64,000 nucleotides of DNA from an uncultured Tissierellaceae bacterium (GCA_964484955.1 CAZAGS010000001.1:8037-72036), one strand, 5' to 3'; shown: positions 1 through 64,000, counted from the first letter of the stretch. The notes: generated by a model from the sequence alone, not told the origin. Numbers and translations are program-made.

Positions 1-1121
1 TTAGGAGACAGACCTTAGTTAATGCAGAAAGGTATTATACAGATGAGTTAAAGAGTATGGAATCCCAGATACTTGGTGCAGATGAAAGAGCCTTGGAAAT
101 GGAATATATGATATTTCAAGAGATAAGAGATATAATTAAGGCAGAAATTGTAAGGCTACAAGATACCAGTAAATATGTATCTATTGTAGATCTACTAAAT
201 ACATTTGCATATGTGGCATATAAAAACAATTTTATTAGACCTAAAACAAATACAAAAGGATATATTCATATTGAAGAGGGAAGACATCCTGTTGTAGAAA
301 AGAATATTGAAAATAATTTATTTGTTCCTAATGATACTGTATTAGATACAAAGAAAAATATGGTTCAAATAATTACAGGTCCTAATATGGCTGGTAAATC
401 AACTTATATGAGGCAAGTAGCTATTATTACTTTGCTTTGTCAAATAGGGTCATTTGTCCCTGCTAAATCTGCTGATATATCTATTGTGGATAGAATATTT
501 ACTAGGATTGGAGCTTCTGATAATTTGTCCCAAGGTGAGAGTACATTCATGGTTGAAATGAATGAAGTTTCAAATATAATTAAATATGCTAGTAAAGATA
601 GTTTGATTATATTAGATGAAGTAGGAAGGGGTACCAGTACTTTTGATGGCCTGAGCATAGCCTGGGCTGTTGCAGAATATATTGCAGAGGTTATTAAAGC
701 TAAGACTCTATTTGCTACTCATTACCATGAATTAACACAATTAGAAAATAGTATAAAAGGAATTGTAAATCTAACTATTGTGGCGGAAGAAAAAGGCGAT
801 GATATTGTCTTTTTAAGAAAAGTTGTAAAAGGTTCTACTAATAAAAGTTATGGTATTCAAGTATCCCGGCTTGCAGGTTTAAATAAGGATATAATAAATA
901 GGGCCAATGAAATATTATTAATAATTGAAGGAAGTCATCAGATTAATATAAATGACACTAAAGTAGAACCATTAAAGCAATTGAATTTACTGGATTATAA
1001 GAAGGATTACTATTTAGATAGGGTAAGGAAAATAGATATTGGAACCTTGACCCCTATAGAGGCCTTAAATACGCTTAATAATTTAGTTGAAGATGCTAAA
1101 AATCTGAAGGGGAATTCATAA
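1..1121 (+). CDS. mutS: DNA mismatch repair protein MutS, C-terminal part (gene begins upstream of window; frame open from nt 3)
   Basis: Translation shows the MutS ATPase domain: Walker A ITGPNMAGKSTYMRQ, Walker B LIILDEVGRGTSTFDG, FATHYHEL. The frame stays open back to the window edge (RRQTLVNAERYYTDELK...). The stop overlaps the mutL start (TAATG). Confidence 0.95.
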   Translation, partial: RRQTLVNAERYYTDELKSMESQILGADERALEMEYMIFQEIRDIIKAEIVRLQDTSKYVSIVDLLNTFAYVAYKNNFIRPKTNTKGYIHIEEGRHPVVEKNIENNLFVPNDTVLDTKKNMVQIITGPNMAGKSTYMRQVAIITLLCQIGSFVPAKSADISIVDRIFTRIGASDNLSQGESTFMVEMNEVSNIIKYASKDSLIILDEVGRGTSTFDGLSIAWAVAEYIAEVIKAKTLFATHYHELTQLENSIKGIVNLTIVAEEKGDDIVFLRKVVKGSTNKSYGIQVSRLAGLNKDIINRANEILLIIEGSHQININDTKVEPLKQLNLLDYKKDYYLDRVRKIDIGTLTPIEALNTLNNLVEDAKNLKGNS

Positions 1122-2980
1122 TGGGAAAAATAAAAATTTTAGATAATTTAACTATACAAAAGATAGCTGCTGGAGAAGTGATAGAAAGACCTGCATCTAT
1201 AGTTAAAGAATTAGTAGAAAACTCTATTGATGCTAATGCTAATAATATAATAATTGAAATTTTAGAAGGTGGAAAGAGTTTTATCCGAATAACTGATGAT
1301 GGTGATGGAATTGGTGAAGATGATTTAAAGATAGCTTTTGAAAGACATTCTACATCTAAGTTAAGGACAATTGAAGATATATATAATATTATGAGCTTAG
1401 GCTTTAGAGGGGAAGCATTATCAAGTATTTCTAGTGTTTCAAAAGTAGAGGTACTTACGAAAACGAAGAGCTCCCAAGCTGGTATTCAAGCCATTGTAGA
1501 AGAAGGGATTATCAAATCTATGTCCACTGTTGGCTCACCTAAGGGAACTACAATGATTATTAGAGATCTCTTTTATAACCTGCCAGTTAGAAAAAACTTT
1601 ATGAAAAACGAAAGAACTGAAGGCAATCATATTAGTGATATAGTTAATAAACTTGCTTTAGGGAACTATAATAAAGGATTTAAATTTATAAGAGATAATA
1701 AAATTGTGTTACAAAGCTCTAGCAATTCTAATTTAAAAGAAAATATCTATCAAATACTTGGTAAGGATTTTTCTAAAAATTTGGTAGAGATAAATTTTGA
1801 AAATCATGATATAAAGATATTTGGTTTTATTTCAGATAATAACTTATATAGAAGCAATAGGTCTCATCAGTATCTATATATTAATGGTCGATATATAGTG
1901 GATTATGGAATTTCATCAATTATTGATAATCATTATAAATCCTTAATTCCCTTGAATCGGTTTCCGGTATTTATACTTTATATAGAAATGAACCCAAATG
2001 ATATAGATGTTAATATTCATCCAACAAAACAAGAGATAAAATTTGTCAATAATACCAATATTCATGGTATAGTAAGTAATATAGTGAAAAGTGCATTACA
2101 CAGTTCATTATATGTGCCCAAAATGGGCTTTAAAGAAGATAAAGTAGATAAGGATGAGGACTTAATAGAGCTTTTTACAGAAGAGCCTATAAACGCCTAT
2201 GATGATGTAGTTGTGAAAGATTATACATCAGATAAGCTTGATCAAGATGATAAAGTAGAATATAGCAAAGAAACTTTTTCTACTACTAGTTTTCAAGATT
2301 ATAAGTTTTTTGAAGAAGAAGTGGTAAGTCAATATGAAGATATTAAAATAGAGCCTTTTAAAGAGGAAGTTCTTGAAGAATTAAAAATTGAAGATGTACT
2401 ATCTGAGATTAATCCCATTGGAGTGGCCTTTGGCACTTATATAGTTGCAGAAAATGTTGAATCTACTAGCCTATACTTTATAGACCAGCATGCTGCTCAT
2501 GAAAGAGTTATGTATGAAAGATATTTAGAGGAATTTAGAAAGGAAGGGGTAAATACCCAACAATTAATTGCCCCTGAAATCATACAATTAACTAATAGGG
2601 AAATGGATGAAGCCTTATCTAATTTTGATCTTTTTATTAAATTGGGTTTTGATATTGAGGAATTTGGACCTTTAAGCATAGCTTTAAGAGGAGTTCCATT
2701 AATATTTGGTAAACCCAATGCTAGATCTTTGTTTTTAGAAATATTGGATAATATAAAAGTAGATGTTAAAAATAATTATGATATCAAGGTTGAAAAAATT
2801 ATGAAACTGGCTTGTTCTTCTGCTATAAAAGCTGGAGACCGCTTAAGCAATGTAGAAATTATGAGCCTATTTAGAGATTTAAAGGCTTGTGAAAACCCTT
2901 ATACCTGCCCTCATGGTAGGCCAATTATGATAGAAATATCTCAAAAGGATATTGAAAAACAGTTTTTAAGAATAGGATGA
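1121..2980 (+). CDS. mutL: DNA mismatch repair protein MutL
   Basis: GHKL ATPase motifs (VKELVENSIDA, DDGDGI, LGFRGEAL). C-terminal MutL endonuclease/dimerisation motifs (DQHAAHERV, CPHGRP). Translationally coupled to mutS. Confidence 0.95.
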   Translation: MGKIKILDNLTIQKIAAGEVIERPASIVKELVENSIDANANNIIIEILEGGKSFIRITDDGDGIGEDDLKIAFERHSTSKLRTIEDIYNIMSLGFRGEALSSISSVSKVEVLTKTKSSQAGIQAIVEEGIIKSMSTVGSPKGTTMIIRDLFYNLPVRKNFMKNERTEGNHISDIVNKLALGNYNKGFKFIRDNKIVLQSSSNSNLKENIYQILGKDFSKNLVEINFENHDIKIFGFISDNNLYRSNRSHQYLYINGRYIVDYGISSIIDNHYKSLIPLNRFPVFILYIEMNPNDIDVNIHPTKQEIKFVNNTNIHGIVSNIVKSALHSSLYVPKMGFKEDKVDKDEDLIELFTEEPINAYDDVVVKDYTSDKLDQDDKVEYSKETFSTTSFQDYKFFEEEVVSQYEDIKIEPFKEEVLEELKIEDVLSEINPIGVAFGTYIVAENVESTSLYFIDQHAAHERVMYERYLEEFRKEGVNTQQLIAPEIIQLTNREMDEALSNFDLFIKLGFDIEEFGPLSIALRGVPLIFGKPNARSLFLEILDNIKVDVKNNYDIKVEKIMKLACSSAIKAGDRLSNVEIMSLFRDLKACENPYTCPHGRPIMIEISQKDIEKQFLRIG

Positions 2981-2986
2981 TTAAAT

Positions 2987-3931
2987 TTGAAGGATAACTT
3001 ATGTATAATAGTAGGACCTACCTCCATAGGAAAAAGTGACTTGGCAATTGATTTGGCCCAAAAACATAATGGGGAAATAATCTCTGCAGATTCCATGCAA
3101 ATATATAAATATATGAATATAGGGACAGCCAAGGTAAGAGAAGAGGAAATGAAAGACATACCCCATCATATGGTAGATATTATAGATCTAGATGAAGGCT
3201 TTACGGTATCAGATTTTAAGCATATGGCAAAAAAACATATTAAAGAAATTAACTCTAAGGGCAGATTACCTATTGTAGTAGGGGGGACTGGCTTATATAT
3301 AAACTCCTTAGTATATAATTTAGATTTTGCACAAATACCTCCTAATGAAGAGTTAAGAATGGAGTATGAAGACAAAATTGAAAAGTTTGGCAATGAATAT
3401 TTGCATAATAAATTAATGAAAATAGACAAATCTAGTGGAGAAAAGATCAGTATTAAAGATAAAAAACGAATTATCAGAGCTCTAGAAATCTATGATTCAA
3501 CGGGCCGCACAATGTCAGAATATAATAAGAACTTTAGAGTGATGAATGAGGATTATAATCTACTATATATTGCTTTAGATATGGACCGAGCCAAACTCTA
3601 TGAAAGAATTAACAATAGAGTTGATATTATGTTGGAAAAAGGTCTTATAGATGAAGTTAAAAGTATTTTAGAAATGGGCTATAATAAGGATTTAATATCA
3701 TTAAAGGCCATAGGATATAAGGAAATAATAATGTATTTAGAAAATGAAATAAGTTTAGAGGAAGCTATAGAACTGATTAAAAAAGCTAGTAGAAATTATG
3801 CTAAAAGACAATTGACTTGGTTTAGAAGGGACCATAGAATTAAGTGGATTAATATTGATGAGTATGATAAAACTATTGATATATGCAATAATATTAGTGA
3901 TTATATTGTGGAGAGTTTAAATACTAATTAG
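2987..3931 (+). CDS. miaA: tRNA dimethylallyltransferase MiaA
   Basis: P-loop GPTSIGKS and IPP-transferase family sequence throughout ([26 protein letters not shown]). TTG start 6 nt after the mutL stop. Confidence 0.93.
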
Positions 3932-3944
3932 AGGAGGAATTGTT

Positions 3945-4169
3945 TTGAACAAATCTGTTAACTTACAAGATGTATTTTTAAACAAAGCTAGAAAAGACAA
4001 TATTAATATTACAGTATTCCTAATTAACGGTTACCAAATTAAAGGTATAGTAAAGGGTTTTGATAATTATACAATAGTCATTGAGAGCCAAGATCAACAG
4101 CAACTTATTTACAAACATGCTATTTCTACCATAATTCCCATTACTCACGTAGAGTTAGAATTAAATTAA
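3945..4169 (+). CDS. hfq: RNA chaperone Hfq
   Basis: Sm1/Sm2 motifs ([30 protein letters not shown]). TTG start with a GAGGAGG SD 7 nt upstream. Confidence 0.93.
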
Positions 4170-4196
4170 TCAGATTAAAATAATGGATGGTGCATA

Positions 4197-5486
4197 ATGA
4201 ATCAGTATATTAAAGAAATGTTAGAGAATAAGTTCCAAATTAATGAAGAGGTAATCCAATATGTAGATAGAAAAGAAAAACTAATATTAAGTAAATTCGA
4301 CTTAATAAATGATATAAAAGAGTTTAATCAATATAAAGTAATAAATGCTATGCAAGATTCAAAACTAAGTTCAACAGATTTTCATTGGACTTCAGGTTAT
4401 GGCTATGGTGATGTAGGTCGTGATAAGGCTGAAGAAATCTATTCTAAGGTATTTAATACTGAAGATGCTTTGGTAAGACCTACTATTGTTTCAGGAACTC
4501 ATGCTATTACCCTTGCCTTATCAGCCTTGCTTAAACCAGGGGATGAGCTCTTATATATAACTGGGACTCCTTATGATACATTACTTAAGGTTATAGGCCT
4601 GCAAGGTGATAAGAATGGCACCCTAATGGACTATGGAGTAGATTATAATGAAATCCCTCTAGTGGACAATAAAATTCAATTAGATTTAGTAAAAGAGTCA
4701 ATTACTTCTAAAACACGAGTAATTGGTATTCAAAGATCTACTGGCTATAGTGATAGAAGGGCCTTAACTATTGATGAAATAGAAGAAGCAGTATTATCTA
4801 TTAGGGAATATAATAAGGATGTAATAATATTTGTAGATAATTGTTATGGTGAATTTTTAGAAATGAAAGAACCTACTGATGTAGGTGTTGATATTATGGC
4901 AGGATCACTAATTAAGAATCCAGGCGGTGGAATAGCATTATCCGGTGGCTATATAGTAGGTCGAGCCAAATTAATAGAACAAGTAGCCAATAGAAGCACG
5001 GCACCTGGTATAGGTAAAGAATGTGGACTTACCTTCGGAACCACTAGAACTACTCTACAGGGCCTATTCTTAGCCCCTCATATAGTATCTGAGGCAGTGA
5101 AGGGAGCTTTATTGGTAGCTATTGTATATAGTCACTTAGGCTTTAGGGTAATTCCCTCTGTAGATGATAAAAGAAGTGATATAATTCAAGGGGTAGAACT
5201 TTTAACTGGTGAAAGGGTAGTAGAGTTTTGCAAAGGAATTCAATCAGCCTCTGCAGTTGATTCTTATATTACACCTGAACCTTGGGAAATGCCGGGCTAT
5301 GAAGACAAGGTTGTAATGGCGGCAGGTGGCTTTATAGAAGGTTCATCTATTGAACTTAGTGCTGATGGACCTATGAGAGAGCCATACTTTGCATATTATC
5401 AAGGTGGATTAACCTATGAACACTGCAAATTAGGTGTTTTAAAATCCATTAATAATCTATACTCTAAAAATTTAATTAGCTTATAA
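4197..5486 (+). CDS. YnbB-family PLP-dependent enzyme (methionine gamma-lyase-like / 'aluminium resistance protein' family)
   Basis: 429-aa protein with the characteristic family sequence (SGYGYGDVGRD, VSGTHAI, GSLIKNPGGGIA). Last gene of the mutSL-miaA-hfq operon, as in other Firmicutes. Confidence 0.8.
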   Translation: MNQYIKEMLENKFQINEEVIQYVDRKEKLILSKFDLINDIKEFNQYKVINAMQDSKLSSTDFHWTSGYGYGDVGRDKAEEIYSKVFNTEDALVRPTIVSGTHAITLALSALLKPGDELLYITGTPYDTLLKVIGLQGDKNGTLMDYGVDYNEIPLVDNKIQLDLVKESITSKTRVIGIQRSTGYSDRRALTIDEIEEAVLSIREYNKDVIIFVDNCYGEFLEMKEPTDVGVDIMAGSLIKNPGGGIALSGGYIVGRAKLIEQVANRSTAPGIGKECGLTFGTTRTTLQGLFLAPHIVSEAVKGALLVAIVYSHLGFRVIPSVDDKRSDIIQGVELLTGERVVEFCKGIQSASAVDSYITPEPWEMPGYEDKVVMAAGGFIEGSSIELSADGPMREPYFAYYQGGLTYEHCKLGVLKSINNLYSKNLISL

Positions 5487-5491
5487 TTAGT

Positions 5492-5531
5492 AAAAAGCAC
5501 TTCATATTTTAAAATATGAAGTGCTTTTTTT
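5492..5531. terminator. Bidirectional rho-independent terminator between convergent ynbB-like gene and lexA
   Basis: Perfect 14-bp-arm palindrome GCACTTCATATTTT/AAAATATGAAGTGC (5497-5524), flanked by an A-run on the left and a T-run on the right. Confidence 0.75.
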
Positions 5532-6147
5532 AGAGTTTTCTATATAAACCAATAACCTTTCCTAAAACTGAAACATCTTTTGAATAAATTGGTTCCATAA
5601 ATTGATTTTCTGGTTGTAATCTTATACGATCTTTTTCTTTAAAGAATCTTTTTAAAGTAGCATCTTCACCTAGAAGAGCTACTACAATATCTCCGTTCAT
5701 AGCTGTTCTTTGCTCTTTAATTAAGACTAAGTCACCATCAAGTATACCAGCGTCTATCATACTTTCACCCTGAACAGAAAGCATAAAGACATCATGTCCT
5801 TCTACTAACTCTAAAGGAACAGGGTAGGTGTCTTCAATATTCTCCACAGCTAATATAGGAACACCGGCAGTAATTTTACCAACTATTGGAATATCAACTG
5901 TTCGTTTTCTAATTAATAAAAAATCATCATTTTTATCTAAGATTTCTATGGCTCTTGGTTTAGTAGGGTCTTTTCTTATATAACCTTTAATTTCTAACTT
6001 TTCCAAATGTCCATGTACAGTGGATGTAGATTTAAGACCAACGCCTTTACATATTTCTCTAACTGCAGGGGGGTAGCCTTGTCTTTGAATTTCATTTTTT
6101 ATATAAAGTAAGATTTCAATTTGTTTTTGATTTAGATCCTCATACAT
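5530..6147 (-). CDS. lexA: LexA repressor
   Basis: N-terminal winged-helix ([26 protein letters not shown]). Ala-Gly cleavage site (KITAGVP). S24 peptidase Ser/Lys motifs (GESMIDAGI..., LKRF). Confidence 0.95.
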
Positions 6148-6201
6148 ATTAAAACACCTCTCAATAGTAATATTAATACTTATAATTGCTAACTTTGGTT
6201 A

Positions 6202-6230
6202 AGTATAACATAGTATTTAAAATAAATCAA
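6202..6230 (-). promoter_or_regulatory. Candidate lexA promoter (-35 TTGATT, 17-nt spacer, -10 TATACT)
   Basis: Read on the - strand: TTGATT (6230-6225), 17 nt, TATACT (6207-6202). The -35 overlaps an imperfect LexA box. Confidence 0.5.
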
Positions 6231-6240
6231 ACGTTAGTTC
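6229..6240. promoter_or_regulatory. Imperfect LexA (Cheo-type) box AAACGTTAGTTC
   Basis: 11/12 match to the Firmicutes GAAC-N4-GTTC core. Overlaps the candidate lexA -35, which would give autoregulation. Confidence 0.5.
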
Positions 6241-6259
6241 TTTTATTTCAAAAAAGCTA

Positions 6260-6288
6260 TTGACATAGAACGAATGTTCCTGTAGAAT
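6260..6288 (+). promoter_or_regulatory. Promoter of the yneA-like gene (-35 TTGACA, 17-nt spacer, extended -10 TGTAGAAT)
   Basis: TTGACA at 6260-6265, a 17-nt spacer, TAGAAT at 6283-6288 preceded by TG. Confidence 0.65.
6268..6279. promoter_or_regulatory. LexA box GAACGAATGTTC inside the promoter spacer
   Basis: Perfect GAAC-N4-GTTC palindrome core between the -35 and -10 of the yneA-like promoter. Confidence 0.75.
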
Positions 6289-6298
6289 ATAATTAATA

Positions 6299-6310
6299 GA
6301 ACAGTTGTTC
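6299..6310. promoter_or_regulatory. LexA box GAACAGTTGTTC just downstream of the predicted start site
   Basis: Perfect GAAC-N4-GTTC core about 10 nt after the -10 element. Confidence 0.75.
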
Positions 6311-6334
6311 CGAACTAACGTGCGAGGTGTGTAT

Positions 6335-6643
6335 ATGAAAACTAAAAAATACAGAATAGTAAACAAAAGCAGATTCTATACATTCATAACATTAACATTG
6401 ATAATAGGAGGTATTTTTACAAACACCTTATTATCAACAGCTAAGGCCTATAGTAACCCTGCAGATATACCATATGAAGAGATTATTATAGCAGAAGGTG
6501 ATACGCTTTGGTATATAGCTCTTGAATTTATGCCACAAAATTATGATGTAAGAGAAATGATATACAATATTAGACAACTTAACAATATGAACACTGTTTC
6601 AATCCACCCCGGAGATAAGATTAAGGTTCCTATTGTTAAATAA
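6335..6643 (+). CDS. yneA: YneA-like SOS cell-division inhibitor (N-terminal TM helix + LysM domain)
   Basis: 102 aa with a TM segment (FYTFITLTLIIGGIFTNTLL) and a LysM motif (IIIAEGDTLWYIA...IHPGDKIKVP). Divergent from lexA behind two LexA boxes, as for B. subtilis yneA. ATG at 6335 has a GAGGTG SD; the ORF-track start at 6305 lies inside a LexA box. Confidence 0.7.
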   Translation: MKTKKYRIVNKSRFYTFITLTLIIGGIFTNTLLSTAKAYSNPADIPYEEIIIAEGDTLWYIALEFMPQNYDVREMIYNIRQLNNMNTVSIHPGDKIKVPIVK

Positions 6644-6685
6644 AAATGATGAAGCTAAAGATTAATCTTTAGCTTCATCATTTTT
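6642..6685 (+). terminator. Rho-independent terminator of the yneA-like gene
   Basis: 20-bp arms AAAAATGATGAAGCTAAAGA / TCTTTAGCTTCATCATTTTT with loop TTAA, followed by a T-run. Overlaps the 3' end of the convergent recombinase gene. Confidence 0.7.
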
Positions 6686-7639
6686 TCTATGGGCCAGAGG
6701 ATTGCTGTTAATGGCTTCTCTTAATCTTTTGTTATCAATATGGGTATAAATCTGAGTAGTTGCTACAGACTCATGGCCTAAAATCTCTTGTAAAGCTCTA
6801 ATATCAACATTACCATACTTATACATTAGAGTAGCTGCAGTATGCCTTAGCTTGTGAGTAGAGTATACATCTGTATCTAGGCCAGACTTTTCTAAATATT
6901 TATCAATCATATATTGAATTCCCCGATTGCCTAAACGTTTCTTTTTTCTGCTTATAAAAAGAGCTTTATTGTCTAGATTATCTTTAGGTCTTACATTTAT
7001 ATAATCTTCAATAGCTTCGTATGTAGCCTGGTTTAAGAATACTGTTCTTTCTTTGTTTCCTTTACCGATAACAGTTAAAGTATCTCGATCTCTAATACTA
7101 TCAATATTAATACTAGATAATTCAGAAAGCCTTAAGCCGCAGTTTAGGAATAACATAATAATAGCATAATCTCTTTTTTTGAATTCTTCATTTTTATTTT
7201 CCAATACAACATTTAGCAGATTTTCAGATTCTTCTAATGTAAGATAGACAGGATGCCTTAAATCTGTTTTTGGAAATTCAAGGGACTCGGCTGGATTTTT
7301 TTCTATAACATTTATAATTGCATATAAATATTCAAAGAAGGATCTAATGGAAGCAACTTTTCTAGATTTAGCAAAATTTCCATTTCCTAATTTTTTATCT
7401 GCATAAGATATGTATGCATGTAAATCTTGAATTGTAATTCTTTTAATTAAATCCAAATCAATATCTGAAATTGGAATTTCTTTAAACTCAATTGAGGGAT
7501 GGACTAATTTATATCTAACCTTTATAAATCTAAAGAAGGTTCTTAAATCAAAATAGTATTCTTTTACTGTATTTGAAGAAGAACCTTTAATAGTTTCCAT
7601 ATAATTTAGATAATCATCCAATATTAATGAGATTTCCAC
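6662..7639 (-). CDS. Tyrosine site-specific recombinase, XerC/XerD family
   Basis: N-terminal SAM-like core-binding domain (SSNTVKEYYFDLRTFFRFI). Catalytic R (CGLRLSEL), K (GKGNKER), HxxR (HKLRHTAAT), H and Y (LGHESVATTQIYTH). GTG start with an AGGTGA SD. Confidence 0.85.
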   Translation of the reverse strand: MEISLILDDYLNYMETIKGSSSNTVKEYYFDLRTFFRFIKVRYKLVHPSIEFKEIPISDIDLDLIKRITIQDLHAYISYADKKLGNGNFAKSRKVASIRSFFEYLYAIINVIEKNPAESLEFPKTDLRHPVYLTLEESENLLNVVLENKNEEFKKRDYAIIMLFLNCGLRLSELSSINIDSIRDRDTLTVIGKGNKERTVFLNQATYEAIEDYINVRPKDNLDNKALFISRKKKRLGNRGIQYMIDKYLEKSGLDTDVYSTHKLRHTAATLMYKYGNVDIRALQEILGHESVATTQIYTHIDNKRLREAINSNPLAHRKNDEAKD

Positions 7640-7663
7640 TTTTTCACCTACTTTTTAGTGTTT

Positions 7664-7695
7664 TTATGTCACAAAATAGTTATTTTGTGACATAA
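7664..7695. repeat. Perfect inverted repeat TTATGTCACAAAATA-gt-TATTTTGTGACATAA (operator or dif-like site candidate)
   Basis: 15-bp arms with no mismatch and a 2-bp centre, 25 nt upstream of the recombinase start codon. Read directly from the sequence. Confidence 0.6.
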
Positions 7696-7827
7696 CATTT
7701 ATATTTTCTTAAATTTCATCAAATAATTAGTTCTTTTGTCTAATTTCTATTAAAATCCACAATAATGACTTTTAACGAGCTTATTATGGTCAGTAATGCA
7801 ATTATATGAAGAATTCTTTTAACTGCC

Positions 7828-7845
7828 CTTAAAATCGATTTTAAG
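7828..7845. repeat. Perfect 18-bp palindrome CTTAAAATCGATTTTAAG
   Basis: Self-complementary 18-mer in the 340-bp non-coding region. GC clamp-like flanks (gcc...agg). T-rich tail (tctgttttcc) on the + strand. Confidence 0.5.
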
Positions 7846-7976
7846 AGGTCTGTTTTCCCAAGTTTTATAAAATTTTAATATTTTAGGATAATTCTTACAA
7901 AAATCTATATTATTGATACTATTTATTATTTTCTTAGAAAAACTATAAAATTGAAACCTATTTGATAATTTGACAA

Positions 7977-8360
7977 TTATAAATTTTCTTTATAAATATC
8001 ATTTAAAACACTTTTCACAATTTGTAGTGAATTTTGAAAAGCTGTTTTAGATTGTAATAAAATAACTTTATAATGTTTGATACCAGCATCAGTTATCTTA
8101 TATCTTCTTATGGATCTTTTTTCTGGTTGATCCCACCATCCTTCTATATACCCCTCTTTTTCCATTTCTCTTAGAAGGGGGTAAACCATACCAGGACTAG
8201 GACTCCATTTGTTATTTAGTCTACTACTTATTTCATCTTTAATCATATTGCCGTAGTAATGCTTATCCATTAGTAAATGAAGAATATATAATTTAACAAA
8301 AGAAGTAGTACTAATAGTACTAGGAAATTGTCTTTGCCGCTGTCCTTTATCTATACTCAA
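7977..8360 (-). CDS. PadR-family transcriptional regulator
   Basis: Winged-helix PadR signature (LYILHLLMDKHYYGNMIKDEI...SPSPGMVYPLLREMEKEGYIEGWW...RRYKITDAG). TTG start directly abuts the upstream stop, with GGGAGA 9 nt upstream. Confidence 0.85.
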   Translation of the reverse strand: MSIDKGQRQRQFPSTISTTSFVKLYILHLLMDKHYYGNMIKDEISSRLNNKWSPSPGMVYPLLREMEKEGYIEGWWDQPEKRSIRRYKITDAGIKHYKVILLQSKTAFQNSLQIVKSVLNDIYKENL

Positions 8361-9185
8361 TTATAACATCTCCCTTATTCTATTCATCTCTTCTTGGTCT
8401 ATACCATACTTACCCAATAATAGGCCACTGGCATTTTCCTCACCATGACAATCAGAACCCCCTGTTACCAACAATTTATTCTTCATTGCAATTTTTTTAA
8501 AAGTTCGTGTTTGCACTTTATCGTGCTTAGAGTGGATACATTCTAAGCCTTGTATTCCTTTTTCTATGCAATAATCAATTATTGCTGTATTTTTTAGTAG
8601 ACCAGGATGGGCTAGTGATGATATACCCCCTAGTCTCTTTATTAATATTATAGCATCCTCAATTGATAAAGTATATCTTTCTGCATAAGCAGGCTTACCT
8701 CTTTCTAAGTATCTAGTAAAGGCTTCCTGTAGATTAGATACGTAGCCCTTTTTCATTAGAGCTCTGGCTATATGTGGTCTACCAATATAATTATCTCTAG
8801 AAAATTCCTTTACATCATCTATGGTCAATTCCATATCTAATTCATTTATCCTTTTAACCATCTCAATGCCTCGTTTTGCTCTACCATCTCTAAGTTTTTT
8901 AGTTATATTGATTATTTCATTATCTTTATAATCAATATAAAGGCCTAAGATGTGTACTTCTTCATTTTTATAGATACATCCTAATTCAATACCTGGTATA
9001 ATTTCTATATCTCTATATTTTTTACTTTCATTAATAGCCTCTTCTATACCGTCTACAGAATCATGATCTGTTATAGCTATTCCACTTATATTTAGTTTAA
9101 CTGCATTTTCTACTACTTTTGCTGGATCCGATAAACCATCTGAATAATTAGTGTGCACATGTAGATCATAAATCACAGCTGACAC
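8361..9185 (-). CDS. PHP-domain phosphoesterase (TrpH/YciV-like)
   Basis: PHP motifs: DLHVHTNYSDG, AITDHDSVDG, IPGIELG, LAHP, GGSDCHG. The start may be the second GTG at 9176 (better SD spacing). Confidence 0.85.
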   Translation of the reverse strand: MSAVIYDLHVHTNYSDGLSDPAKVVENAVKLNISGIAITDHDSVDGIEEAINESKKYRDIEIIPGIELGCIYKNEEVHILGLYIDYKDNEIINITKKLRDGRAKRGIEMVKRINELDMELTIDDVKEFSRDNYIGRPHIARALMKKGYVSNLQEAFTRYLERGKPAYAERYTLSIEDAIILIKRLGGISSLAHPGLLKNTAIIDYCIEKGIQGLECIHSKHDKVQTRTFKKIAMKNKLLVTGGSDCHGEENASGLLLGKYGIDQEEMNRIREML

Positions 9186-9202
9186 TCTCCTTCTTTATAA
9201 TA

Positions 9203-9229
9203 CAAAAACCTGCCTAAAAGGCAGGTTTA
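9203..9229 (-). terminator. Rho-independent terminator/attenuator after rny
   Basis: On the - strand: AAACCTGCC-ttta-GGCAGGTTT followed by TTTTG. One of the few GC-rich hairpins in the region. Confidence 0.75.
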
Positions 9230-9260
9230 AATTATCAAATTTATATATCTATTTTAAAGA

Positions 9261-10805
9261 TTATTTTGCATATTCAATGGCCCTTGTTTCTCGAATTACA
9301 TTTATTTTAATCTGGCCAGGATAATCTAATTCAGCTTCAATTCTCTTGACTATTTCTCTAGCTGTAAGAATTGTTTGGCTTTCATTTACTTCATCAGGTT
9401 TTACCATAATTCTAACTTCTCGACCTGCTTGTATTGCAAATGATCTTTCTACACCTTCAAATGAATTTGCTATTTCTTCCAATTTCTCAAGGCGTTTAAT
9501 ATATAATTCTAATGATTCCCTTCTTGCACCTGGTCTGGCAGCAGATATAGCATCTGACGCTTGTACCAGTACAGCTTCTACTGTTTCAGGTTCAATATCT
9601 CCATGATGGGCTTCCATTGCATGAATTACTTCTTTCGATTCTTTATACTTTCTAGCGATGTCTACACCAATATCTACATGTGGACCTTCTACTTCATGAT
9701 CTACAGCTTTTCCTAAGTCATGTAATAGTCCGGCTCTCTTTGCAATTTTTATATCTGCGCCTAATTCAGCCGCAATCATTCCTGCCAAGTGAGATACTTC
9801 AATAGAATGTTTTAACACATTTTGTCCATAAGAAGTACGGTATTTTAATCTTCCTAAAAGTTTTATAATTTCAGGATGAAGACCGTGTACACCAGTATCA
9901 AAGGCAGCTTGTTCTCCTTCTTCTTTGATAATAGTATCTACTTCTTTTTTAGCTTTATCAACCATTTCTTCAATTCTAGCTGGATGTATTCTTCCATCTA
10001 TTATTAATTTTTCTAAAGCTATTCGTGCAACTTCTCTTCTTATTGGGTCAAAACCTGATAATACTACTGCTTCAGGAGTATCATCTATTATTAAATCAAT
10101 ACCCGTTAAGGTTTCTAGCGTTCTAATATTTCTACCTTCTCTACCGATAATCCTACCTTTCATTTCATCATTAGGTAGGGTAACAACTGTTACTGTTGTT
10201 TCAGCTACATGGTCTGCTGCAAATCTCTGAATTGCAGTAGATATAATCTCCCTAGCTTTTTTATCAGCATCTTGTTTAGTTTGATATTCCATATCTTTAA
10301 TCATTACAACACTTTCATGTTCTATTTCTTTTTTGATTGTATCTAGTAATAATTCCTTAGCATCTTCGGATGTTAATCCAGATAATCTTTCTAATTCTTC
10401 TCTTTGTTTAACTACTAATTCATCAATCAGTAGTTCTTTGTCTTCTAATTGTTTGTTCTTTCTAGCAATTTGGTCTTCTTTCTTCTCTATTGATTCTGAT
10501 CTTCTATCAATAGTTTCCTCTTTGTTTAAAATTCTTCTTTCTAGTTTCTGAATTTCATTTCTTCGTTCTCTAGCCTCTTTTTCTGCTTCAGTTCTTGAAC
10601 GATGAATTTCTTCTTTAGCTTCTAACAATAATTCTTTCTTTTTTGCTTCTGCATTTCTCTCTGCTTCTTTCCCAGCATTCTCAATAATTTTTTTAGATAA
10701 CTCTTCAGCATTATTTATCTTACCTTCGCCAATATGTTTTCTGATCATATAACCAGCGATTATTCCAATAATTGCGCTTAGAATTAAGAATATTAATGTT
10801 TCAAT
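9261..10805 (-). CDS. rny: Ribonuclease Y (membrane-anchored endoribonuclease), start revised upstream to a non-canonical ATT
   Basis: KH domain ([17 protein letters not shown]) and HD domain ([10 protein letters not shown]...LLHDLGKA), collinear with B. subtilis RNase Y. The 19 in-frame codons upstream of the ORF-track Met encode the conserved N-terminal TM helix ([19 protein letters not shown]). AGGAGG lies 9 nt before ATT at 10805. Confidence 0.9.
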
Positions 10806-10938
10806 AACTAAACACCTCCTGTTGTATTAAATTTTCAAGTTCCATACTGCATTCTCATTTTAAAATTAATTACAAACTTTCAAATTTTAGTTTATAAAGT
10901 ACAGATAATTTTATTGTATGGTTACAATACATACATTC

Positions 10939-10967
10939 ATTTTATTACTATTTACTAACAATGTCAA
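10939..10967 (-). promoter_or_regulatory. Candidate rny promoter (-35 TTGACA, 17-nt spacer, -10 TAAAAT)
   Basis: On the - strand: TTGACA (10967-10962), 17 nt, TAAAAT (10944-10939). Located just after the stop of the upstream cluster. Confidence 0.55.
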
Positions 10968-10973
10968 GAAAAA

Positions 10974-11627
10974 TTAAGGTTCAACAGGTCTTACACTACT
11001 TGTAGTAGCTATTAGTTCTACTCTATATGCATTATCGCTAATAGCTGATAGGTGTTGGTTATGGGTTACCATTATTATTTGTCTATTAAACATTTCTGAG
11101 CTTTGCTTTAAAAAGTCTCCTACATTAAAAACATAGTCCTCGCTTACATGTTTTGCTGGTTCATCTAAGATTAAAGGGCCTTCTATCTTAGGTTTATGAA
11201 TTTGAAGGAAAGCTATCCTAAGAGCTAGGGATATAATATCTACCACTCCTCCCCCTCTAGATAACTCAGGCCTAGTTTTTATTATTGTGTCTCCATGTGT
11301 ACTAACTACATAAAATTCTGCATTTGCTTTTCCTCTTAATTCCTCTAATTCAATTATGAATTCAATATCTGTTTCAAAAACATATTGTAAACATTTAGTT
11401 ACCAGGGTTTCAATTTGTTTCTTTGCCTGTAATCTGGCAAATTCAGAAGTTTTCTGAAACAAAATTATAACTTTTTCTAATAATTCTTGGTCTATTATTA
11501 TCTTTTCTATAGTTACTTTATTTTCGTGAAGCTGTTCTAGTAATTTATCTTTTTTTCCTTGTTCTCTTAAAATATAATTCTTTATTTGTTCTAATTGATT
11601 ATCTAATTCGCTTATTTTTTTTATCAT
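10974..11627 (-). CDS. Rad50/SbcC-like ABC ATPase, C-terminal head half (signature motif, Walker B, H-loop)
   Basis: About 60 aa of N-terminal coiled coil, then an ABC signature-like LSRGGGVVD, Walker B PLILDEP, D-loop, and H-loop MVTHN. No Walker A. The ATG starts 1 nt after the upstream stop (coupled). Confidence 0.7.
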   Translation of the reverse strand: MIKKISELDNQLEQIKNYILREQGKKDKLLEQLHENKVTIEKIIIDQELLEKVIILFQKTSEFARLQAKKQIETLVTKCLQYVFETDIEFIIELEELRGKANAEFYVVSTHGDTIIKTRPELSRGGGVVDIISLALRIAFLQIHKPKIEGPLILDEPAKHVSEDYVFNVGDFLKQSSEMFNRQIIMVTHNQHLSAISDNAYRVELIATTSSVRPVEP

Positions 11628-11628
11628 A

Positions 11629-11880
11629 CTAATTCTTCTTTTCTAGTAAGTCTTTTGGAAGTAATTCATTAGCCTCCTGAAAAAGCTTGTTAATTTCCAT
11701 GGTTAAAGAATTAATTTCTGTTTCAAGATCCTCAGGCTTTACTCCTAAGTCCTTTAACTCTTTTATAATTTCTTCTTCTTGTTGTTTTAATTGCTCTAGA
11801 CGTGCTTCTGCTCTATATTTCAATGATTTGGCTTTTTCCAAATTATCCTTTAATAAGTTTAAATCCTTTTCATAGTCCAT
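11629..11880 (-). CDS. 83-aa coiled-coil protein (middle piece of the split Rad50-like ATPase?)
   Basis: Heptad-rich, charged sequence with no enzymatic motif. Own strong SD (AGGAGG 7 nt upstream of ATG). Sandwiched between the two ATPase halves. Confidence 0.6.
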   Translation of the reverse strand: MDYEKDLNLLKDNLEKAKSLKYRAEARLEQLKQQEEEIIKELKDLGVKPEDLETEINSLTMEINKLFQEANELLPKDLLEKKN

Positions 11881-11891
11881 AGATATACCTC

Positions 11892-13334
11892 CTATTTATA
11901 ATGTTCTATAATATGATTTACTTTGTTCTCATCTATATAACTAAGACAAACTGGGCAAACTTCTTGCTTAGAAAGTAAATCTCTATAATCTTTTAGGTGT
12001 TTTGTTTGTAATAAGTTATTTTGTATTACAGATTCTTGTGTTTTATTTATTTCTGAAGTTAATATTTTAAGTTTATTATATATATTTTGTAATTTTAGAA
12101 TTTTATTATTGGAAAAGTTTAAATTATTTATAATATTATCTAATTGGTCAATTTCAGTAAAATTTTCCATATAAATTTGACCTTTGTTTATATTATTTTG
12201 AATACTAGTATATGAAATGTTTAATTGCTTGAGATTTAATAATTCCTGAGATTTCTTATGGATCAATTTACTAGTATTTTGTAAGTTAGAAATATGTTTT
12301 AATTTATCGATTGTCTTATTACATGTCTCAAGCTCATATTTATACTTTGAAATACTATTGTTTAATTTATTCAATGCATTCATTCGTATTAGGAGTTTAG
12401 ATAATAAGTCACATTTATCTGCCCCATAGTGAAGATTTTCAAGTTTCTTCATAATGTTGATTTCTTCGTTAATGTTAGTTTTAACTGTGTGGTAAGTTCT
12501 TTTTTTATTATTATAATATTTATGCTCTTTGTATAAATCTTCTAACCTAACAATTATAAAATCTATATTATCTATCTCTTTTAGCTTGTTTAAATATGAT
12601 TTTGATTGTTTTAAAGAAGATTCTGTTCTGATTAATATATTATTCAATTCTGTTAATCTATTATATTTATTAGTTAGTTCTTGTATAATACTTCTGATGA
12701 TTTCAACTTTTTGTATTCTATTACTTACCTCAGTTATATAATCATATTGTTCTAACTCGGTTTCTAACTTAGAAATACTTAATTCTAAGTTTTTTCTAAT
12801 AGTGGAGATATTTCTATTATCTCTTAGCCCTTCTTGAAGAGCATCATCTATAACATTAACACCTACTAATCTCCCTATTGCACTGGCTCTTATAGCAGTT
12901 CTTTCAGAAAGTAAGAATGCCCCATCTAATTGTTCCCCTAGATTTATAGAAGCAGATTCTGAACTGTCTAGGTGAATCTTCTTAATATTTATAGCATCTA
13001 TTATTTCTTGTGGTACATTAGTACCAAAACCTTCAAAGATTAATTCTTCCTCATCTGGTATAAAAAGATGATAGCTATTTTTTGATTTACTTCTATACCT
13101 TTTCACCTTAATATTATCACTGAACTCAATGGTTACACTGGCCTCTCTTTCTCCTTCTCTAATAAAATAGTCTCCTGCAGGCTCATTATATAAAACCCAC
13201 TTAAGTCCTCTAATAATTGCAGATTTACCGGAATCAGAAGGTCCAACAATTACATTTAACTGATGATCTAATTCTATTATTGTATATTTATGAGACTGGA
13301 AATTTTGAAGTATTATCTTTTTAATATATCTCAT
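11892..13334 (-). CDS. Rad50/SbcC-like ABC ATPase, N-terminal head half + long coiled coil ending in a CxxC zinc hook
   Basis: Rad50/RecF-type N-terminus (IKKIILQNFQSHKYTIIEL...NVIVGPSDSGKSAIIRGLKWVL, Walker A G31-S38). About 290 aa of low-complexity coiled coil. CPVC at residues 460-463 of 480. No signature or Walker B. Confidence 0.75.
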   Translation of the reverse strand: MRYIKKIILQNFQSHKYTIIELDHQLNVIVGPSDSGKSAIIRGLKWVLYNEPAGDYFIREGEREASVTIEFSDNIKVKRYRSKSKNSYHLFIPDEEELIFEGFGTNVPQEIIDAINIKKIHLDSSESASINLGEQLDGAFLLSERTAIRASAIGRLVGVNVIDDALQEGLRDNRNISTIRKNLELSISKLETELEQYDYITEVSNRIQKVEIIRSIIQELTNKYNRLTELNNILIRTESSLKQSKSYLNKLKEIDNIDFIIVRLEDLYKEHKYYNNKKRTYHTVKTNINEEINIMKKLENLHYGADKCDLLSKLLIRMNALNKLNNSISKYKYELETCNKTIDKLKHISNLQNTSKLIHKKSQELLNLKQLNISYTSIQNNINKGQIYMENFTEIDQLDNIINNLNFSNNKILKLQNIYNKLKILTSEINKTQESVIQNNLLQTKHLKDYRDLLSKQEVCPVCLSYIDENKVNHIIEHYK

Positions 13335-13336
13335 TA

Positions 13337-14320
13337 TTAATCACCACTTAAACCTTTCATTTGGACAAGTGTAATCCTTCTTAGTGCTTCAATTTTAACA
13401 TTTTCACTTACACCTTCTGAAGTAGAAACTTCTATTAACAAATCATTTATATCCATCTTTTCGAAATCAAGTGCATCATCTATGGTTTGCTTAAATTCAA
13501 ATAGTCTTTCTCTTTGAAATATATTTTTTTCAATTTCTGCCCTATCCAATACATCTTCTCCAGTTTTGGCTGTTTTTAGTGGCACAAATCTAATATCTAT
13601 TTTATCCTTTAAATCTATTAATGCTACTTGAGGTTGCCTTTCTATTTCTCTTAAACTATTTGTAATTCTTACAATACTACCTGGATTGATAAAATATTTA
13701 TTGTCAATAATAGTCTTTTTAAAGCCTGAATGATAGTGTCCAGAAAGTGTAATATCCGCTTTAGTTGATTTTATATCGTCAATTAATGTAAATGGTATAC
13801 CTTTGATAAAAGGTTTGTCCAAAAGCATACCATGAACTAAATGGATGGAATAATTTATATCTTCATTTATACTATTTACCAAATAATATTCTCTGTTATT
13901 AGGATCGTCTATATTGTATATATAAGGTTGACCAGTTAATTGAACTTTAATATTATCCTTTTCCAGTAATATTTTACCCTTTCCATCAATTATATTAACA
14001 ATATTTAAACTATTTAACAAACCAACCATTGTTCTATGGACTGTTTGAGGGTTATGACCATATATATCATGATTACCACTAACCATGTATATAGGAACTT
14101 TAATCTGATTTAGGATATTTGCAAATCTACTAACAATAGAAACTGAAATATCTGGTCTATCAAATAGGTCTCCACCATGAATTACAAAATCTATACTTTC
14201 ATCTTCAATTATCTTAAGAATTTCTAAAAATTTGTTCTCTAATGTTTCAACATAGTCATCTTTTCTATTTTTCGGACTTGTTCCTCTTATATGGGTATCT
14301 GTAAAATACAATATTCTCAA
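13337..14320 (-). CDS. Mre11/SbcD-family metallophosphoesterase (DNA repair exonuclease-like)
   Basis: Calcineurin-like motifs in canonical order: DTH (FTDTHIRG), GDLFD, GNHD, LVHG, GHYH. TTG start with a GGTGGGA SD. Stop lies 2 nt before the ATPase start. Confidence 0.85.
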   Translation of the reverse strand: MRILYFTDTHIRGTSPKNRKDDYVETLENKFLEILKIIEDESIDFVIHGGDLFDRPDISVSIVSRFANILNQIKVPIYMVSGNHDIYGHNPQTVHRTMVGLLNSLNIVNIIDGKGKILLEKDNIKVQLTGQPYIYNIDDPNNREYYLVNSINEDINYSIHLVHGMLLDKPFIKGIPFTLIDDIKSTKADITLSGHYHSGFKKTIIDNKYFINPGSIVRITNSLREIERQPQVALIDLKDKIDIRFVPLKTAKTGEDVLDRAEIEKNIFQRERLFEFKQTIDDALDFEKMDINDLLIEVSTSEGVSENVKIEALRRITLVQMKGLSGD

Positions 14321-14334
14321 TTCTATCCCACCCT

Positions 14335-14362
14335 AACATAAAACCTCCTATTAAAGGAGGTT
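14335..14362 (-). terminator. Weak hairpin terminator/attenuator immediately after recA
   Basis: On the - strand: AACCTCCT-ttaat-AGGAGGTT followed by only UUAUGUU. It overlaps the recA stop and sits 15 nt before the SD of the Mre11-like gene. Confidence 0.45.
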
Positions 14363-15419
14363 ATTTTGTATTTTTGTCTTTTTCCTTTAGATCAATCTCA
14401 GTATCTTTAGGATCAACATCATCTTTAATTAGTTCATATTTTATTCTTATTTTCTTTTCAATCTCTTGAGCGATTTCCGGATTGTCTCTTAAAAAGTCTT
14501 TGGAATTTTCTCTTCCTTGTCCTAGTCTATGCTCACCATAACTATACCAAGATCCTGATTTATTTATTATATCAGCAGTTACTCCAACATCCAATATATT
14601 ACCGTCCTTAGATATTCCTAATCCGTACATTATATCAAATTCTGCTTGTTTAAAAGGTGGTGCTACCTTGTTCTTAACAACTTTTATTCTAGTCCTATTT
14701 CCTATTACTCCATCACCTTGTTTAATGGCATCAATTCTTCTTATGTCCATTCTAACACTTGCATAGAATTTTAATGCACGTCCTCCAGTGGTGGTTTCTG
14801 GACTTCCAAACATAACTCCAATCTTTTCTCTAAGTTGATTTATAAAGATAACTGTAGTATTAGATTTACTAATAGAGCCTGCAAGTTTTCTAAGGGCTTG
14901 AGACATAAGCCTAGCCTGTAATCCCATATGGCTATCACCCATTTCTCCTTCAATTTCAGCCTTTGGAACAAGTGCTGCTACTGAATCCACTACCACAATA
15001 TCTACAGCATTAGAACGTACTAATGATTCTGTTATTTCTAAAGCTTGTTCTCCAGTATCAGGTTGGGAAATTATTAAATTATCTACATCTACTCCTAATC
15101 TTCTAGCATATGTAGGATCTAGGGCATGTTCAGCATCAATAAAGGCTGCAATTCCACCTAATTTTTGGGCCTCAGCTACAATATGAAGAGTAACAGTTGT
15201 TTTACCTGAGGATTCAGGTCCATAGATTTCAATAATTCTACCTCTAGGAACTCCGCCAATACCTAATGCTATGTCAAGATCAAGAGAACCAGTAGGTATT
15301 ACATCCAAATTCATTTTGAAATTCTCACCTAAACGCATTATTGAGCCTTTTCCAAATTGTTTTTCAATCTGACTTATTGCTAAGTCTAATGCTTTTTTCT
15401 TCTCGCTATTTTCAACCAT
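14361..15419 (-). CDS. recA: Recombinase RecA
   Basis: Canonical RecA sequence: Walker [43 protein letters not shown], and L1/L2 loops. Confidence 0.97.
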
Positions 15420-15453
15420 AATTCTCCAGATAAACTGGATTCACCCCTTTCAC

Positions 15454-15471
15454 ATTATAGAACATTTGTTC
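15454..15471 (-). promoter_or_regulatory. recA LexA box GAACAAATGTTC abutting a TATAAT -10 element
   Basis: Perfect GAAC-N4-GTTC core at 15460-15471. On the - strand it is directly followed by TATAAT (15459-15454). A second possible promoter lies upstream (TTGACT-17-TATTAT). Confidence 0.75.
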
Positions 15472-15513
15472 AGTATCTATATAATATAATACAAACATTA
15501 ATAAGTCAAACAC

Positions 15514-16743
15514 TTATTTCATCAAAAATTTTCTAATTTCAATAAATGCCCTAGTGGCAGCTCTGTTCTGAATTGAAACCCTACTTCCATTAAAATTACA
15601 TTTTATAACTTTATGTTTATTTCTATCCATTATGCAGATATACACCAATCCAATAGGCTTGTCTATTGATTCACCAGAAGGACCTGCTATACCTGTTATA
15701 GATAAAGCTATGTCTAGGTTTGTTCGCTCCAGTAATCCTTTAGCCATGGCATATGCGGTTTCACTGCTTACAGCTCCAAATTCCTCTATTATTTCATTTT
15801 GAACTCCTAATTCTTCATTTTTAGATTGATTACTATAAGTGACTATAGCTCTATCTAATACATTAGATGCACCTGGTATTTTAGTAAATCTACTACTTAT
15901 AAGTCCACCTGTACATGATTCACACAAGCCCAATTTAAGCTTTCTTTCATTTAATAAATTAAATACAACTTCTTCAATTAAAATATTATCGTAGCCAAAA
16001 ATAAACTCATTAAATCTATTTATAATAAGATTAATAATTTTACTCATCTTATTTTCTACATCTGTCTTTATTTTGCCTTTGCCTATTATTTTAATTTCTA
16101 TATAGCTGGACTTAGCAAATGTAGCTATAATAAAATTGTCATCATCCCATATAGGCATTTCTTTTAATTGAGATTCTAAATTAGACTCTCCAATTCCATA
16201 TAAATTAATAGACCGAGTTAGAATTGTATAATCTTCTTGTATAAGTGGTACAACATATTTTTGAAACATAAAATTCATTTCAGCTGGTGGTCCCGGTAGC
16301 ATAATCACTTTTTTATTATCTTTATTGATATATATGCCTGGTGCCGTACCATGCTCATTTGTAAGAAAACTAGATCCCTTTGGCTTTACCGCTTGTTTTC
16401 TATTGTTTTCACTCATAGGACTACTCATATTCTTAAACATATCTATTATAGTATTTTCCATAGTATAGTCCATCTCTAATTCCAATCCAAGGGCATTAGA
16501 GATGACCTCTTTTGTTAAGTCATCTTCAGTTGGACCAAGTCCACCTGTTGTAATTATAATATCTGCTCTATTTAAAGCTATATTAAAGACTTGAGAAAGT
16601 CTTTCATTATTATCATCTACTGTAGTGTGATAATATATATCTATACCCAGTTCCATCAATTTTTCTGATAAGAATTTAGAGTTGGTATTTAATATGCTTC
16701 CTGTTGTTATTTCAGTTCCAATAGAAATTATTTCTCCAATCAC
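15514..16743 (-). CDS. cinA: Competence/damage-inducible protein CinA (MoCF-binding + PncC nicotinamide-nucleotide amidase domains)
   Basis: N-terminal MoaB/MogA-like domain (IISIGTEITTGSILNTNS, TTGGLGPTEDD). C-terminal CinA domain (ESCTGGL...ITGIAGP). GTG start with a GGGGGGT SD. Confidence 0.9.
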   Translation of the reverse strand: MIGEIISIGTEITTGSILNTNSKFLSEKLMELGIDIYYHTTVDDNNERLSQVFNIALNRADIIITTGGLGPTEDDLTKEVISNALGLELEMDYTMENTIIDMFKNMSSPMSENNRKQAVKPKGSSFLTNEHGTAPGIYINKDNKKVIMLPGPPAEMNFMFQKYVVPLIQEDYTILTRSINLYGIGESNLESQLKEMPIWDDDNFIIATFAKSSYIEIKIIGKGKIKTDVENKMSKIINLIINRFNEFIFGYDNILIEEVVFNLLNERKLKLGLCESCTGGLISSRFTKIPGASNVLDRAIVTYSNQSKNEELGVQNEIIEEFGAVSSETAYAMAKGLLERTNLDIALSITGIAGPSGESIDKPIGLVYICIMDRNKHKVIKCNFNGSRVSIQNRAATRAFIEIRKFLMK

Positions 16744-16758
16744 AAGCTTACCCCCCTA

Positions 16759-17304
16759 TTAAATGTCATCAAGATTTAGAGTATGTCTATTCTTATATAA
16801 ATAATCAATACCTGATAATACTGTAAAGAATAAGGATATATATAACATAATCATATCAAATGGGAAAGCAATTTTGTAAAATGGAAAATTATTAAACAAT
16901 AATGAAACTATGGCTACTAATTGAGTTATTGTTTTAAATTTTCCAAGAGAACTTGCAGCTATAGTTACGCCTTCAGAAGCAGCCAATATTCTAAATCCTG
17001 TTATAGTAAATTCCCTAGCAATTATAACAACAACTACCCACCCTGGTACTTTACCTAATTCAACTAGTGAAATTAGTGCGGCTGATACTAATATTTTATC
17101 TGCAAGTGGATCTACAAACTTACCAAAATTAGTTACTAACTTTTGGCTTCTTGCTATATAACCATCTAAGGTATCTGTTAATGAAGCAATAATAAATATT
17201 GCACCAGCAATATAATGGCTATTATTTATATTTGAATATAAAACAAACATAAAAACAGGAACTAATAAAACTCTTAACAAAGTAATTTTATTGGGCAGAT
17301 TCAT
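16759..17304 (-). CDS. pgsA: CDP-diacylglycerol--glycerol-3-phosphate 3-phosphatidyltransferase
   Basis: CDP-alcohol phosphatidyltransferase motif DTLDGYIAR...G...DPLADK. Multi-TM protein. Confidence 0.92.
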   Translation of the reverse strand: MNLPNKITLLRVLLVPVFMFVLYSNINNSHYIAGAIFIIASLTDTLDGYIARSQKLVTNFGKFVDPLADKILVSAALISLVELGKVPGWVVVVIIAREFTITGFRILAASEGVTIAASSLGKFKTITQLVAIVSLLFNNFPFYKIAFPFDMIMLYISLFFTVLSGIDYLYKNRHTLNLDDI

Positions 17305-18625
17305 TTTCTACATCTCCAATCAAGTCATATTCTAGATACTCTGTGATTTTTACAGGAACAAATTCATCTAATTCTAATTCTTCATTTGAATTTACATATA
17401 CAACCCCATCAATTTCTGGACTATCCATATAAGTTCTACCTACATATATATTTTCTCCTGCATACTCCTCAATTAATACATCGTAAATATTACCAACTTT
17501 GTTCATCATGTTGGTTTCTGAGATATTTACCTGAAGTTCCATAATACGGTCCCGACGAGCTTGTTTTACCTCTTCAGATAAATGACCTGGTAGAATATAA
17601 GCAGGAGTATCCTCTTCTTTAGAGTATGTGAAAATACCAAGTCTATCAAATTTAGTATCTTTTACAAACTGGTATAGTTCATTAAATTGCTCTTCACTTT
17701 CTCCAGGGAAACCAACTATAAATGTGGTTCTAATAATGATATTTGGAATTTCTTTTCTTAGTTTATTTATTAAATGGATTATATCTTCTTTGGATGTTCT
17801 TCTTCCCATGATTTTTAGCACATTATTATTAATATGCTGTAGGGGTATATCTACATATTTTATTACTTTGTCATTGTCTTTAATTGATTTTATTAGCTTA
17901 TCATTAAAGTTATCCGGATATAGATATAATACCCTAATCCATTTAATATCCACTATTTTATTTAATTCATCCAATAATTTATATAATGAATATTCACCAT
18001 ATAAATCTATTCCATAATCAGAAGTGTTTTGGGCTATTAAGATAATTTCGTAAACTCCATTAGCTACAAGGTTATTTACCTCTTTTATTATGTCTTCCAT
18101 CTTTCTACTTCTATGTTTGCCCCTAAGTTTTGGAATTATGCAATAAGTACATAGATTGTCACAACCTTCTGAAATTCTTACATAGGCAGTAGGTGAATAA
18201 GTAATTCTATTAACTTCCTCCAAGTATTCATTGTCTATATTATCAATTTTAACTATTTTATTTGCTTTGTTACTGTCCAATTCATCTAATAAGTTATTTA
18301 TATCCTTTATATTGCCAGTTCCTATTATTCCATCTATTTCTTCAATTTCCTCCAATAACTCTTTAGAATATCTTTGAGCTAAGCAACCAGCTAATATTAA
18401 GTATTCACAATTTTCCTCTTTATATTTAGCCATTTCCCAAATAGTCTCAATGGATTCCTCTTTGGCAGATTCAATAAATCCACAGGTATTTACTACTATA
18501 ATTTGACTTTCTTCTAAACTTTCAGCTATTTCATATTTATTTAGGTCCAAAGAACCTAGTAATAGTTCTGTATCTACTTCATTTTTTGAACATCCTAAAG
18601 TAATAGCGCTTATCTTTTTTCTCAT
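17288..18625 (-). CDS. rimO: Ribosomal protein S12 methylthiotransferase RimO
   Basis: MTTase N-domain (LGCSKNEVD), radical SAM CxxxCxxC (CDNLCTYC), C-terminal TRAM domain. Confidence 0.92.
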   Translation of the reverse strand: MRKKISAITLGCSKNEVDTELLLGSLDLNKYEIAESLEESQIIVVNTCGFIESAKEESIETIWEMAKYKEENCEYLILAGCLAQRYSKELLEEIEEIDGIIGTGNIKDINNLLDELDSNKANKIVKIDNIDNEYLEEVNRITYSPTAYVRISEGCDNLCTYCIIPKLRGKHRSRKMEDIIKEVNNLVANGVYEIILIAQNTSDYGIDLYGEYSLYKLLDELNKIVDIKWIRVLYLYPDNFNDKLIKSIKDNDKVIKYVDIPLQHINNNVLKIMGRRTSKEDIIHLINKLRKEIPNIIIRTTFIVGFPGESEEQFNELYQFVKDTKFDRLGIFTYSKEEDTPAYILPGHLSEEVKQARRDRIMELQVNISETNMMNKVGNIYDVLIEEYAGENIYVGRTYMDSPEIDGVVYVNSNEELELDEFVPVKITEYLEYDLIGDVENESAQ

Positions 18626-18641
18626 TATAAATTATCTCCCT

Positions 18642-20843
18642 TTATGACTCAGCATCCTGCTCGTCTTTTGTTATTAGAACCTTTCTTGGCTTACTTCCTT
18701 CAAATCCACCTATTACGCCTCTCTCTTCCATCTCATCTACAATTCTACCGGCTCTTGCATAGCCAATCTTTAACTTGCGCTGAAGTAATGATACAGATGC
18801 TTGTCCTTCATTTATAACCAAATCAATTGCTTCAGGTAGCAAAACATCAGCGTCTATAATATCTATTTCTTTAACATTTTGTACAAGCTCAATTATATCT
18901 TCATCATATTCTGTTATATTCTGATCTTTTAAAAAGTTTACTACCTGGCTAACTTCTTCTTCACTAATGAAGGCACCTTGTAATCTTAGGGGTTTAGAAT
19001 AAAATGAAGGATAAAAAAGCATATCCCCTTTTCCTAATAATTTTTCTGCACCAGCCATATCAAGTATGGTTCTAGAGTCAATTTGAGATGATACAGCAAA
19101 GGAAATTCTAGAAGGTATGTTAGCTTTGATAGTTCCAGTAATAACGTCTACAGAAGGCCTTTGAGTAGCTACAATAAGATACATACCTGCGGCTCTTGCC
19201 ATTTGTGCCAATCTACATATATAATCTTCTATTTCTTGAGCTGCTACCATCATTAAATCTGCTAATTCATCTATAATTATTACAATCATAGGTAATTTTT
19301 CTTGTGAATTATTAGTTAGTTTAGCATTATATGAGGTGATATCTCTAACACCATTTTTTGCAAATATTTTATATCTCTTTTCCATTTCTTCCACAGCCCA
19401 ATTTAAAGCAAAAGCTGCTCTTTTGGCTTCGGTTACAACTGGAATTAATAAGTGAGGTATACCATTATATACATTTAATTCTACTACTTTTGGATCAATT
19501 AAAAGTAATTTAACGTCATCAGGTGAAGATTTATATAAAATATTCATTATTATAGTATTAATACAAACTGATTTACCAGAACCTGTAGCTCCGGCTATAA
19601 GTAAGTGGGGCATTTTATCAATTGATGATACTATTGTCTTCCCTGAAACATCTTTTCCCAATGCTAGTGGTATATTAGAATCAATATTAATATATTCTTT
19701 GGATAGTAATAATTCTTTTAATAATACGCTATCTTTATTTTTATTAGGTACTTCTATACCTACAGCAGACTTTCCAGGAATTGGTGCTTCAATTCTAATA
19801 TCTGATGATGCCAGGCTTAGGGCAATATTATCAGATAGAGAAACTATTCTACTTAACTTTATTCCAGGTGCAGGTGATAATTCATAACATGTAATAGTAG
19901 GTCCTTTATTGATTTGTGTAATTGTGGCTTCTATTCCAAAGTTTTTCATAGTTTCTTCAATTATTTTACCATTATTTCTAATTTCTCTTTCATCATTTAA
20001 GTTAAATTTATTTACTGGTGAATTTAACATATTTAAAGAAGGTACTTTATAATTAGTTGCAAGTGATTTAGATGATTTTTCTTTTATTTCACTGTCAATT
20101 ATTTCTACTTCTTTTTTAATATTTACACCTTTTAAGGTCTCTTTAGCTTGGCTTTGTGTGTAATCTACTATTTTAATATCGTCAGTTGATATTTCTAACA
20201 TTTGTTCTGGAGAGAAATCCTGATTGTCTTGTGATTTTTTTGCTTTTTCACTTCTATCTACTTTTCTTTTAAATCTTTTAGAAAAATTAATTAATTGCAT
20301 ATATAGTTCTATTAGTTTTATATCTGTTAAAAATAAGATACTAATTGAAATAGCAAAAAATGTTACAAGATAAGCTCCAATAGTTCCAAATAACTTATAA
20401 AAAAAGAAACCTAAAAAGCTGCCTATTATACCTCCTCCTTTTGCAAAGTGAGATAGATATATTGAGTTTTCTACCCTAGCCATCAACCCTGTATTTACAC
20501 TATTTCTTCCATCCAAAATTATTAAAACACTTATAAGTAAAAAGAAGATTGTTGCAGATATTTTTACTTCCTCATTATCATATTCATCTATTATGTATAC
20601 AATTCCAGTGGCCATTATGGCTATTGGAAAAAAGTAGCCACCAAAACCCATTAGACTAAATGTGGCTCCCCTAATGGCTGAACCAATTAGACCCATCTTA
20701 AAGCTAAACAAGCTTATCATAGAAATGATTCCAATGGCAATAATTATCATTCCAATTAAATCTCTATTGAGTTCTTTAATATTATCTGGCTTCTTTTTCT
20801 TTATAGTATTCTTTTTTTGGGTTTTCTTCTTAGACTTACTCAA
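18642..20843 (-). CDS. ftsK: DNA translocase FtsK/SpoIIIE
   Basis: N-terminal TM helices. Motor domain with Walker A GATGSGKS and Walker B IIDELADL. C-terminal gamma winged helix (SVSLLQRKLKIGYARAGRIVD). Likely TTG start at 20843, because the ORF-track GTG lies inside the GAGGTGG SD. Confidence 0.92.
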   Translation of the reverse strand: MSKSKKKTQKKNTIKKKKPDNIKELNRDLIGMIIIAIGIISMISLFSFKMGLIGSAIRGATFSLMGFGGYFFPIAIMATGIVYIIDEYDNEEVKISATIFFLLISVLIILDGRNSVNTGLMARVENSIYLSHFAKGGGIIGSFLGFFFYKLFGTIGAYLVTFFAISISILFLTDIKLIELYMQLINFSKRFKRKVDRSEKAKKSQDNQDFSPEQMLEISTDDIKIVDYTQSQAKETLKGVNIKKEVEIIDSEIKEKSSKSLATNYKVPSLNMLNSPVNKFNLNDEREIRNNGKIIEETMKNFGIEATITQINKGPTITCYELSPAPGIKLSRIVSLSDNIALSLASSDIRIEAPIPGKSAVGIEVPNKNKDSVLLKELLLSKEYINIDSNIPLALGKDVSGKTIVSSIDKMPHLLIAGATGSGKSVCINTIIMNILYKSSPDDVKLLLIDPKVVELNVYNGIPHLLIPVVTEAKRAAFALNWAVEEMEKRYKIFAKNGVRDITSYNAKLTNNSQEKLPMIVIIIDELADLMMVAAQEIEDYICRLAQMARAAGMYLIVATQRPSVDVITGTIKANIPSRISFAVSSQIDSRTILDMAGAEKLLGKGDMLFYPSFYSKPLRLQGAFISEEEVSQVVNFLKDQNITEYDEDIIELVQNVKEIDIIDADVLLPEAIDLVINEGQASVSLLQRKLKIGYARAGRIVDEMEERGVIGGFEGSKPRKVLITKDEQDAES

Positions 20844-20938
20844 GTAAACCACCTCTTAACTTTTTTAAGCATATAGCAAGGGTTAAATAATTATAATTCT
20901 TCCCTTGCTAAGCTCTACTCTTGTTATTATAGCACAAT

Positions 20939-21661
20939 TTAAGGTCTAATTCTATTTTTATTATCCTTAATTAAAGAGTTCAATTTTTCTAAAGCCTGTG
21001 AAAATCCTCCTACTTCATCAATTAATTTGTATTCAACTGCTTCTGCACCAACTAATATGGTACCCACATCATTTGCAATCTCATCTGTGTCGTACATTAG
21101 ATTCATAAAGTCCTCTTTTTTTACATCAGCAGTCCTTAAAACAAACTTAATTATTCTTTCTTGCATTTTTTGAAAATATCTAAAAGTTTGAGGAACACCT
21201 ATAACCAGTCCTGTAGTTCTTATAGGATGTATAGTCATAGTAGCGGTTGGTACTATGAAAGAATAGTCAGCTGAAGTAGCCAAAGGAACTCCAATACTAT
21301 GTCCACCACCTAATACCAAGGATACTTTTGGTTTATCAATGCTATTTATCATTTCACTTAAGGCAAGCCCTGCTTCCACATCTCCACCAACAGTATTTAG
21401 TATTATAAAAATTCCTTCTATCTTTGGATTTTGCTGGCAATGTATGAGAATTGGTATAATATGCTCATATTTTGTTGCTTTTTTGTCAGATGATACTAGT
21501 GAATGTCCTTCAATTTCACCGATCAAGGTAATAAACTGAATATTCTCATCGTAGCCTATATCCTCTGGTATACCAAATTCCTTGATTTTATCAATAGGTT
21601 CTTTTAAACTGTCGTCTTCTTCTTTTGTTACTTCTTTATCTTTATCAAAATTAGTTTTCAT
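20939..21661 (-). CDS. tepA: ClpP-class peptidase-like protein (TepA/YmfB family)
   Basis: ClpP/crotonase-fold sequence (IILNTVGGDVEAGLALSEMI...GGGHSIGVPL). Conserved position upstream of ftsK/spoIIIE. Confidence 0.8.
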   Translation of the reverse strand: MKTNFDKDKEVTKEEDDSLKEPIDKIKEFGIPEDIGYDENIQFITLIGEIEGHSLVSSDKKATKYEHIIPILIHCQQNPKIEGIFIILNTVGGDVEAGLALSEMINSIDKPKVSLVLGGGHSIGVPLATSADYSFIVPTATMTIHPIRTTGLVIGVPQTFRYFQKMQERIIKFVLRTADVKKEDFMNLMYDTDEIANDVGTILVGAEAVEYKLIDEVGGFSQALEKLNSLIKDNKNRIRP

Positions 21662-21773
21662 AAACGCCTCCTAGTAAATATATTCACTTATTAGCATTTA
21701 CTATAATTTTGATATTATGCTAAATGAAATAAAACATAACAAAAGTTATGTTTTATTGGTAATTCCTATGAAG

Positions 21774-22019
21774 TTAAATCTCATCTAACTCAACTATTAT
21801 CATATCATAACCAATCTTTCTTATTGCGGACCAGGGAATTTCCATACCATCACTAGGTATTCCTAAAAATCTAAAGGTAAATCTTCTTTCAGGAACTATT
21901 AAACTAATTATTTTACCGCTTTCTTCATCTAATACTAAATCAGCATCTGCTAAGAGTCCAAGTCTTCCTCCATTATTAAGGTTAATTAATTCTTTTTCTC
22001 CTAATTCACTTAGTCTCAT
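21774..22019 (-). CDS. ylmC: YlmC/YmxH-family sporulation protein (PRC-barrel)
   Basis: 81 aa with the typical family sequence MRLSELGEKELINLNNGGRLG...D..ID..SGKI. Confidence 0.8.
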   Translation of the reverse strand: MRLSELGEKELINLNNGGRLGLLADADLVLDEESGKIISLIVPERRFTFRFLGIPSDGMEIPWSAIRKIGYDMIIVELDEI

Positions 22020-22111
22020 AAATTCACCTCACATATTATTCCTATTTAATTATATGATCTAAATAAAAATATATGTATTATCATTTATGATAACATCCGT
22101 TATGATACTGA

Positions 22112-22543
22112 TTATAATCCTGTATGACCAAATCCACCTTGGCCTCTTACTGTATCATCTAATTCATTTACCTGGTTCAATTGGGCTCTTTCATATTTAG
22201 TGAAAATCATCTGGGCAATTCTGTCTCCATTATTAATAGTGAAGTCTTCATTCCCTAAATTAATCAATATGATCTTTAGCTCTCCTCTATAATCACTATC
22301 TATTGTACCTACAGCATTAGCTAATGTAATACCATGTTTTAAAGCTAGTCCACTTCTTCCTCTTATTTGGCCCTCATATCCCTTCGGTATAGAAATGTAT
22401 AAGCCGGTAGGTATTAATTGCCTGTCTAATGGTTTTAAAGTTACTGGTGAGTCTACAAATGCCTGTAAATCTATTCCTGATGAACCACTTGTCTTATAGG
22501 ATGGTAATCCATTGTTACTTTTATTAACAATATTAATTTGCAT
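22112..22543 (-). CDS. dut: dUTP diphosphatase
   Basis: Trimeric dUTPase motifs (GSSGIDL, GRSGLALKHGI, GTIDSDYRGE, RGQGGFGHTG). Confidence 0.92.
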   Translation of the reverse strand: MQINIVNKSNNGLPSYKTSGSSGIDLQAFVDSPVTLKPLDRQLIPTGLYISIPKGYEGQIRGRSGLALKHGITLANAVGTIDSDYRGELKIILINLGNEDFTINNGDRIAQMIFTKYERAQLNQVNELDDTVRGQGGFGHTGL

Positions 22544-22552
22544 ATAATCACC

Positions 22553-23830
22553 TCAATTAAATAATATTTTTGTTACTTTCTTTTCTACATCTATTGCATT
22601 ATATATATTACCTACATATGCAATATTTACCTGTTCCTTATTAAATATATGATTTACTACTCTTTCTATATCTTCCATAGATACCATATGAATTTTCTCA
22701 ATGATTTCCTTAGGGGATTCTATTCTGCCTAAAATAGAAAGAGATTTTCCATTCTCAAACATTCTACTAAAAGTACCTTCAGTTCCTAAAATATAATTTC
22801 CTTTTAATTGTTCCTTAGACATAATAAGTTCTTCCTTAGAGATGAGAGCTTTCTTTAAATTTTTTATCTCTTTTTCAATAAGTTCTACAACAGGAAGTAG
22901 TTGTGTAGATTTTAGACCTGCATAGATGGAAAATATTCCAGTATGTTCAAATGGTGAAAGATTTGAATATACTGAGTAGGCTAGTCCATGATCTTCCCTT
23001 ATACTTTGAAACAATCTAGAGCTCATGGAGCCACCAAATACATTGTTCATAACCATGGTAGGATGAATATCTTCAGAAGTAACATTAACACCTTCCATAC
23101 CTATACAAAAATTTAATTGCTCAAAATTCTTTTCTATACCTTTAATATTATTTTTGTATCTATAGTCTTTACTAATATTATCTAATATTGGATTCTTACT
23201 CTTTTTAATAATATTAAAACTATTATTTAAAAGTTTCATGGTTTCTTTAGAATCTAACTTGCCGGCTAAAGATATGATTATATTGTCAGAAGTGTATTTA
23301 TCATAAAAGTAATCAAGTATAGCTTCCCTACTTAAAGTGGAAACTGAATCTTCTGTACCTAGTATTGGAAGCTCTAGACTAGATCCTTTAAACATTAATT
23401 CATTTAACAGTTCGTAAACCAGGTCTTCTGGTTCATCTAAATACATATTTATTTCCTCTATAATAACCCCTTTTTCTTTTTGAATCTCTTCTTGGTTAAA
23501 AAGTGAGTTTGTAAGCATATCACCTAGTACATCAATTGCAATAGGTAAATGTTGATCCAAGACTTTAGCATAAAAACAGGTTTGTTCTTTACCTGTAAAT
23601 GCATTTAGTTGTCCACCTATATTATCAATTGATTCTGCTATTTGTTTTGCTTTTCTGCTTTTAGTTCCCTTAAATAGCATATGCTCTATAAAATGAGAAA
23701 CACCATTATTTGTCTTGTCCTCATATATAGAGCCATTTTTTATTATTAATCCTATAGAAACTGAATTTACATAATCAATCTTCTCCATTACTACTTGTAT
23801 TCCATTATCTAATTTATCTATAATATACAT
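22553..23830 (-). CDS. M16-family zinc peptidase (insulinase-like; YmxG/MlpA-type)
   Basis: HxxEH zinc motif (GVSHFIEHMLFKGT). The ATG at 23830 follows a GGAGG SD; the ORF-track TTG lies inside that SD. Confidence 0.85.
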   Translation of the reverse strand: MYIIDKLDNGIQVVMEKIDYVNSVSIGLIIKNGSIYEDKTNNGVSHFIEHMLFKGTKSRKAKQIAESIDNIGGQLNAFTGKEQTCFYAKVLDQHLPIAIDVLGDMLTNSLFNQEEIQKEKGVIIEEINMYLDEPEDLVYELLNELMFKGSSLELPILGTEDSVSTLSREAILDYFYDKYTSDNIIISLAGKLDSKETMKLLNNSFNIIKKSKNPILDNISKDYRYKNNIKGIEKNFEQLNFCIGMEGVNVTSEDIHPTMVMNNVFGGSMSSRLFQSIREDHGLAYSVYSNLSPFEHTGIFSIYAGLKSTQLLPVVELIEKEIKNLKKALISKEELIMSKEQLKGNYILGTEGTFSRMFENGKSLSILGRIESPKEIIEKIHMVSMEDIERVVNHIFNKEQVNIAYVGNIYNAIDVEKKVTKILFN

Positions 23831-23849
23831 TATTTCCTCCAAAATATGA

Positions 23850-24560
23850 TTATTTCATTACACTACTTATTGTACCAATTTTATAGTCATTTTGGAATAA
23901 GTATTCTATAATTTCAGGAAGTGCTTTAACAGTTTCTGCTGTGGGATGCATTAAGACTATTGCTGATTGGTGTAATTTATCTTTTACACGTTTTACAATA
24001 ATGTCTTTGTAACTATCTTTACGCCAATCTATTGTATCAATACTCCATAAAATAACCTTATAGTTTAAATCCTTAGCCGCTTTTATAGTATTATCATTAA
24101 AGGCTCCCGATGGGGGAGCAAAATAAATAGGATTCATTTTTATAATATCTTTTATTATATTATGACTTTTTAAGATTTCATCTTTATTTTGTTCATATGA
24201 TAGTCTATCATAATCTATATGGTTATATCCATGATTACCTATTTCATGTCCACTTTTATATATTTCTGAAACTAAGTCAGGATTCTTTTCTGCCCATTTC
24301 CCTGTTGGAAAAAATGTGATTTGTACTTGATTTTCTTTAAAAATCCTCAACATTTCAGGAATATACTCATTACCCCAATCAATATTACATGCAAAAGCAA
24401 TGTTTTTTTCATTTTTTATTCCTTTGTAAAAGACTTCAGGATTAAAAACATCCTTAGCTTTTGTAAACAATAGAAATTTCAAAGATATTATTATAAGTAT
24501 AGCAATAATAATAGCAATAGTTAAGTATAGTGTTTTCCTACTTATTATTAATAGTCTCAT
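23850..24560 (-). CDS. Polysaccharide deacetylase (NodB domain, N-terminal TM anchor)
   Basis: NodB motifs (TFFPTGKW, GHEIGNHGYNH, MHP). Position next to the M16 peptidase matches B. subtilis ylxY. Confidence 0.85.
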   Translation of the reverse strand: MRLLIISRKTLYLTIAIIIAILIIISLKFLLFTKAKDVFNPEVFYKGIKNEKNIAFACNIDWGNEYIPEMLRIFKENQVQITFFPTGKWAEKNPDLVSEIYKSGHEIGNHGYNHIDYDRLSYEQNKDEILKSHNIIKDIIKMNPIYFAPPSGAFNDNTIKAAKDLNYKVILWSIDTIDWRKDSYKDIIVKRVKDKLHQSAIVLMHPTAETVKALPEIIEYLFQNDYKIGTISSVMK

Positions 24561-24620
24561 ATTATCCCTCCATTATTATACTATTAGATATATATTCACA
24601 ATGTAGAATAATATACGAGA

Positions 24621-24650
24621 AAATTAAAACATGAACCTATTAGGTTCATG
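24621..24650 (-). terminator. Rho-independent terminator after pnp
   Basis: On the - strand: CATGAACCTA-a-TAGGTTCATG followed by TTTTAATTTTC. Confidence 0.7.
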
Positions 24651-24662
24651 CATTATATTATC

Positions 24663-26756
24663 TTATTCAGTTTTTGGTTCTTCTGGTAATAAAACCTTTC
24701 TAGATAGATTGATTCTTCCTTGATTATCTATTTCCATTACTTTTACCATTACTTCATCACCAACAGCTAATACATCTTCTATTTTATTAACTCTTTCTCT
24801 AGCTATATTGGATATATGAACTAATCCTTCTTTGCCATTTAATACTTCTACAAAAGCTCCAAAATTCATAATTTTAGTAACTTTACCTAAATATATTTCT
24901 CCTACTTCAATTTCTTTAACAATATTAGAAATAATTTCAATAGCCTTTTCTCCACCTTTAGCATCTACAGCGGCTATTGCAATTCTACCTTTATCATCTA
25001 TATCTATTTTAACCCCTGTTTCATCGATTATCTTATTTATTACTTTTCCACCAGGTCCTATAACATCTCTTATTTTATCAGGATGTATTTGCATTGTAAA
25101 TATTCTAGGAGCGAAAGGTGATAATTCGCTTCTTGGCTCTACAAGAGTTTCTTCCATTTTATCTAGTATAAACAATCTTCCCTGTCTAGCCTTTTCTAGT
25201 GCTTCTTCTAGTATAGTCTTGTCTATTCCAGAAATTTTAATATCCATTTGAATAGCAGTTATACCTTTTCTAGTTCCAGCAGCTTTAAAATCCATATCTC
25301 CTAATGCATCTTCCATACCTTGGATATCCGATAAAACTGCAACTTTATCATCTAATTTTATTAGACCCATAGCGATTCCTGCAACAGAAGATTTAATGGG
25401 AACTCCTGCATCCAGTAAAGCTAAAGTAGAACCACAAACACTGGCTTGTGAAGAAGAACCATTGGAAGAAAGTACTTCTGATACAAGTCTTATAGTATAA
25501 GGAAAATCCTCTTCTGATGGAATAACAGGTAGTAATGCTTTTTCAGCAAGTGAACCATGGCCTATATCTCTTCTACTTGGACCTCTCATTGGTCTTGTAT
25601 CCCCAACTGAATAAGGTGGGAAGTTATAATGATGCATATATCTTTTTGACTCTTCCTCGCTTAATCCATCAACCGTTTGAGCATCACCAGATGCACCTAA
25701 AGTAGCAACTGTTAATACCTGTGTCTGCCCTCTTGTAAATAATCCTGAACCATGAGTTCTTGGTAATAATCCTACTTCACAGCTTATCTTTCTGATCTCA
25801 TCTGTTTTTCTATTATCAGGTCTAATGTTTTCTTCAATTATTAGTCTTCTAACTTCAGATTTTATTATACTATCTAATACAGCATTTATATCTTTCATTT
25901 CTTCAGCATATTCTTCGGCAAAATATTCTAAAGTTTCACTTACAACAGCTTCAATATTTGATTCTCTTTCTTGCTTTTCAAATGTTTTAATAGCATCTGA
26001 TAATTTACTTTTAGCAAAGATTTCAACTTTTTCTTTAAGTTCTGAATTTGGTTCAAATACATCAAATTCCATTTTCTCTTTGCCAACTTCCGTTACAATT
26101 TCTTCAATGAACTCACAAATTGATCTTATTTCTTCTTGAGCAAATAAGATTCCATTTAACATTAGCTCTTCACTAACTTCATTACCTGAGGCTTCAACCA
26201 TCATAATAGCATCTTTAGTTCCTGATACCACTAGGTTAATTTCTGAAGCTTCTCTTTCTTCAATGTTAGGATTTATAATGTATTTTCCATCAATTAAACC
26301 TACCAAAACTGATGCAGTTGGTCCATCAAATGGGATGTCAGAAATTGATAATGAAATGGAACTTCCTATCATAGCTATTATTTCTGGGGAATAATCTTGA
26401 TCAACAGATAAAACTGTAGCTATTACCTGGACATCATTTCTATACCCTTTTGGAAATAAAGGTCTTAATGGTCTATCTATTAAACGAGAAGTTAGGATAG
26501 CTTTTTCACTTGGTCTTCCTTCTCTTTTGATAAAACCACCAGGAAATTTTCCTACTGAATACAGTTTCTCTTCATAATCTACACTTAATGGAAAAAAGTC
26601 TATACCATCTCTAGGTTTTTTTGAAGCTGTAACAGCTACTAATACAACTGTATCTCCATATTGTATTAAACATGATCCACTAGCTTGTTCTGCAACCTTT
26701 CCAATAGTTACATGTAGATCTCTACCAGCCAATTTATACTGGAATTTCTTTTCCAT
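24663..26756 (-). CDS. pnp: Polyribonucleotide nucleotidyltransferase (PNPase)
   Basis: Two RNase PH domains, a KH domain ([15 protein letters not shown]) and an S1 domain ([19 protein letters not shown]). Confidence 0.97.
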
Positions 26757-26834
26757 AGAATACCTCCTTATTAATTAATTAATATATATTTATATTAACC
26801 TAATCTTTAGATTAAACACTAATTAATTCTAAAT

Positions 26835-26863
26835 AAACTAATAGAGCGGGAAACCCCGCTCTT
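26835..26863 (-). terminator. Rho-independent terminator after rpsO
   Basis: On the - strand: AGAGCGGG-guuu-CCCGCUCU followed by a U-rich tail (AUUAGUUUAUUU). GC-rich stem. Confidence 0.8.
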
Positions 26864-26864
26864 A

Positions 26865-27131
26865 TTAACCTCTGATGCCTAATTTTTCAATTAAAGAACG
26901 ATATCTTTCAATATTACTATTTTGCAAATATCTTAGTAAATTTCTTCTTTGTCCAACCATTTTCAATAATCCTCTTCTTGAATGATGATCTTTCTTATGA
27001 GTTTTTAAATGCTCATTTACAGAATTAATTCTAAAGGTTAATAATGCAATTTGTACCTCTGGGGATCCTGTATCTCCCTCGTGAAGTTTATATTGGTCAA
27101 TTACTTGTTCTTTTGTTTCTTTTAATAACAT
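26865..27131 (-). CDS. rpsO: 30S ribosomal protein S15
   Basis: S15 sequence ([17 protein letters not shown]...[22 protein letters not shown]). ATG at 27131 with a GGAGGTG SD; the ORF-track start is an over-extension. Confidence 0.95.
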
Positions 27132-27252
27132 AAAATACACCTCCATTTTTTTATACACCTATAGCTTAGTAAAACGTTGAGGATACGATTAACTTAGCCT
27201 TAGGTAATTGTTAACATTATAATGATATCATATATAATAATAATTGTAAATA

Positions 27253-28167
27253 TTAATGTACCTTTTTAACTTTATTAATGTCATCAAGGACCTTTTTCTT
27301 CAAGTCTTCAAGTTTTTGGAACTTGATTTCTTCTCTTAAATACTGAACAAACTCTAATTCTATTATCTTTCCATAAATATCTTCATTAAAATCAATAATA
27401 TGGCTTTCTATTTTTAGTCCATCTTCTTTAAAAGTAGGATTACTTCCTACACTAGTGGCTGATAAATAAGAATTTCCATCAACTATTGTATTAGTGCTGT
27501 ATACCCCATACTTAGGTATTACAAAATTGTCCATTGGCTTAATGTTAGCAGTTGGAAAACCCAAACTGCTTCCTAGTTTTTTACCTGGTACAACTTGCCC
27601 CTCTATAGAATACTTTCTTCCTAATAGTTTATTAGCTTCTTCTATATTGCCTTGCTCCAATAATTCTCTTATCTTTGTGCTGCTTATTAATTGGCCCCCC
27701 ATATAAATAGCTTCTATAATAATTACTTCAAAACCATATTTTTCACCAAGCGCTTTTAACAAGTTTGAATCTCCTGAAGCCTTATGGCCAAATCTATAAT
27801 CAAAGCCTACAACTACAGCTTTTACATTCAATTTATGGATTAAAATATCTTTCACAAATTCTTCTGGTAAGAGTTTCATTAAATCCTGGTCGAATTTCAA
27901 TTTATATATTAATTCAACACCCAAGCTCTCAAATATATTATATTTTTGCTCCATAGAAGTTATGGTTTTTGGTGCATTCCCTGTTAATACAGTTTTTGTA
28001 TGATTATCAAATACTAAAAGTGATGATTTTAAATTGTTTGCCTTTCCATAGCTTATCATCTTTTGTATTAAATCAAAGTGGCCTTTATGAACTCCATCAA
28101 AATTGCCTAATGCAACTACTGTGTGGAACCGTGTCTCTTCATAATCTTTAGTTTCTATTATTTCCAT
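27253..28167 (-). CDS. ribF: Bifunctional riboflavin kinase / FMN adenylyltransferase
   Basis: FAD synthetase N-domain (ALGNFDGVHKGH) and riboflavin kinase C-domain (GKKLGSSLGFPTANI, GSNPTF). Confidence 0.93.
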   Translation of the reverse strand: MEIIETKDYEETRFHTVVALGNFDGVHKGHFDLIQKMISYGKANNLKSSLLVFDNHTKTVLTGNAPKTITSMEQKYNIFESLGVELIYKLKFDQDLMKLLPEEFVKDILIHKLNVKAVVVGFDYRFGHKASGDSNLLKALGEKYGFEVIIIEAIYMGGQLISSTKIRELLEQGNIEEANKLLGRKYSIEGQVVPGKKLGSSLGFPTANIKPMDNFVIPKYGVYSTNTIVDGNSYLSATSVGSNPTFKEDGLKIESHIIDFNEDIYGKIIELEFVQYLREEIKFQKLEDLKKKVLDDINKVKKVH

Positions 28168-28176
28168 TTTCTCACC

Positions 28177-29064
28177 CTAAATTAGTACTTTGTCCATCTT
28201 TAAAAATTGTTCATTCTCTGTTGCTAATATCTTTCCAATACCTATGAATTTCTCCATACAATAAATTCTTAAAGGAGTATTATAAACTATATCCGTATCC
28301 TTACCTATACTTAATTTTACTCCATTTATAAGTTTATTATAAAGATTGTTAGGAACTACTAATTCTCCTAAATGGGAAATCGCTAAATCCATAGGAGTTA
28401 ATAAATCTTTTATATTGCTTTTAGACAAATTTTTAAGAAAATCCATTCCATATGAATTTTCTAAGGTGAAATTACCTACTCCTACTCTTATTAGATAAGA
28501 CATATGCCCATATGTTTTTAAATCAAATCCTATGTCATGGCATAGGGTTCTAATATAAGTTCCTTTGGAACATTTTGTATAGAAAAAAATCTTTTTACCC
28601 TCTTTTATATTCATTATATCTAAATTATAAATATTAACTTGTCGGGATTTTCTTTCTACTTCAATACCTTGTCTGGCTAATTCATATAATCTTTTACCAT
28701 TAACACGTATGGCTGAATACATAGGAGGAGTTTGTGTAATTTTCCCCTGATATTTTGAAAATGTCTTTTCTATCTCTTCATCAGTTACTAGTAAGTCAGA
28801 TCTATTAATAATACTACCATCACTATCAAGCGTATCCGTTGAAGACCCTAAGGTTAATTCTCCAATATACTCTTTATCAACATCTAGCAGATATTCTGAA
28901 ATTCTAGTAGCTTTACCAATACAAATTGGTAATACTCCAATAGCATTTGGATCTAAAGTTCCAGTATGTCCTATCTTTTTAATATTTAATAGTTTCCGAA
29001 AGAAATAAACTGCATCATGGGATGTCATACCCTTTGGTTTTAAAAAATTAATTACACCATCCAT
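28177..29064 (-). CDS. truB: tRNA pseudouridine(55) synthase TruB
   Basis: TruB motifs (GVINFLKPKGMTSHD, GHTGTLDPNAIGVLPI, PPMYSA). Confidence 0.93.
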   Translation of the reverse strand: MDGVINFLKPKGMTSHDAVYFFRKLLNIKKIGHTGTLDPNAIGVLPICIGKATRISEYLLDVDKEYIGELTLGSSTDTLDSDGSIINRSDLLVTDEEIEKTFSKYQGKITQTPPMYSAIRVNGKRLYELARQGIEVERKSRQVNIYNLDIMNIKEGKKIFFYTKCSKGTYIRTLCHDIGFDLKTYGHMSYLIRVGVGNFTLENSYGMDFLKNLSKSNIKDLLTPMDLAISHLGELVVPNNLYNKLINGVKLSIGKDTDIVYNTPLRIYCMEKFIGIGKILATENEQFLKMDKVLI

Positions 29065-29068
29065 TTAA

Positions 29069-30043
29069 TCACCTAAAATATTCCTTAATTTTATCTACTA
29101 TTATGGTTTCCGACTTCTGTATATTTTCATATATTGTACCGCCTGCGGCTCTTATATGACCCCCACCATTGAAGTTTTTAAGTATTTCTGAAACATCAAT
29201 GTACTTTTTACTTCTCATAGAAATTTTCGTCTTTTTTTCTTCTGATTCTTTTAATATGCAAGCTACTTCAACTGGTTCTATTTCTCTAACAAAAGAAATG
29301 ATTCCTTCTGTATCATCTAATATGGTCCCAGTTTCTTCTAACATTTTTTGTGTTACATGAACAACTGCAATTTTATTGTCATTATATAGATTTAGAGTTG
29401 ATAATACATTTATAAATAGCTGGGTTTTTTCTAAGGATCTGCTACCGTATAATTGTATATTTATATCTGCCTTATCTATTCCCGCTCTAATTAAATCAGC
29501 AATAACATCATGAGTCTCAGCACTTACATTATCATAAATAAAGCTTCCCGTATCTGTGCTTATTCCAGTGTAAAGGCAGCTAGCAATATCAGGATCAATT
29601 TCTATATCTAAGTTTTTTATTAAATGATATATTATCTCACCTGTTGAAGAAATTTTTTCTTCAACTAAATTAACATCCGCAAAATTAGTATTGCTAACAT
29701 GATGATCTATATTTATTGTGTTTTTAGCAATTTCTAATAGTACTTTATTACTAGCTAGTCTGTCTGCATCTCCACAATCAAGTGCAATGAAAAGATCAGG
29801 GGAAACCATGTCCCCACTATATTCTTTATATAAGTTTAATCCAGGTAAAAATCTATAATCTCTGGGAATTTCACCTGGAGAGATTGGAATTATATTTTTA
29901 TTCATCTTTCTTAAGGCCATAGTTAAAGCTAAAGTAGATCCTATGCTATCTCCATCAGGATTTATGTGAGAAGCAATATAAATATTATTAGAGCTTCTAA
30001 TTAATTCTATAACTTTATCCATATTCTTAAAGAGTTTCTTCAT
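29069..30043 (-). CDS. nrnA: DHH/DHHA1 phosphoesterase (NrnA-type oligoribonuclease / pAp phosphatase)
   Basis: DHH motifs (HINPDGDSIGS, DCGD, IDHH, DTGSF) and the DHHA1 GGGH motif. Confidence 0.85.
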   Translation of the reverse strand: MKKLFKNMDKVIELIRSSNNIYIASHINPDGDSIGSTLALTMALRKMNKNIIPISPGEIPRDYRFLPGLNLYKEYSGDMVSPDLFIALDCGDADRLASNKVLLEIAKNTINIDHHVSNTNFADVNLVEEKISSTGEIIYHLIKNLDIEIDPDIASCLYTGISTDTGSFIYDNVSAETHDVIADLIRAGIDKADINIQLYGSRSLEKTQLFINVLSTLNLYNDNKIAVVHVTQKMLEETGTILDDTEGIISFVREIEPVEVACILKESEEKKTKISMRSKKYIDVSEILKNFNGGGHIRAAGGTIYENIQKSETIIVDKIKEYFR

Positions 30044-30413
30044 TAGTATTTTCCTTGTTCTTATTGTCTTCTTTACTAACTTTATTAATTAAGTCAGTCA
30101 TATACATGGCCTTTTCAATAGACTCATCTAAAACGAAAATAGGTACGGGCACAACCCTTAAGTCTACCTTTTTAGCTATTTCTTTTCTAATGAATCCTTT
30201 TGCACTTAATAAGCCTTGTAAAGATTCTTCTTTCTCCTTTTGGCTTCCAAGAACAGAGATATAAATTTTAGCAAAACTTAAATCCCTAGTTACCTCAACA
30301 TTAGTTACACTAGTGAGGGGATGGACTCTTGGGTCCTTTAATCCATTATAAAGTAATTCTGATACTACCTTTTTTACTTCTTCTGATATTCTATTAACTC
30401 TCTGGTTTTTCAT
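30027..30413 (-). CDS. rbfA: Ribosome-binding factor A
   Basis: RbfA family sequence (RVNRISEEVKKVVSELL...DPRV...VTNVEVTRDLSFAKIY). Confidence 0.92.
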   Translation of the reverse strand: MKNQRVNRISEEVKKVVSELLYNGLKDPRVHPLTSVTNVEVTRDLSFAKIYISVLGSQKEKEESLQGLLSAKGFIRKEIAKKVDLRVVPVPIFVLDESIEKAMYMTDLINKVSKEDNKNKENTNEETL

Positions 30414-30426
30414 TATTATACCTCTC

Positions 30427-32466
30427 TTATCTTTCTACTTCTTTAAGAATATATGCTTCAAACATATCTCCTTCTTTTAGGTCATTGTATCCATCAAGTC
30501 CCAACCCAGCTTCATAGCCAGTTTGAACTTCTCTAACATCATCTTTAAATCTCTTAAGTGATGATATACCGCCTTCAAATATTACAACATCATCTCTTAA
30601 TAATCTAATTTTTGAGTTTCTTGTTATTTTACCACTCATTACATATATCCCTGCAATTGTATGACTGTTAGGTAATCTAAATGTAGCTCTAACTTGAGCT
30701 CTACCTAATACTTCTTCTACAATTTTAGGAGCGTGCATACCTTTTACGGCTGCCTGAATATCTTCTATTGCTTCATATATTACCCTATAGGTTCTAATAT
30801 CAACACTTTCATTTTTAGCTATTTCAATTGCCGATAGATTAGGTCTTACATTAAATCCAATTACAATAGCATTAGATGCTGAAGCTAGCATTATATCTGT
30901 TTCCGTAATACCACCTACACCACCATGTATAGTATTGATTCTAACTTCATCTGTATCTAGCTTTGCTAAGGATTGAGTAAGAGCCTCAATTGAACCTCTA
31001 ACGTCACCTTTAACTATAATATTTAAATCTTTAACTTCACCAAGAGCAATTTTTTCATATAAGTCGTCTAGTGAAACTTTTGAAGTTTGCTTCATTTGTT
31101 GTTCTCTTATTCTATCACGTCTTTTGTTGGCATGACTTCTTGCAGCTTTCTCATCCTTTACAACATAAAGTAAATCTCCAGCGTTAGGAACTTCAGACAA
31201 TCCTAAAATTACTACAGGTATTGAAGGTCCAGCTTTTTTTACTCTCTTTCCTTTATCATCAATCATTGCTCTAATTCTACCACTAGCTAAACCAGATACA
31301 ACCATATCTCCTACTTTTAAAGTTCCTTTTTGAACAAGAACTGTTGCTAAAGGACCTTTACCTTTATCTAATTGAGCTTCAACAATTGTACCAACAGCAG
31401 TTCTATTTGGATTTGCTTTAAATTCTTGCATTTCTGCTACTAGTAAGATCATTTCTAGTAACTCATCTATTCCTTCTTTGTTCTTTGCAGAAACCGGAAC
31501 AGTGATAGTATCACCACCCCAATCTTCAGGCATTAGACCATTTTCTACTAAACCTTGCTTTATTCTGTCAACATCAGCATCTGGCTTATCCATTTTATTT
31601 ATAGCAACTATTATTGGTACTCCAGCTGCCTTTGCATGAGAAATTGCTTCTATGGTTTGTGGCATAACACCATCATCTGCTGCTACAACCAAAATGGCAA
31701 TATCTGTAATTTGAGCACCCCTAGCCCTCATTGAAGTAAATGCCTCGTGACCAGGTGTATCTAAGAAAGTTACTTTTTTATCATTTACATTTACTGTATA
31801 GGCACCAATATGCTGAGTTATTCCTCCAGCTTCTTTTGCAGTTACACTAGTTTCTTTTATAGCATCTAGTAGTGAGGTTTTACCATGGTCAACGTGTCCC
31901 ATTACAGTTACAACTGCTGGTCTTGCTTTTAATGTTTCAGGTAAATCTTCGAAGTCCAAGTCAATATTATCATCTATTTCTTCTTCTTCTTCAACTTCAT
32001 CGCTTTCTAATACCCTAACTTCCACACCAAATTCTTCTGCTATAATAGTAGCTATTTCAGAATCGATTGCTTGGTTTTGATTAACCATAACTCCCATTTG
32101 GATTAATTTCGTAATTACTTGTGATGAATTTACTTCTAATTTATCTGCCAAATCTTTTACTATTATACTTTCTTCAATCTCTATAATAAGCTCATCCCCT
32201 TCCGTCTTGGATACTTCTTCATTGCTAATGTTTTTTTCAACTTTCTTTTTCTTTTTACTGCTGTAATTTACTTTTTCTTCTACATCTACTTCTAGATCTA
32301 AAGCTACTTCTTCAGTAAATAACTCAAGAATTAATTTAGCATCCCCTTCATCTATTGTACTCATATGACTACTTACATTAATATCAAGGTCTGCTACCTT
32401 ATCGATTAATTCTTTACTACTAATATTCAATTCCTTCGCTAATTCATATAATCTGACTTTTGTCAT
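30427..32466 (-). CDS. infB: Translation initiation factor IF-2
   Basis: N-terminal MTKVRLYELAKEL. GTPase motifs GHVDHGKT, DTPGH, NKMD. C-terminal IF2 domains. ATG at 32466 after a GGGGGTG SD. Confidence 0.96.
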   Translation of the reverse strand: MTKVRLYELAKELNISSKELIDKVADLDINVSSHMSTIDEGDAKLILELFTEEVALDLEVDVEEKVNYSSKKKKKVEKNISNEEVSKTEGDELIIEIEESIIVKDLADKLEVNSSQVITKLIQMGVMVNQNQAIDSEIATIIAEEFGVEVRVLESDEVEEEEEIDDNIDLDFEDLPETLKARPAVVTVMGHVDHGKTSLLDAIKETSVTAKEAGGITQHIGAYTVNVNDKKVTFLDTPGHEAFTSMRARGAQITDIAILVVAADDGVMPQTIEAISHAKAAGVPIIVAINKMDKPDADVDRIKQGLVENGLMPEDWGGDTITVPVSAKNKEGIDELLEMILLVAEMQEFKANPNRTAVGTIVEAQLDKGKGPLATVLVQKGTLKVGDMVVSGLASGRIRAMIDDKGKRVKKAGPSIPVVILGLSEVPNAGDLLYVVKDEKAARSHANKRRDRIREQQMKQTSKVSLDDLYEKIALGEVKDLNIIVKGDVRGSIEALTQSLAKLDTDEVRINTIHGGVGGITETDIMLASASNAIVIGFNVRPNLSAIEIAKNESVDIRTYRVIYEAIEDIQAAVKGMHAPKIVEEVLGRAQVRATFRLPNSHTIAGIYVMSGKITRNSKIRLLRDDVVIFEGGISSLKRFKDDVREVQTGYEAGLGLDGYNDLKEGDMFEAYILKEVER

Positions 32467-32500
32467 ATCATACACCCCCTATTTTAATTAAAGGTGATTT

Positions 32501-32776
32501 CTAACTTATATTATCTTCTTTAATATTTTCTTTCAGTTTTTCATATAATTCATTATTTATTTCAATTTGAAGAGCCCTAGAAATCTTCCTGTTCTTATGA
32601 GCCAATTCAAAACAATTTGTTGTTGGGCAAATATATGCACCACGTCCATTTACTTTTCCTGTCAAATCAACAAGAACTTCATCTTCTTTTGTCTTTACAA
32701 TTCTAATTAATTCTTTTTTACTTTTGTTTTCGCCACAGGAAATACATTTTCTTAGAGGAATCTTTTTTTGTTTCAA
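32501..32776 (-). CDS. ylxR: YlxR/RnpM-family RNA-binding protein (DUF448)
   Basis: PLRKCISC...ELIRIV...GRGAYIC motif set. Conserved position between nusA and infB. Confidence 0.85.
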   Translation of the reverse strand: MKQKKIPLRKCISCGENKSKKELIRIVKTKEDEVLVDLTGKVNGRGAYICPTTNCFELAHKNRKISRALQIEINNELYEKLKENIKEDNIS

Positions 32777-32789
32777 ATAATCACCTCAG

Positions 32790-33836
32790 TTATATTAATT
32801 TTTCTTCATACTGACTCTCAGATTTTATATCAATTTTCCAATTTGTTAATTTTGCTGCCAACCTTGCATTTTGTCCTTCCTTACCTATTGCCAAGGACAA
32901 CTGGTAGTCTGGAACTACTACCAATGCAGATTTTTCTTTTTCATTTACTTCTACTTTAACTACCTTTGATGGACTTAAGCTATTTCCAATAAATTCAGCT
33001 ATATCTTTGCTCCATACTACTATATCTATTTTTTCTCCATGTAATTCTTCTACAATTGCTCTAACTCTACTTCCTTTGAATCCAACACAGGCACCTAAAG
33101 GATCTACATCTGGGTCCTTAGAATAAACAGCAATTTTAGTTCGAGCTCCTGCTTCCCTTGCTATGGAGAATACTTCTACAACACCATCATTGATTTCAGG
33201 AATTTCTAATTCAAATAATCTTTTTACCAAACCTGGATGGGATCTAGAAAGAACTATTTGGGGTCCTTTAGTAGTTTTCTTTACTTCAGTGATGATTAAT
33301 TTCAACCTATCCCCTTGTTCATACTCCTCACCTTCTATTTGCTCCACTGGTGGAAGTATGCCTTCAGTTTTGCCCAAATCAACAAATACATTGTTTTTTG
33401 ATATTCTCTGAATGGACCCTGTGATAATCTCATTTTCTCGATTAATGAAATCATCATATATAACATCTCTTTCTGCATCTTTTATTCTTTGTATTACAAC
33501 CTGCTTAGCTGTTTGGGCTGCAATTCTTCCGAAATCCTTAGGTGTTATTTCTATTTTTATTAAATCACCTATTTCATTTTTATCACTAATCTTTTTAGCT
33601 TCATCTATACTTATTTCTAAATATGGGTCATTTACCACTTCTACAACATCTTTAGTGGAATAAACTAACACTTTTCCATTTTCCTTATTAATGTCTACAA
33701 GTACATTTTGTGCTGATCCAAAATTCTTCTTATAGCTTGAAATAAGTGCAGATTCTAAAGCATCAAAAATAACATCTGCGGATATGCCCTTTTCCTTCTC
33801 AATTTCATGTAGGGCATTAATAAAATCCTGATTCAT
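32790..33836 (-). CDS. nusA: Transcription termination/antitermination factor NusA
   Basis: NusA N-domain, an S1 domain, and two KH domains (GACVGFKGSRVRAIVEEL, AIGKEGQNARLAAKLT). Confidence 0.96.
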   Translation of the reverse strand: MNQDFINALHEIEKEKGISADVIFDALESALISSYKKNFGSAQNVLVDINKENGKVLVYSTKDVVEVVNDPYLEISIDEAKKISDKNEIGDLIKIEITPKDFGRIAAQTAKQVVIQRIKDAERDVIYDDFINRENEIITGSIQRISKNNVFVDLGKTEGILPPVEQIEGEEYEQGDRLKLIITEVKKTTKGPQIVLSRSHPGLVKRLFELEIPEINDGVVEVFSIAREAGARTKIAVYSKDPDVDPLGACVGFKGSRVRAIVEELHGEKIDIVVWSKDIAEFIGNSLSPSKVVKVEVNEKEKSALVVVPDYQLSLAIGKEGQNARLAAKLTNWKIDIKSESQYEEKLI

Positions 33837-33848
33837 TAAGTAACCTCC

Positions 33849-34310
33849 TTAAAATTTAATAGCTAATTTAATAATAGAAATTATTTCTTTTGGAATTTTG
33901 ATTGTATTATCTTCACTAGAAATTATTATCTCCATATTATTATAGTCTATTAACTTGCCTTCATAGTTTTTTCTATTGTCCATTGCTTTATATAATTTAA
34001 TTTCTATGTCTTTACCTAAATTACGTTTTAGGTCTTTATCTGTTTTAAGCGGCCTATCTAAACCTGGTGAGGAAACTTCTAAGTAATAGGCTTCTTTAAA
34101 TGGGTCATTTTCATCTAATTTTTCACTTAAAGCCATACTCATAGTTTGACAATCATCTAAAGTAATTCCACCTGCTTTATCAACATATACTCTAAGATAG
34201 TAACTTCCTGATTCCCGCACATATTCTACATCTACCAATTCGTAGCCTAAATCCTTAGCTAGAGCTTCGCATATATCTTTTACTGACTTTAGTACTGCCT
34301 TTTTACTCAT
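33849..34310 (-). CDS. rimP: Ribosome maturation factor RimP
   Basis: RimP family sequence (GYELVDVEY...YLRVYVDK.GGITLDDC...EVSSPGLDRPLK). ATG at 34310 with a GGAGGG SD. Confidence 0.9.
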   Translation of the reverse strand: MSKKAVLKSVKDICEALAKDLGYELVDVEYVRESGSYYLRVYVDKAGGITLDDCQTMSMALSEKLDENDPFKEAYYLEVSSPGLDRPLKTDKDLKRNLGKDIEIKLYKAMDNRKNYEGKLIDYNNMEIIISSEDNTIKIPKEIISIIKLAIKF

Positions 34311-34339
34311 AAAAATTCCCTCCATAAATCATTTTGATA

Positions 34340-34370
34340 AAAAAGTAAGAGTGGGATTCCCCCACTCTTT
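34340..34370 (-). terminator. Rho-independent terminator after polC / leader attenuator of the rimP-nusA operon
   Basis: On the - strand: AAGAGTGGG-ggaat-CCCACTCTT followed by ACTTTTTTATC. Lies between a candidate promoter and the rimP SD. Confidence 0.7.
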
Positions 34371-34396
34371 GCCCAAACCTTACTATTGTCACAATT

Positions 34397-34425
34397 ATTA
34401 TATCATTGTATTAATAGAAAATCAA
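34397..34425 (-). promoter_or_regulatory. Candidate rimP-nusA promoter (-35 TTGATT, 17-nt spacer, extended -10 TGaTATAAT)
   Basis: On the - strand: TTGATT (34425-34420, overlapping the polC stop), 17 nt, TATAAT (34402-34397) preceded by TG. Confidence 0.5.
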
Positions 34426-37400
34426 ATATTAAAAAGGCTAATTTGATTGCTTTCAGGCAAATCTCCAAGACATCCATGATTTGACAATGCTTCAATTACA
34501 GTTCTACTTACTTTGGCTCTTTGTACAAGGTCCTCTATACTCATAAATCTTGAGATTTCCCTTTCTTCAACAATTTTCCTTGCAGCATTCTCACCAACTC
34601 CATCTAAGCCTTTTAAAGGTGGTAAAATACCATTTTCTCCTATAATAAATCTATCACTATCAGATCTATATAAGTCTACATTTTCAAACTTGTAGCCCCT
34701 AGCATACATTTCTAATGCAACTTCTAAGACTACTTGTAAGTTTTTTTCTTTAGATGTAGCCATATTTCCATTAGCTTCTATTTCTAGAATCTTTTCCTTT
34801 ATATTTTCTTTACCACTTAAGATTAATTGCCCATCAAAGTCTGCGGCTTTTATAGTAAAGTAAGTAGCATAAAAGGCTTCTGGGTGATAAACTTTAAAAT
34901 AAGCAATTCTAAAAGACATCATAACATAAGCAACTGCATGTGCTTTTGGAAACATGTATTTAATTTTGTTACATGAATCTATATACCAATCTGGAAGGCT
35001 TAACTGCCTCATACTTGCTTCATCTTCTTCTGTTAACCCTTTCCCCTTACGAACCTTTTCCATAATCCAAAAGGCCTTTTGGCTGTCCATACCAGCATTA
35101 ATAAGGTACAACATAATATCCTCTCTAGTGGATATTACTTTTGATAGTGGTGCTATATTATTTTTAACAAGTTCCTGTGCATTATTAATCCATACATCAG
35201 TTCCATGTGATAGACCACTTATTCTAACTAATTCAGAAAAAGTATTAGGATTTGTTTCCACTAGCATTTGTCTAACAAACCTTGTACCAAATTCTGGAAT
35301 ACCAAGTGTTCCTACTTCACAATTAATATCCTCTTTACTTATACCCAAGGATTCAGTGCCTGTAAATAATTTCATAGTTTTCTCTTCATCTAAGGGTATT
35401 GTAGTCGGATCTACACCTGTTATATCTTCTAACATTCTGATAATTGTTGGAACATCATGTCCTAGAATATCTAGTTTTAGTATTCTTCCACTAATAGCAT
35501 TATAGTCAAAATGTGTAGTTATTACACCTGACTTACTATCATTAGCTGGATATTGAATTGGAGTAAAGTCGTATATATGCTTATAATTTGGCACAATCAT
35601 TACTCCGCCAGGATGCTGTCCAGAACTTCTTTTAACTCCTGTTAATCCACGAAGTAGTCTATTAGTTTCTGCAGGATTAACATTTATTTCTTTTTGTTCA
35701 AAATACTTTTTTACAAAGCCATAAGCTGTCTTATCTGCAATAGTACCTATGGTTCCAGCTCTAAATACAAATCCTTCACCAAATAGTTCTTCTGTATATC
35801 TATGAGCATTGGATTGATATTCTCCTGCAAAGTTTAAATCTATATCAGGTTCTTTGTCTCCTTCAAAACCAAGGAATACTTCAAATGGAATATCCTGACC
35901 ATCTTTAATTAACTTAGTATGGCAATTTGGACATTCTTTATCTGGTAAGTCTGATCCAGATGCAATACTACCATCTTCAAAGAATTCACTAAACTTACAA
36001 TTAGGGCATACATAATGGGGTACCAGTGGATTTACCTCTGTAATTCCACTCATAGTTGCAGCAAAGGAAGAACCAACAGAGCCTCTAGACCCTACTAGAT
36101 AGCCATCTTCATTTGATTTCCAAACTAACTTTTGAGCTATTATATACATTACTGCATATCCATTTTTTATAATTGAATTTAATTCCCTATCCAACCTCTT
36201 TTTTACTATTTCAGGTAGTGTATCCCCATATATTTCATGAGCCTTTGTATAAGTTATTGTTTTTAACTCTTGCTCTGACCCTTCTATAATTGGAGGATAT
36301 GTTCCATCTGGTATAGGTTTAATATTATCTACCATATCATTAATTTTATTAGTATTTGTAATAACTACTTCTTCAGCTATCTCATGACCTAAATATGAAA
36401 ATTCTTCTAGCATTTGATCTGTAGTCTTGAAATACAATGGAGGCTGTAAATCAGCATCTGAAAATCCTTGACCTGTCATAAGAATTCTCCTATATACCTC
36501 ATCCTCCGGATTTAGAAAATGCACATCACCAGTAGCCACAACTAATTTATTATACTTTTTCCCTAAATCATATATCTTTTTATTTATTGATTGTAAATGT
36601 TCTTCATCCCTTACAATTCCATTTCTAACTAAGTGCAGATTATTAGCAGTTGGTTGTATTTCTAAATAATCATAAAATTTAATTATATTTCTGATTTCAT
36701 TATCACTTCTACTTTTTACGATTGCCTTATAAAGTTCACCAGCCTCGCAAGCACTACCTATAATTAAACCTTCTCTATTTGCCTCTATAAATGATTTTGG
36801 CAATCTTGGCCTTCTATGAAAATATTTTAAATGGGATTCTGATACTAATTTATATAAATTTTTAAGACCTACTAAATTTTTAACTAATAATATTATATGA
36901 AAAGTTTCATCCTTCTTATTATCATGGTCAGTTCTTAGATTGTTAATTTGGTCAAAAGTATTTACACCTTTTTCCTCTAATATGCTTAATGTTTTTAAAA
37001 ATATGTCCTTTGTTGCAGTGGCATCATCTAATGCCCTATGATGATTCTCTAAATCTATATCTAAATGATTAGCTATAGTATCAAGTTTGTGATTTTTTAA
37101 AGTAGGAAATATTATCCTAGCTAACTCTAGAGTGTCTATAATAGGATTATCTAAATCTAAATTTACTTGTTTCATTCTTTCTCTAATAAATCCAATATCA
37201 AATGATGCATTATGGGCTACCAAAACGCTATCCTTAATAAATTCTTTAAATGATTTTATTACTTGATCAATTTTAGGTTTATCGCTAACCATTTCATTAG
37301 TAATACCAGTAAGATTAGTTATAAAAGAAGAAATTGGCCTCTCTGGATTAATTAATTGGCTAAATACATCTATAACTTCCCCATTTTTGACTTTAACCCC

Positions 37401-38681
37401 ACCAATCTCTGTTATCATATCATTAATTGATGAAAGTCCCGTAGTTTCAATATCAAATACTACATACTCATCATATATTTGTGTAGAATCATAATTAGTA
37501 ATTATGTCCTTTTTATCATTAATCATATAAGCTTCTAAACCATAGATCATCTTTACTCCTAATTTATCCGCTAGTTCCATACCCTCTGGAAAAGCTTGTA
37601 CTACTCCATGATCAGTAATAGCAATGGCCTTATGTCCCCATTTATGAGCTCTCTTTACTAAACTTGTTAGGCTAGAGATACCATCCATGGAGCTCATTTT
37701 AGTGTGTAAATGAAGTTCTACTCTTTTATTTTCAGATTTATCTTCTACTTCTATTTTATTTAATCTTGTCAGTGATTTTAGCATACAAACAATACCCTTT
37801 GAAAAATTATCATAGGTAATATCACCTTCAAGTATTACATGAGAATCTTCAGGTAAATTATCTAAAAGCTCATTAGCTTGTTCTTTTGATAAAAATGTTT
37901 TAACAGTAATAGAATCTGTTCTATCTGATATATTAAAAGTAATAAGTAACTTATCACCCCGAATTTCTCTACTTTCTATTTGAAATATATCTCCTTTTAT
38001 AACTGCAGAGCCTGTTTGTATATTGATATCGCTTACTTTAATAGTCTCATTTTTTATGGCTTTACCAAGACTATAGTTTTTTAAGGTTTTTTTCTTTGAA
38101 GATGAAGTATTACCTTTTTGAACATTTACCATTATATCCTTAGATATTTTGTTTTCCTCTAACTTCTTTTCTTCAAGAAACATATCTGATGAAATTGTTT
38201 TATCTTCAATGATTTCCAATATTAATTTACATTTTAAGTCATTTTCTACTTTGCTTCTAAGTTCATTCATTAGGCCATTTCTCTCCATTGAAAAACTAGC
38301 CATTTGATTTGGAGGTATTATTGTTAGTACATCATCCAGCTTTTTCCATTTAAGTTCATTGATCCAAGAGCTACTTGATGGGATGGACTCTTGAATAATA
38401 TGTTTTAAATCCATTATATAAGTGTCCATATCCAATTTATCTATTACAAGATCAGAAACAATATCCATAGTCAAATTAAATTCTGTAAAATTATCTTTTA
38501 GTAATTCTTCTACATCATTATATTCTGCTGTATTCAGTATTTTATTACTCCTCATTTCTAAGTGTAAATCCATTTTTTCCTTTATAATTTTTACTCCTGT
38601 GATTAATATGTTAAATTCTTTAAGATAATTATATTTATCATTATTTATCATTTGATTTAGATTAATAGCTTTCTTCTCCAT
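34422..38681 (-). CDS. polC: DNA polymerase III PolC-type (Gram-positive replicative polymerase with intrinsic 3'-5' exonuclease)
   Basis: PHP domain (VELHLHTKMSSMDG) interrupted by a DEDD exonuclease (VVFDIETTG...HNASFD...HRALDD). Zn finger (CPNC...CPNC). Pol III alpha core. ATG at 38681 with a GGGGGA SD. Confidence 0.97.
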   Translation of the reverse strand: MEKKAINLNQMINNDKYNYLKEFNILITGVKIIKEKMDLHLEMRSNKILNTAEYNDVEELLKDNFTEFNLTMDIVSDLVIDKLDMDTYIMDLKHIIQESIPSSSSWINELKWKKLDDVLTIIPPNQMASFSMERNGLMNELRSKVENDLKCKLILEIIEDKTISSDMFLEEKKLEENKISKDIMVNVQKGNTSSSKKKTLKNYSLGKAIKNETIKVSDINIQTGSAVIKGDIFQIESREIRGDKLLITFNISDRTDSITVKTFLSKEQANELLDNLPEDSHVILEGDITYDNFSKGIVCMLKSLTRLNKIEVEDKSENKRVELHLHTKMSSMDGISSLTSLVKRAHKWGHKAIAITDHGVVQAFPEGMELADKLGVKMIYGLEAYMINDKKDIITNYDSTQIYDEYVVFDIETTGLSSINDMITEIGGVKVKNGEVIDVFSQLINPERPISSFITNLTGITNEMVSDKPKIDQVIKSFKEFIKDSVLVAHNASFDIGFIRERMKQVNLDLDNPIIDTLELARIIFPTLKNHKLDTIANHLDIDLENHHRALDDATATKDIFLKTLSILEEKGVNTFDQINNLRTDHDNKKDETFHIILLVKNLVGLKNLYKLVSESHLKYFHRRPRLPKSFIEANREGLIIGSACEAGELYKAIVKSRSDNEIRNIIKFYDYLEIQPTANNLHLVRNGIVRDEEHLQSINKKIYDLGKKYNKLVVATGDVHFLNPEDEVYRRILMTGQGFSDADLQPPLYFKTTDQMLEEFSYLGHEIAEEVVITNTNKINDMVDNIKPIPDGTYPPIIEGSEQELKTITYTKAHEIYGDTLPEIVKKRLDRELNSIIKNGYAVMYIIAQKLVWKSNEDGYLVGSRGSVGSSFAATMSGITEVNPLVPHYVCPNCKFSEFFEDGSIASGSDLPDKECPNCHTKLIKDGQDIPFEVFLGFEGDKEPDIDLNFAGEYQSNAHRYTEELFGEGFVFRAGTIGTIADKTAYGFVKKYFEQKEINVNPAETNRLLRGLTGVKRSSGQHPGGVMIVPNYKHIYDFTPIQYPANDSKSGVITTHFDYNAISGRILKLDILGHDVPTIIRMLEDITGVDPTTIPLDEEKTMKLFTGTESLGISKEDINCEVGTLGIPEFGTRFVRQMLVETNPNTFSELVRISGLSHGTDVWINNAQELVKNNIAPLSKVISTREDIMLYLINAGMDSQKAFWIMEKVRKGKGLTEEDEASMRQLSLPDWYIDSCNKIKYMFPKAHAVAYVMMSFRIAYFKVYHPEAFYATYFTIKAADFDGQLILSGKENIKEKILEIEANGNMATSKEKNLQVVLEVALEMYARGYKFENVDLYRSDSDRFIIGENGILPPLKGLDGVGENAARKIVEEREISRFMSIEDLVQRAKVSRTVIEALSNHGCLGDLPESNQISLFNI

Positions 38682-38717
38682 ATAAATATCCCCCTTATCC
38701 ACTATGGGATATAATAT

Positions 38718-39767
38718 TTATAACTTTTCTATTTGTTTTATTAACTCATCTAGCAAATCTTCCTCTTTTACTTTTTTAATAATTTTTCCTTTGGAAAATA
38801 TTAAACCTTCACCATTTCCACCTGCTAATCCTATATCTGCTTCTCTAGCTTCTCCAGGACCATTTACTGCACAACCCATAATAGCTACTTTTATATGTTT
38901 TTTTATTGCTTCTAATCTTTTTTCTGCTTCATTAACAATTTGGATTAGATTGATATTGGTTCTACCACAAGTAGGACATGAAATTAATTCAATACCTTCT
39001 TTAAGCAGGCCCAGTGATTTTAAAATCTCTTTACCAACTTTAATTTCCTCTACAGGGTCACCAGTTAATGAAATTCTTATAGTATCACCAATGCCCATAC
39101 TTAATAAACTACCTATACCAACAGAGGATTTTATTGTTCCTCTCCATGATGGTCCGGCTTCTGTAATGCCTAAATGTAAAGGATAATCACATAAGTCCGA
39201 GATCATCTCATAGGCTTTTATAGTTAATGGAACATTACTTGCTTTTAAAGAAATCTTTATATCATAAAAGTCCAAACTCTCTAATAATCTTACTTGCTCC
39301 AATGCACTATATACCATTGACTCTTGGTTTACTCCATGGTATTTATCTATAAATTCTTGCTTAATAGACCCTGAATTTACCCCAATACGAATAGAAAGAT
39401 TATTAGCTTTACAGGCATCAACAACTTTCTTTACATTTTCCAGATTTCCTATATTGCCTGGGTTAATTCTTAGACCATCTATTCCATATTTTATAGATTC
39501 TAAGGCCAACCTATAATCATATTGTATATCTGCTATTATAGGTATATGGATATGTCTTTTTATCTCTTCAATGGCCTTTGCATCTTCTTGATCAGTTATA
39601 GCTGATCTAATAATATTGCAACCAGCTTCTTCAAGAAGCAAAATTTGTTCAATTGTATTTTCTATATCTTTAGTTCGTGTATTAGTCATTGATTGAACAG
39701 CTATAGGATTGTCCCCCCCAATGAGAACATCTCCTACTTTAATAACTCTAGTTTTTTTTCTATTCAT
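38718..39767 (-). CDS. ispG: 4-hydroxy-3-methylbut-2-en-1-yl diphosphate synthase (flavodoxin) IspG/GcpE
   Basis: IspG sequence (IAVQSMTNT, RINPGNIG, GVNSGS, CPTCGR, MGCAVNGPGEA). ATG at 39767 after a GGTGG SD. Confidence 0.95.
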   Translation of the reverse strand: MNRKKTRVIKVGDVLIGGDNPIAVQSMTNTRTKDIENTIEQILLLEEAGCNIIRSAITDQEDAKAIEEIKRHIHIPIIADIQYDYRLALESIKYGIDGLRINPGNIGNLENVKKVVDACKANNLSIRIGVNSGSIKQEFIDKYHGVNQESMVYSALEQVRLLESLDFYDIKISLKASNVPLTIKAYEMISDLCDYPLHLGITEAGPSWRGTIKSSVGIGSLLSMGIGDTIRISLTGDPVEEIKVGKEILKSLGLLKEGIELISCPTCGRTNINLIQIVNEAEKRLEAIKKHIKVAIMGCAVNGPGEAREADIGLAGGNGEGLIFSKGKIIKKVKEEDLLDELIKQIEKL

Positions 39768-39776
39768 TTTAACCAC

Positions 39777-40784
39777 CTATTTAAATATATTTATTCTAAT
39801 TAAATCCTTGTAAGTTACAACTAGCATTAATGATATCAATAATACAAAACCAATCATATGAATAAAGTTTTCCTTATCAGGATCTATTGGTTTTCCTCTT
39901 ACTAATTCTACTAATAAAAATATTATTCTACTTCCATCAAGTGCAGGTATTGGCAATAAGTTAAAAAATCCTAAGTTTACACTAATAAAACCTAATATTA
40001 AGAGTAGGTTATTAATTCCAAACTTAGCTTGTTCACCAACAGCAGTTATAACCCCAACTGGACCTGATAAATCATTAATAGAAACTTGGCCTTTAAATAT
40101 CATACCTACAAATTCAAACATTAATTTGATAAACATCCCTGTATTTTCAAATCCACCTTTGATACCAGCAACAATGGACTTTTCTGATTGAGGTATTATT
40201 CCTATAATAGTTCTATCTTCTTCTATAGTGGGTTTCACACTAATATTAATATTTTCTCCACCTCTAAGAATACTGACTTCTAAGTTTTCTTTTGGGTTGG
40301 CTTTTCCAATTGTATCTGAAATCTTCTCCCAGCTATTTGTAGCCACTCCATTAATCGAGATTATATTATCTCCTTTTTGAATTCCACTTACATAGGCAGG
40401 AGAATCCATTATGGCTTCTTCTATTATAGTAGTAGGGCTACCTGTATTAAATGACACTATTGATAATACCACTATTGCCAATACAAAGTTCATAAATGCT
40501 CCGGCAGCTACAACAGCAATTCTAGATAAGGGAGAGACTTTTCCAAAACTCCTTGGATCATCTGAATTTTCATCCTCACCTTCCATCTTCACATAACCAC
40601 CTATAGGCAGTAGTCTTAAAGTATATTGTGTTTCTCCTTTTCTTGTTTGTATTAGCTTAGGCCCCATACCAATTGCAAATTCATTTACCTTGATACCCAC
40701 CATCTTAGCCACTGTGAAATGACCTAATTCATGTAATAATATAACTAATAAAAATACAAATATAGCTGCTATTGCAGTTTGCAT
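39777..40784 (-). CDS. rseP: RIP metalloprotease RseP/RasP (M50 site-2 protease with PDZ domain)
   Basis: HELGH zinc motif in TM1, a PDZ segment, and the NLLPIPALDG motif. ATG at 40784 with a GGTGGTG SD; the ORF-track extension runs into a non-coding GC-rich element. Confidence 0.9.
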   Translation of the reverse strand: MQTAIAAIFVFLLVILLHELGHFTVAKMVGIKVNEFAIGMGPKLIQTRKGETQYTLRLLPIGGYVKMEGEDENSDDPRSFGKVSPLSRIAVVAAGAFMNFVLAIVVLSIVSFNTGSPTTIIEEAIMDSPAYVSGIQKGDNIISINGVATNSWEKISDTIGKANPKENLEVSILRGGENINISVKPTIEEDRTIIGIIPQSEKSIVAGIKGGFENTGMFIKLMFEFVGMIFKGQVSINDLSGPVGVITAVGEQAKFGINNLLLILGFISVNLGFFNLLPIPALDGSRIIFLLVELVRGKPIDPDKENFIHMIGFVLLISLMLVVTYKDLIRINIFK

Positions 40785-40810
40785 AAAAACACCACCTAAT
40801 TTAGTTTTAA

Positions 40811-40939
40811 GTACAGTAAGCAATTGCGTAGCAATTGCATCACACCACTGCAACGAGGTGGGCGATTAAGACGCACCAGTTGTTCAAGCAATCGGTACCC
40901 GCCACCTATTACATTAATGTGGGGACATCTTACCTCGTT
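40811..40939 (-). ncRNA. Unclassified GC-rich structured element in the cdsA-rseP spacer (candidate cis-regulatory RNA/sRNA)
   Basis: By hand count, about half G+C over roughly 90 nt in an otherwise very AT-rich genome. Nested helices on the - strand: AACGAGGU/ACCUCGUU (40939-32 with 40859-52), GGCG/CGCC, ACCGAUUG/CAACUGGU, then a GCAAUUGC-uac-GCAAUUGC hairpin. The G-U pairs work only on the - strand. Confidence 0.3.
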
Positions 40940-41709
40940 ATAAAATAATGTACATAATAATATATTAAAGGAGCACATACAATTATACTATCAAATCTAT
41001 CTAATACTCCACCATGTCCTGGCATTATAAAACCATAATCCTTAATACCAGAAATCCGTTTTACTTTTGATGCAAACAAGTCCCCTAATTGACACATTGC
41101 TGATACTATTATAGATAATATTATTAGTTGCACAATGTTATCTAAATTCATATATATGGAATAGATTAAAGTTAAAATAGTAGAACCAAGGATTCCACCA
41201 ATTGAACCTTCTATGGTCTTTTTAGGGCTTAATTCTGGGCACAATTTATTTTTACCAAATAAATTTCCAGCAACATAGGCAAAGGTATCAGTTCCAAATG
41301 CAATAATAAATATAAGCCATATAAAGACAGTACCATCTAAAAAGTAAATATGGAATAATAAAAAAGGTATATATAATAATCCAAATATAGTCATAGCTAC
41401 TGCTCCAAGGTCTATATCTTTCTTATAAATAATTATTAATAATAAGATTATTGTAATAAATGTTATAACTATATCTAAAGTAATAATGGGAAAAATAGAA
41501 GATAAGAATAATAGTATAGTACCTATATAGCCTATGATCCCTATGGGTATAATATTTATATTATGTAAAGCCTTATAAAACTCCCTAATTCCAATCAAAG
41601 AAATTAAAAATATGGAGGTTGCTAAAAGCATTCCTCCTTTGTTAACTACGATAATTAATAAAATAAGTCCAACTAAACCACTTGTAAATCTTATCCCTAA
41701 ATCTTTCAT
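40930..41709 (-). CDS. cdsA: Phosphatidate cytidylyltransferase
   Basis: Polytopic membrane protein with the CdsA C-terminal signature (SKVKRISGIKDYGFIMPGHGGVLDRFDS). Confidence 0.92.
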   Translation of the reverse strand: MKDLGIRFTSGLVGLILLIIVVNKGGMLLATSIFLISLIGIREFYKALHNINIIPIGIIGYIGTILLFLSSIFPIITLDIVITFITIILLLIIIYKKDIDLGAVAMTIFGLLYIPFLLFHIYFLDGTVFIWLIFIIAFGTDTFAYVAGNLFGKNKLCPELSPKKTIEGSIGGILGSTILTLIYSIYMNLDNIVQLIILSIIVSAMCQLGDLFASKVKRISGIKDYGFIMPGHGGVLDRFDSIIVCAPLIYYYVHYFITR

Positions 41710-42458
41710 TAGATACCTCCAAACCTTCTATTTCTTTTTTGATATTCTAATATGGCTTCATATAGATTTTTTTCTTTAAAATCAGGCCACAATACATTTG
41801 AAAACCAAAATTCAGAATAGGCCACCTGGTAAAGCATAAAATTACTAATACGCAATTCACCACTTGGTCTGATTAAAAGATCTGGATCTGGTTGTTCTTT
41901 AGTATACAAATACTCTTTAAAACTTTCTGTATTAATATCATCTATATTCATTTTACCCATTTTTACATCTTTTAATAATTCCTTTATACCATATATTATT
42001 TCATCCCTAGCTCCATAGTTTAAAGCTATATTTAAAACCATTTTTGTATTATTTTTAGTTTTTTCTATAGCTCTTTCTACCTCTAATCTAGGCTTTTCAG
42101 GTAATTTTGTAATATCACCTAATATATTTAATTTAACATTATTATTATGTAATTTATTTAATTCTCTTCTTATATATATAACTAATATGCTCATTAATCC
42201 AGCTATTTCATCAGATGGTCTTTTCCAATTTTCTGTGGAAAATGCATAAAGAGTTAGATACTCAATACCTAATTTTGAACAATTTTCAACCACTTCAATA
42301 ACTCTTTCCATACCTTCTTGATGTCCAAAGTTTCTTGGTAAGAATCTACTTTTTGCCCATCTGCCATTACCATCCATAATTATTGCAATATGTTTTGGCA
42401 AATTATCTATATCTATTAGATTCTTTAGTTCCACAGCATCTATATTATCATAATCCAT
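41709..42458 (-). CDS. uppS: Isoprenyl transferase (undecaprenyl diphosphate synthase)
   Basis: UppS motifs (HIAIIMDGNGRWA, LTLYAFSTENWKRP, IRPSGELRISNF). Confidence 0.95.
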   Translation of the reverse strand: MDYDNIDAVELKNLIDIDNLPKHIAIIMDGNGRWAKSRFLPRNFGHQEGMERVIEVVENCSKLGIEYLTLYAFSTENWKRPSDEIAGLMSILVIYIRRELNKLHNNNVKLNILGDITKLPEKPRLEVERAIEKTKNNTKMVLNIALNYGARDEIIYGIKELLKDVKMGKMNIDDINTESFKEYLYTKEQPDPDLLIRPSGELRISNFMLYQVAYSEFWFSNVLWPDFKEKNLYEAILEYQKRNRRFGGI

Positions 42459-42477
42459 ATTATGTATCCTCCATTAT

Positions 42478-42507
42478 TAAAAACCCCTTCCTATTAAGAA
42501 GGGGTTT
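42478..42507 (-). terminator. Rho-independent terminator after frr
   Basis: On the - strand: AAACCCCTTC-ttaata-GGAAGGGGTTT followed by TTAATAAT. Confidence 0.75.
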
Positions 42508-42510
42508 AGC

Positions 42511-43068
42511 TTAAATTTCTAATAATTCTTCTTCCTTATTTGCTGTTATTGCATCAACTTCAAGAATGTATTTATCAGTAATTTTTTGCATTTCATCCTC
42601 CGCAGATTTTCTATCATCTTCCGGCAAGTTTTTATCTTTTTCTAATTTTTTAATCTTATCTATACCATCTCTTCTGGTATTTCTTATAGCGACTTTAGCT
42701 TGTTCCCCATTTTTCTTTACAATTTTAATTAAATCTAATCTTCTTTCCTCTGTTAATTGTGGAATTTGTAAACGTATAAGTTTACCATCATTTGATGGAT
42801 TTATTCCTAAATCAGACTTCTGGATTTCTTTTTCTATAACAGGTATTAATTTAGCATCCCAAGGTTGAATAACTAATAATCTTGGTTCTGGTGCTGATAT
42901 ACTAGCTACTTGTTTTAAAGGTGTTATTTGTCCGTAATAGTCTACAGTCATTCGGTCTAGTAGTGCAGGATTAGCCCTACCAGCCCTGATACTTTGTAGT
43001 TCCTCTTTATAAACACTTATTGTTTTGCTCATTTTTACTTCAGCTTCTTTGTGTAGATCTAAAAACAT
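42511..43068 (-). CDS. frr: Ribosome recycling factor
   Basis: 185-aa RRF sequence (IRAGRANPALLD, ISAPEPRLLVIQPWD, NPSNDG..IRL.IP.LTEERR). ATG at 43068 with an AAGGAGG SD. Confidence 0.95.
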   Translation of the reverse strand: MFLDLHKEAEVKMSKTISVYKEELQSIRAGRANPALLDRMTVDYYGQITPLKQVASISAPEPRLLVIQPWDAKLIPVIEKEIQKSDLGINPSNDGKLIRLQIPQLTEERRLDLIKIVKKNGEQAKVAIRNTRRDGIDKIKKLEKDKNLPEDDRKSAEDEMQKITDKYILEVDAITANKEEELLEI

Positions 43069-43070
43069 AA

Positions 43071-43784
43071 TTAATCCTCCTTTACATGAGTTCCTATTTT
43101 TTCTCCACATACAACTTTTAGCATATTAATTGGATCGTCTATTCCAAAAACAATTAATGGAATTTTATTATCCATACATAAGGAAGTAGCTGTAGAATCC
43201 ATAATTCCTAGTCCTAAATTTAGTATATCAATATATCTTAATGTGTCAAATTTTTTAGCTTGTAAATTTAATTTAGGATCAGCATCATATACTCCATCTA
43301 CGCCTTTTTTGCCTAATAGAATAACATCCGCTTCAATTTCGGCAGCTCTTAGGGCCGCAGTAGTATCAGTTGAGAAATATGGGTTTCCAGAACCTGCAGC
43401 AAATATAACAACTCTGCCTTTTTCTAAATGTCTTATAGCTCTTCTCCTTATATAAGGTTCTGCTATTTGCCTCATGTCAATGGCAGATTGAACTCTAGTG
43501 GCAACATCAATGTTTTCTAAGGCATCTTGTAATGCTAAAGCATTCATAACTGTACCTAGCATTCCCATATAATCAGAAGTAGTTCTATCCATATCCTTTG
43601 TAGATCTACCTCTCCAGAAGTTTCCTCCACCAACTACAATAGCAACTTCTACACCTAGATCTTTTATTTTATTTATTTCTTTTGAAATATTATTAACTGT
43701 TTCTACATCTATTCCAGTTCCTTTGCCACCTGCTAATGATTCGCCGCTTAATTTAAGAACAACTCTTTTAAAAACAGGATCCAT
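43071..43784 (-). CDS. pyrH: UMP kinase
   Basis: PyrH motifs ([35 protein letters not shown]). Confidence 0.95.
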
Positions 43785-43814
43785 ATAATGCCTCCTTTAT
43801 GTATGCTTAGATTA

Positions 43815-43846
43815 TTATTAAAATGGAGAACAAGTAATTGTTCTCC
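43815..43846 (-). terminator. Rho-independent terminator after tsf
   Basis: On the - strand: GGAGAACAA-ttac-TTGTTCTCC followed by ATTTTAATAAT. Confidence 0.7.
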
Positions 43847-43852
43847 TATTTA

Positions 43853-44500
43853 TTACATACCCATTTGCTTTGCTACTTCATCAGCAAAGTTTTCTTCTCT
43901 TTTTTCTAAACCTTCTCCAACTTCAAATCTAGCAAATCTTCTTATCTTAAGATTTTCGCCAATTTTTGATATTTTACTTGCCAATAAATCTTTTACCTTT
44001 AGGCTTGGATCTTTAATAAAGTTTTGGTCTAATAAGCAAATTTGCTCGTAGAACTTCTCGATTCTACCCTCAACCATTTTGTTTGCAATAGCTTCTGGCT
44101 TTCCTTCATTAAGTGCTTGTTGCACTAATACTTCTCTTTCTCTAGCAACTTCTTCCTCTGGAACCTCTTCTCTACTAACATATTTCGGATTTGAAGCAGC
44201 TACTTGCATTGCCATATCTTTTACAAATTCTTTAAATTCATCTGTTTTAGCAACAAAATCTGTTTCTGAATTGACTTCTATAATAACACCAATTCTTCCA
44301 CCATGAATATATGAATCTACTAACCCTTCAGATGCAATTCTACCTGATTTTTTAGCTGCTGAGGCAAGTCCTTTTTCTCTTAAATAGTCTACAGCTTTCT
44401 CAACATCACCATTTGTTTCTACTAATGCATTTTTACAATCTAGCATTCCTGCACCACTTTTTTCTCTTAATTCTTTAACTAATGAAGCGCTTATTTTCAT
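43853..44500 (-). CDS. tsf: Elongation factor Ts (short, 215-aa form)
   Basis: UBA-like N-domain ([20 protein letters not shown]) and the EF-Ts core ([17 protein letters not shown]). Confidence 0.95.
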
Positions 44501-44520
44501 TTTAACCCTCCTATAATTAT

Positions 44521-44567
44521 TAAAAATGGTAAGGGTTTAAGGAAACTTTACCCTTAGAACCCTTACC
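44521..44567 (-). terminator. Intercistronic hairpin/attenuator between rpsB and tsf
   Basis: On the - strand: GGTAAGGGTT...AACCCTTACC (10-bp stem with an inner TAAGG/CCTTA helix) followed by ATTTTTA. Confidence 0.6.
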
Positions 44568-44576
44568 ATCCAATTG

Positions 44577-45281
44577 TTATTCTTTAGATTCTATTTGTTC
44601 ACCTTGTTTTGCTTCCAAAACTGCATTTGCCATAGTTTCTGTTAATAACTTAACAGCTCTAATAGCATCGTCATTTCCTGGAATAACAAAGTCAATTTCA
44701 TCTGGGTCACAGTTTGTATCAACAATTGCAACAACTGGTATTCCAAGTATTTGAGCTTCTTTAATAGCAATTCTCTCTTTTCTTGGGTCTACAACAAATA
44801 AAACACTTGGAATTTTATCCATATCTTTTATTCCACCAAGGAATTTTTCTAGTCTTTCGCCTTCATGCTTTAACTTTATAACTTCTTTCTTAGGTAGAAC
44901 ATCAAATATTCCATCCTCTTCCATCTTAGTTAATTCATGTAGTCTATCAATTCTTTTTCTAATTGTTTTGTAGTTTGTAAGCATACCACCTAACCATCTT
45001 TGGTTAACGAAATGCATATTACATCTTCTAGCTTCATTCTCAATTGCTTCTTGAGCTTGCTTCTTAGTACCTACAAATAGTACTTCTCCACCTTCTGCTA
45101 CAACTTCTCTTACAAAATCATAAGCTACCTCAACCAACTTAACTGTTTTTTGTAAGTCAATAATATAGATACCATTTCTCTCAGTAAAAATGTACTGAGC
45201 CATTTTAGGGTTCCATCTTCTTGTTTGGTGTCCAAAATGAACTCCAGCTTCAAGTAAACCCTTCATTGTAATAACTGACAT
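44577..45281 (-). CDS. rpsB: 30S ribosomal protein S2
   Basis: [27 protein letters not shown]... canonical S2. ATG at 45281 with a GGAGGTG SD. Confidence 0.96.
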
Positions 45282-45423
45282 ACTATTCACCTCCATGTTT
45301 TTTTCCCTCCATTCTCATCATATATATCAGGACCCATAATGGGACTACCCTCAATATCAGAGAATGTGTGTAATCACTATAGTAGTATAACATAATCACA
45401 ATTCTAAAGCAATGATTTATTAA

Positions 45424-46203
45424 CTATGCTCTAGCTTTTTTTAATTCATTTACTAATTTATCATTTAAAATCTTTATATGAGTACCCTTCATACCTAAGG
45501 ACCTTGATTCTATAACCCCTGCACTTTCTAGTTTCCTAAGTGCATTTACTATAACGGATCTAGTTATTCCAACTCTATCTGCTATCTTACTTGCCACCAA
45601 TAATCCTTCTAAACCCTCTAATTCATTAAATATATGCTCCATAGCTTCTAACTCTGAATATGATAAGGTTCCTAAAGCCATTTGTACAATAGACTTTTTA
45701 CGAGCTTCTTCTTCTATTACTTCATTATCTGACCTTAGTATTTCCATACCTACTATAGTGGCACTATATTCAGCTAGTATAAGGGCCTCTTCATTAAATT
45801 CTCTACCAAATCTTGCAAGAACTAAAGTACCCAGTCTTTCGCCTCCACTAATTATTGGAACTATAGTGGCTATTTTGTCAGGGTGGCTACATTCAGAGAC
45901 CTCATCAAATACACATTCAGTAATTTCCTGTACATTTTCCTTGGTTTCACTAACTTGTAATAATTGGTCATTGTAAAGCTTAGGAAATCTTTTTTCTTTT
46001 ACCACCTCAGATTGTATAATATCACAATCAAATCCGCTAGATAGCTCATATCCTAAGACTCTACCTCTTTGACTAGCAATATATACATTGGCATCCAGAA
46101 TATCACTTAGTATTTTACTTAACTCTAAAAAACTTACTCTTTCTGAGCCATAACTTTGTATTGTTTTATTTAATTTTCTAGTTTTTTGTAACAAACTTTC
46201 CAT
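45424..46203 (-). CDS. codY: GTP/BCAA-sensing pleiotropic repressor CodY
   Basis: GAF domain followed by the CodY wHTH ([38 protein letters not shown]). Confidence 0.95.
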
Positions 46204-46231
46204 GTCTTTTCCTCCTTTTCTTGTTCTAAAA

Positions 46232-48307
46232 TTATTCTACTCTATTATAGCCGCAATTTTTATCAACACATTTTATAGTATTTTTACTTTTTGTTCTCTT
46301 AATTACCATCATTCCCTTACATTGTGGACATTTCTCCCCTAATGGTTCATCCCAAGATACAAATTCACAATTAGGATAATCACTACAGCCAAAGAAACTT
46401 CTACCCTTTTTAGATCTTTTTCTAACAATAGTACCGTCACATAATGGACAATCTACATTTATTTTATCTAAAATTGGCTTGGTGTTTTTACAATCAGGAT
46501 ATCCTGGACATGCTAGAAATTTACCATATCTACCTGTTTTAATAACCATGTTCTTGCCACATTTTTCACAAATAACATCGCTAACTTCTTCAACAATTTC
46601 AATTTTATCTATTTCTTCTTCTGCTATTATTAACTCAGCCTGGAAATCCTTATAGAAATCAGCTACAACAGTTTTCCAAGGGTAATTTCCTTCTGCAACT
46701 TCATCAAGCTGTTCTTCAAGTTTTGCTGTAAATTTTTCATTTACAATTCCTTTAAAATACTCTATTAATAAATCATTTACTAAGAATCCTAAATCCGTTG
46801 GATAAAATACTCTTTTATCTAAAACAACATAATCCCTAGCTAATATTGTAGCTATGGTAGGTGAGTAAGTACTAGGTCTTCCTATTCCCAGCTCTTCCAT
46901 TACCTTTATTAGGGATGCCTCAGTAAATCTTCCTGGTGGTTGTGTGAAATGTTGCTTAGGGGTAATTTCTTTAACCTTGCATATATCTCCAGCAATCAAA
47001 TTAGGGATACTCATATCTTTTACTTCTTCATCCTCTGAAGTATAGACTTTTAAAAATCCTGGAAAAATCAGCTTAGAACCAGTAGCTCTAAATAAGTAAT
47101 CATTGTTTGTTAAATTCACAGTTAATGAATCATAAACAGCTGGAGCCATTTGAGATCCTACTAATCGATTCCAAATTAAGTTATAAAGTTGATATTGATC
47201 TTTTTTTAATGAAGATTTAAGACTATCTGGGTGACGTAATACACTGGTAGGCCTAATAGCCTCATGGGCATCTTGGGTTTGCTTTCCTTTTTTACCAGCA
47301 TAACTTCTACCTCCATTAGAATATTCTTTTCCAAATTCACTTGTAATATACTGTTTTGTATTTTCTAAAGCATCATTGGAAATTCTTGTAGAGTCAGTTC
47401 TCATATAGGTAATTAACCCTTCTGTAGCTTGACCTTTAATATCTATACCTTCATAAAGTTGCTGAGCAACACTCATAGTTTTCTTAGTTGTGAAGCCTAG
47501 TTTTTTAGATGCATCCTGTTGTAAAGTACTAGTTGTATAAGGGGGATAAGGATTTCTTCTTCTTTTACCCTTTTTTACATCCTTAACAGTAAAACTTTCT
47601 TTATCTAAACTATCAAGTACCTTATTTACTTCTTCCTGGTTTTTTAATTCCATATTTTCTTCTTTATTATCAATATATCTACCAATAAAATTTGCTTCAA
47701 AATCTTCATCTTTGTTTAATAGAGCCTTTATACTCCAATATTCCTTTGGTATAAATTCATTAATTTCATTTTCACGATCACAAATTAACTTTGTGGCAAC
47801 ACTTTGAACCCTACCAGCACTAAGTCCTTTTCTAATTTTTTTCCATAATAGAGGACTTATTTTGTAACCTACTAATCGATCTAAGATTCTCCTAGCTTGT
47901 TGGGCATCTATTAAGTCTTGATCTAATGCTCTTGGATTCTTAATTGCACTTTTTATCGCATCTTTAGTGATTTCATTAAATTCTACTCTATTATTATCTG
48001 ATAGGTCTAAACCTAAAATATGTGCCAAATGCCATGATATAGCTTCACCCTCTCTGTCAGGGTCAGTAGCTAATAAAACCTTATCAGCATTTTTTGCTTC
48101 CTTCTTTAACTCTTTAATAAGAGGACCCTTGCCTCGAATATTAATATATCTAGGCTCGAAATTATCTTCTATATCTATACCAAGGGTGCTTTTTGGCAAA
48201 TCGCGAATATGACCTACAGAAGCTACTACCTTATAATTTCTACCTAAAATTTTTCCGATAGATTTTGCTTTTGCAGGTGATTCTACAATAACTAATTTTT
48301 TAGACAA
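46232..48307 (-). CDS. topA: DNA topoisomerase I
   Basis: TOPRIM domain ([22 protein letters not shown]), active-site region (YMRTDS), C-terminal Cys4 zinc ribbons. Confidence 0.96.
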
Positions 48308-48328
48308 TATTGCACCTCCATAATTAAT

Positions 48329-49426
48329 CTAGTAAATAGTAAATGTTCTACTAGATAATTCTTTTATAATACCTTTTAATTCAAGAATAGTCAATATACT
48401 TATAACTGTACTTATATCTATCTCTGTTTTATAGGATATAATATCAGCATGTAGGGGACCTTCTTCTATTAATTTAACTATTTTCAATTCTGTATCACTT
48501 AAAATAGAATAATCCATTTCAATCTTTTTATTGTTTATTTTTAATAATTGTAGTTCATAAATTTCTTCCAGAATATCATCTATATCTAAAAGTGGCCTTG
48601 CTCCATCTTTAATTAATCGATTTGTTCCACCACTATAGAGACTATTTATATTTCCTGGTAGGGCAAAAACTTCTTTACCCTGTTCAATTGCACAATGTGC
48701 TGTTATAAGTGAGCCAGATTTTTCTTTGGCTTCTATGACTATAACTCCAAGTGATAATCCAGATATTATTCTATTTCTCTGTGGGAAATTATAGGGTAAT
48801 GGTAGTGTACCTAAGGGGAATTCTGTAATAAGTCCACCATTTTTAGATATATCTTCATAAAGACCTTTATTTTTTGGTGGATATACTTTGTCTAGACCAT
48901 TACCTAGTATGCCTATAGTTCTACCACCCATTGCTATGGCTGTTTTGTGGGCTACTGCATCTATTCCCAGTGCAGCCCCACTTACTATTGTAACACCCAT
49001 GTCAACTAATTCCCTTGTAAACTTTTCACAAGCCCACAAACCATAAGTGGTGGCTTTTCTAGAACCTACAATTCCAATAGATAAATGGTCTTCTTCAAGT
49101 AAATTACCTTTTAAATATATAACTTTTGGATTATCATTAATATTCTTTAAACTATTGGGATAATTTTCATCATAAATTGTAATAGGTTCTATATTTTGAG
49201 TCCTTAATATTCGATTTAAATCTTCTAGTGTTTTATTATTTCTATATTTAATAATTAATGATAGAACTTCAGATTTAATGGACTTAATAGAATAAATTAA
49301 ATCTTTATTTGCAGTCCACAGTTCACTTAAATCATCAAAATTAATCATTAACTTATCAATATTGGCTTGTGATATACCAATACTATTTAACCATATCAAG
49401 ACCTGCCTATTTGAAGGAATTGTCAT
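48329..49426 (-). CDS. dprA: DNA-processing protein DprA (Smf)
   Basis: Rossmann-like DprA core (GIVGSRKATTYG...VSGAALGIDAVAH...VIVIEAKEKSGSLITA) and a C-terminal wHTH. Confidence 0.92.
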   Translation of the reverse strand: MTIPSNRQVLIWLNSIGISQANIDKLMINFDDLSELWTANKDLIYSIKSIKSEVLSLIIKYRNNKTLEDLNRILRTQNIEPITIYDENYPNSLKNINDNPKVIYLKGNLLEEDHLSIGIVGSRKATTYGLWACEKFTRELVDMGVTIVSGAALGIDAVAHKTAIAMGGRTIGILGNGLDKVYPPKNKGLYEDISKNGGLITEFPLGTLPLPYNFPQRNRIISGLSLGVIVIEAKEKSGSLITAHCAIEQGKEVFALPGNINSLYSGGTNRLIKDGARPLLDIDDILEEIYELQLLKINNKKIEMDYSILSDTELKIVKLIEEGPLHADIISYKTEIDISTVISILTILELKGIIKELSSRTFTIY

Positions 49427-49427
49427 T

Positions 49428-50957
49428 TTAAGACCCCCAATATTTATTATCTAATGTTCTATACCTGATTGCCTCTAAAACATGCTTATCTTCTATGTCT
49501 TTTTTACCATCTAGGTCAGCAATAGTTCTAGAAACTTTCAGTAATTTATTATAAGTCCTACCACTAAACTTATATTTTAAGAATGCGGTTTTCATTATAT
49601 TTTCAGAACTATTAGATAATTTGCAATATGTTTTTATATCTTTATTCCTTATTTGAGAGTTGTTAAAATAGTCTTTATCTTTAAATCTTTCAAATTGTAT
49701 ATCTCTAGCCTTAGCAACTCTTTCTCTTATATGAAGGGATGACTCCCCTTTTTCATCATTATTTAAGTCACTATACTTTACAGGCAATACTTCAATATGT
49801 ATGTCAATTCTATCTAATAGAGGATTAGATATTTTTCCCAAATATCTGTCTATATTTCCTTGACTACAGCTACAATCATGGCCAGGATCACCGTAATATC
49901 CACACGGACATGGATTCATGCTGGCTATAAACATGAACTTTGCAGGAAATGATAGACTAGCATTTACTCTAGATATATTTACAACACCATCTTCTAAAGG
50001 TTGCCTAAGGACCTCAAGAACATTTTTCTGAAACTCTGGCAATTCATCTAAGAATAGTACTCCGTTATGAGCTAAAGACACTTCCCCAGGCTTTGGAATT
50101 CTACCTCCCCCAATTAATGATATATTAGATGCAGTATGATGAGGTGACCTAAATGGTCTTTCTTCCATTAGAGATTTATCTTTCAATAAACCTGATATGC
50201 TGTAAATCTTAGTTACCTCAATTGCTTCTTCAAAAGATAGTTTAGGTAAAATAGTAGGTAGCCTTCTTGCAGCCATTGTTTTACCCGACCCTGGAGGTCC
50301 AATAATTAATAAATTATGATTACCTGCAGCAGCCACTTCTAGTGCTCTTTTTAAGCCTTCTTGGCCTTTTATTTCTGAAAAGTCAATATTATAATCGTAT
50401 TTAATTTTTTGAATATCTTCATCGATTTTATAAGGCTCTATTTCAATCTCATTATTTAAATAATCAACTACTTGCCCTAGGTTTTTAACTGGTATAATCT
50501 CCATGTCCCGAATAATACATGATTCTTCTCTGTTATCAAATGGAATAATACACTTCTTAATTCCTAAGTCCCGCATTGATATAATCATTGGCAATACACC
50601 ATCAATACTATTTATAGTTCCATCTAGTGATAGTTCTCCAAGAAAAACAGTATTTTCAATCTCATGATCTGAGACAATCCCATCTGCCATTAATAGGCCA
50701 ATTGCAATAGCCAGATCCATCTGTGATCCTTCTTTTCTTAGGTTTGCAGGGGCTAAATTTATAGTAATACGATTTAAGGGAAAATTATAACCACTATTTT
50801 TTATAGCAGTCCTAACTCTTTCTTTTGACTCTTTAATAGCAGCATCTCCTAATCCTACTATGTTAAAGACTGGAAGTCCTCTAGAAAGATCAGATTCTAC
50901 CTCAATAATTGAAGCATTTAGTCCTTGTAACACAGAAGTATTTACCTTAGAATACAT
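49428..50957 (-). CDS. comM: YifB/ComM-family Mg-chelatase-like AAA+ ATPase
   Basis: Lon-protease-like N-domain (GLPVFNIVGL...ESKERVRTAI), Walker A GPPGSGKT, Walker B LFLDELPEF, C-terminal Mg-chelatase domain. ATG at 50957 (GGGTGA SD) matches the family N-terminus. Confidence 0.9.
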   Translation of the reverse strand: MYSKVNTSVLQGLNASIIEVESDLSRGLPVFNIVGLGDAAIKESKERVRTAIKNSGYNFPLNRITINLAPANLRKEGSQMDLAIAIGLLMADGIVSDHEIENTVFLGELSLDGTINSIDGVLPMIISMRDLGIKKCIIPFDNREESCIIRDMEIIPVKNLGQVVDYLNNEIEIEPYKIDEDIQKIKYDYNIDFSEIKGQEGLKRALEVAAAGNHNLLIIGPPGSGKTMAARRLPTILPKLSFEEAIEVTKIYSISGLLKDKSLMEERPFRSPHHTASNISLIGGGRIPKPGEVSLAHNGVLFLDELPEFQKNVLEVLRQPLEDGVVNISRVNASLSFPAKFMFIASMNPCPCGYYGDPGHDCSCSQGNIDRYLGKISNPLLDRIDIHIEVLPVKYSDLNNDEKGESSLHIRERVAKARDIQFERFKDKDYFNNSQIRNKDIKTYCKLSNSSENIMKTAFLKYKFSGRTYNKLLKVSRTIADLDGKKDIEDKHVLEAIRYRTLDNKYWGS

Positions 50958-51022
50958 ATCATCACCCTTTATATTTTCTTTTATTCCAGGTATAACAATA
51001 GAATATCCTATTATTTCTATTA

Positions 51023-51379
51023 TTATAGGCAAAAAGCGTTATCTAAATGATTTATCTCAAGAGTCTTAGTAAAATAAACTTCAATAATATCATACCTTAA
51101 TTGTATATCTATAAGGTTTTTATATTTTATGTAAACCATAGATGTGTTTATAATCTTTCTTTGCTTTCTATTATCTACAGCTTCAAAAGCATAACCGTAA
51201 GAATAACTTGTCCTAGTTTTAACCTCAATAAAAGCTAATATATCTCCATCCATTGCTATAATATCTATTTCACCAATTTTATTTTTATAATTCATTTCCA
51301 AAATTTTATAACCTTTTGAAATCAAATATTCTTTAGCAATTTTCTCACCAGATTGGCCTGTAATAATATTAGTATTCAT
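51023..51379 (-). CDS. yraN: YraN-family (UPF0102) endonuclease-like protein
   Basis: GEKIAKEYL...GYKILEMNYK...GEIDIIA...FIEVKTR, a PD-(D/E)xK-like family signature. Confidence 0.85.
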   Translation of the reverse strand: MNTNIITGQSGEKIAKEYLISKGYKILEMNYKNKIGEIDIIAMDGDILAFIEVKTRTSYSYGYAFEAVDNRKQRKIINTSMVYIKYKNLIDIQLRYDIIEVYFTKTLEINHLDNAFCL

Positions 51380-51390
51380 ATTACCTCCTG

Positions 51391-52005
51391 CTAAAAGTTC
51401 ATTTTAATATTTTTTAAAAATGTTTGTCTGTGAAGGTAGCTTGGTCCATATTCTGATATTCTATCTCTGTGTTCTTTTGTACCATAACCTTTATGTTGAG
51501 CAATATTATAGACTGGAAATTCCTTATCCCACTCTAAGCATAACCTATCTCTATATACTTTTGCAACTATAGATGCGCAAGCTATACCGTGAGATTTATC
51601 GTCCCCTTTGATTATGCTTTCTTGAGGAATTTTAATATTTATTTCTTCTGCATCTATAAGAATATAATCCGGAATAATACTTTCTCCTAAAGGATTTCTT
51701 AAATTCTCAACTGCAAATTTCATGGCTAATCTAGTACTTTGCTTTATATTAATTTGGTCTATTATAGAGGCGTCTACTCTTCCTATACCAATGGCAAGAG
51801 CATTTTCGAGAATTTTATCATATAATTTTTCTCTTTTTTTATGAGATAGTTTTTTTGAATCTTTAACACCTTCAATTACTAAGTCCTGAGGCATTATAAT
51901 AGCGCAGGCTACTACATCACCAAATAGACAACCTCTACCAACTTCGTCTATACATGCAATATGTCTAAAACCATTTTTATATATGCTATTTTCTAACTCT
52001 AACAT
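51391..52005 (-). CDS. rnhB: Ribonuclease HII
   Basis: RNase HII motifs (CIDEVGRGCLFGDVV, DSKKLS, ASIVAKV.RD). Confidence 0.95.
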   Translation of the reverse strand: MLELENSIYKNGFRHIACIDEVGRGCLFGDVVACAIIMPQDLVIEGVKDSKKLSHKKREKLYDKILENALAIGIGRVDASIIDQINIKQSTRLAMKFAVENLRNPLGESIIPDYILIDAEEINIKIPQESIIKGDDKSHGIACASIVAKVYRDRLCLEWDKEFPVYNIAQHKGYGTKEHRDRISEYGPSYLHRQTFLKNIKMNF

Positions 52006-52007
52006 TC

Positions 52008-52868
52008 TTAAGCCCTCAATTCTTCAGGAAGTTCCAGCGTAATATTTCCCATAATACCTTTTCTAAATTCATCTAATATAATGGAACTAACTTTTGTATA
52101 GTCAACTTGTCCGCCTCTTATAATACATCCCCTTTTTTTAGCTATTTCAATCATAATTTTTAATCCATCATCTTCTTTTATTTCTATTCCATATCTTTTA
52201 GACAATAGATGAGGGAAATTTAATAATAATCTCTCTACTAACCTTAAGGCTAAAGTTTCTGTATCTAATATTTCATCCTTAATTGCACCTGTAAAGGCAA
52301 GATTTAAACCAACTTGTTGATCTTCAAATTTCGGCCATAGGATACCTGGTGTATCTAGAAGCTCTAAAAGACCTTTAGTTTTTATCCACTGATTTGACTT
52401 TGTAATTCCAGGCCTATTTCCGGTTTTAGTCCCTTTTCTACCAGATAGACTATTTATTAATGTGGACTTACCTACATTTGGAATTCCAATAATCATAGCT
52501 CTGGTAGGCCTACTAATAACTCCTCTATTTTCAAAAGCCATTCTTTTTTCTTCTGTAATATCTAAAGATATCTTTATAAGGTTATCTAAACCTTTTCCAC
52601 TTAGAGAATCTACTAAAATTGATGGTATATCTTTTTCAGCAAAATGGTCTTGCCATATTTTATTTGACCTACTATCTGCCAAATCTGATTTATTTAAGAT
52701 AATCACCCTAGGTTTATCTCCAACTATAGATTCTATTACAGGATTTTGACTACTGTATGGTATTCTGGCATCAATAAGTTCAAAGACTACATCTACCATT
52801 TTTAAATTTTTTTGTATTGATTCCTTTGTTTTTTTCATATGTCCAGGGTACCAATTTATATTCATCAT
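52008..52868 (-). CDS. rbgA: Ribosome biogenesis GTPase A (YlqF/RbgA)
   Basis: Circularly permuted GTPase (WYPGHM, NKSDL, GIPNVGKST, DTPG). ATG at 52868 after a GGGGGT SD. Confidence 0.92.
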   Translation of the reverse strand: MMNINWYPGHMKKTKESIQKNLKMVDVVFELIDARIPYSSQNPVIESIVGDKPRVIILNKSDLADSRSNKIWQDHFAEKDIPSILVDSLSGKGLDNLIKISLDITEEKRMAFENRGVISRPTRAMIIGIPNVGKSTLINSLSGRKGTKTGNRPGITKSNQWIKTKGLLELLDTPGILWPKFEDQQVGLNLAFTGAIKDEILDTETLALRLVERLLLNFPHLLSKRYGIEIKEDDGLKIMIEIAKKRGCIIRGGQVDYTKVSSIILDEFRKGIMGNITLELPEELRA

Positions 52869-52881
52869 ATACACTACCCCC

Positions 52882-52909
52882 TAAAATAAAAATGGGACTA
52901 TACAGTCCC
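52882..52909 (-). terminator. Rho-independent terminator after rplS
   Basis: On the - strand: GGGACT-guau-AGTCCC followed by ATTTTTATTTT. Confidence 0.75.
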
Positions 52910-52914
52910 AATAA

Positions 52915-53259
52915 TTAAAATCTCTTCTCTTTAACTTTTGCAGCTTTACCTTGTCTATCTCTTAGATAGTAAAGTTTAGCTCTTCTTACTTTACCTTTTC
53001 TAGTAACAATAAGTTTTTCGATTCTTGGGGAATGTATAGGGAATGTTCTTTCTACACCAACACCGTAAGAAATTCTTCTTGCTGTGAATGTTTTTCTAGC
53101 CCCGCCACCTTGAATTTTGATAACTGTACCTTCATATACTTGTATTCTTTCTCTAGTTCCTTCTACTACTTTATAATGAACTTGAACAGTATCACCTACG
53201 TTAAATATAGGTAAATCACTTCTTAATTGTTCATCTTCTAGCATTTTTATTAAATCCAC
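52915..53259 (-). CDS. rplS: 50S ribosomal protein L19
   Basis: Collinear with B. subtilis L19 ([30 protein letters not shown]...[13 protein letters not shown]). GTG start with a GGGAGG SD. Confidence 0.96.
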
Positions 53260-53331
53260 TGTTCAAAACCTCCCTTTTCTAGATGTTCTTACACTTTTGC
53301 AGAGGACCATCTTTAATTCCATACGCTAGGT

Positions 53332-53360
53332 ATTATAGCATGTGGTTATTTCTTTTTCAA
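53332..53360 (-). promoter_or_regulatory. rplS promoter (-35 TTGAAA, 17-nt spacer, -10 TATAAT)
   Basis: On the - strand: TTGAAA (53360-53355), 17 nt, TATAAT (53337-53332). About 70 nt of leader lies before the rplS start. Confidence 0.6.
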
Positions 53361-53367
53361 CTAAAAT

Positions 53368-54099
53368 TTATTCTATTAATTGTAATTTTATTTGCTCAAT
53401 ATGATCAACTTCGTCCTTACTTAAGTTTAAATCCTTTAATAAATCAGGTCTCTTGATCAATGTAGCTTTTAATGATTCATACCTTCTCCAATCAACAATC
53501 TTTTTATGGTGTCCAGATAATAAGATCTCTGGAACAGATATATTATTAAATACTCTAGGTCTAGTATATTGTGGATGTTCTAAAATACCATCATAGTGAG
53601 ATTCATCTAAATAGGAATCCTCACTTGAAAGCACTCCAGGTAATAATCTGGTAATACCGTCAATAAGTACCATTGCTGGAAGTTCTCCACCAGTTAAGAC
53701 ATAATCCCCTATTGATATTTCTTCATCAATATAGTTTTCAATTATTCTATTGTCAATTCCTTCATAATGACCGCACAATAAAATTAAATGATTTTCTTTA
53801 GAAAGATTATTTAAAATCTTTTGATTTAATTTTTTACCCTGAGGGGATAAGTAAATCACCTTTGAATCTTGTCTACGAACACTAGAAATAGCATCATATA
53901 TTGGCTCAGGAGACATAACCATTCCAGGTCCTCCACCATAAGGGTAATCATCTACTTTTTTATGCTTGTTTTTTGAGAAATCTCTAATATTTATAGTATT
54001 AATTTCAACTATATTCTTTTCTACAGCTCTACCTATTATACTCCAATTATAAATACCATAAATAAATTCTGGAAATAATGTTAGAACATCAACAATCAT
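53368..54099 (-). CDS. trmD: tRNA (guanine37-N1)-methyltransferase TrmD
   Basis: SPOUT knot motifs (YPYGGGPGMVM, LLCGHYEGIDNR, SIGDYVLTGGELPA). Confidence 0.96.
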   Translation of the reverse strand: MIVDVLTLFPEFIYGIYNWSIIGRAVEKNIVEINTINIRDFSKNKHKKVDDYPYGGGPGMVMSPEPIYDAISSVRRQDSKVIYLSPQGKKLNQKILNNLSKENHLILLCGHYEGIDNRIIENYIDEEISIGDYVLTGGELPAMVLIDGITRLLPGVLSSEDSYLDESHYDGILEHPQYTRPRVFNNISVPEILLSGHHKKIVDWRRYESLKATLIKRPDLLKDLNLSKDEVDHIEQIKLQLIE

Positions 54100-54614
54100 T
54101 CTATCATTCCTTCTATTGGATCAATTATTACTTTTTTATTGTCTATATCTACCTGTTTTACAAACTCTTTTACTACTGGTATCATATAATCCCTATTTTT
54201 TTCAGGATCTTTTATTACATATACATCATTGCTAGCAGCTTGTATAACATCTGAAATATATCCTATATTATTTCCTTTAACATCAAATACTTGGCAGTTT
54301 ATTAGGTCATATATAAAATAGTGATCTTTTGGTAAAATAATCTTATTGTCTTCATCAACATAAATATCCATATCTTTAAATTTAAGAATTTGATTTATGT
54401 CGTCATATTCTTTAAATCTTATGATTACAATACCTTTGTGGTATTTTACACTATGAATTTCTACCTTGACTTTTTCTTCACCTAAATATGCATATTTAAG
54501 ATATGAAAATCTATCTATATCATGAGTTAATGGATATACTTTTACTTCTCCCTTAATACCATGACTATTAATTATCTTACCTACTATTGTATAATCCATA
54601 TTTTCACCAGCCAT
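54096..54614 (-). CDS. rimM: Ribosome maturation factor RimM
   Basis: VGKIINSHGIKGEVKVYPLT... followed by a PRC barrel. The real start may be the ATG at 54599 (GGTGA SD). Confidence 0.9.
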   Translation of the reverse strand: MAGENMDYTIVGKIINSHGIKGEVKVYPLTHDIDRFSYLKYAYLGEEKVKVEIHSVKYHKGIVIIRFKEYDDINQILKFKDMDIYVDEDNKIILPKDHYFIYDLINCQVFDVKGNNIGYISDVIQAASNDVYVIKDPEKNRDYMIPVVKEFVKQVDIDNKKVIIDPIEGMIE

Positions 54615-54622
54615 TTTAAAGT

Positions 54623-54853
54623 TTATTGCATAATTTCTACTACTACCCTTTTGTTATCTTTAATAGCTGCAGCTTTAACAACTGTTCTTAAAGCCTTAGC
54701 AATTCTTCCTTGCTTGCCAATTATTTTTCCCATATCTTCAGGTGCTACTTTGAGTTCTATAATAATTGATTGAGAACCTTCAACTTCGTTAACACTAACT
54801 GCATCAGGATTATCTACTAGAGCTTTAGCTATAAATTCTACTAATTCACCCAT
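54623..54853 (-). CDS. ylqC: KH-domain RNA-binding protein (YlqC family)
   Basis: 76 aa with the KH motif DMGKIIGKQGRIAKALRTV. Conserved slot between rpsP and rimM. Confidence 0.85.
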   Translation of the reverse strand: MGELVEFIAKALVDNPDAVSVNEVEGSQSIIIELKVAPEDMGKIIGKQGRIAKALRTVVKAAAIKDNKRVVVEIMQ

Positions 54854-54871
54854 ATTATTAACCTCCTAGAA

Positions 54872-55171
54872 CTATTCCTCAGTGTTCTCTACTACTGAAT
54901 TTTCTTCTGTAGTAACTTCAACAGCTTTTTCATATACTCCATTGTTTCTAAATAGTCTATCTACTGTATCAGTTGGCTTAGCACCATTACTTATCCATTT
55001 CATAGCCTTTTCATCATCTATTTTAACTGTTATTGGTTCAGTTAATGGATTGTAATATCCAATTTCTTCAATGAATCTACCATCTCTTGAGTATCTTGAA
55101 TCAGCTACAACTATTCTATAAAAAGGACTTTTCTTAGCTCCCATTCTTCTTAATCTAATTTTAACTGCCAT
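54872..55171 (-). CDS. rpsP: 30S ribosomal protein S16
   Basis: [41 protein letters not shown], canonical S16. Confidence 0.95.
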
Positions 55172-55216
55172 TATCTTTTCACCTCCTTTAAATATTACTC
55201 TTAAATATTAATTTAT

Positions 55217-56554
55217 TTAGAAAAAGGGTAATCCAAATTTCCCTTTTTTCTTAATTGTTTTTTCCATGTCAGTAAATTTCTTCATCATTTTTTTTGTTTC
55301 TTTAAATTGTTTTAATAATTTATTTACTTCTTGGACTGTATTCCCACTACCTTTAGCAATTCTCTTTCTTCTACTACTATCTATAATGTCTGGATTATCT
55401 CTTTCTTTTTTAGTCATAGATTTTATAATTGCTTCAATTCTGCTAATATCCTTATCATTTATATCTAATCCTTTTAGGGCTTTAGCATCTACCCCAGGAA
55501 TCATACCCATTAATTGATCTATAGGACCCATACTTTTCATTTGTTCTAATTGATCTAAAAAATCATCAAATGTGAATTGCTGAGTTCGGATCTTTCGCTC
55601 TAATTCCATTGCCTTTTTCTCATCAATACTAGATTGAGCTCTTTCAATTAATGTAAGTACATCTCCCATACCTAATATTCTAGAAGCCATTCTTTCAGGA
55701 TAAAAAGCTTCTAATTCATCTAGTTTCTCACCCATTCCCACAAACTTTATAGGTTTTTGTGTTACGGCTCTAATTGAAAGGGCTGCCCCACCTCTTGCAT
55801 CCCCATCTAGTTTTGTAAGAATAACTCCTGAAATACCCAGCAATTTATTAAAGCTATCAGCTACATTAACAGCATCTTGCCCTGTCATAGCATCTAAAAC
55901 TAATAATACCTCACTAGGGTTTACAGCTTCATATATATTCTTTATTTCATCCATCAAGTCTTCGTCTATATGGAGTCTACCAGCTGTATCTATAATAATT
56001 ACATCATTACCATGTTTCTTACCATGTTCAACTGAAGCTTTAGCAATATTTACTGGATCCTCTTTGTCTCCCATTGAAAAAACAGGAACTCCTACTCTGT
56101 CACCAACTACTTCTAATTGTTTTATGGCTGCGGGTCTATAAACATCACAAGCTACCAGTAAGGGTCTTTTGTTTTGTTTTTTTAGGTTTAAAGCTAGTTT
56201 TCCTGTGGTAGTTGTTTTACCTGCACCTTGTAAACCACACATCAATATTATTGTTGGATTAGAGGAAAAGTCTAATTTAACTTCTTTTTCTCCCATAAGA
56301 TTGGTTAACTCTTGGTTTACAATTTTAATTACCTGTTGTCCTGGAGTTAAACTCTCCATTACTTCTCCACCAATAGCTCTTTCTTTAACGGTTTTGATAA
56401 AGTCCTTTACTACTTTGAAGTTAACATCAGCCTCTAATAGTGCAAGTCTAACTTCTCTCATAGCTACATCTACATCTTTTTCAGATAGTTTTCCTTTGCC
56501 CTTTAACTTACCTAGAGCATTTTGAAGTTTTTCTGATAAACTTTCAAACACCAT
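55217..56554 (-). CDS. ffh: Signal recognition particle protein Ffh
   Basis: N/G domains (GLQGAGKTTT, DTAGR, TKLDGD) and a Met-rich M domain. Confidence 0.97.
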   Translation of the reverse strand: MVFESLSEKLQNALGKLKGKGKLSEKDVDVAMREVRLALLEADVNFKVVKDFIKTVKERAIGGEVMESLTPGQQVIKIVNQELTNLMGEKEVKLDFSSNPTIILMCGLQGAGKTTTTGKLALNLKKQNKRPLLVACDVYRPAAIKQLEVVGDRVGVPVFSMGDKEDPVNIAKASVEHGKKHGNDVIIIDTAGRLHIDEDLMDEIKNIYEAVNPSEVLLVLDAMTGQDAVNVADSFNKLLGISGVILTKLDGDARGGAALSIRAVTQKPIKFVGMGEKLDELEAFYPERMASRILGMGDVLTLIERAQSSIDEKKAMELERKIRTQQFTFDDFLDQLEQMKSMGPIDQLMGMIPGVDAKALKGLDINDKDISRIEAIIKSMTKKERDNPDIIDSSRRKRIAKGSGNTVQEVNKLLKQFKETKKMMKKFTDMEKTIKKKGKFGLPFF

Positions 56555-56937
56555 CAGTTTACTACCCCCCTACTATTATCCAATAATTTATTCCCTAATT
56601 CTAATATCTTTTGGGTCTTTAATTGGATGTCTATATTATTGGAATCAATTGCACTATTATTAATTTCATTAGTAATTTTTAATATTTGTTGAATATCTCT
56701 ATGAGTCTTATGAAATCTTTTTACAAGACCAAGTACTCTTTCATATTCATAAAGTTTATTTTCAGATCTTTTTAAAGTGTCAAATACACTTTGTCTAGTA
56801 ATATTTAATTCTTCACCAATTTCAGCCAAACTCAAATCATGTATGTAATATAATTCTATAGCTGCATATTGTCTTTCGCTAAGTAATTTCCCATAAAAAT
56901 CATATAAAATCCCTATTTCCACCAACTTCTCGACCAT
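56554..56937 (-). CDS. ylxM: YlxM-family (UPF0122) putative helix-turn-helix protein
   Basis: N-terminus collinear with B. subtilis YlxM (LYDFYGKLLS..Q....LYY..DLSL.EI.EE..ISRQ.V.D). Overlaps the ffh start by 1 nt. Confidence 0.85.
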   Translation of the reverse strand: MVEKLVEIGILYDFYGKLLSERQYAAIELYYIHDLSLAEIGEELNITRQSVFDTLKRSENKLYEYERVLGLVKRFHKTHRDIQQILKITNEINNSAIDSNNIDIQLKTQKILELGNKLLDNSRGVVN

Positions 56938-56950
56938 TATATCACCAACT

Positions 56951-56989
56951 AAATAGTAGTGTCAAGTCTTTTCCTTGACACTACTATTT
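56951..56989 (-). terminator. 16-bp-stem hairpin between ftsY and ylxM (terminator/attenuator)
   Basis: AAATAGTAGTGTCAAG / CTTGACACTACTATTT perfect arms with a 7-nt loop. Only a short U-tract on the - strand. Confidence 0.55.
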
Positions 56990-57018
56990 TAGTATATTTA
57001 TTTTTATTTGTCAACCAT

Positions 57019-58146
57019 TTAATTAAAAATTGCTTCTACAAAATCATCAGTATTAAAACTCTGTAAATCCTCTATTCCTTCTCCTACTCCAATTAATTTT
57101 ATAGGTAAATGTAGTTCAGCCTGAAGAGCTATTACTACGCCTCCTTTTGCAGTGCCATCTAGTTTTGTTAGTGCTACACCTGTTATATTAGCTACTTCTT
57201 TAAATACTTTGGCCTGATTTATAGCATTTTGGCCTGTGGTTGCATCTAGAACTAAAATTACTTCCTTTGTAGCATCTCCATATTCTCTTTCAACAACTCT
57301 AAATATTTTGTTCAATTCATTCATTAAATTCGACTTATTGTGAAGCCTTCCAGCTGTGTCACAGATCAATATATCTGATTTCCTTGCTTTAGCTGCTTGT
57401 ATGCCATCATAAATAACAGCAGCAGGGTCTGCACCCTCTGTATGAGCGATAAATTCCGATCCGGACCTATCACTCCATTCTTTTAGTTGCTCTATGGCAG
57501 CAGCTCTAAAGGTGTCTCCAGCAGCAATTAATACTTTCTTTCCATTGTTTTTAAAGTTGTGAGATAGTTTACCAATTGTTGTTGTCTTTCCAACACCGTT
57601 TACACCTACTACCAAAATAACTGCCGGGGAAGGTTCAACATTCAGATTATTATCAGATACTGATTCCTTCATTAAACTTCTAATTTCATCTTTTAACAGT
57701 TCTTTAACTTCAACTGGATCCTTAGTTTTTTCTAATTTTATTCTATCTCTTAACCTATCAATTAGCAACATAGTAGTATTAACTCCAACATCTGCAGTAA
57801 TTAATACCTCTTCCAAATCTTCAAAGAGTTCTTCATCTATCTTTTTATAGGAATTTAAAACACCGTCAATTTTGCCTGAAATGTCATTCCTGGTTTTAGC
57901 TAATCCATCTTTCAGTTTTTCAAAGAAACCAACTTTCTTTTTACTTTCACTTTCAACAGGCTCTTCATTGATTATAATTTCCTGGAATAATTCTTCAATA
58001 ATTTCCTCTGTTTCTTCTTCAAGTTCTATTATTTCTTCAAGTTCCTCAATAGCCTCTTCATTTATAATATCTTGCTTAATCTCATCTTCCTCAAATGGAT
58101 TTTCTTCTTTATTTTTCTTGCCTAAATTTTTAAACCAATTTAGCAT
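57019..58146 (-). CDS. ftsY: Signal recognition particle receptor FtsY
   Basis: Acidic N-terminal region, then an NG domain (GVNGVGKTTT, DTAGR, TKLDGT). Confidence 0.95.
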   Translation of the reverse strand: MLNWFKNLGKKNKEENPFEEDEIKQDIINEEAIEELEEIIELEEETEEIIEELFQEIIINEEPVESESKKKVGFFEKLKDGLAKTRNDISGKIDGVLNSYKKIDEELFEDLEEVLITADVGVNTTMLLIDRLRDRIKLEKTKDPVEVKELLKDEIRSLMKESVSDNNLNVEPSPAVILVVGVNGVGKTTTIGKLSHNFKNNGKKVLIAAGDTFRAAAIEQLKEWSDRSGSEFIAHTEGADPAAVIYDGIQAAKARKSDILICDTAGRLHNKSNLMNELNKIFRVVEREYGDATKEVILVLDATTGQNAINQAKVFKEVANITGVALTKLDGTAKGGVVIALQAELHLPIKLIGVGEGIEDLQSFNTDDFVEAIFN

Positions 58147-58167
58147 TTTATTCCTCCTACTAATATA

Positions 58168-61100
58168 TTAGCTTGCTTCCACCTCTAAATTATCCTTAAG
58201 TTTAACAGAAATTAATTTACTAATTCCTTCTTCTGCCATTGTAACACCATATAATACATTTGCAATCTCCATTGTTGTTTTTCTATGTGTGATTAATATA
58301 AATTGTGTATCATCGTTAAAATTCATTAAATAGTTAGTATATCTACCTATATTTGCTTCATCTAAGGCTGCATCTATTTCATCTAATATACAAAATGGTG
58401 CCGGTTTTGTCTTTAGAATGGCAAATAACAATGCTACTGCAGTTAAGGACTTTTCTCCGCCAGATAAGAGACTTAGAGTTTGCAACTTTTTACCTGGAGG
58501 TTGAACCACTATCTCTATTCCAGATTCTAGAACATCTTCTCCATCTTCTAGTACTAATTTAGCCTTGCCACCGTCAAATAGGACCCCAAATATTTCATTG
58601 AAATTTTCATTAATTTCATTAAAAGAGTGGATGAACTGGCCTCTCATTTTCTTTTCTATATCTTTGATTATTTCGTTGAGCCCTTGTCTACTAAATAATA
58701 AATCTTCCTGCTGAGTAGTTATAAAGTCAAGTCTTTCTTTAGTTTTACTATATTCTTCGATAGACCCAATATTAACACTACCTAATTCCTTTATTTGTGT
58801 TTTTAATGATTTAACTACTTCTAATGCTTTTTGCATATTAGGTATATCTACTTCATAAGCTACAGCATTTTCAAATGTTAATTCATAGTCCTCAAGTAAT
58901 TTTAAATGGTTATTTTCAATTTGTAATTCGTTTTTAGCCAATTTGATTTCTTGTCGGCCTTTTTGTTTTTCTAATATAGAAAGTTTATTAGTAATATCTT
59001 TTAGCCTGTCTTGTTCCTCGTAGAAGGTCTTCATAAAATTATCTTTATCTTCTATTAATTTATTAAAATTATCCGAGGCTAGAGCTTCTTCAACTTCCAA
59101 TTTGCCTATATCTTCTTGAATTAATATTTTATCTTTATTAATAATCTCTAATTCACTTTTAATTTCAATTATGCTATTTTCTTTATCCTTTAATAATTGG
59201 TCAATTAATTGTTTTTCACCGACTTGTGATTCTTGTTTTTCATTTAAATTTCTTAATGTATTTTCCATTAAATTAATTTTAATTTTATAATCAGTTATCT
59301 CATTATTATTGCTTTCCTTTAAATTTCTATAATCTTTAAGTTCTTCCATAAGATACTTGATTTTTTCACTTAGACTGTTAGTTTCAACATCTAAGTCTTT
59401 TAGCTTAGCTTCTAATTCATCCTTATTGTGGCTTAAACCACCTATTTCTTTTTTAAAATTAGAAATTTGTTCAATAGTCTTGTCTAAATCATTTTTCAAT
59501 CTTGTAATTTCAATATTATATGAATTATTAGTATTTGTAATATCAATTAGTTTTAATTCAATATTTTTTCTATATTCTTCATTTTCAATAATTTCTTTAT
59601 CTATTTCTGACAATTCATTTATATATTGCTGCCTTTTATCCTTTAAGACATTTAAACTAGATTGTAAACTGTTTATATCTCTGTCCATAGCTTTTATCCT
59701 ATTTTTTCTATTAATTATACTGATAGTATTATTTCCATAACTACCCCCAGTCATAGATCCTCCAGGATTTAACAGATCACCATCTAGAGTTACAATTCTA
59801 TTACTATGACCATATTTATTTGCATAGATAATAGCACTGTCTATATCTTGAATTATTATAGTACGACCTAGTAAATATTTAAATATATTTTCATATATTG
59901 GATCATATTTTATAAGTTCATTTCCTAATCCAAGTATATTGTATTCATTAATATCATCTTGTTTTAAGGTAATTGTATTAGCCTTTATAGTATTTAAGGG
60001 TAAAAATGTAACCCGGCCTAATTTGTTATCCTTTAGGTAATTTATCAAGCTTTTTGCATTTACATCAGTATCCATTACTAAGTTCTGTATATTGGAGCCC
60101 AAACTTATATCAATTGCCCTCTCAAATTTTGCCTCTACCTTTATAAGATCAGCTACAATGCCTAGAAATCCATTTTTCATATGTTCCGATTTATTTATAG
60201 CTAATAATAAATTCTTAACACTTTTAAAATATCCTTCATAGCCAGCTTCCATACTCTTATATACTCTTTGATTAGAAATTAAGCCTTGAACTTGTATTTC
60301 AATTTCCTTAATTAATTTATCATTGTCTTCTTTATTATTGCTAATATCTGCCTTTTTAATTGATAGTTCACCATAATCCTTTGATAATCTATTAACCAGA
60401 GTTTTTAGACTTGCTTGTTCCAAAATAGAAGCCTCTAGACTCTTCTTATTATTAGTTATATTATTAGCAAGCTTATTTTTCTCATTCTTTAGTTCATCTA
60501 TTCTTTTTATAATATTTTCCCTAAAAGAATCCATATTATCTAATTTATTTCTTATATGGGATGCATCATTGTATAAGTTTAGATGTTTAGACTTTATGTT
60601 TTCTATGTAATCTTCTTTAACTCTTATCTCATCATCTATTAGTAATCTCTCATTATCTTTTTTTTCATAGTTTTCTATTAGATTTTTTAAATTATCATCT
60701 ATTGATAATTTTTCACTATTAATATCTATTTCTATATCATTTATTTTCTTTAGTGATTCTTCTAGGTCAGATTTTTCTTTTTTTAATCTTTCTAAATCTC
60801 TTATATGAAAATTTTCTTTCTCTATATGAAGAGATATCTTATTTTTGCAATTGTCTAAGGCTTGAATTATATTTAACTTTGAATTACGAGCTGTTTCAAT
60901 ACTATTGTCCATATCTTCAATAGTATTTTTAAGCAAATTAAACTTGTCTTCTATTATATTTTTTTCAGTTTCAGATTCTATTATATCCTTATTTATTTCA
61001 TTAATTTCTATATTTATATTGTCAATTTGCATATTTAATTTTTTTATTTCTTTAATAAATATATTTACTTCGATTTCCCTTAGTTTATTATAAAGAGATG

Positions 61101-61746
61101 TAAAAGCTACAGCCTTCCTTGACTCTTCTTCAAGAGTTAATGCCTGCTTGTTTATTTCATATATTAAATCCTTTATTCTTATTAAATTTGCCTGAGTTTT
61201 TTCTAGTTTCTTTTCTGCTGAAACTTTTCTGTATTTGTATTTTACAATTTCTGCTGCTTCTTCAAAGATATTCCTTCTATCTTCTGGCTTATTACTTAAA
61301 ATTTCCTCAATTCTACCTTGTCCAATAATAGAGTATCCATCTTTGCCTATACCTGTATCCATAAACAGTTCCCTAATATCTTTCAACCTACATGAGTTCT
61401 TATTTATATAATATTCACTTTCTCCAGATCTAAAAACTCTTCTTGTGATCATGATTTCGTTATATTCTAAGGGTACTAATTTGTCAGAATTATCAAATAT
61501 AATAGATACTTCAGCAAATCCCAAAGCCCTTCTTTTATCTGTACCTGAAAATATAACATCTTCCATTTTTGTTCCTCGGAGGTTTTTAATACTTTGTTCT
61601 CCAAGTACCCACCTAATGGCATCAGAAATATTACTCTTTCCACTGCCATTAGGTCCTACAATGGCAGTTATATCATCTTTAAATTCAATCTCTATTTTAT
61701 CTGCAAATGATTTAAAACCTTGAATTTCAATCTTTTTCAAGTACAA
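58168..61746 (-). CDS. smc: Chromosome partition protein Smc
   Basis: YLKKIEIQGFKSF...GPNGSGKSN head, long coiled coils, hinge (GIVADLI...), C-terminal LSGGEKSLTAVALLFA and ILDEIDAALD. TTG start at 61746 six nt after an AGAGGTG SD. Confidence 0.96.
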   Translation of the reverse strand: MYLKKIEIQGFKSFADKIEIEFKDDITAIVGPNGSGKSNISDAIRWVLGEQSIKNLRGTKMEDVIFSGTDKRRALGFAEVSIIFDNSDKLVPLEYNEIMITRRVFRSGESEYYINKNSCRLKDIRELFMDTGIGKDGYSIIGQGRIEEILSNKPEDRRNIFEEAAEIVKYKYRKVSAEKKLEKTQANLIRIKDLIYEINKQALTLEEESRKAVAFTSLYNKLREIEVNIFIKEIKKLNMQIDNINIEINEINKDIIESETEKNIIEDKFNLLKNTIEDMDNSIETARNSKLNIIQALDNCKNKISLHIEKENFHIRDLERLKKEKSDLEESLKKINDIEIDINSEKLSIDDNLKNLIENYEKKDNERLLIDDEIRVKEDYIENIKSKHLNLYNDASHIRNKLDNMDSFRENIIKRIDELKNEKNKLANNITNNKKSLEASILEQASLKTLVNRLSKDYGELSIKKADISNNKEDNDKLIKEIEIQVQGLISNQRVYKSMEAGYEGYFKSVKNLLLAINKSEHMKNGFLGIVADLIKVEAKFERAIDISLGSNIQNLVMDTDVNAKSLINYLKDNKLGRVTFLPLNTIKANTITLKQDDINEYNILGLGNELIKYDPIYENIFKYLLGRTIIIQDIDSAIIYANKYGHSNRIVTLDGDLLNPGGSMTGGSYGNNTISIINRKNRIKAMDRDINSLQSSLNVLKDKRQQYINELSEIDKEIIENEEYRKNIELKLIDITNTNNSYNIEITRLKNDLDKTIEQISNFKKEIGGLSHNKDELEAKLKDLDVETNSLSEKIKYLMEELKDYRNLKESNNNEITDYKIKINLMENTLRNLNEKQESQVGEKQLIDQLLKDKENSIIEIKSELEIINKDKILIQEDIGKLEVEEALASDNFNKLIEDKDNFMKTFYEEQDRLKDITNKLSILEKQKGRQEIKLAKNELQIENNHLKLLEDYELTFENAVAYEVDIPNMQKALEVVKSLKTQIKELGSVNIGSIEEYSKTKERLDFITTQQEDLLFSRQGLNEIIKDIEKKMRGQFIHSFNEINENFNEIFGVLFDGGKAKLVLEDGEDVLESGIEIVVQPPGKKLQTLSLLSGGEKSLTAVALLFAILKTKPAPFCILDEIDAALDEANIGRYTNYLMNFNDDTQFILITHRKTTMEIANVLYGVTMAEEGISKLISVKLKDNLEVEAS

Positions 61747-61758
61747 TATAAGCACCTC

Positions 61759-62838
61759 TTATCTATATGTTCTGGTGAATCTCTCCATCTCTACCATAAT
61801 ATCCATTTTATCATAAAAATCCCCAATTGTAATATCTAAAATATTTGTATCTATATCCGCTTCAAATATCTTGATCTTTTTAAAGCCATAGTTTTTTTTG
61901 AAATACAATAAATTAGATGATTTTTGACCTGCAATATTTGAAATGTTTTTACTATTAGTTTTAATTATCATTGTTTTATTTTCAGTATTAATATTTTTTT
62001 CACTTAAATACATTTGGATTAATAATTTAAATATATTTGCCTCAACTAACTGTCTATAGGCAGGATGAAATGGTCCAGCAATAACATCTTTACCCATCTG
62101 GATATTTTCAGTGGGCTGCAGTCCTACTCTAATAACATTTATATTTTCTAAATAAAATAAGATTAGAATTTGAGTAGTAATATCTATGCTCTTCTCTAGA
62201 CTTAAAGGTAAATATTTATTTTCTAAATATAATTGTTCTAAATAAGTTTCCTTTATTACCAAAGTAGGATAAATCCGTACGCAGTCTGGCTTTAATCTAA
62301 TAAATTCAGTGGCAGTATAAAGAGCCTTGCTCATAGTATCTCCCGGTAGTCCTAACATCATTTGAAGACCTAAGTTAAAACCCTCTTCCTTGATCATTCT
62401 AGAGGCTTTATATACATCATCAGATGTGTGTCCTCTATCACTAAGACTCAGTACTTGGTCATTAAGAGATTGACATCCAAGTTCAATGGTATTTACTGTA
62501 AATCTCTTTAGATTATTTAAGATTTTATTATTAATTGCATCAGGCCTTGTAGAAAGTCTAATCTCATTGATTTTACCTTGTAATTTAAATCTATATGGCA
62601 CACTTAATAGTTGACTTTGAATGTCTATATCTATGGCAGTAAAACTGCCCCCATAAAAAGCTACTTCTATAAATGCGCCCTCTTTAAATGATTTTAAATG
62701 TTCTTCTATTATATTTTCCACATGGTCAGGGCTAATATCAGTAGATAAGCCTGTAATTTTTTTTTGATTACAAAACACACAATCATGTGGACATCCAAAA
62801 TGTGGTACAAATATAGGTATAATATAATGTCTACTCAT
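61759..62838 (-). CDS. Radical SAM protein (ELP3-like N-terminal family, conserved between rnc and smc in clostridia)
   Basis: CxxxCxxC cluster motif (CPHDCVFC) near the N-terminus, with a TIM-barrel radical-SAM core. Confidence 0.8.
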   Translation of the reverse strand: MSRHYIIPIFVPHFGCPHDCVFCNQKKITGLSTDISPDHVENIIEEHLKSFKEGAFIEVAFYGGSFTAIDIDIQSQLLSVPYRFKLQGKINEIRLSTRPDAINNKILNNLKRFTVNTIELGCQSLNDQVLSLSDRGHTSDDVYKASRMIKEEGFNLGLQMMLGLPGDTMSKALYTATEFIRLKPDCVRIYPTLVIKETYLEQLYLENKYLPLSLEKSIDITTQILILFYLENINVIRVGLQPTENIQMGKDVIAGPFHPAYRQLVEANIFKLLIQMYLSEKNINTENKTMIIKTNSKNISNIAGQKSSNLLYFKKNYGFKKIKIFEADIDTNILDITIGDFYDKMDIMVEMERFTRTYR

Positions 62839-63553
62839 TTCTTAACCCCATATTTTGCAGAGCATCTTTTGCTGAAGCTTGTTCAGCTTCTTTTTTATTT
62901 CTACCCATGCCAGTTCCTATAATAGTTTCATTAACTAATACATTCATATAGAATATTTTATTATGATCTGGCCCTTCTTCTTTGTATACAATATACTCTA
63001 GCCTAGATTTGTTAGTTTTTTGCACTATTTCTTGTAATTCTGTTTTATAATCAATAAATAAATTACCCTTATCGACAGCTTGGACTATACCAATTTCAAA
63101 TCTTTCTAACATTAAATTATTAACTGTCTCAAAGTCACTATCCATATAAATAGCACCCGTTATAGCTTCACTGGCATCTGCTAAGATGGATTCCCTACTT
63201 CTACCTCCCGTAGATTCCTCACCTTTCCCCAATAGCAAGTACTTCCCCAAGTTAACTTTTCTTGCAGCTGTAGCCAGTGATGATTCACATACTACTTTAG
63301 CCCTAATTTTCGTTAACTCACCTTCAGGATAGTGGGGGTACTTCTTATATAGATATTGACTTACAATAAGACCTAACACTGTGTCTCCAAGAAATTCAAG
63401 TCTTTCATTATAACCTTCTACTCCTAGTTTGTTTTCATTAGCATAGGAGCTATGAGTAAGCGCTGTAATTAAAAGCTCTTCATCTTTAAAGAAATAATTT
63501 AAGTCTTTTTGTAAAGGCTCAAAAAACTTCATATTTATCTTACTTTTCCTCAT
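62831..63553 (-). CDS. rnc: Ribonuclease III
   Basis: RNase III signature (NERLEFLGDTVLG) and a C-terminal dsRBD. ATG at 63553 after an AAGGAGA SD. Confidence 0.94.
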   Translation of the reverse strand: MRKSKINMKFFEPLQKDLNYFFKDEELLITALTHSSYANENKLGVEGYNERLEFLGDTVLGLIVSQYLYKKYPHYPEGELTKIRAKVVCESSLATAARKVNLGKYLLLGKGEESTGGRSRESILADASEAITGAIYMDSDFETVNNLMLERFEIGIVQAVDKGNLFIDYKTELQEIVQKTNKSRLEYIVYKEEGPDHNKIFYMNVLVNETIIGTGMGRNKKEAEQASAKDALQNMGLRNE

Positions 63554-63585
63554 AAATATTCTCCTTATCACAAAATGGTTAGTAG

Positions 63586-63607
63586 AAAGGCTCTATACAG
63601 AGCCTTT
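63586..63607 (-). terminator. Hairpin overlapping the acpP stop (weak terminator/attenuator)
   Basis: AAAGGCTCT-atac-AGAGCCTTT perfect 9-bp arms with a poor U-tail. Confidence 0.45.
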
Positions 63608-63848
63608 ATAAATTATCTTCATTCAAATTTTCTTTTAAATATTCTAAAGCATCATTAATTGTTTTAATTGAATCCAAGTCCTCATCTTCAATTTCAAGAT
63701 CAAATTCGTCTTCTAAGGCCATAATCAATTCTACTAAATCTAATGAATCTGCATTTAAGTCATCTCTAAAGGATGTTTCTAAGGTTATAGTATTAGCCTC
63801 CACGTTAAATTGAGTTACAACAATATCCTTGATTTTTTCTAAAATCAT
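63606..63848 (-). CDS. acpP: Acyl carrier protein
   Basis: 80 aa with the phosphopantetheine attachment motif LNADSLDLVELIMALEDEF. Confidence 0.95.
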   Translation of the reverse strand: MILEKIKDIVVTQFNVEANTITLETSFRDDLNADSLDLVELIMALEDEFDLEIEDEDLDSIKTINDALEYLKENLNEDNL

Positions 63849-63860
63849 ATCTTTTTCCTC

Positions 63861-64000
63861 CTATATATTAATATTCTTGTCTTCATTAAAATTAATATTC
63901 TGTGTAATAATATTAATTACATCTTTTTCTATGAAATCTATTAATTGTCTTATTGCATTTTTAATAGCTAGAGCATCCGAACTTCCATGGGCTTTGACAA
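63861..64000 (-). CDS. plsX: Phosphate acyltransferase PlsX, C-terminal 45 codons (gene continues beyond window)
   Basis: Hand translation of the - strand gives VKAHGSSDALAIKNAIRQLIDFIEKD..., matching the conserved PlsX C-terminus (K.HGSSDA.A..NAI). TAG stop at 63861-63863. Confidence 0.8.
   Translation of the reverse strand, partial: VKAHGSSDALAIKNAIRQLIDFIEKDVINIITQNINFNEDKNINI

Follow-up and report, generated by a model that had tools for sequence, protein, structure and literature searches.

A Rad50/SbcC-type ATPase naturally divided among three polypeptides and encoded with an Mre11/SbcD-like phosphoesterase between recA and rny

Four adjacent genes, designated P1 to P4, in a 64,000-nucleotide stretch of DNA from an uncultured Tissierellaceae bacterium (hereafter the window) probably encode a DNA-end-processing nuclease of four subunits that is related to SbcCD/Mre11-Rad50, a reading to which a probability of about 0.75 is assigned. 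Profile searches, a structure model compared by Foldseek and natural fusions all agree with a first-pass annotation of this DNA, in which the genes were described as an Mre11/SbcD-like nuclease with a Rad50/SbcC-type ATPase in three polypeptides. The argument is carried by homology for every part, by a split that has been conserved, by natural proteins in which parts are fused, and by genomic neighbourhoods of the DNA repair type. The five-repeat arm of P2 and the shortfall of ~110 aa in the return strand from P3 and P4 are new here. The annotation took a hook-split, three-subunit version to be undescribed, and no description of a naturally three-way split Rad50/SbcC with an Mre11 partner was found in the searchable literature.

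ORF calling returned the four genes as tightly packed minus-strand reading frames between recA and rny, with the coordinates and sizes (327, 480, 83 and 217 aa) first given for them:

14361-15419, minus strand: recA, first gene of the inferred transcription unit, upstream of P1
13337-14320, minus strand: P1, calcineurin-type metallophosphoesterase with a TTG start, 327 aa; Mre11/SbcD-like nuclease subunit
11892-13334, minus strand: P2, Rad50/SbcC-like N-terminal ATPase lobe with a long helical arm and CPVC, 480 aa
11629-11880, minus strand: P3, helix-loop-helix protein, dedicated small subunit, 83 aa
10974-11627, minus strand: P4, N-terminal helices and Rad50/SbcC-like C-terminal ATPase lobe, 217 aa
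9261-10748, minus strand: rny, downstream of P4

The identity of recA was established from Pfam RecA_N/RecA_C matches to a syntenic orthologue, and full-length recA matches in related loci are 74-91% identical. Two nucleotides separate the P1 stop codon from the P2 ATG. The gap between P2 and P3 is 11 nt, and the AGGAGG Shine-Dalgarno sequence of P3 is overlapped by the P2 TAG; the P3 TAG is followed by a single base and then the P4 ATG. Each piece had been credited with its own Shine-Dalgarno sequence or a coupled stop/start, and this holds at all three junctions.

P1 carries the motifs DTH, GDLFD, GNHD, H163 and GHYH, and its metal ligands (D8, H10, D51, N83, H163, H195 and H197) are invariant in the family alignment; the TTG start is also kept in orthologues. 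It matches Pfam Metallophos (E 4e-16) and, over aa 1-302, the PHROGs 'SbcD-like' family phrog_100 (E 1.4e-16). When the P1 family profile was searched against the PDB, aa 1-116 matched Mre11 of Pyrococcus furiosus (2.9e-7) and T. maritima (1.9e-6) and SbcD (1.4e-4), and aa 143-245 matched Vps29; in the C-terminal half of the phosphoesterase domain, enzymes of the Vps29/YfcE type outscore Mre11. P1, which adjoins the ATPase genes and has a full metal-binding site, is therefore a phosphoesterase of the Mre11/SbcD type whose specific homology is confined to aa 1-116 and which, on sequence grounds, is closest to Mre11/SbcD over its N-terminal ~115 aa only. The motifs that were at first listed as those of Mre11/SbcD are all present, but they are common to the whole calcineurin-like superfamily and not Mre11-specific. 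The Mre11 capping domain found no match in P1 in NCBIfam and PDB profile searches. A C-terminal helical tail (aa ~255-327) is conserved, with K309, E311, A312, L313, R315, I316 and Q320 nearly invariant.

P2 consists of a head (aa 1-~163) and an arm (aa 164-456), and the chain ends 17 aa past the second Cys of CPVC. Its features are as follows:

13221-13244, minus strand: Walker A motif GPSDSGKS in the N-terminal lobe
12033-12728, minus strand: five tandem homologous helical repeats of the arm, ~47 aa each, found by hhalign and by a repeat HMM
11946-11957, minus strand: CPVC (aa 460-463), putative zinc hook, from invariant cysteines and position

The head, with its Walker A and Q-loop (Q135), is a Rad50-type N-terminal lobe by both profile and fold. 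P2 matches the NCBIfam Rad50 model PRK03918 (1.4e-14), aa 4-479 align to positions 3-474 of the 895 in PRK01156, and the family profile matches the Rad50 N-terminal fragment 3qkr_A (7.5e-12). The top Foldseek matches of the AlphaFold2 model (pLDDT 80) are the Rad50 N-lobes 1f2u and 3auy, and N27, G31, G36, K37 and Q135 are invariant in the family alignment. The description of P2 as a Rad50-type Walker A head with ~290 aa of arm and a CPVC is thus borne out by motifs, HMMs and AlphaFold2/Foldseek.

The repeats of the arm (aa 203-253, 251-300, 299-347, 344-394 and 392-434) align pairwise in hhalign with probabilities of 59-94% (at least 87% in 8 of the 10 pairs) and E values of 1e-7 to 1e-4, all in register. 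The repeat HMM recovered five copies in the window P2 at identical positions and, at E<0.1, five copies in Acetohalobium and four each in Thermosediminibacter and Caloramator. An AlphaFold2 model of the arm by itself (pLDDT 89.5, pTM 0.32) shows a segmented helix that is extended rather than packed into a compact bundle. C460, P461 and C463 are invariant in 118 P2-family sequences, and a CxxC lies 12-28 aa from the P2 C-terminus in all 10 lineages examined, phages included. The match to Pfam Rad50_zn_hook (E 0.053) is below threshold, and the best Foldseek matches of the arm model, the Rad50 Zn hooks 1l8d and 5gox, are not significant (E ~1); CPVC is accordingly termed a putative zinc hook from its invariant cysteines and its position only.

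The complementary half of the head is found in P4, following N-terminal helices (aa 1-~95):

11247-11258, minus strand: signature-like motif RGGG (aa 124-127)
11160-11174, minus strand: Walker B motif LILDE (aa 152-156)
11061-11063, minus strand: H-loop His189

R124, G125-127, D155, E156 and H189 are invariant in the family alignment. P4 is a Rad50-type C-terminal lobe with Walker B, D-loop and H-loop; of the motifs first reported for it, Walker B and the H-loop stand, but the 'signature' is reduced to a degenerate xGGG, the Ser of LSGG not being conserved across the family. It matches NCBIfam Rad50 PRK01156 (3.8e-8) at profile positions 803-894, and its family profile matches Rad50 3aux (7.7e-9) and, over profile positions 33-216, the Rad50 C-terminal fragment 3qkr_B (3.6e-8), both better than SMC (1e-3). 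The first half of the NCBIfam Rad50 models thus corresponds to P2 and the last 90 positions to P4. It had been of concern that the pieces might fall into unrelated families; the best matches of P2 and P4 are to Rad50, and that of P1 to Mre11/SbcD. P3 belongs to a PHROGs family of its own (phrog_18563, E 7e-9), and its aa 3-45 resemble aa 1-43 of P4 (hhalign 69.5%, E 4e-5).

Rad50 N- and C-terminal head halves reconstitute an active ATPase on co-expression. P2 and P4 likewise place the two head halves on separate chains, and their best PDB matches are the engineered two-chain Rad50 proteins (PDB 1F2T/1F2U, 1II8, 3QKR). Those chains are laboratory truncations lacking the arm and hook, whereas the P2/P4 split is natural and conserved, and P2 retains the putative hook and the outgoing arm in full.

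It is apparent from related genomes that both the three-ORF split and the recA-rny location are conserved. All four proteins are conserved in more than 80 species, far beyond chance, with identities to the window proteins of 58-84% (P1), 37-59% (P2), 59-90% (P3) and 60-83% (P4). The order cinA-recA-P1-P2-P3-P4-rny was found in every sufficiently long locus of 80 Tissierellia species, and also in Halanaerobiales (Acetohalobium), Thermosediminibacter and Caloramator; P4 is 46-83% identical across Firmicutes orders. The cluster had been pictured as wedged between recA and rny, but it did not insert there recently; its place in this core region is ancient and fixed. The two Rad50 lobes do not lie on one polypeptide with an intramolecular antiparallel coiled coil; there are instead three separate conserved ORFs, and the return strand is incomplete. 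The P4 family comprises 1328 cluster representatives at E<=1e-10, and the best 150 of these are nearly all stand-alone proteins of 200-260 aa (about 215 aa), with no unsplit protein among them.

These data bear directly on whether the locus is an ordinary sbcC gene interrupted by frameshifts or stops peculiar to the strain, that is, a pseudogene or sequencing artefact. An in-frame stop after an A8 run in the P2 gene of Tissierella sp. P1 is the one observation in its favour, and therefore local disruptions or assembly errors do occur; every other locus, and the phages too, nevertheless share the break points, all pieces carry translation start signals of their own, and none of the 150 best P4 relatives is unsplit. 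The comparative data refute this explanation, whose probability is negligible. They strongly support, from sequence comparison, a split that is ancient and under selection, which agrees with the original view of a genuine gene fission. Since many anaerobic Firmicutes, and phages as well, share this layout, it is taken to be a real variant of the universal DNA-break-processing machine.

Fusions link the parts to one another. In Desulforudis, P0343/P0512 (368 aa) joins the N-head directly to the C-head in an almost armless protein, with 41% identity to the P2 head over aa 3-170 and 40% to the P4 head over aa 46-204. In Bacillus phage 0305phi8-36, gp8 is P1 fused to P2, which shows that the nuclease and the N-terminal ATPase half work together; gp7 is a P3 homologue, and gp5, three genes downstream of gp8, is the C-terminal head. 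[quoted passage not shown]

The contexts of the genes are also informative. The spacing between recA and P1 is 1 nt in Thermosediminibacter (T. oceani), and in Caloramator P1 overlaps recX. In Desulforudis the system lies immediately upstream of addB-addA, and the Desulfovirgula order nurA-herA-P1-P2-P3-P4 mirrors the archaeal herA-mre11-rad50-nurA operon. In phages the system lies in replication/recombination modules, adjoining helicase, primase or resolvase genes. Together with a recA operon bearing a LexA box (see below), these neighbourhoods, four independent contexts in all, support a role in DNA double-strand-break processing, as suggested initially.

The phage copies raise the question of whether the cluster is a phage recombination module, domesticated or surviving as a remnant, that came to lie beside recA by chance, with little or no host function. 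The four-part architecture is indeed present in Bacillus phages 0305phi8-36, phBC6A51 and vB_BboS-125, where P3 homologues (E 4e-12 to 4e-9) lie between P2-like and P4-like genes, and in 22 of 60 IMG/VR viral loci; separate PHROGs families exist for P2, P3 and P4, and relatives of P4, the only part searched for there, occur on 12 non-mobilizable Firmicutes plasmids. This origin is nonetheless improbable as an account of the window locus. No other phage genes were found among the neighbouring genes examined, the G+C content of the cluster is like that of its surroundings except in the Asn/Lys/Ile-rich arm, and the fixed position and order across Firmicutes orders fit long vertical inheritance under selection. 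The phage copies are, moreover, the more distant ones (37-46% identity), and a possible ancient phage origin of the family would not imply that it lacks a function.

The first-pass annotation also raised an SMC-type defence module, for comparison with Lamassu/ABC-3C. In an anti-phage or anti-plasmid system of this kind (Lamassu- or Wadjet-like), the split ATPase would sense foreign DNA ends and the phosphoesterase would be the effector. Like Lamassu LmuB and other defence ABC/SMC ATPases, P2 has a Rad50/SbcC-like head and a coiled coil, and it matches the PADLOC LmuB models (5.9e-15) about as well as Rad50 models; its N-terminal ATPase region matches AriA, GajA and PtuA, P4 matches mad3 (3.6e-8), and Lamassu has been reported to be derived from SbcCD (PMC12663957). 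These matches reflect family-level ABC/SMC ATPase similarity and are no better than those to Rad50. The cluster differs from Lamassu in its Mre11-type nuclease partner and its core-genome, recA-linked location, and no LmuA, LmuC-type partner or other defence gene is nearby, the neighbours being recA, cinA and rny; membership of Lamassu (LmuABC) was rejected, the likeness being at the ATPase level only. The locus is not a variable island, as it holds the recA-rny position in every sufficiently long locus of the 80 species and in four orders, its alternative contexts are addBA and nurA-herA, and phages themselves carry the split system in their replication modules. A defence function is thus very improbable.

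Membership of another Firmicutes pair was likewise rejected. YhaN is a single chain of ~960 aa in the AAA_27 family, and the AAA_27 match of P2 (E 0.0093, 16 bits) is under the Pfam cut-off of 22. YhaN-YhaO (SbcE-SbcF) of B. subtilis is, as outlined in PMC2811018, a second Firmicutes SMC-like ATPase and metallophosphoesterase pair, active in double-strand-break repair.

The four-subunit complex favoured here resembles SbcCD/Mre11-Rad50 (E. coli SbcCD, P. furiosus and T. maritima Mre11-Rad50, T4 gp46/gp47) in that a calcineurin-type nuclease gene adjoins that of a Rad50-branch ABC ATPase, Walker A is on the N-terminal lobe and Walker B and the H-loop on the C-terminal lobe, a long helical arm with CxxC at its tip lies between the lobes, and the genes are linked to recombination genes (recA, addBA, nurA-herA) and phage replication modules. 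It differs in that the ATPase is made of three polypeptides, with a chain that ends 12-28 aa after the putative hook and a dedicated ~80-aa subunit, in the five homologous ~47-aa repeats and short return strand of its arm, in its small nuclease (327 aa, no capping domain detected) and in the degenerate signature of P4.

P1 would be a Mn-dependent phosphoesterase (nuclease) that probably holds the arm at its base through its conserved C-terminal helices, in the manner of the Mre11 helix-loop-helix domain. P2 would contribute lobe I of the ABC head, with Walker A and the Q-loop, together with all of the outgoing arm and a CxxC zinc hook joining two complexes. P4 would contribute lobe II (signature-like motif, Walker B, D-loop, H-loop) after an incoming helix; return-strand segments that pair with the P2 arm repeats would come from P3 and from the first helix of P4, which is P3-like. 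By analogy with SbcCD/Mre11-Rad50, ATP would drive two P2:P4 heads to engage on DNA, bringing P1 into place for cleavage of hairpins or blocked ends, and this cleavage would yield clean ends for resection and RecA loading.

Taken together, P2-P4 do not make one Rad50 as simply as had been supposed. The return strand formed by P3 and the N-terminal helices of P4 amounts to ~178 aa, against ~290 aa for the outgoing P2 arm, a deficit of ~110 aa, and lineages differ in P2 length by about one repeat, with no matching change in P3 or P4; these lengths do not fit a Rad50 arm reconstituted simply from one copy of each (1:1:1). We tentatively entertain, as a possibility rather than an expectation, an arm assembled non-covalently, either with the return strand supplied in trans by the P3-like P4 helix and at least one copy of P3, or with distal repeats pairing between two P2 chains. 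Such an arm could be opened or remodelled, which to our knowledge is not known for any SMC-family protein, and it would be a natural experiment on the need for a continuous coiled coil coupling hook to ATPase head.

Sites of possible relevance to expression are the following:

15481-15509, minus strand: recA promoter-like site TTGACT-17-TATTAT, from a promoter-pattern match
15460-15471, no strand assigned: LexA (Cheo) box GAACATTTGTTC, between the promoter-like site and the recA start
14342-14362, minus strand: recA terminator-like hairpin AACCTCC-TTTAA-TAGGAGGTT with a T-rich tail, 8 bp stem, 4 GC pairs
10939-10967, minus strand: rny promoter-like site TTGACA-17-TAAAAT, immediately following the P4 stop, 11/12 matches

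The Cheo box pattern occurs 3 times in the window (0.34 expected); of 74 related loci, 70 have one in the 200 nt preceding recA. The hairpin sits in the 40-nt recA-P1 gap of the window, and a CCTCC/GGAGG hairpin after recA is conserved across Tissierellia; it is probably a partial terminator. The gap, with a median of ~40 nt in related loci, is too short for a separate P1 promoter. Because in the window this hairpin stands between recA and P1, we only infer that the two genes are co-transcribed. Given a promoter with a LexA box and a leaky-looking terminator before P1, P1-P4 would be expressed in this organism at a low basal level and induced by DNA damage.

The TTGACA-17-TAAAAT site, the best of the 8.5-kb region scanned, is a predicted separate promoter for rny and 3′ boundary of the unit. 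This strong site counts against a function coupled to RNase Y (chromosome organisation or an RNA-linked role) in place of DNA-end processing, to which the rny adjacency, as conserved as that of recA, might otherwise point. Relocated clusters travel with addBA or nurA-herA and not with rny, and a nuclease partner and zinc hook are hallmarks of the Rad50 branch; a role of this kind is considered most unlikely. In Acetivibrio clariflavus, a P4 homologue is still situated beside rny without P1-P3, an arrangement that would suit such a role.

The four minus-strand ORFs that the first-pass annotation had reported between recA and rny were found exactly where it had placed them. The features of the locus are as follows.

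9261-10748: rny, one flank of the cluster
10974-11627, minus strand: P4, ORF of 217 aa (helix plus Rad50-like C-terminal head)
11629-11880, minus strand: P3, ORF of 83 aa (helical)
11892-13334, minus strand: P2, ORF of 480 aa (Rad50-like N-terminal head, arm and CPVC hook)
13337-14320, minus strand: P1, ORF of 327 aa with a TTG start (metallophosphoesterase)
14361-15419: recA, the other flank
15460-15471: LexA box GAACATTTGTTC, between a promoter-like site and recA

The ORFs are tightly packed: P1 and P2 are separated by 2 nt, the P2 stop codon overlaps the AGGAGG of P3, and one base lies between the P3 stop and the ATG of P4. The G+C content of the cluster is similar to that of its surroundings, except in the P2 arm, which is rich in Asn, Lys and Ile. 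Long ORFs run throughout the wider window, a housekeeping core region; in a relative, the syntenic stretch contains ftsK, genes for a radical-SAM/TRAM methylthiotransferase and a CDP-alcohol phosphatidyltransferase, cinA, recA and rny, together with lexA, hfq, a tRNA isopentenyltransferase gene and mutL. No match was obtained when the intergenic regions were searched against Rfam.

Database labels for the four proteins are generic ('ATPase', 'AAA family ATPase', 'hypothetical protein' and 'metallophosphoesterase'), and their identities were examined using profile and structure searches. P1 is a calcineurin-like phosphoesterase (Pfam, E value 4e-16), and its residues 1-302 match the PHROG family 'SbcD-like subunit' (1.4e-16). 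A P1 profile built from 36 orthologues was compared with solved structures, and the best relatives were Mre11 of P. furiosus (2.9e-7), T. maritima (1.9e-6) and M. jannaschii, along with E. coli SbcD (1.4e-4). The likeness to Mre11/SbcD in this profile is limited to aa 1-116, while Vps29 scores for aa 143-245. All of the metal ligands of P1 are invariant. The first 90 or so residues of P2 match Rad50 models (1.4e-14), and P2 aligns end to end with positions 3-474 of one Rad50 model of 895 positions. The P2 family profile matches Rad50 N-terminal fragments (7.5e-12), and the best Foldseek matches of its AlphaFold2 model (pLDDT 80) are Rad50 N-lobes. The P4 family profile matches Rad50 (7.7e-9) and, along almost its entire length, the Rad50 C-terminal fragment crystallised as 3qkr_B (3.6e-8); SMC scored only 1e-3 in that search, behind Rad50. 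R124, G125-127, D155, E156 and H189 of P4 are invariant. P3 has its own PHROG family and matched no Pfam family. These matches of the parts place the pieces where they had been put from sequence alone, as an Mre11/SbcD-like nuclease accompanied by fragments of a Rad50/SbcC-like ATPase.

It was of interest to determine whether the division of the ATPase into three ORFs, which had been proposed to be a genuine gene fission, is conserved. P4-like proteins number 1542 in 90% clusters; of the 1328 representatives with E<=1e-10 in 50% clusters, the top 150 are almost all 200-260 aa in length. P2-like proteins are uniformly about 480 aa, and in all 10 lineages examined the chain ends 12-28 aa past the CxxC. 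A broad alignment of 96 sequences contained no conserved stretch, and the genome scan (one genome per species) rested on a narrower alignment; at least 519 stretches were confirmed among the 599 pattern matches listed. The best 80 loci of the scan are all from Tissierellia, the wider breadth being derived from protein searches and single look-ups. Among those 80, the order cinA-recA-P1-P2-P3-P4-rny was seen wherever the contig was long enough. The same order is present in Tissierella sp. Yu-01, Acetohalobium arabaticum (Halanaerobiales) and Thermosediminibacter oceani, and in Caloramator with recX between recA and P1. Thus both the three-ORF split and the recA-rny location are conserved in related genomes, and the recurring order, the stand-alone P4 family and the constant end of the P2 chain argue for fission and not for a frameshift. 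A frameshift artefact was excluded, the single disrupted copy seen being the P2 gene of Tissierella sp. P1. On these comparisons, the split is both real and old.

Several individual loci deviate in detail (coordinates are those of each compared locus). The disrupted P2 orthologue in Tissierella sp. P1 (L030:4292-4700) has an in-frame stop after an A8 run, at about codon 123; a pseudogene, phase variation or an error in sequencing the homopolymer could each account for it. In Acetivibrio clariflavus, a lone P4 homologue (L086:8001-8681; 52% identical) adjoins rny, with folD upstream, and no P1, P2 or P3 was found within 8 kb of it; its partners may have been lost or may lie at another place in the genome. 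In T. oceani, 1.36 kb without a called gene (L087:8676-10031) separates P4 from rny, a spacer that is approximately 130-420 nt in other lineages.

The gene neighbourhoods bear on function. The cluster appears in the recA operon: a LexA box precedes recA in 70 of 74 related loci, the gap of about 40 nt between recA and P1 contains only a conserved hairpin and a Shine-Dalgarno (SD) sequence, and a separate strong promoter-like site for rny follows P4. The recA/P1 spacing is 1 nt in T. oceani, and in Caloramator P1 overlaps recX. Desulforudis carries a P1 homologue and a fused head directly upstream of addB-addA; the canonical sbcDC of B. subtilis presumably occupies a comparable position adjoining addBA. 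The archaeal end-resection operon is herA-mre11-rad50-nurA, and its gene set is mirrored in Desulfovirgula thermocuniculi, where nurA and a herA-like gene (DUF87) stand, in that order, immediately before P1, P2, P3 and P4 (L093:1516-7675). Phage copies adjoin helicase, primase, MCM-like or resolvase genes. Each of these four independent settings points to a role in the recombinational processing of DNA ends, in agreement with the DNA-break processing role suggested initially. An SMC-type defence module had been offered as the alternative. Nothing resembling defence-island features was observed around the cluster, and the PADLOC matches were set aside as generic ATPase similarity, so that this alternative is not supported.

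Two further observations were made in this region. The stem of the hairpin after recA (14342-14362; AACCTCC...GGAGGTT) is constant across Tissierellia, with variable loop and flanks, and forms an anti-SD/SD-like pair; its sequence is more conserved than a terminator stem requires. Two other perfect LexA boxes (6268-6279 and 6299-6310) lie upstream of a 205-aa ORF (5530-6147, minus strand), and probably represent lexA autoregulation, since both the length of that ORF and its synteny with Tissierella sp. Yu-01 identify it as LexA.

Fusions and phage copies indicate that the four parts belong together. In the fused Desulforudis protein (368 aa), a P2 head (aa 3-170, 41% identity) runs straight into a P4 head (aa 46-204, 40% identity), and hardly any arm is left between them. 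Bacillus phage 0305phi8-36 encodes P1 and P2 as one fused protein, gp8, and has homologues of P3 (gp7) and P4 (gp5) after it. Among the Mre11/Rad50 fusions listed in a 2011 paper is gp8, with one P-loop segment that 'was not observed' (PMC3175470); that segment is gp5, which has a gene of its own. The split accounts in this way for 'incomplete' SbcC-like genes of phages. All four parts are also present in phages phBC6A51 and vB_BboS-125. In the latter (NC_048735.1), a 1-kb gap in the RefSeq annotation contains an intact 326-aa SbcD-like ORF (L084:6866-7846), which shares 37.5% identity with P1 from end to end. Among 60 IMG/VR loci with a P4 relative, 22 contain all four parts and another 19 contain P1, P2 and P4, in the orders P2-P3-P4-P1 or P1-P2-P3-P4, or with P1 fused to P2. 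Stand-alone P4-like C-terminal heads, 24-32% identical, were observed in Microbacterium phage Magritte (L089:284-934) and Tunturiibacter phage Tunturi_5 (L090:5001-5666), phages of Actinobacteria and Acidobacteria, so split SbcC-like ATPases may be widespread in phages beyond Firmicutes.

Within P2, the arm (aa 164-456) is more than a plain coiled coil: it contains five repeats, homologous to one another and in register, each of about 47 aa. Repeat pairs gave hhalign probabilities of 59-94% (at least 87% in 8 of 10 pairs), and control comparisons of the helix with P3 or P4 gave 16% at most, usually below 3%. At E<0.1, a repeat HMM finds five copies in Acetohalobium and four each in Thermosediminibacter and Caloramator, at matching positions. 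A compact bundle had been considered for the arm, prompted by the regular helix breaks and high pLDDT of the full-length model. The arm-only model is confidently helical and not compact (pLDDT 89.5, pTM 0.32), with two repeats merging into a single helix, and the bundle was therefore set aside as the less likely reading; an extended arm with stutter-like breaks fits the models. Foldseek gave no significant match for the arm model, Rad50 zinc hooks being ranked at the top. P3 (aa 3-45) resembles P4 (aa 1-43; hhalign 69.5%, E value 4e-5). The return strand, about 95 aa of P4 and one P3 of 83 aa, is about 110 aa short of the outgoing helix. Depending on the lineage, P2 is 444, 480 or 531 aa long, a variation of about one repeat that P3 and P4 do not share. 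Candidate readings of the shortfall are that more than one P3 is present per arm, that distal repeats pair between two P2 chains, or that the arm is partly single-stranded.

Mre11-Rad50/SbcCD occurs universally, and there is still debate over how signals pass between its ATPase head and the long arms and hook. By sequence, the four-part system is homologous to it and is predicted to work alike. It differs in that the ATPase is not one chain closed by an intramolecular coiled coil, a defining structural feature of that family, and in adding a dedicated small subunit. A conserved natural version in which the head halves are on separate chains, the chain ends right after the hook and a small subunit would help to build the arm would offer a ready-made means to dissect which covalent connections matter. 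The searchable literature, not counting the Krishnan et al. (2020) classification of ABC ATPases, yielded no account of a Rad50 or SbcC that is naturally split, bipartite or fragmented, or of this neighbourhood. A likely function can now be assigned to four genes that are widespread, carry generic annotations and belong to the recA operon in many anaerobic Firmicutes. Through the nurA-herA-linked copy, the end-resection gene set of archaeal type is extended to bacteria, in one lineage.

A final observation concerns the start of RNase Y. Initiation at the first ATG of rny (10748) would remove the N-terminal membrane helix. The 19 residues encoded in-frame upstream (10749-10805, minus strand) include no ATG, GTG or TTG codon, and an ATT codon (10803-10805) lies 9 nt after an AGGAGG. 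Many Tissierellia loci share the arrangement GGAGGTG-N7-ATTGAA, an indication that translation of RNase Y begins at ATT here.
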